DNA from: Candidatus Thorarchaeota archaeon
GTDB taxonomy: Archaea; Asgardarchaeota; Thorarchaeia; Thorarchaeales; Thorarchaeaceae
Length of the DNA: 31,814 bases
Reading direction: 5' to 3'
NCBI GenBank assembly: GCA_048882385.1
Contig: JBHLRQ010000029.1
Coordinates: 1-31,814 of the forward strand
Every line of letters begins with the position of its first letter. Position 1 is the stretch's first letter. The position numbers and the translations under genes are program-made. The notes under the pieces were generated by a model. The model saw nothing but the letters and a program-made list of their open reading frames with translations. It did not search any database and was not told where the DNA came from. Below, in pieces: positions 1-31,814 of this stretch.

Positions 1-873
1 ACAGCAGAAAGACTGTGCGGTTCATGTCTAGTACAGACCACCTTAGATAGAGTACGGAGAACTATCAATCGCCACAAGATGCTTGAGGAAGAAGATAGAA
101 TCGTTGTCGCGATATCTGGCGGTAAGGATAGTGCAGTTCTTCTTGATACCCTTCATAAAATTGAAAGAAACTTTCCTAAGTCTGAGGTCATACCTGTCAC
201 CATTGATGAGGGGATTCATGGATACAGGAATCAAGCTCTCAAGGCTGCTCGGGAGCTTGTTGGTTCTCTCGACCTCAATCTTGAGGTCTTCTCTTTTCAA
301 GAATTGATAGGTCACTCCCTAGATGAAATTGTAGAAAAACGAAATGAGAACTCCATGGGTGCTTGCTCTTACTGCGGAGTATTTCGCAGACGCGCTCTGA
401 ACATTGCTGCACAAAAGCTTGATGCTGATGTGATAGCAACCGGTCATAATCTAGATGATGAAGCTCAAACAGTCTTGATGAACATTATGCGTGGAGATAG
501 TCGAAGGATTGCTAGGACGAATGTTCCCCGTAGTAGATCCATGGATGGTCTTGTTTCTAGAATTAAACCTATGACTGAGATATCGGAGAGAGATATTGTA
601 GCTTACGCGCATCAACTTGAGCTACCTTATCATGATGTTCCATGTCCTTATGCAGAGGAGGCATATCGTAACGATTTGAGGACTTTTTTGAATGAGATGG
701 AGTACAAAAGACCTGGGACACTCTTAGCTGTTCTAAGATCGGCTGAAACCATGACTGCTGCATTTCTAGACAGTCCTTCTACTTGGAAACCAATGATTTG
801 CGAAAGATGTCAAATGCCTTCTCCGACTAAGTTATGCAAAGCATGTGAGATGCTTGAAGAGATAGGAGGATGA
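1..873 (+). CDS. tRNA 2-thiolation protein, TtuA/Ncs6 (TIGR00269-like) family; 5'-truncated by window
   Basis: PP-loop SGGKDS, CSYC, GHNLDD, CPYA and C-terminal CxxC..CxxC. The frame is open from base 1 (TAERLCGSC...), so the true start lies upstream. Confidence 0.9.
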   Translation, partial: TAERLCGSCLVQTTLDRVRRTINRHKMLEEEDRIVVAISGGKDSAVLLDTLHKIERNFPKSEVIPVTIDEGIHGYRNQALKAARELVGSLDLNLEVFSFQELIGHSLDEIVEKRNENSMGACSYCGVFRRRALNIAAQKLDADVIATGHNLDDEAQTVLMNIMRGDSRRIARTNVPRSRSMDGLVSRIKPMTEISERDIVAYAHQLELPYHDVPCPYAEEAYRNDLRTFLNEMEYKRPGTLLAVLRSAETMTAAFLDSPSTWKPMICERCQMPSPTKLCKACEMLEEIGG

Positions 874-880
874 CTCTCAA

Positions 881-1588
881 ATGGCCAAGAAGCCAGAAGT
901 GCTCCACGAACTTAGAGAAGTTCAATACAACCAAGCTCACTGGGAACATCTCAGAGCTTTGAGGAGTAGTGCTCTCGAAATCGTACAGTCAATAAAATCG
1001 ATAGGCGTAAATCCCTATGTCTATGGTTCTGTGGCTCGAGGAGATGTCAACAAGAATTCTGATATTGACATCATTGTTCTTCGTGAGGTATCGAGCTATC
1101 GGCTGGAGCTTGTTCTTGGGCAATCACTGAAACGAGAGCTCGTTCAAGCAACACCGTCAATGGTGCTCAAGGGTCATATCCACCTGCCACAGAACACCGT
1201 TGTGACTTTTCCTCTCTTCAAAATGATGCCACGAGAGGAGGAATTCTATCGGTGGGGAGGAATAATTGATGAAATTGGGTTGGAAACCGATGTACGAGTT
1301 TCTGGTGTTGACAAGCGTCTGATTCTTATTGAACCAACAGACACTGGACATTTCGAATATGGTGTCATAGGACATGAACCTGAGATTTCCAAGAAACTCA
1401 ATGTCAGCATAGGAATTGCTAAGGAGCGTGTGAGAGTCCTTTCACGTCGTGACAATGTAGGAAGGACTGGTGTCTATCTCACAAGAACACTCCATGAGGA
1501 TGAGAGTTTCGAGGAAGTAACAAAGAAACTACAAGACAGTGATCCAGCAATTCGTCGTACAATTGAGCGTCGAGGAGGAAAGAGGTGA
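881..1588 (+). CDS. Pol-beta-type nucleotidyltransferase domain protein (COG2413-like)
   Basis: YGSVARGD..SDIDI motif, plus GVDKRL and GRTGV motifs typical of this archaeal family. Confidence 0.85.
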   Translation: MAKKPEVLHELREVQYNQAHWEHLRALRSSALEIVQSIKSIGVNPYVYGSVARGDVNKNSDIDIIVLREVSSYRLELVLGQSLKRELVQATPSMVLKGHIHLPQNTVVTFPLFKMMPREEEFYRWGGIIDEIGLETDVRVSGVDKRLILIEPTDTGHFEYGVIGHEPEISKKLNVSIGIAKERVRVLSRRDNVGRTGVYLTRTLHEDESFEEVTKKLQDSDPAIRRTIERRGGKR

Positions 1589-1592
1589 TATT

Positions 1593-2708
1593 TTGAAACG
1601 AACCATCTCAGAGCTCGAAGGTGACTCATTACTTATTGGCACTCTCCCAACTGGGTGTAGACTATGTGCAAAAGGGTCAAAGATGGTTCTATTCGTGACG
1701 GGGCTCTGCGATAGTTCATGCTACTACTGCCCCCTTTCAATGAACAAGACCGGTCAGGATGTAGTATTCGCAGATGAAATTCCTGTTTCAGATGAGAATG
1801 ATATACTCTTTGAAGCGAAAGCTATCAAGAGTGAAGGTGTTGGTATAAGCGGAGGTGACCCCCTCTGCAGGTTAGAGAGGACACTGAACTACCTCATCTT
1901 ATTGAAGAAGGAACACGGACCTGATTTTCACACACACCTCTACACAAGCCAGACTGATGTCAGTGAAGGTGATCTTCAACAGTTGAAAGATGCTGGTCTT
2001 GATGAGATACGATTCCATCCTCAGACAGACGATTGGTCTGGAATACAACGAGCTATTCGAATTGGCTTCATCGTTGGAATAGAAGTTCCCTCCATCCCCG
2101 GGAAGCAAGAGCATCTCAAGAAGCTGGCAACTCGTGCTGAGAAGATTGGAGTTTCCTTTCTAAATATCAATGAATTAGAAGCCAGTGAGACCAATTTTGG
2201 CAAGCTTGTCGGTCTCGGAATGAAACTGACCAATATGGAAAGCGCTAGTATTGAGGGAAGTCGATCTACTGCGATAGAGGTGTTAGAGTGGTCCGAAACG
2301 AACCTTCAGAAACTCTCTTTGCATTTCTGTTCCTCCAGATTCAAGGACTCTGTTCAAATGAGAAAAAGGCTCGAGCGTAGACTTGAACAAACCATACGTG
2401 AGTTTGAAGAACGTGATGATACAGACCCTTTGCTGATACTTGGCGTGGTGAGAGCACCTCATGGAAGTCAATTGTCCCTTTCTGAATTGGAATCAATATA
2501 CCAAATATTGGAAACTGAATTCAGCGTTCCTAAAAACCTCATAAATCTAGATGAAAAGCGAAAACGAATAGAGATAGCACCTTGGATACTAGAGGAAATT
2601 TCAGAGGCACTCAAAGATACTCTTACAGACATCACGGAAATTGAGATTGGGATTGCTTTTGAATATCCTACCTGGGATCGTCTCCAGACAATGTTCGATC
2701 CGTTCTGA
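1593..2708 (+). CDS. Radical SAM protein (COG2108-like)
   Basis: GCRLC and CDSSCYYC (CxxxCxxC), SGGDP, DEIRFHP. Start moved to TTG 1593, downstream of GAGGTGA. Confidence 0.85.
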   Translation: MKRTISELEGDSLLIGTLPTGCRLCAKGSKMVLFVTGLCDSSCYYCPLSMNKTGQDVVFADEIPVSDENDILFEAKAIKSEGVGISGGDPLCRLERTLNYLILLKKEHGPDFHTHLYTSQTDVSEGDLQQLKDAGLDEIRFHPQTDDWSGIQRAIRIGFIVGIEVPSIPGKQEHLKKLATRAEKIGVSFLNINELEASETNFGKLVGLGMKLTNMESASIEGSRSTAIEVLEWSETNLQKLSLHFCSSRFKDSVQMRKRLERRLEQTIREFEERDDTDPLLILGVVRAPHGSQLSLSELESIYQILETEFSVPKNLINLDEKRKRIEIAPWILEEISEALKDTLTDITEIEIGIAFEYPTWDRLQTMFDPF

Positions 2709-3797
2709 CTATTCCATGATTCTGAAACGTAATACTGCTCCTATTCCTCCGAGACGTTCCAATTGGTCTCCTGCAGGATGTTCAGTAGACACCACATGAA
2801 ACTTACCTCTAGTCTTCTCAGTGTTTCTAATTAGAGTGTCCATCCAACGACGTGTGGCATCGTTTCCTTCTCTGAGTTTCTTATCGGTGATTAGTAAGTC
2901 TTCTACAGCTCCATACTCCACTGCTTTAGAAACCTCATCATTACCATAAGCACCAAGACCGTCGTCCTTTGATATATGCTCAATCAAATCTTCGATGAGT
3001 CTGGTTTCAGTTTCTACTTTCAGTTCAGTGACAGCCTTTGCGATGACTCCTCGAAACAGAATCTCCTTTGCCCCCGGAATTCCAATAGAATTAGTACTCT
3101 CAACTACAACTGGTGGTAGGTTCTTGATTTTGGCCGCTATAAGATACTCTCTAAAATGATCTTTGACAAAGCCTGGTCCTGCAATGATAATCAATCCAAA
3201 CTCGTGTTGTTCGATTTGCGAACGAACAGCTAGGACAGTGTCTGCGAAGAACTCCCTCATCGTGGACTCGTACGATTTCTGATCTCCCCTTTTTCTGGAT
3301 ATGTTTGCACTAACTCGTACTGCTTCTCGAATCCCAAAATCTGCTGCCAAGTATAGCTCTGAGGTCCCATCCTCAATAGTCACTATGAGACACATTGGTC
3401 GTAACTGAGCCTTGGCTGCTTCTTTGAGCCTGTCCAGTAGAAATCCGGGCCAATGCTCTTTTACAATAGTCAGAGTGTCACCGGGTTCCACATTTATCGT
3501 GTGATAGGAACCTATATTGACCAAATCACCAGGCCCCTCCAGTATCTTCCCCTTTATCCGTACCCTGTTTGAAAATGTGTGGAACGAAACTTCTTCGACC
3601 TCTAGCTTCAGTGTCATTGTCTTTCTGACACTATCTTGTTTCCTACTATCTTCATCTCCAATTCTCACACGACGTGAAGTTCGTGAGATAACGACATCAG
3701 TGGGTCCGACTACATTGTATAGATGCCAAAGATCATCCAAAGTTTCGATCTTCAGCACAATCTTGCCTTCTTTAAGGACCCGTTTTACAATTTTCAA
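2709..3797 (-). CDS. pelA: mRNA surveillance protein Pelota/Dom34
   Basis: DDLWHLYN, GSYHT, AGPGFVK, YG..EV..AVEYGAV, HPAGDQL..LGGIGAVLRF. Confidence 0.95.
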   Translation of the reverse strand: MKIVKRVLKEGKIVLKIETLDDLWHLYNVVGPTDVVISRTSRRVRIGDEDSRKQDSVRKTMTLKLEVEEVSFHTFSNRVRIKGKILEGPGDLVNIGSYHTINVEPGDTLTIVKEHWPGFLLDRLKEAAKAQLRPMCLIVTIEDGTSELYLAADFGIREAVRVSANISRKRGDQKSYESTMREFFADTVLAVRSQIEQHEFGLIIIAGPGFVKDHFREYLIAAKIKNLPPVVVESTNSIGIPGAKEILFRGVIAKAVTELKVETETRLIEDLIEHISKDDGLGAYGNDEVSKAVEYGAVEDLLITDKKLREGNDATRRWMDTLIRNTEKTRGKFHVVSTEHPAGDQLERLGGIGAVLRFRIME

Positions 3798-3823
3798 AAT
3801 GTCACCACGGTCTGCTGTGTGTG

Positions 3824-5299
3824 CTAGAAGAAATAGTCTTTGCTAATTGACGACTCTGATTTCTGCTTCATGTAGTATGGATTTTCATCATTGATCCCTC
3901 TACTCAAAACATCAGCTTGTTGTACATGATCTGGCATGATGATGTCACAATCCTCCTGTACAGCCAGATCTCCTGCAATTCGCACGAGACCACCCAACTC
4001 TCGCAATCGTAAAGTAAAAGCGTCTTTTTTATTATCAAGTCGAAAAGCCATCTCTTCCGCTATTTCAAGAATAATTTTCACTGATTCCACCGTCAAATGT
4101 GGAATTCGACCATCCTCTTCCACAGTCTGTGACACAAATCTTACTATATCGTCGCTTGTCTTTGGTGTCTTTTCAATCCAAGAAGACAACATTATTTCGT
4201 ATCCATATCCTCTAATCCTAGATCGTAGAGGCGGGAGAATGTTCACTAGGTTCTCTATGTTACAAGAAGCAAACAGGATAAAATCACAAGGAACATCATC
4301 TACACGAACAGCTGCACCAGAACTTAGTGGGTTATGACCCGAAATGGAGTATACTCGGTCTTGCATAGCTGTTAGAAGATGACTCTGATAACTTCCTAGA
4401 GCAGCTATTTCATCGATATACAAAATACCTTCGTGTGCCTCATGTATAGCCCCTGGAACAACCCTCTGATGAGCTGCTAATCCGAGTGATTCAGCACTGC
4501 CATACGGATCGTGTTTCACATCTCCCAAAAGCTCAACAGGACTTGATCCACTAACCCGAACGAAACGATTTGAACAAAGTGAAACAAGTACACGTTCGTC
4601 CTTGTTTATTTCCTGATGAGAATTTTCCTGCTGTGTACCTACCCCCTTTCTAGTCAGAATAATCTCACCCTGTTCAGTACGCTCATATGTGACCTGATAG
4701 AACCTACCATTAATCTCCTCCAGGTTTGTCACTGTTCTGAGTGCGGGCTCCCTTACAACATCTAACATTCTGAATAGACCATGGTACGATTCACCTTGCG
4801 CCCAGTCAAATCGTTTCTCAGTCCCACAATTGAAGCATAAGTTTTCATCCGGTGAGGAAATACTACCGCAAGATGGACACCTGAACCCCATTTTGATAGA
4901 TACATCAAATGGAAGCCTATCAGGTGTGACATAGATAGTATCATGTATACCCATGACTTTGGCCTCTGACTTGGTATCCTCTATTGAAGGACGTCTGATT
5001 ATTACATCTGGTCTGTCTTTTTGAGAAGGATTGTATCGAAGTCGTATCTCTTCGCTTGGTGGCTTAAGTAGTGAATATGCAGCTTTTGCCAACATCGATT
5101 TTCCAATTCCGGGGACACCACATAGTAAAACATGTCTATGCTGTTTTACTGCAGAACGAACTAGAGAAACAGCGTGATCCTGCCCTATTACTCTCTGGAA
5201 TGGATCTGAAGGAGTTTCCACTTCAGCAGTTGTTTCTATTCCATCCAAGATTGATGTCACATCATAGAGCCTCGTATCTGCTCGGTATGATGAATTCAT
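3824..5299 (-). CDS. LonB-like AAA+ ATPase with Zn-ribbon insert and no protease domain
   Basis: VIGQDHA, Walker A GVPGIGKS, LLGDVKHDP, GAIHEAHEGILYIDEI (Walker B), LRSRIRGYGYE, LRELGGLVR; CPSC..CFNC insert. Confidence 0.8.
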   Translation of the reverse strand: MNSSYRADTRLYDVTSILDGIETTAEVETPSDPFQRVIGQDHAVSLVRSAVKQHRHVLLCGVPGIGKSMLAKAAYSLLKPPSEEIRLRYNPSQKDRPDVIIRRPSIEDTKSEAKVMGIHDTIYVTPDRLPFDVSIKMGFRCPSCGSISSPDENLCFNCGTEKRFDWAQGESYHGLFRMLDVVREPALRTVTNLEEINGRFYQVTYERTEQGEIILTRKGVGTQQENSHQEINKDERVLVSLCSNRFVRVSGSSPVELLGDVKHDPYGSAESLGLAAHQRVVPGAIHEAHEGILYIDEIAALGSYQSHLLTAMQDRVYSISGHNPLSSGAAVRVDDVPCDFILFASCNIENLVNILPPLRSRIRGYGYEIMLSSWIEKTPKTSDDIVRFVSQTVEEDGRIPHLTVESVKIILEIAEEMAFRLDNKKDAFTLRLRELGGLVRIAGDLAVQEDCDIIMPDHVQQADVLSRGINDENPYYMKQKSESSISKDYFF

Positions 5300-5372
5300 G
5301 AGGCGATGAGATAATTGTGAGTATTACTTATCTATTAGAAAAAAGAGGATTGTGAAGCTCCGAGGAGCCTCA

Positions 5373-6647
5373 CTAATGACCTAAATCGTCAAATGTTACA
5401 ATCTTCATTTCGTTAGGTTTACTCTCAATGTCGGCTATAGCAGCTCCGATTAAGAACTCTGTCTTTTTCTTACTTGCAATGTCAACAAGACGTTGAGTTA
5501 TTACTCCATCAAAAACAATTGCAGGAACTATATCCTGATCTTCCAGTGTCTTTGCTAGTTCAGCTACTCCACACTCTACAAGGACATTCTTTTTCTCATC
5601 AAACAAAATTGCTTTGAATGCCTCCTTTATGTCATCAATTCTCGCAACGTATGCCTCATCCACAGTTATGGGTTCTTTTCGTTGAGGCCTGCGAGTTGGT
5701 GGTGTTCGGCGGTCAACGCGTTCATCCACTCTCCTTGGCTCCCTACGAGTACGAGTGGGCTTTTTAGCAACATGTTTTTGTCTTACAGGACTTGTTTTTC
5801 TTTCCTTGACTAAGGCAAGGGCTTTTTCAGCTGGTATTTGTGTCTGAAGTGCTTTCGCCACTTCACGTCTTGTGAGGTCTTCAACTTCCTTGCCTTCAGG
5901 AGCTCTGGCAATATAGTCTACCTTTGCCACCTGCATAAGTTCTCTCAGGATAAGATCGCCACCCCTATCGCCATCAAGAAAAGCAATCACTTTCTTGCCT
6001 CTCTTTTTCGTGAGGTCTGCAATGCTTTTTGGAACGTGTGTCCCTTCCACTGCTACAGTGTTGGTAATTCCGCATTTAATCAGGTTAATGACATCAGCCC
6101 TGCCTTCAACAATGATTATTTCTTTGCTCTTGGTAATATCTGAGCCTGCGGGTAAGCCATCTGTACCAAACTTGGATACTTGGACTTTGCCTCCTTTTGT
6201 GACAGCAGTCGTAATCTCATCAGCACCTGGCGAGATATCCTCTTCCCATCCCTTGAGTATACTAATTGCCCTACTCACAACTTTTCGTCTTTTTGCACCA
6301 CGGATGTCTTCCAGCTTCTCAAGAATGACCTTTGCTGTACAGGGACCTACTCTGTCTACAGTTTCCAGAGCTGCAGCAAGTATTGCAGTGGCAGTCTTGT
6401 TTAGAGAAACTGGAATTACAATCTCTCCAGTACTTTTTCCTTTCGCTGATCTGATTGCAATCTGAATCCTTCCTATACGACCGGTTCGCTGAAGTTCACG
6501 TAAATCGAGGTCTTCTCCGAGTAATCCTTCAGTTTGGCCAAATACTGCACCAACAACATCGGGCTTGTCTACGACTCCATCAATTTCGATTTTTGCTCGT
6601 ATGACATATTTGGCTGTACTCTGGTCGAAGTCTGTTCCTATTTCTAT
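5373..6647 (-). CDS. dnaG: DnaG-type primase / exosome-associated DnaG; putative ATA start
   Basis: TOPRIM IIVEGRADV and FLDGDRGG. The conserved N-terminus (AKYVIRAKIEIDGVVDKPDVVGAVFGQTEGLLG..LDLRELQRTGRIGRI) continues in frame upstream of 6278 to a TAG at 6657-6659. Confidence 0.92.
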   Translation of the reverse strand: MEIGTDFDQSTAKYVIRAKIEIDGVVDKPDVVGAVFGQTEGLLGEDLDLRELQRTGRIGRIQIAIRSAKGKSTGEIVIPVSLNKTATAILAAALETVDRVGPCTAKVILEKLEDIRGAKRRKVVSRAISILKGWEEDISPGADEITTAVTKGGKVQVSKFGTDGLPAGSDITKSKEIIIVEGRADVINLIKCGITNTVAVEGTHVPKSIADLTKKRGKKVIAFLDGDRGGDLILRELMQVAKVDYIARAPEGKEVEDLTRREVAKALQTQIPAEKALALVKERKTSPVRQKHVAKKPTRTRREPRRVDERVDRRTPPTRRPQRKEPITVDEAYVARIDDIKEAFKAILFDEKKNVLVECGVAELAKTLEDQDIVPAIVFDGVITQRLVDIASKKKTEFLIGAAIADIESKPNEMKIVTFDDLGH

Positions 6648-6905
6648 ACACGTCTCCTATGTTCTGCTACCACGTACCCTCGCGTATAGACCGAGGTGAT
6701 GCCTACCTGCGTTTCGTCACGGACTGGCCTATGCCTCTTGACTTTGATTGGAATAAGACCTCTCTTGATGCTACTCTAATCCATGCCCGAACATATGCTA
6801 TGATAATCGTGATGATTTCGTGAATGATAATCGTCCTAAGACTTTGCGCAGTGTTCTCATCGACTCACTATTGGTCCAGAGCCGGAGCACACGTGGCGCT
6901 GTGAT

Positions 6906-7025
6906 ATGATGATATGATGATTTGCAGAGCATGTGCGGTTTCTGTCCGCCATGCTGTACACTGGAGCTGTTTCCCCAGTGTATTTGAAGATGTCGTTATC
7001 ACCATATAGACTGTGTTCTGACATC
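6906..7025 (+). ncRNA. Candidate box C/D-like sRNA
   Basis: ATGATGA at 6906 and 6914, TGAAGA near 6985, CTGA 7018-7021, terminal GATG/CATC pairing, two internal hairpins. Confidence 0.35.
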
Positions 7026-7100
7026 CTAAAGAACTACAAGAAAATGAGAAATTCGCGCCAAGTGGCAATCCTAATAACGAAAAAGATTCAGATTCTCTTG

Positions 7101-7395
7101 TTCAGGAGTATTCTGTCCCGTTCACGAGGGCGCACTGAGGTTATCCAATGAGGTGTTGCGCATAGGGCGGGTCACATCCTGAATGTATGCCTGCCAAGTA
7201 CCAATAGGATGAACCAAAACGGACTCGCTTGATAGGGATGACAGTCCTTTAGATGAACAGCGGGTCACCCCGGTTTCATACATTGGCGGGCCGGTTGATG
7301 TCAGAACGCCCGACACGAGACAGCTCAGCGGAGCCAGAGGTAATCTCTGATGCTGTGATGCTGGGAGTTAGTGTGTAGGGTAACAGACATCAGCC
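7101..7395 (+). ncRNA. Candidate three-hairpin H/ACA-like guide RNA
   Basis: Three modules, each with a closing helix, a K-turn-like GA/GA motif and ACA (7174, 7280, 7383). TATA-like TAATAA near 7072 and a T-rich tract after 7400. Confidence 0.65.
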
Positions 7396-7445
7396 ACCAT
7401 TCTTCTAGATTTCTTTTAGCCCCCAAGTTTGACAATGACTCAAAA

Positions 7446-8222
7446 CTACCTGCGCCTAATGAAAAGGACTACTGCAACCAAAGCAGTGAGAAATCCTAGG
7501 CTAACGGTTACTAAAACTAATGGAATTTCACTACTTGTTTCAATTGAGTCAAATACTTCAATATTATCAAGTGCCCAATCAACTCGCGTGTAGAATCCAA
7601 AATATTGAGTCGTAGTTATATCGGTATCAACAGCTTGGAGTATTTGGGTGCCATTGAGATAGATCGTTATTAGTCCATCAGAGGTCCTTGTGATGGCGAA
7701 CTGATGTAAAATTCCAATTGTTGTTTCTTCAGCCTCTCCAGAGTATGTATCAAGAAGTGTTACCTTGCTATCGAAATATTTCTCTATTCTATAGCTGAAA
7801 AATCTCTTTTCAGTACTTGAAGCATGCCTGAAACTAAGTGCCAAATACGAGTCAATGTCAGTTGGCACATCTGGAATCATAAAGTACACTCGAGTCATAT
7901 CATTGATCGACTTTTGTATGGGCCAGTTTCCTATCTCTTCAAGTTCTAGTTTCCATGTCCCAAAAGAGATTGTACTGTTACGATATGCTAGAATTGAATC
8001 ACCTATAGAAAGTGACAGTCTCTCTTGACGGGAGGCATTAATTTCCATTCCACGAAGGCGCCCGTCCTCAAGTCTACATGACTGTGTGTTCCATATCCCA
8101 GAATCAAGATCATCAAAAGTTTCTGACCACACAAGCACAGAACAACCCAACTGTGGAGTAGATGAGAGAATCAATAGTGCAGTCACTATGCTAAGACAGA
8201 AGACAATTTTCCTACTCATCAT
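7446..8222 (-). CDS. Secreted, C-terminally anchored protein with a beta-rich (LamG/ConA-like) domain
   Basis: N-terminal signal-like helix, WSETFDD, HQFAITR..G.ITIYLNG, DNIEV, C-terminal TM helix followed by RRR. Confidence 0.6.
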   Translation of the reverse strand: MMSRKIVFCLSIVTALLILSSTPQLGCSVLVWSETFDDLDSGIWNTQSCRLEDGRLRGMEINASRQERLSLSIGDSILAYRNSTISFGTWKLELEEIGNWPIQKSINDMTRVYFMIPDVPTDIDSYLALSFRHASSTEKRFFSYRIEKYFDSKVTLLDTYSGEAEETTIGILHQFAITRTSDGLITIYLNGTQILQAVDTDITTTQYFGFYTRVDWALDNIEVFDSIETSSEIPLVLVTVSLGFLTALVAVVLFIRRR

Positions 8223-8329
8223 CCCATCACCTCCATTGATTTACGATGAAAACCAAAAGAGCAAGACAAATTGAATAGAACGGACTTAATAAATCGAATC
8301 AACTAGACAAGAATACTGATATCATCGAG

Positions 8330-9001
8330 CTATATTTCAGTTGATTCTCCAGGTCGAAGGATGATTACATTCGTTTCTGGACTTCGTTCAGAAACAAGTG
8401 CCTTGAACTTCTCGGGGTTTGCTTCTATTACCGGAAATGTGTCATAGTGCATCGGAATGACATTTCTTGGTTTGAGAAGCTTTGTTGCTAGTGCTGCCTG
8501 GTGAATGTCCATCACAAAGTAACTACCGATAGGCAAAAGAGCGAGATCCAGAGGTGCATATAACTCTCCCAGTAACTCCATGGATGAGAATATCCCTGTG
8601 TCTCCAGCATGGTAGAACGAATTGCTCGGGAATCTGACAATGAATCCAGTTGGGGCTCCTGTACCTGCTGAATGAAATGCTTGGACAAGAGTAACAACAA
8701 CTCCTCCTATATTTACACTGCCCCCTATGTTTAGTGTGTGAATGTCCTCCACGCCCTGGTCTCCTGCCTTGTGTGCCAGCTCATTGAGTGCCACAAAGAC
8801 TGCCCCAGTCCTCTTACAGATATCCCGACCCTCAACAAATCCATGGTCAGTGTGGTCGTGAGTGATCAAAACAATGTCTGCTGTATCGACGTCGTCTATT
8901 GTGATGGGTGATGTAGGACCCGTAAGCCAGGGATCAATATATACCGTTTTTCCATCTTCTTCGATCTTAAATGATGCGTGACCTAGAAATGTGACTTTCA
9001 T
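8330..9001 (-). CDS. Metallo-beta-lactamase-fold hydrolase (UPF0173-like)
   Basis: LGHASF, IDPW, THDHTDH, YHAGDTG, IPMHYDTFP. Confidence 0.92.
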   Translation of the reverse strand: MKVTFLGHASFKIEEDGKTVYIDPWLTGPTSPITIDDVDTADIVLITHDHTDHGFVEGRDICKRTGAVFVALNELAHKAGDQGVEDIHTLNIGGSVNIGGVVVTLVQAFHSAGTGAPTGFIVRFPSNSFYHAGDTGIFSSMELLGELYAPLDLALLPIGSYFVMDIHQAALATKLLKPRNVIPMHYDTFPVIEANPEKFKALVSERSPETNVIILRPGESTEI

Positions 9002-9121
9002 TCTGTAATATCTCCTAACCTGACATCCGCTTTTCGACTTCTATCTTTTGCCCTGTACACAGATTCTGCCCAATCTGAAAGTTAATACATAATGAAGAAT
9101 CGAAACAATCAGTGATGATAC

Positions 9122-10039
9122 ATGGAAACCAAACCTCACCCTGACTTCATGAAGGCTGGAAGGATAGCTGCACGGGTTCTGAGTGTAGTTAATAGTGAGG
9201 TAAAACCAGGTGTAAAGGTTCTCAAAATCTGCCAACTCGCTGAGAAGAAGATACTCGAGTTTGGTGCCACAGGTATTGCATTTCCCTGCAACATCTCAAT
9301 TGATAATGAAGCAGCGCACTATACTAGCCCTCACGGTGATAAAAAGCAGTTTCCTGACAAGGGTCTAGTGAAGATTGATATTGGCGCTCATGTGAATGGC
9401 CATATCTCAGACACGGCGATCACTGTGGATCTAGATGGATCCTATAAGAAGTACGTAGAAGCTGCAAAAAGTGCCCTGGATGCAGCTATAGACGTTGTGA
9501 CTCCTGATATTTCACTTGGTGATGTCGGTAGAGAAATTGAGCGTGCCATCAAAAGATTTGGACTAAAGCCTGTTCATCAGCTCACAGGCCATCAATTGAA
9601 ACCCTACAACCTACATGCTGGTAAGAATGTTCCAAACATCGGTATGAAACTCACTGGAAAGATGCGTCTAGGAGAAACCTTTGCTATCGAGCCATTTGCC
9701 ACAAACGGGAATGGTACTATAAGGAGTGGACAAAACGCATACATCTTCTCCAACGACATGAGGAGTAAGAAGAAGTTCGATGATCACACTCTTCTTGTCC
9801 GGAATGTTGCACGCAAGAGGTTCGGAAACCTACCATGGGCTTCGAGATGGATTCACTCAAAGAGTGGTGATATTGATGTAGAAGCAGCTATCAAAAAACT
9901 TCAGAGAGCTGGAGCAATTCATGGTTATGCTGTCTTATATGAGGGAAAGAATGGAATCGTATCTCAATTTGAACACAGCATATTTGTTGGTGAGAATGGC
10001 GCAATCGTATCTACAAGACGTGATGATGAAACTTCTTAG
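9122..10039 (+). CDS. map: Type II methionine aminopeptidase (copy 1)
   Basis: AFPCN, AAHYT, KIDIGAHVNGHISDTA, LTGH, LHAG, AIEPF, SQFEHS. Confidence 0.93.
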   Translation: METKPHPDFMKAGRIAARVLSVVNSEVKPGVKVLKICQLAEKKILEFGATGIAFPCNISIDNEAAHYTSPHGDKKQFPDKGLVKIDIGAHVNGHISDTAITVDLDGSYKKYVEAAKSALDAAIDVVTPDISLGDVGREIERAIKRFGLKPVHQLTGHQLKPYNLHAGKNVPNIGMKLTGKMRLGETFAIEPFATNGNGTIRSGQNAYIFSNDMRSKKKFDDHTLLVRNVARKRFGNLPWASRWIHSKSGDIDVEAAIKKLQRAGAIHGYAVLYEGKNGIVSQFEHSIFVGENGAIVSTRRDDETS

Positions 10040-10081
10040 CGTCTATGGAACCGCTTAAGAGTCCCTGCTAGGTCCTCTGTA

Positions 10082-10993
10082 TTGGGTGGTAAAGTGTCTA
10101 ATGGTCCAAATCCTTCTGCTATTAAATCGGGAAAGATTGCAGCACGTGTTTTGACCGAAATACGCAAAGAAATTGAACCCAAGAAGAGAATAATCAAGAT
10201 TTGTGCTCTTGCAGAGAGTAAGATCAGAGAGTATGGAGGTCAGCCTGCATTTCCACTTAACGTTTCAATAAATCATATAGCTGCACACAGTACATCTCCC
10301 CGGGGCGATAGAAGTGAAATTCCAGAATTTGGACTAGTGAAACTGGATGTTGGTGTCGTGGTTGATGGATACATCGCGGATACAGCATCGACTGTTGACA
10401 TAGATGGGACTTTAGGTGGATTTGTTGCTTCCACAGAGGATGCATTAGCAGAAGCTATTGAATTAATGCAACCCGGAACCAATTTGGGACAGGTTGGAAA
10501 ACAGATTGAACAAGTAATCAAAGCATATGGTCTCAGACCAATCAAGAATCTCTCTGGCCACAACCTCAAACCAAACAGACTACATGCTGGGAAAACTGTT
10601 CCGAATGTGAAAACAAGGACGTCTGATTTCGTGGAAACCGGAGAATACTATGCGATTGAACCTTTTGCCACAAGTGGTGCGGGGACAGTAATTGATAGCG
10701 AATATGTCTACATTTTTGCAAATACTGGAATTGACAAATCACTTGAAGGATTGGCTGAAAAGCTCAGAAAGTATCTCCGCAAGAAATATGGTCCATTCCC
10801 TTTTGCATTGCGATGGATCGGCACTGGTGACAAAGATATAGACATCATCAAAGAAATCAGAACCCTACTAAAGGAGAGAGTTGTTCGTGGATTTCCCATA
10901 CAAATCGAGAAAAAGAACCGCCCCGTGAGTCAGACTGAACATACAGTCTATATCTCTCAGAACGGTCCAATTATTCTGACCAGACTGGACTAG
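10082..10993 (+). CDS. map: Type II methionine aminopeptidase (copy 2)
   Basis: AFPLN, AAHST, KLDVGVVVDGYIADTA, LSGH, LHAG, AIEPF, SQTEHT. Confidence 0.92.
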   Translation: MGGKVSNGPNPSAIKSGKIAARVLTEIRKEIEPKKRIIKICALAESKIREYGGQPAFPLNVSINHIAAHSTSPRGDRSEIPEFGLVKLDVGVVVDGYIADTASTVDIDGTLGGFVASTEDALAEAIELMQPGTNLGQVGKQIEQVIKAYGLRPIKNLSGHNLKPNRLHAGKTVPNVKTRTSDFVETGEYYAIEPFATSGAGTVIDSEYVYIFANTGIDKSLEGLAEKLRKYLRKKYGPFPFALRWIGTGDKDIDIIKEIRTLLKERVVRGFPIQIEKKNRPVSQTEHTVYISQNGPIILTRLD

Positions 10994-11361
10994 ATATTGT
11001 CTTTTTCGTCTGGTTCTTCTCTTACGATGTATACACCCTCAATTGTCATGGCGCTTTGACATTTCGGACAAGTGGTTTCAACTGGTTTTAAGACAAAGTC
11101 TCCCTTCTGAAAGTCACGGATCTCCTTGAAATCACAACCATCGCATCTAATCTCAGTGACTGTTGGTGGGGGAGGTTTCTTCTCTTTTTGTCTACTTCCT
11201 GATGTGAGCAATGCAAAACCCATTGCCATCACAAACATTCCCACAAAAGACCAGACATAGGATAGAGCATCATTCGTACCCATACCAGTCCAAAGGATGA
11301 AGAATCCTGCAGCAGCAAATGCAAGTCCAATAATTCTACTAGCCCATCCCATCAAAAACAC
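10990..11361 (-). CDS. Two-TM membrane protein with C-terminal Zn ribbon
   Basis: Two hydrophobic helices, then CDGC..RDF.KGDFV..CPKC..IEGVY; adjacent to the DUF1512 gene. Confidence 0.75.
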   Translation of the reverse strand: MFLMGWASRIIGLAFAAAGFFILWTGMGTNDALSYVWSFVGMFVMAMGFALLTSGSRQKEKKPPPPTVTEIRCDGCDFKEIRDFQKGDFVLKPVETTCPKCQSAMTIEGVYIVREEPDEKDNI

Positions 11362-11362
11362 C

Positions 11363-12481
11363 TCATATTCCGATTCCTATTGTGTTTCCAATCCCTGCGA
11401 GAATCACACTATCACCGGGCTTTGTACGTTTACGTATTGATGCCTTTATCCGCTCGATTACTTCAGGGACTGCATCTAGGATACGTTTGTCCATTACCCC
11501 CACTGCTGCAGCCTCATCTTCCTTGACGACGATGGCTTCAATACCAATCCCCCGTTCAGTGGCTGATTGCTCCATTGCGTGTTTTTCAGGTCCTAAATCA
11601 CCTATGGCTGCTCCAGTGCCCTCTGAAACACGCCCAAGCTCTTCGCCTTCGAGTTTCAATGCGGCATCAATTGTGATAATTCGCGTCACTTTATCGCCAT
11701 ATTTGTCCACGAGCTTCTTTACACCCATTCCAGGCTTTCCAACAGTGCCTCCTGGTCCAGTTGCTCTCATTGCATAGACGGTCCTTCCTTCAGCCTCAAC
11801 TTTGTAGTAGCCCACCTCACGGGAAAGTTCGTGGCTATAACTATCAGGTGTTGCACCATATTCTCTTGCAAACTTCGTTACAACAAGTGGTCCAATTCCG
11901 TCTCCAATAGGCTTACCTTCTGAGAATGCGTTTAATGAGTCAAAGTATGCCTTTGCCAGTCTCAATAAGTCTGGAAGTTGCATCTGAATCTGCATAATCA
12001 TAATCTGGCTACCAGTCTTCTTTCCAAGTATATAGAAATGCCTAACAACCCGATAGATGAGTCCAAGAACCTGAGTAACTTCCAATGTGTTCTCCAGATT
12101 TTGATTCATTCCTTCACTTGATTCTGGTGCCACTTCTGCAACAAACTCTTGAAATCTGTCCCTACGCTCATCGAGAAGATGATCTAGCCGCTTCAAGATT
12201 CCCGCAGGATCTAGGTCTACGGGCATGATTGTGAAATAATCCATCCATCTATCGAGATCCTTGGCAACTTCTTCCTCGGACCTACCAAATTCTTTGAAGG
12301 TGTCAATTGCAATTTGGCGTGATTCAATGAACATTCGTTTGAATTCGTGTAGTCCTGCCTCAATCTGCTTCAAGTACTGCCATATCTGGAACTTTGCTCC
12401 GTATAGACTGAAGATTATGATGAATGCAAAGAATCCGATATTAAGTAGTACACCTAAATCACTTGTTTCTCCGAGTTGCAT
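11363..12481 (-). CDS. DUF1512 family protein
   Basis: PVDLDPAGI, PIGDGIGPL, GPGGTVGKPG, IDAALKLEGE, GIGNTIGI. Confidence 0.88.
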   Translation of the reverse strand: MQLGETSDLGVLLNIGFFAFIIIFSLYGAKFQIWQYLKQIEAGLHEFKRMFIESRQIAIDTFKEFGRSEEEVAKDLDRWMDYFTIMPVDLDPAGILKRLDHLLDERRDRFQEFVAEVAPESSEGMNQNLENTLEVTQVLGLIYRVVRHFYILGKKTGSQIMIMQIQMQLPDLLRLAKAYFDSLNAFSEGKPIGDGIGPLVVTKFAREYGATPDSYSHELSREVGYYKVEAEGRTVYAMRATGPGGTVGKPGMGVKKLVDKYGDKVTRIITIDAALKLEGEELGRVSEGTGAAIGDLGPEKHAMEQSATERGIGIEAIVVKEDEAAAVGVMDKRILDAVPEVIERIKASIRKRTKPGDSVILAGIGNTIGIGI

Positions 12482-12566
12482 CTATATCAAGCTCGATTTC
12501 GTTCGTTGTTCTTTTAATGACTTCTATCTCTACATTTTTCTTCAAAATGAGAGGAAAGAAGAAGAA

Positions 12567-12685
12567 TGTGGCAGCTCAGGAGCCTGTCACGCGCTCGCGC
12601 AGCGCACATCTCTCCTGACGGGAATCGTCTTAACTTCTGAGTTCGGCCGAGATCAGGTGTTTCCCGATTCCCTATGGCCGCCATC
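12567..12685 (-). rRNA. rrf: 5S rRNA (stand-alone)
   Basis: Minus strand reads TGGCGGCCATAG..GAAACACCTGATCTC..CCGAACTCAGAAGTTAAG..GCTGCCA; terminal helix closes; about 119 nt. Confidence 0.93.
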
Positions 12686-12711
12686 AAGACGTTGGTTTTT
12701 CATGTTTTGTT

Positions 12712-14727
12712 TTAAGCGTTACTCTCTGACAATTCCTTTCTCCTTGATCTGGCTTGGGAGAGAAATGCACTTACATCATCGTCCCATGAACCGTCAGGTT
12801 TCAAGAGTCGTTGATAGAAATCATGAGTATAACTCTGGAAAGTTGTGGTCCGCATGCAGCGGATAGTAAGGCCATAGTCAAAACCAGAGGATTGTAATTG
12901 CAAGGCAAGTTCATGTGCTGCTTCTTCTGGAAGCCTTGTGAGAATGACAGCGCTCTTTCCCGCATTAGCTAGTCGTGCAAATGATGTAGGAGTATTGTTT
13001 AGCAGAGCAGAAACGAGTGAAGTGATTTTTTTGGTTTCTCCATGTACAATGATTACCAAACTGATTAGTTGTAAATCTCTTACTTCGTATCTTACTCTTA
13101 GTACATTTTGGCGAGTCAATTTCGATACAACATATCTTACCTGTTTCTTGGTCACACCCCAAAGCTTCAATTCTTCAGGCTTATCAAGTGTTTCTGATAG
13201 AACACTCTCACCAATCAAATCCAGTACTTTTGCCTCGTTATGGGACATTTGATAGGTATCTGATACAGAGGTACCATACTGATTTGATAGTCGAGCCATT
13301 GATGAATTCTTCTTCAAGGAATTCAATATCTTCTGTATTGGGACAATCCATTTACTTGAAGTATGATCGTACAAGTCGAAATTGAAAGTTCTTGCAGACC
13401 AATCCACAATCATCACACTCGGAAGAACTCTTCTAACTCGTTCAACAGCTGATGGAGGCATGACCATTACCTGAAGATGTGGAACACTTTCACTTACTCC
13501 ACCAAGCGATGTGAGGAACCTCATATGCCTATGCGGCCATCTATAGGCTGCTCCAAGATAGATGAGTTCCATCAAACCGAAATTTGATGGATTGACATGA
13601 CCCCTGAATCGTAATCCATATGCCATCAGTACAAACTTCTTTTTCCATGCTCTAAGAGACCTTTTTGTTTGCGATTTAGTAATTGGCAAACCAATTTTGA
13701 TTTTGGCTGCGTCATTCATCTCCTTAACATAATCGATTACAGAACCAAACAAGTTTGGAAGTAACTCAGCGCACCGTTGAGTTAGCATGAACCATGGAGT
13801 ATTTTTAGTGGGTTCAGTTATCGCTCGTTTAGGTATCCCCAATTCACCTCTTTCAGCCTGTTTCATGAGCTTAACATACTGTGGCCAACTAGTCTTGCTA
13901 ATCAGATGCATGATATGTCCAGTAATTAGCGGCGCTGCAACTTCCATAGATTCAAACCTTGAAATGAAATCAATTGGGTCCTCTCGTGGTATCTCATTTC
14001 TCATTACAAAATTTAGAAAGACCATGAGCTCTTTTCTGATATAATCCGGAAAAGATCCAGGAATAATCTGCGATAGTGTATCTTCAACATTTTTTCCTAT
14101 TGACAAACTTGGAACTGATATGCCCTCCACGATTTTGGCTAGTTCATTCCATGATGGAGAAGGTTCTGAAAGTATATTTTCAAAACTATATCTAGACTTG
14201 TCCGAGTCTACTGCAATTTTGCGATATTCGGATTCTACGAAAATATGATCTTCAACAAGAGCAAGAGCTTCAGCTTCATATGGGTTTATCATATGGGTTT
14301 GAAGAATGCTGTAGTCAATTGGATTTAGAATTGTCAACCACAATCTTTCAGAATCCCTTATCCTTTGCACTATGAAGAGGGCATCCTTCTCTCCAGATTT
14401 CATTTTTCCATAGAAACCAAATGTCGAGGGCGGAAATACATTTTCAACAAACTGTACATCCTGAGCAGTAAATGGACGACGAACTATCATTAATGGAAAC
14501 AATGACACTCGAATCTGAGACTTAAGCCGCTGAGTTTTACTATTACCCGACCTATCTGGAATGATACTGTTCTGTACTCCATAATAGATATCAGATTCGC
14601 TTTTTCCCTCTATCAGTTGTCCATTTTCTAGTTTGATTGAAACCCCGGTTTCGCTAAAGATAAGGGACCCTCTGAAATGTCCCTCAAGGGTCCAAACTGA
14701 TACAGAATTCTGACTGGACAAAGACAT
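12712..14727 (-). CDS. Large hypothetical protein, possibly with a C-terminal wHTH/RAM-like region
   Basis: 671-aa open frame. The C-terminal part (KLWGVTKKQVRYVVSKL, then alternating beta/alpha segments) resembles Lrp/AsnC architecture (inference). Confidence 0.6.
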   Translation of the reverse strand: MSLSSQNSVSVWTLEGHFRGSLIFSETGVSIKLENGQLIEGKSESDIYYGVQNSIIPDRSGNSKTQRLKSQIRVSLFPLMIVRRPFTAQDVQFVENVFPPSTFGFYGKMKSGEKDALFIVQRIRDSERLWLTILNPIDYSILQTHMINPYEAEALALVEDHIFVESEYRKIAVDSDKSRYSFENILSEPSPSWNELAKIVEGISVPSLSIGKNVEDTLSQIIPGSFPDYIRKELMVFLNFVMRNEIPREDPIDFISRFESMEVAAPLITGHIMHLISKTSWPQYVKLMKQAERGELGIPKRAITEPTKNTPWFMLTQRCAELLPNLFGSVIDYVKEMNDAAKIKIGLPITKSQTKRSLRAWKKKFVLMAYGLRFRGHVNPSNFGLMELIYLGAAYRWPHRHMRFLTSLGGVSESVPHLQVMVMPPSAVERVRRVLPSVMIVDWSARTFNFDLYDHTSSKWIVPIQKILNSLKKNSSMARLSNQYGTSVSDTYQMSHNEAKVLDLIGESVLSETLDKPEELKLWGVTKKQVRYVVSKLTRQNVLRVRYEVRDLQLISLVIIVHGETKKITSLVSALLNNTPTSFARLANAGKSAVILTRLPEEAAHELALQLQSSGFDYGLTIRCMRTTTFQSYTHDFYQRLLKPDGSWDDDVSAFLSQARSRRKELSESNA

Positions 14728-15142
14728 AGGGCGAATCTCTGTAATGCAATTTTGAGTTCACAATTTTAAGTTGCGTATAATAATAATTCCTAGCAGAAAA
14801 AAGTAGAATAATCGTCCATGTTTTGGACGATTTGTAAAGTCTAGTGTATCAAATCCAACCGCAATCTTATAAACAGGCCATCACCAAGGTTCTGGCACTT
14901 CAGGGTCAGCGCATCCAGGTCTCATTGTCTTTTCACAACAATGATAATCGAACATTACGTCGAGAACGAATATCTAGTGGAGTTGACACTTCTACTGGTG
15001 TTATTTGCACGAAACTGGTCAAATTTGACCAGTCTTGATCATATTTTGAGTGTACTTTATTTGGCACTACAAAAACACAACTTGACACAAACAAATCCTA
15101 CGAAAGTTCATAAAATGCATCACATCGTGACCTCTCGACACC

Positions 15143-15224
15143 GGGGCTGTGGCCCAGTCCGGTATAGCGACCGTCATCACCGAAGACACTCATTGAACGT
15201 GGGGTCGAATCCCTGAGTTGTCCG
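15143..15224 (+). pseudogene. Degenerate tRNA-Trp-like element
   Basis: First 29 nt match tRNA-Trp at 16544 in 25/29 positions; T-arm-like GGGGTCGAATCCC at 15201-15213; acceptor and anticodon stems pair poorly. Confidence 0.6.
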
Positions 15225-15242
15225 TAACAAATTTGCGAATCA

Positions 15243-15779
15243 TCACGATACGATATATCCTTGCGTTTTCGCCAGCTCAATTACTTTCTCACAAAGTGAA
15301 AGAAGTAGTATCTTTGACTCATCTATAGTTAGTTTGAAACCACTCAATACATCATCATCACATTTTGGTTGTATGGAATAATCCTCATACCTCTGAACAT
15401 CCTCATTATAGATTTCGAGATTCTGAAACACTTCAAGTATCTTCTTTCTAAGGTCTGATTTGACTCTGGTGGGCATTCCCGTTGATTTGATAAATGACCA
15501 TGTTGCTGAGTGAAGCTTTACAAATCCTTCTGCTGATCCCTTCTCAATGATTTCTTTTGTTTCAGTTAGTAAATCCTGAATAATGTCATTAGTTCTCTTC
15601 TCATCATTCCGAACCCGTACATACTCGGTCATCATCATTCCAAGAGCAAATGCCAGTAAAATCCCTAGGATATTCTCAATTGATGACAAGTTACCTTGAA
15701 TGAGAGCAAAAGCAAACAGAACCACCGTTACTCCCAAGATGATGAAGAATGCAATAATGAGCTGCGTGCTGTCTTTCAC
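15243..15779 (-). CDS. Hypothetical membrane protein (two N-terminal TMs plus helical domain)
   Basis: 178-aa ORF; GTG start overlaps the upstream stop (GTGA); AGGTAGG upstream. Confidence 0.7.
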   Translation of the reverse strand: MKDSTQLIIAFFIILGVTVVLFAFALIQGNLSSIENILGILLAFALGMMMTEYVRVRNDEKRTNDIIQDLLTETKEIIEKGSAEGFVKLHSATWSFIKSTGMPTRVKSDLRKKILEVFQNLEIYNEDVQRYEDYSIQPKCDDDVLSGFKLTIDESKILLLSLCEKVIELAKTQGYIVS

Positions 15780-15961
15780 TCCTTACCTACCTTCTTCTTC
15801 TTACTTTTTGTTTGTGCCTTTTTGGTCATGGTTTCTAGATCCCTTGGACTTCGTGCGACAACGTTTTTGATTACAACGCTCTTCTTCAGTTCTCTATCAA
15901 TGATACCATCTACGGATTTTCGATCCTTTTGTTTTGTATCCCGTTTCTTATCATCACTCAA
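15776..15961 (-). CDS. Small basic hypothetical protein
   Basis: 61 aa, Lys/Arg-rich, overlaps both neighbours. Confidence 0.5.
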   Translation of the reverse strand: MSDDKKRDTKQKDRKSVDGIIDRELKKSVVIKNVVARSPRDLETMTKKAQTKSKKKKVGKE

Positions 15962-16241
15962 CTTTCTTCAAACATCTCCTACATGTAATCTCGTCTGATT
16001 TCCTAGTAAACAAAGATGCTCCTCTAACTCCACAAAAGGGACGATTTTTAATTTCGTAGTAGTGCATCTTTTTCTCGTCTTCGTCGGGACCTAGATGGAT
16101 TACCATCACCCGCTTCTTCTTTTTTGTCAATTCTTTCATTGAAGACTTGTCCCTAGGACGTCCTACTGTGATTAACTTCTTTGGTGGAACTCGAGAAGGA
16201 CCTCTGGGGGCAACTCCTCCTTTACTATTTGTTTTTCTCAC
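15954..16241 (-). CDS. Small basic protein with H..C..CxxC Zn-finger-like C-terminus
   Basis: HYY..PFCG..ITCRRC; GGTGA upstream of the GTG start. Confidence 0.6.
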   Translation of the reverse strand: MRKTNSKGGVAPRGPSRVPPKKLITVGRPRDKSSMKELTKKKKRVMVIHLGPDEDEKKMHYYEIKNRPFCGVRGASLFTRKSDEITCRRCLKKVE

Positions 16242-16253
16242 GCCTTATTCACC

Positions 16254-16412
16254 CTAAGTATCAATCTTACACCCCGTCCGTCTTTGCCCTCGGTATTGCT
16301 CCCTTTTTTCTTTTGTCACAAAGAGTTTCGAGCCGATTAGATACAGTTCAATCACTTTTTTGGGATTCTTTTTCGATTGTACGGATTTTACAGTCTGTGT
16401 CCTCTGTTTCAT
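16254..16412 (-). CDS. Small basic hypothetical protein (52 aa, not in ORF track)
   Basis: MKQRTQTVKSVQSKKNPKKVIELYLIGSKLFVTKEKREQ..., ends 12 nt before the next ORF on the same strand. Confidence 0.3.
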   Translation of the reverse strand: MKQRTQTVKSVQSKKNPKKVIELYLIGSKLFVTKEKREQYRGQRRTGCKIDT

Positions 16413-16543
16413 GGATTTCAAACACTGGTCAGTTCATTGTAGATATATTTGACATCATCATGGTTATTCTTGCTCCCACTTCATTTCTACGAAAAGTCTT
16501 TTAACACAGACAGAATCGAGGCATTCGGTTCAATCCGAACCAA

Positions 16544-16681
16544 GGGGCGGTGGCCTAGTTCGGTATGGCGACGGGCTCCAGATCTGGGTGCATTTCGCAT
16601 CCAAAATGAACGGGTCAATAATGACCGTCGTCAATTGGCGAAACTCGTCGGTCGTGAGTTCAAATCTCACTCGCCCCACCA
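16544..16681 (+). tRNA. tRNA-Trp(CCA) with ~61-nt intron (16582-16642) and encoded CCA
   Basis: GGGGCGG/TCGCCCC acceptor, ACGGG-CTCCAG..A-CTCGT anticodon arm, GTGAG-TTCAAAT-CTCAC T arm, ACCA end. Confidence 0.93.
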
Positions 16682-16686
16682 TATCA

Positions 16687-16917
16687 TCACAAATTGTCAT
16701 TCTTTCTCTTCAGATTTTCTCTATCTTGATGTGTTTTATAGACCCCAACTGCTTGAGCACATTGGGGGCCCATGTCCAGAATTCTAGCTATGGCTGATTG
16801 CACATTTGGTTGATTACGGACATCAACATGTCCACGATGGGTTGATCGTCTGTCGAAGATTATGGCAAGTGATATGGTCAATAAGGCCAGTACAAGAAAT
16901 GATGCTAAGATATCCAT
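16687..16917 (-). CDS. Possible small membrane protein
   Basis: 76-aa ORF with one N-terminal hydrophobic helix; no recognisable motif. Confidence 0.35.
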   Translation of the reverse strand: MDILASFLVLALLTISLAIIFDRRSTHRGHVDVRNQPNVQSAIARILDMGPQCAQAVGVYKTHQDRENLKRKNDNL

Positions 16918-17007
16918 GAACTCAAATTATGTCAATTTAATAAAAGAGTGTCAATCTAAGCACTGATTAGACTACACTCAACTCTAATGAGTGTGAACTG
17001 AAAAAAC

Positions 17008-17832
17008 TCAGAATTTTGTCTTTAGCCCTGTTGCATCGCGATGATATTTCCCAAACTCCTTAACTTCTGACAGCTGGTTTCCAGAATAGATAGGACCATC
17101 CATGCAGACCAATGTACCAGTAGGGTCCATTGCACAAGTTCCGCAAATACCACACCCACATTTCATAATGCGCTCAAGAGATGCTTCAAATCGAATCCCC
17201 AGTTTCTTGACCTGATTGTACAATCCAAACATCATTAGCTCTGGACCACACGTATACACGGTGTCGAACTCATCAACATCAATTTCATCCTTTACTGCAT
17301 CTGTGGCAAATCCCTTAAACCCTGAGGAACCATCATCTGTTGATGTTTTCAAAACGAAATCTTTCGCAGATACTTTAGAGAACTCATCAAGAAACACAAG
17401 CTCCTCCTTACTCCTAGCTGCAATCAATAGAGTTACCTTAGCACCATTGTTGAGTAGGTTGTAAACTAATGGTCTCAATGGAGCCATTCCGATTCCACCA
17501 CCCACGACCAGAGCTCTCTTTGACGTCAAAGTGAATGCTGATCCAAAAGGACCCCTGATGCCTAACCAATTTCCTGGCTGAAGAGAAACCAACGATTCTG
17601 TTGCTTCTCCAACGGGGAAGACTGTGAATCCTATGCTGGGAGGCTCCCATAGTGAAACGCTCATGGGAACTTCATCCACTCCGGGGACCCATATCATGAA
17701 GAACTGTCCCGGGAGTATGTTGAGATCTGAAATCGGGGTATTGAACAGGATTGTGCATGCTGTATCAGTTTCTTTGACTATTTCGGAGATTCGTATCGAA
17801 ACCTGATTACCCATCAGTCTGTCAATGATCAT
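17008..17832 (-). CDS. pyrK: Dihydroorotate dehydrogenase electron-transfer subunit
   Basis: PGQFFM, RGPFG, GGGIGMAP, CGPELM, CGCGICGTC..VCMDGP 2Fe-2S motif. Confidence 0.95.
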   Translation of the reverse strand: MIIDRLMGNQVSIRISEIVKETDTACTILFNTPISDLNILPGQFFMIWVPGVDEVPMSVSLWEPPSIGFTVFPVGEATESLVSLQPGNWLGIRGPFGSAFTLTSKRALVVGGGIGMAPLRPLVYNLLNNGAKVTLLIAARSKEELVFLDEFSKVSAKDFVLKTSTDDGSSGFKGFATDAVKDEIDVDEFDTVYTCGPELMMFGLYNQVKKLGIRFEASLERIMKCGCGICGTCAMDPTGTLVCMDGPIYSGNQLSEVKEFGKYHRDATGLKTKF

Positions 17833-18704
17833 GCCTTAGACCTCCAGGCTGCACCCACAATATCAGCAGTCTTGGAGATACTCATCTCCTTCAGGTAGTC
17901 TTTGACCCCCTCTTTGATCTTCGAGAATACATCAAGTCCATCAATCAAAGCAGTACCAATCTGGATTGCACTTGCGCCTGCGAGATGCATCTCGATAGCA
18001 TCTTGCCAGTTTGCCACACCCCCAACTCCAATGACTGGAATATTCAATTCTTGACTCAGGTCGTATACGCACCTTACAGCAACGGGAAAGATTGGAGCTC
18101 CAGATAATCCACCGACCCTGTTTCCTAATACCGGACGCATTTGGTAGATGTCGATCTTCATTCCTCTGACAGTGTTGACTGCCACAACCGCGTCTGCACC
18201 TGCCTCTTCGGCAGCTTTTCCAACAGACACAATATCAGCTGCATTTGGAGTCAGTTTTGCAAAGACAGAACAGTCTACAGTATCTTTCACTGCTTCCACG
18301 TATTTGCCTGTTAGATCTGGGTCATGTGCAATCTGACTGATCTCAGCATGTGGACAAGAGAGGTTCAGCTCGATTGCATGTGGTTTCATTGTTTCTCCCT
18401 TTCTGGCAATTTCAACGATTTCGTCAATGGTGTTACCAAAGATACTGAGCACGACTGGTATTCTCTTATTCCTTAGTAGGTTCATTTCATCACTGAATGC
18501 GTCTATCCCTGGATTGGTAAGACCTACTGCATTCAAAAGACCTCCGTGAGATGAAGTGAGAACTGGTCCAGGATGCCCCTTCCTCGGTCTTGGGCCTATC
18601 GATTTCGTGACGACTGCATCAGCGCCTGCTTCGATAACCCTAATCATCGTCGAGGCTGTGACTCCTAATACTCCTGATGCGAGCCAGTATCCTTCAATCT
18701 TCAA
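17829..18704 (-). CDS. pyrD: Dihydroorotate dehydrogenase (class 1B catalytic subunit)
   Basis: LASG, NAVGLTNPG, ELNLSCPH, KLTPN, GGLSG, GVGG, QIGT; overlaps pyrK. Confidence 0.95.
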   Translation of the reverse strand: MKIEGYWLASGVLGVTASTMIRVIEAGADAVVTKSIGPRPRKGHPGPVLTSSHGGLLNAVGLTNPGIDAFSDEMNLLRNKRIPVVLSIFGNTIDEIVEIARKGETMKPHAIELNLSCPHAEISQIAHDPDLTGKYVEAVKDTVDCSVFAKLTPNAADIVSVGKAAEEAGADAVVAVNTVRGMKIDIYQMRPVLGNRVGGLSGAPIFPVAVRCVYDLSQELNIPVIGVGGVANWQDAIEMHLAGASAIQIGTALIDGLDVFSKIKEGVKDYLKEMSISKTADIVGAAWRSKA

Positions 18705-18817
18705 TTCTACACCTTGTCCGAACTAGATGGCAGTCAGTAATAAGCTAGATGGAACCAGGACGACAGACTTATCCGATAATCAGCAATTTCAGCACTCAGA
18801 CCACACCAGGAGGATTC

Positions 18818-20059
18818 ATGGTGCCAACATATCTCACGCTTACGGTGTTCGGAGTCTTCGTACTTGACGATGATGGAAAAGTGACTTCAAAACAGCTGTT
18901 CTACCCAGATGCAGAACTTGCGGCTACAAACCTGGTTGCCGTGAATGATGAGGTAGCCACTGACTTGCTAAAATCAGTTGCAGAAAGTGTGAAGGGTGAT
19001 GATATTGTTGTTGAAGACCCAATTTTTGCACGAGCGCTTTCACAAGTCAAAGATCTCGATGTGCGGGTAGAGGCCGGTAGAGCACCTCGCTGGTTCAGAG
19101 ATGGTCAAGATGACTTTCTCATCAGCGAAGGCATAGTTTCCTCAAAGGATGATATCTCTTCTTTTAGACGAGATGTGTCAATCAGACTTGCCAAGAGTAA
19201 GATTAGCGTTGCCAGTGAGGAGAAAGATCTACTTGTGAAGAATGCAATTGACGCTGTGGATGAGGTTGACAAGTCGATCAACGTACTCATAATGCGTCTC
19301 CGTGAGTGGTACTCACTGCATCATCCATCACTCACTCGGCTTATCGAGGACCAAGAGCAATATGCCCGCATCCTGAACAACTGCACAGGAAAATCCGAAA
19401 CCACAAAAGACTGCCTCGAGTCAGCAGGAGTTGGTTCCACTGTTGCAGATCAGATTATGAGTGCCTTGACAGGGGACATTGGAGCTGAGTTTGCTGAGTC
19501 AGACCTTGCAGTAATCGGAGGTCTTGCAAAAACAGTTGATGACCTCTATCAGATGAGAGCTGAACTTGAGGAGTATATCACATCGATGATGTCAACAGTT
19601 GCACCCAATATCAGTGCCCTGGCCGGTCCATTGATTGGCGCACGATTGATAAGTCTGGCTGGCTCTCTGAAAGACTTGGCACAAAAACCATCCAGCACAG
19701 TGCAAGTCTTTGGTGCTGAAAAGGCACTTTTCCGCAGTCTAAAGACTGGTACAGATCCTCCAAAACATGGTATTATCTACCGAGTCGCAGAGGTCAATAG
19801 TGCTCCGTACTGGCAGCGAGGAAAGATTGCAAGGGGTCTTGCTGGAAAACTATCAATTGCAGCACGTATCGATGCTTACTCTGACAAGAATGTTGGTGAG
19901 AAACTGAGAGAGGAATTCATGTCAAGAGTTGAGGAGATACGAAGACAGAACCCCGAGGCTCCAGAACGAGTCCAGAAACCCAAACCCAAGCCTGTAACGA
20001 AGAAGAAGAAGTACACAGGACGGGGTGGACGTTCAAAGAAAAGGCATGGAGGTCACTGA
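18818..20059 (+). CDS. nop5: Box C/D sRNP protein Nop5 (Nop56/58)
   Basis: RLREWY, APN..LAGPLIGARLI, PSSTVQVFGAEKALF, PKHGII, RGKIAR, basic tail. Start placed after GGAGG. Confidence 0.95.
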   Translation: MVPTYLTLTVFGVFVLDDDGKVTSKQLFYPDAELAATNLVAVNDEVATDLLKSVAESVKGDDIVVEDPIFARALSQVKDLDVRVEAGRAPRWFRDGQDDFLISEGIVSSKDDISSFRRDVSIRLAKSKISVASEEKDLLVKNAIDAVDEVDKSINVLIMRLREWYSLHHPSLTRLIEDQEQYARILNNCTGKSETTKDCLESAGVGSTVADQIMSALTGDIGAEFAESDLAVIGGLAKTVDDLYQMRAELEEYITSMMSTVAPNISALAGPLIGARLISLAGSLKDLAQKPSSTVQVFGAEKALFRSLKTGTDPPKHGIIYRVAEVNSAPYWQRGKIARGLAGKLSIAARIDAYSDKNVGEKLREEFMSRVEEIRRQNPEAPERVQKPKPKPVTKKKKYTGRGGRSKKRHGGH

Positions 20060-20060
20060 T

Positions 20061-20756
20061 ATGGAGGTATCTCAGTACAAGTTTCCAGGAGTCTACACCA
20101 TCAAGGACAAAGACAGGACATCATTATGTACTCAATCTCTAGCACCGGGAACAACTGTCTACGGCGAAAAACTGATTCAAATTGATGACAAGGAGTATCG
20201 AATCTGGTCCACTCGAAGGTCTAAACTATCAGCAGCGATAAAGAACGGTCTGTCCGAGATGCCAATTCAACCAGGATCAAAGATTCTGTACCTTGGTGCC
20301 GCATCAGGCACAACTGTGAGTCATTGTTCTGACATAGTCGGTGAAAAGGGTGCAATCTACGCTGTAGAATTCTCAGAACGAACCGCACGCGATCTCATCT
20401 ACTTGGCGGCTGCACGGAACAACATCCTCCCCATTGTAGAAGATGCAAGACATCCAACAAGATATGCCTCTGTAGTATCAGGCCCCATTGAAGTAGTCTA
20501 CCAAGATGTTGCACAACCCAATCAAGCAAACATCCTCTACGAGAACCTCAAGACCTTCTGCTCATTCGGTGCCTGGGGTATGCTGGCAATCAAAGCGAGA
20601 AGCATAGATTCCGCATCAGCCCTGGATGAGATTTATAGTAAAGAAATCTCAACTCTTGACAAACTGGGTCTTCAGATTGTAGATAATGTTGATCTCAATC
20701 CCCTAGAGAAGGACCATCGGTTCATTGTATGCAGAGTTTCGGAGGAACTGAAGTGA
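20061..20756 (+). CDS. flpA: Fibrillarin-like 2'-O-methyltransferase
   Basis: VYGEK, RSKLSAA, LYLGAASGTTVSH, DARHP, DVAQPNQA. Confidence 0.96.
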   Translation: MEVSQYKFPGVYTIKDKDRTSLCTQSLAPGTTVYGEKLIQIDDKEYRIWSTRRSKLSAAIKNGLSEMPIQPGSKILYLGAASGTTVSHCSDIVGEKGAIYAVEFSERTARDLIYLAAARNNILPIVEDARHPTRYASVVSGPIEVVYQDVAQPNQANILYENLKTFCSFGAWGMLAIKARSIDSASALDEIYSKEISTLDKLGLQIVDNVDLNPLEKDHRFIVCRVSEELK

Positions 20757-21217
20757 GTCCATTCATCGAAAAGATGATTGAACGAGATATTGACACGCTC
20801 AATGACCATCTTCCAGAGTCAAGACATCCTTTGTCAGAGCTACTCAGTACTGTTTCACCCCAGTTTATTACTCGGAATGGCGAACTTTCAGTATTCAAAA
20901 GGGATGAGATTGAAGAGTTGGCTTTAGATGTCCCATCAAGATTTCACGATGAAGTTCACCTTCCCATCGTTCTTTTACGTAGACTAGACTACGGACCAGG
21001 AATTTACACAATTGCAGGCAACAAGATCGAGCTGTTCATGATACACCGCTTCCTAGGATATGTTGACCTAGAATGGACTGATTTCGGTAGATGGACTCCT
21101 GTTGAAAGACTATCCCGTCCCCAGGTTCAACTCCTGCGAAGAAAGCTACCATCAACTACTATTATCGGTATTGCCATGTCTACAAAAGAAAAAGAGAAGC
21201 CAAACTCCGAAGTTTGA
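20753..21217 (+). CDS. DUF61 (UPF0216) family protein
   Basis: LNDHLP...LSELL, LPIVL, LRRKLPSTT; GTGA overlap with the fibrillarin stop. Confidence 0.75.
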   Translation: MSPFIEKMIERDIDTLNDHLPESRHPLSELLSTVSPQFITRNGELSVFKRDEIEELALDVPSRFHDEVHLPIVLLRRLDYGPGIYTIAGNKIELFMIHRFLGYVDLEWTDFGRWTPVERLSRPQVQLLRRKLPSTTIIGIAMSTKEKEKPNSEV

Positions 21218-21261
21218 TGAATTTTCACTATTAGATAATCTGAAAAAGGTTCAGCACAGAA

Positions 21262-22248
21262 TTGAGTTTGGAGTCTGAATTGACAAAAGCGCGAACCCAG
21301 CTAACACAAGAAGTAATCTCTCAATTAGAGGAAGCTGGGTTTAGTCTCTCTTCTGAATGTGATGTGAGACCTAGTTGTTTTGACCTTGTTGCCAGAAAGG
21401 GCGACAAACTGATTCTTGTCAAGGTATTGGCCAATATTGACGTACTAACAAGCCAAGATGCAATGGCATTACAACTTGTAGCCCATTTCTTCAATGCTAC
21501 ACCACTAGTTGTTGGAAGAAAAACAAGGAAAGGAGATTTGGATCCCGGTGTGGTTTACAAGAGGTATGGAGTTTCTACAATTGCGCCTCCAAGCTTTCAG
21601 AGCATGATTGCAGAAGAACGAATGCCAAGAGAATTCAGTCAGAAAGGAGGCCGCTTTGTAGCGATCGATGGGGAAAAACTTCGAGAGGCAAGACTGGAGC
21701 ACAAGATGACAACTGGGAAGCTCGCTGAGTGTGTTCAGGTGTCAGCCAGAGCAGTTCTAGCATATGAGAAGGACTATGAGCATATGGGAGTTAGTACTGA
21801 TATCGCAGAACGCTTAGAGGAGATCCTTGAAACAGATCTGATAATTCCTATTGATTTACTAAGTGAGCGTGTTGATGCAAAAACTCTGAAACAGTCTCGT
21901 GCAGGACAGGATATACCTGATCTTGAGGCTCGTGTGAATCTCTTTTTTGAGAGACTGGGCATGAGTGTTCTCTGGACTGATAGAGCTCCATTTCACGTTG
22001 CAGCAAAGGAAGAAGGTCCTCCACTTATGACTGGAATCGGCTCAATCACAAGCTGGTCCTTACAGAAACGCATGGAGATATTGAAGAGCGTATCAAAGGT
22101 TACTGAATCAAATACTTTGATCATAGTCGAAGAAGGTAAAGCTGAAGAGAGCGTATCTGACCTCCCAGTAATCAGACAGCTAGAACTTGACCAAATTGAG
22201 AAACCACAAGAACTACAGAAGATAATCAAGGAGCGGTCCAATCAGTAA
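21262..22248 (+). CDS. Archaeal HTH transcriptional regulator (COG1395-like)
   Basis: SCFDLVAR..KVLANID N-terminal domain, GGRFVAIDGEKLREAR, Xre-type HTH, RAPF. Confidence 0.85.
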   Translation: MSLESELTKARTQLTQEVISQLEEAGFSLSSECDVRPSCFDLVARKGDKLILVKVLANIDVLTSQDAMALQLVAHFFNATPLVVGRKTRKGDLDPGVVYKRYGVSTIAPPSFQSMIAEERMPREFSQKGGRFVAIDGEKLREARLEHKMTTGKLAECVQVSARAVLAYEKDYEHMGVSTDIAERLEEILETDLIIPIDLLSERVDAKTLKQSRAGQDIPDLEARVNLFFERLGMSVLWTDRAPFHVAAKEEGPPLMTGIGSITSWSLQKRMEILKSVSKVTESNTLIIVEEGKAEESVSDLPVIRQLELDQIEKPQELQKIIKERSNQ

Positions 22249-22249
22249 C

Positions 22250-22930
22250 TTAAAACTCGCCAAGTTTAGATTGGTCTTCTGAATCACGAATCTTTCTTAC
22301 AGAATCCCAGCTCTTTCGTATGATTGGAGGTAGTTTCCTTCCATCTCTGATAATATCTCTCACAAATTCAACAGTTTTTGGATCTGATGGATAGCCCGAC
22401 CCAAAATCACCATACTGCAGATGCAATCTGTCAATAACTCTGTCTCTCTCCACTTTAGCAATAATTGATGCTGCGGATACAATAGGGTACTTCGAGTCAG
22501 CTTTGTGTTCTGATACTATAATGGCTCCTTTGGCTGCAAGTCCGCTTCGTTCACCAATCGTTTTCCCAAATCGTTTTGCTTTCACATCAGCAGCATCAAG
22601 GTAGACCTCTTGGGGCTTTAATGATTTGACGACTGATACAAATTCTGCAACTTCGATTTCATTAAGAGTAGTACGTTTTCTACGTCTATCAATTTCAGAT
22701 GCAGAAATAGACTTGATCTCAATTTTTTCAGCTAAATCATTGATCTTCTTACTTAGTATGGACCGTCTTGTTGGTGACAATATCTTAGAATCTTTGACAC
22801 CTATTTTTTCTAGTTTGGGCATTGTTTCAGGAAATAATAAGACTCCACAGATGACCATTGGTCCAATCATCGGACCCCTTCCTGCTTCATCTACACCTGC
22901 AATTCCGTATAAGCCACTCTCTCTGTTCAT
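22250..22930 (-). CDS. rnhB: Ribonuclease HII
   Basis: GVDEAGRGP, DSK, HKAD, SAASIIAK, GSGYPSDP, RKSW. Confidence 0.97.
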   Translation of the reverse strand: MNRESGLYGIAGVDEAGRGPMIGPMVICGVLLFPETMPKLEKIGVKDSKILSPTRRSILSKKINDLAEKIEIKSISASEIDRRRKRTTLNEIEVAEFVSVVKSLKPQEVYLDAADVKAKRFGKTIGERSGLAAKGAIIVSEHKADSKYPIVSAASIIAKVERDRVIDRLHLQYGDFGSGYPSDPKTVEFVRDIIRDGRKLPPIIRKSWDSVRKIRDSEDQSKLGEF

Positions 22931-22976
22931 GACTCAAGTAAGGCAATAGTGACTTATTATCATTCGGTCAATCCAT

Positions 22977-23143
22977 TCAACCACTTACAACAAATGCTTT
23001 GTGACAGAAAGGACAAATTAACACCATCTCTCCGTTGGTAACATCATGTCTCCCAGCTTCACCAAGAGATTTCCATCTATCACCATTCTTGAGAACTATT
23101 GTTTTACACAATTTGTACACCAAACTGAAGTGATAGTCATCAT
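22977..23143 (-). pseudogene. Frameshifted small Zn-ribbon protein
   Basis: MMTITSVWCTNC in one frame and KTIVLKNG..LICPFCHKAF in the adjacent frame; one added base near 23108 joins them. Confidence 0.45.
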
Positions 23144-23548
23144 TGAAAAAGACCTACAAAAACCAAAAAATGTGGTCAGCTATTCCTATTAAGCCCCACA
23201 GACATACACCTTGTAAAGGGTCATGTCCAAAAGCATTGTTTTTGCAATTATAGGTACACAAACCGTCACTTGCTGTCTCCAGAAATGCTTAGAATTTGTA
23301 TTAAGCCAGTATACAACATGGATACGATTCTAATGCCATACAAATCCGTTCGAACCTATTTACTCAACTTACAAAATCTGAACAGAAAGTTGACAAAGTC
23401 TAGTTCATCAAACACATCAACAGATAGATATCCCCATTCCGACTCATTGAATTCAGAGGTTAGGGTACGGAAGCCGTGGCGACCTTGGAACGTTGAAGAA
23501 CAATACACTCAGACGTAACGGAATAAGAACTGAAAAATTCTAGACTGC

Positions 23549-23710
23549 CTACTTCCTCACACCAATTGTCTGTCCGCGAACAAATCTCTTCGTATAATTC
23601 CTCTTGTTGCGTATTCGAGGAATTGGTGTGTGACGTTCACGACCATGTACTTTTGGTGTGGATTCGCGAACTTTACCAGCCTTTGTAAGTGAACCGTGTG
23701 AACCAGGCAT
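23549..23710 (-). CDS. rps30e: 30S ribosomal protein S30e (53 aa, not in ORF track)
   Basis: MPGSHGSLTKAGKVRESTPKV...PRIRNKRNYTKRF. Confidence 0.95.
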   Translation of the reverse strand: MPGSHGSLTKAGKVRESTPKVHGRERHTPIPRIRNKRNYTKRFVRGQTIGVRK

Positions 23711-23822
23711 CTTGATTTCCCCTATTGGGCTCTATATGTGACTCAGAAAAGTTCTCATAAAAAGCTATCCAATTGGCACCACAGTTGTACGACCTTAATA
23801 ACCTTCAACAACACCGGATTAC

Positions 23823-24401
23823 ATGACCCGACCACGGCTGCGTCTCCTATCGACGCCTCTCCGTATCGAAAACCATACCCCTCTTTATGTTGATGTCGAT
23901 AGTGCGCAGCTGTGGAATCTGGTCAATGATAATACTGTACATCTGATTCTAAGGAAACCTGCTTTACAAGAGCTTGCCCGTAGAAGAGACCCTCATCTCA
24001 TGGATTACTGTGAGAGTTTATTGAGTTCTGATGAGAATGAGAACTGGCTCACAGCCGTAAGTACACTCGTTGCATTGGGTACTGCAGAGGCTGTGGACCG
24101 ACTGATACTGGTCTACGCTCAGTCACTCAATGATGAACGAAAACTTGTGCTCTCTATGGTTGCTAAAGTACTAACAGCAGAGCATGTTAAACCCTTCAGT
24201 ATAATGGTCCGAGAGGTAGCTGGTCCTGGAGAACTTGATGTTTCAGGCTGGACAAAGACTGCAATATCCACACTACAAGATGTCTGTAAGCGATTCGGGA
24301 TTGCAATTCACGGAGTTTATGTTAGCACAGAAGAAGAAACCCATACTATTTCCCCTGATGCACCAAATTTGGATGATATTCCCACAATTCCTGATAAGTG
24401 A
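23823..24401 (+). CDS. Hypothetical protein with HEAT-like helical repeats
   Basis: 192-aa ORF with AVSTLVALGTAEAVDRLI-type helical pattern. Confidence 0.6.
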   Translation: MTRPRLRLLSTPLRIENHTPLYVDVDSAQLWNLVNDNTVHLILRKPALQELARRRDPHLMDYCESLLSSDENENWLTAVSTLVALGTAEAVDRLILVYAQSLNDERKLVLSMVAKVLTAEHVKPFSIMVREVAGPGELDVSGWTKTAISTLQDVCKRFGIAIHGVYVSTEEETHTISPDAPNLDDIPTIPDK

Positions 24402-24431
24402 GTCAAACCGTATTCTATTAATCTGGAAGTT

Positions 24432-26051
24432 TTGATAGACACATCTATGACCACGCCTGAGGAAGACTACAAAGTTCGTCGAGAGATAATTGAAGCTCTA
24501 CTAAATTCAAATGAACCTCTTAGTCGAAAGGTGGTCAATCGCACAAAGAACAGAATCTGTGCCAAGTACAAGCTTGCAAAGACTCCAACAAATGCTGATA
24601 TTCTTCAAGTCACAATCCCTGAAGAAGCCGAGCTTCTCAAACCATTTTTACAGAAAAGACCTGTACGGACGGTTTCTGGGGTTGCAGTTGTTGCTACCAT
24701 GACAACCCCACACGAGTGCCCTCATGGAAAATGTGCTTATTGTCCTGGAGGTCCTGATCTTGGAGTTCCTCAGAGCTATACAGGTCATGAACCTGCCACT
24801 ATGAGGGGCATTCAGAACGATTTTGATCCATACCGTCAAGTTGACAGCCGACTGACTCAGTTGAAAACAATTGGTCACAGCATAAACAAAGTTGAACTAA
24901 TCGTGATGGGTGGTGACTGGTGTTCAAAACCTCCAGAATATCAAGAGTTTTTTGTCAAAGGCTGTCTAGATGCTATGAATAGGTCCATCAGCAATGATCT
25001 TGAAGAGGCAAAGAAACGAAACGAAACAGCAGAAGTACGAAATGTAGGACTGACTTTTGAAACCCGCCCTGATTGGGTTTCACAAGAGAGTATTGACAGT
25101 ATGCTAGATCTTGGTGCGACTAGAGTTGAAATAGGTGTTCAAAGCCTATCTGATGAGATACTTGAGAGGGTGGGACGTGGTCATGGCGTTAATGAAACGG
25201 CACAAGCATCAAAGATGCTACGTGACAGTGGTCTAAAAGTCTGCTATCACATGATGCCAGGTCTTCCCGGAGTAACCCCTCAAAGTGACCTAGAAACTTT
25301 CCACCTACTATTCACAGACCCACGATTTTGTCCTGACATGTTGAAGATCTATCCAACTATTGTTGTAAAAAACACAAAATTATACGACTGGTGGTTGGCT
25401 GGTGAATATGACCCTTATTCAGCCGATCAAATAGTCGACCTAATATCTACAGCTGTGAGTCAGATGCCTGAATATGTACGAATCCAAAGGATGCAGCGTG
25501 ACATACCTCTCCATCAGATTGAAGCAGGTCTCGATAAGGGGAATCTTCGAGAACTAGTTCATCAGAAGATGCAATCTGGCGCATTGAGAAATCCTACAAT
25601 CAGGTTCAGGGAGATAGGCCACTTTACCTTGAGGTCAAAACAGATTGTAGATCTTGACAAAATCGAGCCTGTACGTAGAGAATATACCGCTTCTGATGGA
25701 AAGGAGTTCTTCCTCTCATATGAGGTACCTGACCTTGATGTGATTTTGGCATTCCTTCGTCTGAGAATACCTAGTAAAGATGCTTATAGACCTGAAATTT
25801 CTCAAAAACCTTGTACACTTATTCGTGAACTGAGGGTCTATGGACCTGTAGTCGAAATCGGTGAAAGGGATTCAGAGGCATGGCAACACTTGGGTCTGGG
25901 AGAGAAGCTCCTCGAAACTGCTGATCAGATTAGTCGTGATGAATTAGGAGTAGACCGAATAATCGTCAATAGTGGAGTTGGTGTGAAGGAGTACTATAGA
26001 AATCTTGGATTTCAAGACCTAGGTCCATTTCTTTCAAAAAACCTAAGATAA
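24432..26051 (+). CDS. elp3: Elp3 tRNA U34 carboxymethylation radical SAM/GNAT enzyme
   Basis: RTVSGVA, CPHGKCAYCPGG, ETRPD, LKIYP, RIQRMQRDIP, RELRVYG, WQHLGLG. Confidence 0.96.
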   Translation: MIDTSMTTPEEDYKVRREIIEALLNSNEPLSRKVVNRTKNRICAKYKLAKTPTNADILQVTIPEEAELLKPFLQKRPVRTVSGVAVVATMTTPHECPHGKCAYCPGGPDLGVPQSYTGHEPATMRGIQNDFDPYRQVDSRLTQLKTIGHSINKVELIVMGGDWCSKPPEYQEFFVKGCLDAMNRSISNDLEEAKKRNETAEVRNVGLTFETRPDWVSQESIDSMLDLGATRVEIGVQSLSDEILERVGRGHGVNETAQASKMLRDSGLKVCYHMMPGLPGVTPQSDLETFHLLFTDPRFCPDMLKIYPTIVVKNTKLYDWWLAGEYDPYSADQIVDLISTAVSQMPEYVRIQRMQRDIPLHQIEAGLDKGNLRELVHQKMQSGALRNPTIRFREIGHFTLRSKQIVDLDKIEPVRREYTASDGKEFFLSYEVPDLDVILAFLRLRIPSKDAYRPEISQKPCTLIRELRVYGPVVEIGERDSEAWQHLGLGEKLLETADQISRDELGVDRIIVNSGVGVKEYYRNLGFQDLGPFLSKNLR

Positions 26052-26162
26052 GAAGAGGGTGGCGAACACACAGGGTCGTGGTAGGAGGGGGGAGTTTCGT
26101 AAATGAGGGCATATAACGAAAAACTAGCCCATGTGTTCGCCTTTGTTGTTGATATGCAAACC

Positions 26163-26297
26163 TCAGTTCACGATGACTTGCCCATGGACATTGTTCACCT
26201 CTATCCTCATGTGATTGTTTAGTCCTTGCTTGCGAAGTTTCTCTGCAAACGAGAGGCCATCCCTGATCTCCTCCCAGCCTATCAGGGTCTTGCCCAA
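26163..26297 (-). CDS. Putative 44-aa protein (not in ORF track)
   Basis: TTG-start ORF MGKTLIGWEEIRDGLSFAEKLRKQGLNNHMRIEVNNVHGQVIVN followed by a long hairpin; no clear RBS. Confidence 0.35.
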   Translation of the reverse strand: MGKTLIGWEEIRDGLSFAEKLRKQGLNNHMRIEVNNVHGQVIVN

Positions 26298-26566
26298 AAG
26301 AAATTGCAGGCCATTAGAATCAGGTGTGGTTGGCGTGGCACTGTCCCTTCACATTTTCCTATGATATAGTTTCCTCAAATTAGATAATCCTGTATCTCGG
26401 TATTACCGAGTTAGTCAAAATTGTGCATCTCATCTAATACCAAATATAGAACACGTGTTCTAAATCTATCAGGAGATTGGAAATGTAAGACTTCTCAAAT
26501 AGACCTCCTTCTCTAGATTGAATATCAATTTCTCATCAGATTTTTATTTGGTCAATTCTGCTCAAC

Positions 26567-27193
26567 TTGCAAGGAGTTGCAATTTTGAACCTAATCCATC
26601 TGTTGGCCATTTTTGGATTACTCAGTCCTGTACTCTACACGATAATGTGGATTCTTGGTGGATTTATGGATCCAGAATATAGCCACATCCGCCAGGATGT
26701 TAGCTCTCTTGTTGCAGTTGACGCTCCTAACAAAAAGATGCTTGATACGTTTCTTATCACATCCAGTACCCTCTTGTTCTTATTCTATATTGGGTTACAT
26801 TGGGGAATTAACGGTGGAGTGGGATCTGTCATTGGACCTGTTTTGTTTGTGATTAGTGGTTTCCTTGGAGTGATTGTCGCAATTTTCTGTCCTCTTGATG
26901 CAGGCGGCGAACTTGTGACGACGCGTGGGAAAATGCATCTAGTCCTTATTTCGATTTCAGGAATATTGACAATTGCAGGAATGGTTGCGCTCTGGTTTCG
27001 TCTCGTATCCGATTCAGTCTGGGGTGATTTCGCAACATTCTCATTGATTTCAGCATTTTTTTCTCTTCTCTTTGTAATTGCCACCTCTATCTCTACTAAG
27101 AGTGGCTATATGGGGCTAATCGAGAGGTTCATGGTCAGTACGTATCAGATCTACTACTTTGTGCTAGCACTGATGGTGTTCATTACAAATTAG
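26567..27193 (+). CDS. DUF998-like membrane protein
   Basis: PEYSHIRQDVSSL, FCPLD..GKMH, GLIER; multiple TM helices. Confidence 0.8.
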   Translation: MQGVAILNLIHLLAIFGLLSPVLYTIMWILGGFMDPEYSHIRQDVSSLVAVDAPNKKMLDTFLITSSTLLFLFYIGLHWGINGGVGSVIGPVLFVISGFLGVIVAIFCPLDAGGELVTTRGKMHLVLISISGILTIAGMVALWFRLVSDSVWGDFATFSLISAFFSLLFVIATSISTKSGYMGLIERFMVSTYQIYYFVLALMVFITN

Positions 27194-27201
27194 AATGATG
27201 T

Positions 27202-27990
27202 CTAATCGATTCTATAACGTGCAACCTGAGGATTCTCAAGGAATTCCCAATGTCCAGGAACATTGTTCGAAAGTGCACCAAGCTCAAGGTGCAGCATGGC
27301 AATCCCGCAATCTAGTCGTCTGGAAATCCTGAAATCTTTTCTTTTACTATTGGTTGATATACTGATAGAATCCTCTTGAATTTCTATTCTCCAGGGTTGC
27401 CTGTTACCAGCTGACGGTGCAACCCTTACTGCCTCTACTGCAGATCTGACCCAATTCTTATCCTCGATTTCTCCACTAAGAATGAGCTTCTCCACCTCTT
27501 TTCGTCTATAGGGTTTGGATGATACACCCACTCTGTCATTTTCATCTTTTGAGTATCCAACTGGGGTAATGCCTAGAATTCGTTCATCATCCCTCAAATC
27601 GATGTGCTTCATTATACCCTCTTGTCTGTAGAACCCTCCAACCCAACATGTATTCAATCCAAGAGCTGTGGCTTCGAGGATGATTCCTTCACCTAGATAT
27701 CCTGTGATAGCCTGAACATCAAGCACACTCATGTCACCAATGAAAACAATATAGTATGGTGTTTCTGTTACTTTGTAAAAGAACTCACCCACTGCACCCT
27801 TGAAAACATCTTTTCCTGAATCTTTCACGAGAACTGCTCTGGCACCCTGAAATGGTTTAAAATCACTGCAGACTCTCTCAATTCTGTCTATCAGCTTATC
27901 ATTTGGCACTTCGCCAGAATACTTTCTGTGAGAGTGTCTGAGGAAGATTGCTTCATACCATGAATCGACAGGAATTATCATTCGCACCAA
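27202..27990 (-). CDS. Nitroreductase family protein (two-domain)
   Basis: RHSHRKY, LGLNTCWVGG, APSAGNRQPW, DCGIAMLH. Confidence 0.88.
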   Translation of the reverse strand: MVRMIIPVDSWYEAIFLRHSHRKYSGEVPNDKLIDRIERVCSDFKPFQGARAVLVKDSGKDVFKGAVGEFFYKVTETPYYIVFIGDMSVLDVQAITGYLGEGIILEATALGLNTCWVGGFYRQEGIMKHIDLRDDERILGITPVGYSKDENDRVGVSSKPYRRKEVEKLILSGEIEDKNWVRSAVEAVRVAPSAGNRQPWRIEIQEDSISISTNSKRKDFRISRRLDCGIAMLHLELGALSNNVPGHWEFLENPQVARYRID

Positions 27991-28171
27991 TCAGATATTG
28001 AAATCATTAATACATTAGTGCATTCCATAGCGGCAAAATTGAATGTTAATTATCCCAATTATACCCCTCATGAAAGCGACATTAACACTGAAATCCTGTT
28101 GATATAGAGGATTACAAGCCCTAGTAATTTTTGAAAAAAGAGTTAAAATCAAGGACCCCCCAGCACTTGGC

Positions 28172-29443
28172 ATGAAAGATGTGTGGTTGGTTGATTATGT
28201 TCGTACTCCTTTCTCTCGTTCACGTCCCAATAAACCTGAAACCGACGTGTTCGGCGAGATCCGGGGTGATGAGCTCCTAGCCCGTCTGCTCATGAAATTC
28301 TTCGACGGTTCATTGGCAGAGAAGGGAATTGAGAAGAAGGACATCGATGAGGTCACAGTCGGTGTGGCTTCAGGAGTCCTTGAAAACTGGACATACGGAG
28401 GAAAGATACCCACTTTTCTCTCTGGGTTTCCATATGAAGTGCCCTCTGTCTTCGTAGACCGTCAATGTGGGTCCGCAGGCACAGGAATGCATATTGGAAT
28501 CATGGAGATAATGACAGGATTTAGTACGACTGTGCTGTCAACAGGTTTTGAACATATGACCCGAGTGAGGGGAACAGGAGTAGATCCTAACTTCTCCATG
28601 GGCGACAAAAACTCTGAGTTTTACAGAGCTGGCTTTGATATTCCTACTGTGTTCAACATGTTGCAGACTGCCCAGAAACTATACGAAGAAGAAGTTCCTA
28701 CTTTTACAAAGGAGGATATGGACAAATTCGGTGTTCGCAGTCATAACTTGACCATCAAAAATCAGGAGAGCGGATGGTTCAAAGGAGAAATCATACCAAT
28801 GCAAGGACATGCACCTGGTAATATTGATGAACCCATGTTAATTGATAGGGACATGAGTGCTCGACCCTCAACACTTGAGAAGGTTGCAACTCTTCCAAGA
28901 GTATCAACACCATTCTATCTCGAGAAGAATGGAGGAAAAGAGGGATATATCAAACGAGAGGGGACAGATGAGGGTGTAATTACTCCGGGAAATGCTTCTC
29001 CGCTCAATGCGGGAGCTACTGCTGCGGTTCTAATGGAGGCAAAGGAGGCTGAAAAAAGGGGCATAGAACCCTTGGCACGGATTGTTTCCATGGGATGGGC
29101 AGGAGTTGACCCCACTGTCATGGGTCGTGGACCTGTACCAGCTACTATCAAAGCTCTCAAGTATGCTGGACTAAGCGCAGAAGAAATTGACTTCTGGGAG
29201 ATCAATGAGGCATTTTGCATTGTGGCACTCAACTGTATGGACAAACTGAAAATTCCAGAGGAGAAAGTGAATGTCATGGGTGGTTCAACTGCGATTGGAC
29301 ATCCTCTGGGTTCGACAATGATCAGGTTGACCGGGACACTGGCAAGAATCCTCAAAGATAAGAAAGGAAAGTATGGAGTCGCCAATGCCTGTGTAGGTGG
29401 CGGACAAGGAGTCGCAACAATCATCGAAAACTTAGACGCATGA
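28172..29443 (+). CDS. Acetyl-CoA C-acyltransferase (thiolase)
   Basis: RTPF, DRQCGS, EINEAF, GHPLG, CVGGGQG. Confidence 0.95.
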   Translation: MKDVWLVDYVRTPFSRSRPNKPETDVFGEIRGDELLARLLMKFFDGSLAEKGIEKKDIDEVTVGVASGVLENWTYGGKIPTFLSGFPYEVPSVFVDRQCGSAGTGMHIGIMEIMTGFSTTVLSTGFEHMTRVRGTGVDPNFSMGDKNSEFYRAGFDIPTVFNMLQTAQKLYEEEVPTFTKEDMDKFGVRSHNLTIKNQESGWFKGEIIPMQGHAPGNIDEPMLIDRDMSARPSTLEKVATLPRVSTPFYLEKNGGKEGYIKREGTDEGVITPGNASPLNAGATAAVLMEAKEAEKRGIEPLARIVSMGWAGVDPTVMGRGPVPATIKALKYAGLSAEEIDFWEINEAFCIVALNCMDKLKIPEEKVNVMGGSTAIGHPLGSTMIRLTGTLARILKDKKGKYGVANACVGGGQGVATIIENLDA

Positions 29444-29600
29444 GATGCTCCTCAATCATTACAGAAACAAGATGACACCGAGGATGAAATTAGGAGAAAT
29501 AAGACTTCGACCTTCATCAATATCATACTCATATTGCGTAGAATATAACGATTAAAGACCAAGAACTTGCTGCACACTTTATTAACTTGGAGAGATTGCG

Positions 29601-30485
29601 ATGAAATTCTACAAATTAGGAGAATTTCAAGAAAATGTGCTTGAAAGAAAGGTAGAGATCATTCCTAAGGAAATGTTCCCTCGATTTGTCTTGAACAGAT
29701 TGAACTATCTTATTGGCTTCATTCGTGAAAAGTCACCAGATAATGTGGATCAATTTGTAAGAAGTCTTGAAAAGCGATATCAGAAATTAGTCAGAATCAA
29801 TCATGTTTCAAAGAAAGACATCAATTTGAGAGAATTAATTGCTGACAAAGACAATCTGTCAAATCTTCTACCTCTTGTTGAAGCCGCATTGAATTACTAC
29901 ATTCAAGTACTTGTCCTACCGAAAGAAAGTAATTGGGATGGGTCTGTTGAAGTTGTAAACCGGAACTATCACCAAGCATTTCTTCACCCTCGATACTACA
30001 ATCTCCTGACACTTATTGAAACACTGAATCGTGAAGATGCAATTAGTTTGTGGAAACGTTTCTTTACTCAGTATATCATTGACAACGACAGACCCCCTCG
30101 TGAAACACCTTTCGTGGACCTTGAAACCCTCCTTGCAAATCGCATAGCAGCAATTGATAAAGACAATCCCTCAGAGTGGGTAGTCATCCATGGTATGATT
30201 GCAGACGGAAAATATGCTTTTAGAAATGATAACTGCTACTGGGTTGACTCACTTGATGATCTCCCAGATTCTGAAATCAAATACTATGTTTGTTGCTATG
30301 GTGATTATGAAGGAGCCAAAGACCATCATGAGAGTATAGTCTTGACTATGGAACATACTATTGCTCAAGGCGACCCATATTGTTCTCGTGTAATGCATGA
30401 TACACGAGTCGACTATGATTTGCGGCATCCTCCAAAGGAATTTTGGGATAATATGTGGCCTGGTAAATCAAAAGATAATAGCTGA
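29601..30485 (+). CDS. ATC-hydrolase-like (L-2-amino-thiazoline-4-carboxylate hydrolase family) protein
   Basis: C-terminal NCYW..CCYGDY..LTMEHTIAQGDPYC Cys pattern. Confidence 0.65.
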   Translation: MKFYKLGEFQENVLERKVEIIPKEMFPRFVLNRLNYLIGFIREKSPDNVDQFVRSLEKRYQKLVRINHVSKKDINLRELIADKDNLSNLLPLVEAALNYYIQVLVLPKESNWDGSVEVVNRNYHQAFLHPRYYNLLTLIETLNREDAISLWKRFFTQYIIDNDRPPRETPFVDLETLLANRIAAIDKDNPSEWVVIHGMIADGKYAFRNDNCYWVDSLDDLPDSEIKYYVCCYGDYEGAKDHHESIVLTMEHTIAQGDPYCSRVMHDTRVDYDLRHPPKEFWDNMWPGKSKDNS

Positions 30486-30529
30486 CTGATTATGTATTCT
30501 CATTATTCCTGACTTGGTTTAGGTTGGTT

Positions 30530-31027
30530 TTACTTATCTGGAACTGGTGAATGATATCCGATTTTTTTGAGAGCCTCACATAGATATTTACTCGAATCAA
30601 GTGATCCTGATTGTTTCCAGCGCTTTGCCAACTTTGCTTGAATAGGTTCAATCTTTTCCCACCATGCCAATGCAAGTACCGCCAATGCTTCAGGAATCAG
30701 TTCAACATCGGTAATCTTTTCCTCGAGTAGTTTTCCCATTGAGTCGAAGAAAGAGCTAACGTAAATGAACTGTGCCCAGTTTTTGGGGTTAGTTGTTGGT
30801 CCGTATTTAGCTAGAAACTCTTCATAGTCGCTCCAGTTCCACTTCCCAAGCACTTCATCGGTGGTTTCAATGAACTCTTGGTCAGCCTGTTTGTGAAACT
30901 CCAAGAATATGGATGCTCGTCTTGATTTTGTATAGTTTCTCAGAGAGAGAACGCTCATAATCACTCCAATAACTACACTCACTGCTGCAACAATTATCGA
31001 AATTGTCTGGAGATCTAGTTCCTGCAT
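30530..31027 (-). CDS. Membrane-anchored hypothetical protein (DUF4760-like)
   Basis: N-terminal TM helix; FFDSMGKLL..WWEKI.P pattern. Confidence 0.6.
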   Translation of the reverse strand: MQELDLQTISIIVAAVSVVIGVIMSVLSLRNYTKSRRASIFLEFHKQADQEFIETTDEVLGKWNWSDYEEFLAKYGPTTNPKNWAQFIYVSSFFDSMGKLLEEKITDVELIPEALAVLALAWWEKIEPIQAKLAKRWKQSGSLDSSKYLCEALKKIGYHSPVPDK

Positions 31028-31139
31028 GGTTACAACCCAGAATCGAATTGGTATCCTGATTAGGAGGAATTCCCCTATAAAAGACCTCTTTCTTGATTAT
31101 GCCTTTTGAACTCGTAGAAATCAAAGTAATAAAGAGAAA

Positions 31140-31258
31140 TGGCGCCGAGGATGAGATTCGAACTCATGCATCCGAAGATACTGGTTTGCCTGGTCTAGGA
31201 GTGCATAACACTCCGATTTTCAAGACCAGCGCCGTAATCCGGGCTTGGCTACCTCGGC
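31140..31258 (-). tRNA. tRNA-Ser(TGA) with 32-nt intron (31187-31218) and encoded CCA
   Basis: GCCGAGG/CCTCGGC acceptor, CTGGT-CTTGAA..A-ACCAG, variable arm ATC-TTCG-GAT, G73, BHB helix CTTG/CAGG. Confidence 0.93.
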
Positions 31259-31329
31259 TTAGGATTTCCACCGTTGGAAATGCCTTTTAAGCTTCTTGTC
31301 GTGGTTGCCTGAGAAGGTGAACCAAACCC

Positions 31330-31761
31330 TTGGAACGTGGTTTCAAATTTCATGATCATACAGCTGATATCACAATTGAGTGCTGGGCTCCAGATTTGAT
31401 TGATGCTTTCGAACAGGCAGCTCTTGCCACATTCGAAGTCATCCTAGATACTTCTACAGTGGAACCGCAAGAAACTGTCAAAATTTCCATCACTGCTATT
31501 GACCTCGAGGAGCTCCTAGTAGAGTGGATTGGTCAGCTGATTGCATTGATTGATATCAAGGGTCAGTTCTATTCTATTTTTCATGTTGAACACATTGAGG
31601 CTATACTTGATGGTTATATTCTTGAAGCCAGAGTTCTTGGTGAAGCAATTGATCACAGAAAACATGATACACGAACAGAGGTCAAAGCCATGACATACGC
31701 TGACCTGAGAATTCTTCAAGAACCTAACCGGACGACCATGTGGTTCACCCTTGACCTCTAG
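31330..31761 (+). CDS. Archease
   Basis: DHTADI, EVKAMTY, C-terminal LDL. Confidence 0.95.
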   Translation: MERGFKFHDHTADITIECWAPDLIDAFEQAALATFEVILDTSTVEPQETVKISITAIDLEELLVEWIGQLIALIDIKGQFYSIFHVEHIEAILDGYILEARVLGEAIDHRKHDTRTEVKAMTYADLRILQEPNRTTMWFTLDL

Positions 31762-31773
31762 GAGGGAAAATAA

Positions 31774-31814
31774 TTGACTCTGAGAGTTGCGATTCCTGAC
31801 ACTGCTTTGACTGA
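31774..31814 (+). CDS. Start of a gene, possibly a SPOUT RNA methyltransferase (COG2106-like); 3'-truncated
   Basis: GGAGG, then TTG: MTLRVAIPDTALT, resembling the VAIPDS N-terminus of that family; only 13 codons visible. Confidence 0.45.
   Translation, partial: MTLRVAIPDTALT

Follow-up and report, generated by a model that had tools for sequence, protein, structure and literature searches.

Among the described archaeal box H/ACA guide RNAs, Pf7, Pab40, Pho40 and Afu4 of Thermococcales and Archaeoglobus come closest to the RNA considered here, and, according to the accessible parts of two papers, likewise consist of three motifs that each contain a K-turn or K-loop and an ANA box (PMC2377435; PMC4652768). 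As far as the available text of the former describes, motif 1 of Pab40 directs the formation of psi2588 in Pyrococcus abyssi and motif 3 that of psi2016 in helix 69, and the expected target of motif 2 of Pf7 and Afu4 is the equivalent of P. abyssi 2678 (PMC2377435). By an offset of 92, which was derived from the targets of Pab35, P. abyssi 2588 and 2678 correspond to E. coli positions (Ec) 2496 and 2586. In Haloferax volcanii, SL1 of sR-h45 guides psi2605 and SL2 guides psi1940/1942 with an unpaired UNUN (PMC7075261), and halobacterial hairpins have been termed homologues of Pf7 stems II and III (PMC2584109). With respect to geometry, the passages available to us place the GA of the K-turn or K-loop 8-11 layers, typically 10, above the pocket (PMC4652768) and the ACA 14-16 nt from the P2 base or from the last guide-target pair (PMC7075261; PMC4652768). 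The H/ACA-like sRNAs of Pyrobaculum are also K-turn pseudouridylation guides, with non-canonical lower parts, but, as the accessible text has it, they no longer have the lower stem and in many cases lack the ACA, whereas the RNA described below retains both and has an extra helix (PMC4652768). Our search of the published literature found no H/ACA RNA from Asgard archaea, one form of the query being probably unable to match 'H/ACA'.

The window analyzed here, a stretch of 31,814 nucleotides from a Candidatus Thorarchaeota genome, contains a region in which a first-pass annotation had inferred an unannotated multi-hairpin H/ACA pseudouridylation guide. The helices, including the closing ones (7101-7107/7177-7183, 7189-7197/7283-7291 and 7293-7302/7386-7395), the GA motifs and the ACA trinucleotides at 7174, 7280 and 7383 that it had claimed were all found in place, and its reading is supported by the architecture, motifs and predicted targets, and in part by the spacings. 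We thus consider the region, with a probability of roughly 0.88, to be the gene of a three-hairpin box H/ACA guide sRNA of Thorarchaeota (Asgard). Its features are the following.

7052..7078, + strand: upstream box, ending in the TATA-like TAATAA (7072-7077), 22 nt before G7100
7100..7397, + strand: whole three-hairpin H/ACA sRNA gene, about 295 nt, supported by fold, conservation and covariation
7100..7184, + strand: unit 1, with closing helix 7100-7107/7177-7184 and 5' loop 7108-7114
7115-7123/7165-7173, + strand: unit 1 P1, 4/8 pairs covarying (40 sequences)
7124-7129 and 7160-7164, + strand: unit 1 pocket, 5' guide and 3' guide
7130-7136/7152-7159, + strand: unit 1 P2, with bulged U7156
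7137-7138 and 7150-7151, + strand: unit 1 K-turn GA, with C-stem 7139-7140/7145-7146
7174..7176, + strand: unit 1 ACA box, between P1 and the closing helix, ACA in 40/40 sequences
7189..7291, + strand: unit 2, with closing helix 7189-7197/7283-7291
7198-7208, + strand: unit 2 5' loop, 11 nt, including a 2-bp mini-hairpin
7209-7215/7272-7279, + strand: unit 2 P1
7216-7221 and 7267-7271, + strand: unit 2 pocket, 5' guide and 3' guide
7222-7229/7259-7266, + strand: unit 2 P2, 6/9 pairs covarying (40 sequences)
7231-7232, + strand: unit 2 K-turn GA, with GAUGA 7252-7256 and C-stem 7234-7239/7244-7249
7280..7282, + strand: unit 2 ACA box, ACA in 38/40 and AUA in 2/40, hence ANA in all
7293..7395, + strand: unit 3, with closing helix 7293-7302/7386-7395 and 5' loop 7303-7308
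7309-7311/7378-7380 and 7313-7316/7371-7374, + strand: unit 3 split P1, 3+4 bp with an internal loop
7317-7323 and from 7366, + strand: unit 3 pocket, 5' guide and start of the 3' guide
7324-7330/7359-7365, + strand: unit 3 P2
7331-7332 and 7357-7358, + strand: unit 3 K-turn GA, with 3-nt bulge 7354-7356
7333-7334/7352-7353 and 7336-7339/7345-7348, + strand: unit 3 C-stem
7383..7385, + strand: unit 3 ACA box, ACA in 38/40, AUA in 1, AGA in 1
7400..7417, + strand: T-rich tract, read from the sequence

Folding of the + strand by RNAfold, a check that the annotation had proposed, recovered exactly three hairpins (-114.7 kcal/mol, z -2.45; 2/100 shuffles as good), and the - strand folded no better than chance (z 0.02). 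The G-U pairs and the fold z-score thus indicate that the + strand is the coding strand of the RNA, which is probably transcribed from its own promoter. The upstream box is likely to function as an archaeal promoter: it is almost invariant in all eight sequences that cover it in an alignment of the window and seven relatives, an eighth relative (L020) consisting of gaps only across the box, and its spacing to the first helix is unchanged in genomes without the unit 1 interior. One relative's metatranscriptome contig starts at 7068, which conflicts with a transcript start at 7100. The T-rich tract would likely serve as the transcription stop; the 3' flanks of relatives are also T-rich, yet not conserved (alignment A2). 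With regard to expression, metatranscriptome contigs from three studies, 90-99% identical to the window, cover 7068-7332, 7214-7365 and 7303-7414. These contigs, which are short, derive from relatives and possibly represent DNA carry-over, give a hint that the RNA may be expressed, their strand, ends and level being unreadable and the parts that they leave uncovered being uninformative. The same genome encodes Cbf5 (421.8 bits), Nop10, Gar1 and two L7Ae-family genes.

The RNA was matched by BLAST in 22 of 24 genomes of the same genus, and nhmmer identified units 2 and 3 in 50 of 54 dnaG loci from records titled Thorarchaeota or Promethearchaeota, the remaining four containing <400 nt of upstream sequence. 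At all 50 positive loci the two units lie on the strand opposite to dnaG, in its upstream region. In 40 Thorarchaeota sequences, 94.1% of the cells pair and 44/89 pairs change on both sides (245 cells); slid controls gave 13-21 pairs and 27-56 cells, and 0/500 shuffles reached the observed values. As a result, covariation among the relatives beside dnaG supports all helices, including a P1-pocket-P2 hairpin in each of the three units, with P1 of 7-9 bp in units 1 and 2. The ACA and GA/GA motifs, whose loss in homologues would have spoken against the annotation, are retained, with ANA in 40/40 per unit and GA/GA in 39-40/40. Conservation extends to the guide cores CGAGG and GCA and the GA of unit 1 (each 40/40), to AACG (39/40), CACCC (40/40), GA (39/40) and GAUGA (39/40) of unit 2, and to GAGAC (40/40), AGUUAGUG (36/40, its inner GUUAGUG 38/40) and GA (40/40) of unit 3. 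The GA stems comprise 9, 11 and 9 layers in units 1, 2 and 3. The annotation had placed every ACA 13-14 nt below the upper stem; this holds for unit 1 (14 nt) and unit 2 (13 nt, or 14 if the basal P2 pair opens), but in unit 3 the distance is 17 nt from P2, or 16 nt from the last guide base pairing with the predicted target.

The extra helix that the annotation had drawn around each ACA is real, conserved and covarying. In the 40 sequences, covariation was observed in 6/8, 5/9 and 6/10 pairs of the closing helices of units 1, 2 and 3, and 97.8% and 98.5% of the cells are paired in those of units 2 and 3; the closing helix of unit 3 recurs across Asgard and Bathyarchaeia-type genomes. Because the helix begins directly 3' of the ACA, the latter is placed within an internal loop, faces 6-11 unpaired bases on the 5' side and is followed by a helix instead of a free tail or linker. 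Such a covarying helix of 8-10 bp, closing each unit right after the ACA, looks new; judging from text passages without figures or sequences, Pab40 appears to lack it. It is possible, if still rather doubtful, that this "closed-ACA" layout represents a distinct ancient structural class of H/ACA RNA in Asgard and Bathyarchaeia-type genomes, in which the ACA read by Cbf5 would be part of an internal loop and the distal helix a functional module. Such a module could serve side-by-side RNP assembly on one RNA, the definition of RNA ends, or pocket support, in which the closing helix would keep the pocket together during invasion of a weak lower stem by the substrate. A helix after the ACA would also alter the picture of the contact between the Cbf5 PUA domain and the ACA, which is testable in vitro.

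The closing helices had also been read as marks of processing or circularisation, so that the three-hairpin transcript would be a precursor from which the units are cut out, or circularised, into single-hairpin guides. This would agree with the fact that every unit forms a closed module of its own, the linkers being short and variable (3-4 nt between units 1 and 2, 1 nt between units 2 and 3), and that unit 1 is dispensable while units 2 and 3 remain: it is absent from 10/50 dnaG loci that hold units 2 and 3, and BLAST did not detect it in seven genomes of the genus that retain them. The helix-69 hairpin (unit 3 type) also occurs in some other lineages without visible partner hairpins. However, the closing helices run without interruption and show no pair of 3-nt bulges as in a bulge-helix-bulge site, contigs from metatranscriptomes span units 1-2-3 (7068-7332) and units 2-3 (7214-7365) with no joints reported, and both known relatives, Pab40 and sR-h45, accumulate in multi-hairpin form, as far as the available text goes (PMC2377435; PMC7075261). 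Processing into single units or their circularisation was therefore unsupported, and we regard a precursor as improbable.

Candidate targets for all three units emerged from the rRNA search that the annotation had suggested. The genome of the window has no assembled 16S or 23S match, and the targets were consequently read in the rRNAs of genus relatives, where all three sites are identical in the four LSU genes recovered. The pocket of unit 1 matches UGC-UU-CCUCG at Ec2496, with 3-5 and 5 bp around the UU and the canonical unpaired UN, and this is its only canonical match in LSU and SSU. That of unit 2 matches GGGU...CGUU around Ec2585, with 4 and 4-5 bp around Ec2585-2590, and that of unit 3 matches ACUAAC...GUCUC on both sides of the helix-69 loop, with 6-7 and 5 bp. 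In every unit the two strands sum to at least the 8 bp expected of a guide. The predicted targets (E. coli numbering) are most likely U2496 in the peptidyl-transferase region, U2585 or U2586 in the peptidyl-transferase centre, and U1915 and/or U1917 in the helix-69 loop, the exact modified base being presumptive for units 2 and 3. With shuffle patterns that were defined after the match was seen, such a site arose in 13/2000 shuffles for unit 1 and 3/2000 for unit 3, and in 798/2000 for unit 2, the complementarity of which alone is thus not significant by this test. The unpaired target bases number 5-6 instead of 2 in unit 2, and 5 in unit 3 versus 4 in Haloferax SL2; more than two have precedents in the accessible parts of earlier work (PMC7075261; PMC2377435). 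Unit 2 carries CACCC atop its 3' guide, where sR-h45 has two A's, so that U2585 would also be unpaired and the modified base may differ.

These targets emerged once the register of unit 1 P2 had been set by covariation and the ACA-spacing rule applied, and they were predicted before the published targets of Pf7/Pab40/Afu4 and sR-h45 were read. Scans with the small loops drawn by the annotation or by RNAfold gave nothing convincing, and those with a freely floating junction gave mostly noise. A permissive scan (2-7 unpaired bases) returned competitors of similar score, such as Ec1769 (unit 2) and Ec1844/1704 (unit 1), which rely on non-conserved guide bases or G-U pairs. For unit 3, a canonical 8+4-bp (12-bp) site at position 2308 of one LSU gene (G014; Ec~2179) was rejected because the other three genus LSUs have C instead of U and differ downstream. 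Units 2 and 3 showed guide-target covariation, at two positions with 3-4 outgroup rRNAs. Thorarchaeota rRNA has U2594 with the guide AACG; other Asgard rRNAs have C2594 in 4/4, with GACG in two guides, GAUG in one and AAUG in one, the last (outgroup G151) giving an A-C mismatch. In helix 69, Thorarchaeota have C1910-G1920 with the guide GAGAC, and three other Asgard rRNAs have G1910-C1920 with G at that place in the guide.

In terms of mechanism, L7Ae would bind the K-turn of each hairpin, and Cbf5-Nop10-Gar1 would sit at the lower stem with the PUA domain of Cbf5 on the ACA. The internal-loop strands would base-pair with the 23S rRNA sequences that flank a uridine, and Cbf5 would isomerise this uridine to pseudouridine. 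The closing helices may keep the modules independently folded, which would count most for hairpins such as unit 3 with a weak or substrate-invaded lower stem.

By its target set and order, the RNA would be the Asgard counterpart of Pf7/Pab40/Afu4, with units 2 and 3 resembling sR-h45. The target order Ec2496, Ec2586, helix 69 is identical, predicted on the Thorarchaeota side and taken from the accessible text on the other (PMC2377435). The 5' hairpin of sR-h45 targets the Ec2586 equivalent and its 3' hairpin both helix-69 uridines, in the order of units 2 and 3, and its two-hairpin content is that of the Thorarchaeota genomes without unit 1; in contrast, its hairpins are separated by a 56-nt spacer with an H box, whereas a 1-nt linker joins the closing helices of units 2 and 3 (PMC7075261). 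The Thorarchaeota RNA is also longer, at about 295 nt, than the Pab40 transcript, given as 234 nt in the passages available (PMC4652768), and it has no detectable sequence or covariance-model similarity to Pf7/Pab40/Afu4 (HgcG). Matching it against Rfam H/ACA models, as the annotation had advised, identified no H/ACA family: a scan of the window at gathering thresholds and one of 6600-7600 at E<=10 gave only chance matches at the RNA, none of them to HgcG, and the HgcG model (RF00064, gathering score 77 bits) had no match at E<=10 in the whole genome. HgcG was below its cut-off in all 14 control genomes as well, which indicates that this model is narrow. As the present Rfam models do not capture the RNA, alignments A2, A4 and A5 could seed a new family for it.

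The absence of a Rfam H/ACA match, the fixed synteny with dnaG and the departure of units 2 and 3 from the canonical rule of two unpaired bases might instead be explained by a structured L7Ae-binding RNA that acts otherwise, for instance as a scaffold or in regulating dnaG or the neighbor with a metallo-beta-lactamase fold, with coincidental rRNA complementarity. This is very improbable, because the triple target set in Pf7 order is hard to obtain by chance, the guide bases change together with the rRNA, the ANA boxes and GA-stem lengths obey the H/ACA rules, and the RNA, which diverges from dnaG and converges with the gene downstream, is not a leader. Identity with a known RNA of about 300 nt, such as a divergent SRP RNA or RNase P RNA, has next to no probability: the size of the RNA and its K-turns, a feature shared with archaeal RNase P RNAs, would be compatible with this, but SRP or RNase P identity is refuted by an RNase P RNA on another contig (C4, 164.2 bits), an SRP RNA candidate on a third (C9, 95.1 bits, just below the cut-off of 96.5) and no such match in 6600-7600 at E<=10, the strong match named by the annotation as decisive against its reading being thus not found.

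As an H/ACA guide, the RNA is an otherwise ordinary housekeeping RNA of an expected kind, and it provides a concrete guide with predicted targets for Asgard archaea, the closest known relatives of eukaryotes. The Pf7/sR-h45 guide for helix 69 and the peptidyl-transferase centre, the two most conserved pseudouridine clusters of the ribosome, appears to be conserved far beyond Euryarchaeota. Yeast psi2258/2260 and psi2865, which by our offset would correspond to Ec1915/1917 and Ec2496, would be the same conserved rRNA positions as the predicted targets, a matter of shared position, homology aside. They are guided by snR191 and snR46, respectively, according to the accessible text (PMC5699541), and the P. 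abyssi 2016 and 2588 sites are, in the available passages, highly conserved in eukaryal rRNA (PMC2377435). Unlike the Thorarchaeota RNA, eukaryotic H/ACA guides are two-hairpin H-box/ACA RNAs without K-turns.

A covariance model built on unit 3 (R1) detected this unit in two phyla. Separately, a unit-2-like unit, missed by a regular expression, was seen by eye upstream of a Thermoproteota-type match in one locus (L171). In Asgard archaea other than Thorarchaeota, the element that closes unit 1 resembles a further K-turn of the C/D type, which, if true, would give this hairpin two L7Ae sites.

The H/ACA RNA lies within a non-coding stretch of ~750 nt, flanked on one side by the Toprim/DnaG gene on the - strand, whose coding conservation reaches ~6650, and on the other by an ORF that is absent in relatives. 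The genome concerned is a MAG of 3.7 Mb (95% complete), in which the window is contig C29. The features of this locus are as follows.

5373 to ~6650 (-): DnaG frame
6670-6905 (+): conserved non-coding element of ~240 nt
6905-7010 (+): second conserved element of ~100 nt
7100-7397 (+): H/ACA RNA with hairpin units 1, 2, and 3
7440-8330: ~900 bp absent in relatives, with ORF 7446-8222 (258 aa)

The first-pass annotation had proposed an H/ACA guide, and this reading was supported by the fold, covariation, ANA and K-turn motifs, predicted targets, and the machinery encoded in the genome; every sequence element that it listed was found in its place. The comparison with Rfam models that it called for (Rfam 15) matched no family over the region, either at gathering scores or at E<=10. 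RNAfold gave three separate hairpins on the + strand, at -114.7 kcal/mol with a z of -2.45, and the - strand was no better than shuffles (z 0.02). The covariation check was made by scoring a hand-curated structure of 89 pairs on A2, an alignment of the window and 39 other Thorarchaeota loci, for which 11 of 50 loci had been excluded (10 lacking a match to unit 1, and 1 truncated at a contig end), and the helices were supported as listed below. None of 500 shuffles attained any of the observed values, although shuffle tests of this kind are inflated by relatedness.

Covariation in A2 (n=40), observed and in slid controls
Cells that pair: 94.1%; controls, 35-45%
Pairs with changes on both sides: 44/89; controls, 13-21
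Cells with changes on both sides: 245; controls, 27-56
Closing helix of unit 1: 6/8 pairs covary, 92.2% of cells paired
Closing helix of unit 2: 5/9 pairs covary, 97.8% of cells paired
Closing helix of unit 3: 6/10 pairs covary, 98.5% of cells paired

Covariation also set the register of the upper stem (P2) in unit 1, with a bulged U7156 and a change of A7134-U7154 to G-C. The closing helices ranked among the best-supported helices. Each of them begins right after the ACA, which is therefore placed in an internal loop facing 6-11 unpaired 5' bases. All 10 pairs of the unit 3 closing helix covaried in 23 matches outside the genus (A4; 91.9% of cells paired) and likewise in 23 matches from the phylum of a Bathyarchaeia genome (A5, from 22 of 151 sampled genomes plus one more; 97.0%), where both alignments were fitted to the structure of R1, the unit 3 covariance model, which rewards a closing helix so that hairpins without one are under-detected. 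Among 13 loci inspected for this, all distant or non-Thorarchaeota, RNAfold by itself enclosed the unit preceding unit 3 in a closing helix in 8 (L143, L144, L145, L150, L153, L154, L156, and L157). It had been suggested that these helices could mark processing into, or circularization of, single units; this idea was not supported and seems improbable, since no bulge-helix-bulge motif was seen at the H/ACA RNA and contigs from RNA libraries span adjacent units. The closing helices would probably hold the two strands together and insulate each module for independent folding, and this may be most important in unit 3, whose lower stem is short (3+4 bp) and would lose two pairs to the predicted rRNA duplex.

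The sequence motifs were those of archaeal H/ACA guides. An ANA box directly follows the lower stem in every unit, and the most conserved single-stranded bases in A2 are those of the pockets.

Boxes and conserved pocket bases in A2 (n=40)
Unit 1: ACA 40/40; pocket CGAGG, GCA
Unit 2: ACA 38, AUA 2; pocket AACG, CACCC
Unit 3: ACA 38, AUA 1, AGA 1; pocket GAGAC, GUUAGUG

Each upper stem carries a K-turn, with GA in the 5' strand and, in the 3' strand, GA together with a 3-nt bulge, kept in 39-40 of 40 sequences, and its canonical stem is on the apical side, which is the orientation of solved archaeal H/ACA RNPs. The GA stems have 9, 11, and 9 layers in units 1, 2, and 3, respectively, and the passages on archaeal guides in two earlier reports give 8-11 layers, typically 10, and a P2-to-ACA spacing of 14-16 nt (PMC4652768; PMC7075261). 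An ACA spacing of 13-14 nt had been claimed for all units, which held for units 1 (14) and 2 (13) and failed for unit 3 (17), where the distance from the ACA to the last target-pairing base is 16 nt. Genes for Cbf5 (421.8 bits), Nop10, Gar1, and two L7Ae-family proteins are all present in the genome.

Because a search of the MAG for 16S and 23S rRNA found neither, the proposed search for pocket-complementary sites around a U was performed on the rRNA genes of genus relatives, numbered by MAFFT alignment to E. coli (Ec) rrlH and rrsH, and it yielded predicted 23S sites for all three units. With the covariation-refined pocket, unit 1 has a single canonical site in LSU and SSU, UGC-UU-CCUCG, whose predicted target U is Ec2496. 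The guides of unit 3 are Watson-Crick complementary to both sides of the helix-69 loop, with 6-7 bp predicted at Ec1909-1914/15 and 5 bp at Ec1920-1924, leaving U1915, A1916, U1917, G1918, and A1919 unpaired. Unit 2 is predicted to pair with G2581-U2584 and C2591-U2594 (and with C2590 as well on opening of the basal P2 pair), leaving U2585, U2586, A2587, G2588, and A2589 unpaired. The three sites are identical across four genus LSUs; unit 3 had a rival 12-bp site at Ec~2179, which was dropped for lack of conservation in them. Using site patterns defined post hoc, a comparable site occurred in 13 (unit 1), 3 (unit 3), and 798 (unit 2) of 2000 rRNA shuffles, and the complementarity of unit 2 by itself was not significant. 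In these relatives, 16S and 23S genes were unlinked, ~70 kb apart in one genome, and some matches far exceeded the model lengths (an SSU of 2293 nt and an LSU of 3862 nt), which suggests rRNA introns.

Four other Asgard genomes with an R1 match also gave 23S genes. Position 2594 is C in all four and U in Thorarchaeota, and the unit 2 guides read GACG (two), GAUG (one), and AAUG (one, with an A-C mismatch) against the Thorarchaeota AACG. Similarly, helix 69 has G1910-C1920 in three of them in place of C1910-G1920, and the unit 3 guides of those three have G where Thorarchaeota show C. The predicted guides and targets thus change together at two positions. In these other Asgard lineages, the unit 2 3' guide begins with AACCC and pairs through U2585; U2586 is then the earliest U left unpaired, which is also the case in Haloferax.

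The target predictions were made before comparison with the published targets of Pf7/Pab40 and sR-h45. We take the Pab35 target equivalents to be Ec2457, 2605, and 2580, and P. abyssi and E. coli numbering then differ by a constant 92; therefore, P. abyssi 2588 and 2678 presumably correspond to Ec2496 and Ec2586. Pab40, Pf7, Pho40, and Afu4 are described in part of an earlier report as three-motif H/ACA sRNAs, of which motif 1 makes P. abyssi psi2588, motif 2 (in Pf7/Afu4) should target the equivalent of 2678, modified in Haloarcula, and motif 3 is responsible for psi2016, which lies in helix 69 (Muller et al, 2008; PMC2377435). In passages on Haloferax sR-h45, SL1 makes psi2605, the third U of UUU, and SL2 makes both helix-69 pseudouridines with UAUG unpaired (Majumder et al, 2020; PMC7075261); psi2605 lies within the same UUU as the unit 2 target region. 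Two halobacterial hairpins have been noted as homologues of Pf7 stems II and III, with stem I missing (Grosjean et al, 2008; PMC2584109). By prediction, the Thorarchaeota RNA has the same three targets as Pf7 in the same order, and its two-unit variants without unit 1 resemble what is seen in halobacteria. In function and layout it works like the Pf7/Pab40 family, of which it is probably an orthologue. The Rfam HgcG model failed on it and was also weak on all 14 control genomes, and the RNA is therefore not assigned to RF00064. Passages of the published descriptions of Pab40 and sR-h45 do not mention closing helices, which are present in every Thorarchaeota unit, and the Pab40 transcript, given as 234 nt (PMC4652768), would leave little space for them. 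Taken together, the RNA is supported as a new member, so far unannotated, of an established guide-RNA lineage, and its closing helices are a conserved and apparently undescribed structural addition.

BLAST matched the RNA in 22 of 24 other genus genomes and in 0 of 16 outside the genus. An nhmmer profile found units 2 and 3 in 50 of 54 Thorarchaeota-type dnaG loci (public loci whose titles name Candidatus Thorarchaeota or Promethearchaeota), in every case upstream of dnaG and on the strand opposite to it; each of the remaining four has <400 nt of upstream sequence. A single weak match among 26 Bathyarchaeia dnaG loci (E 0.0066) was treated as noise. Unit 1 was found in 40 of the 54, and BLAST found it nowhere in seven genus genomes keeping units 2-3. 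Loci without it retain its closing helix in the form of a small stub hairpin, and the spacing from this to a conserved upstream box ending TAATAA is that of unit 1 loci. Of 151 genomes sampled across the phylum, 49 had a single full-length R1 match each (26/26 other family genomes, 1/1 sister family, and 21/123 other families), and folding upstream of 14 matches gave unit-2-like and unit-1-like hairpins in many. In the sister-family locus, unit 3 directly follows unit 1 without unit 2, and a second outer 9-bp helix wraps unit 3. In seven loci of other Asgard families (L146, L150, L151, L153, L156, L157, and L158), a unit-1-like hairpin upstream of unit 2 has, by eye, a C-box-like RAUGA(A/U)GG in its 5' flank and a D-box-like YC-(C/U)(A/U)GA-GC just after its ACA; these flanks look like a K-turn closing the hairpin, where Thorarchaeota unit 1 has a plain Watson-Crick helix.

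A weak hint of expression came from three metatranscriptomic runs (three studies), whose short contigs, 90-99% identical to the window, cover 7068-7332, 7214-7365, 7303-7414, and the conserved 6601-6921; they come from relatives, lack strand and ends, and may reflect DNA in RNA libraries. One starts at 7068, upstream of the inferred start at 7100.

The 6670-6905 element, between the dnaG start and the H/ACA gene, is closed by a long-range helix (CCACGU/ACGUGG) with invariant blocks inside, and G-U pairs point to the + strand. It had no Rfam match, and relatives' metatranscriptome contigs cover 6633-6921 and 6720-6866. The 6905-7010 element starts with a C-box-like AUGAUGA, has two hairpins with compensatory changes, and ends in the invariant UAUUUGAAGAUGUCG; this element is possibly a K-turn RNA, C/D-like or of another kind. 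Codon-periodic conservation of the DnaG frame extends ~125 codons upstream of the first ATG/GTG/TTG at 6278, to a nearly invariant block at its 5' end, and its start codon thus seems non-canonical. The 7440-8330 segment looks like an insertion; its ORF has no Pfam match, and in relatives a metallo-beta-lactamase-fold gene begins within ~10 nt after the H/ACA RNA. ARAGORN reported zero tRNAs over the whole window, and Rfam matched two tRNA genes with long insertions, at 16544-16678 (+; 65 nt) and 31143-31258 (-; ~45 nt, outside the anticodon loop). On contig C4 of the same genome, cbf5 (49342-50298) is followed after 79 nt, on the same strand, by an RNase P RNA gene (50377-50718; 164.2 bits).
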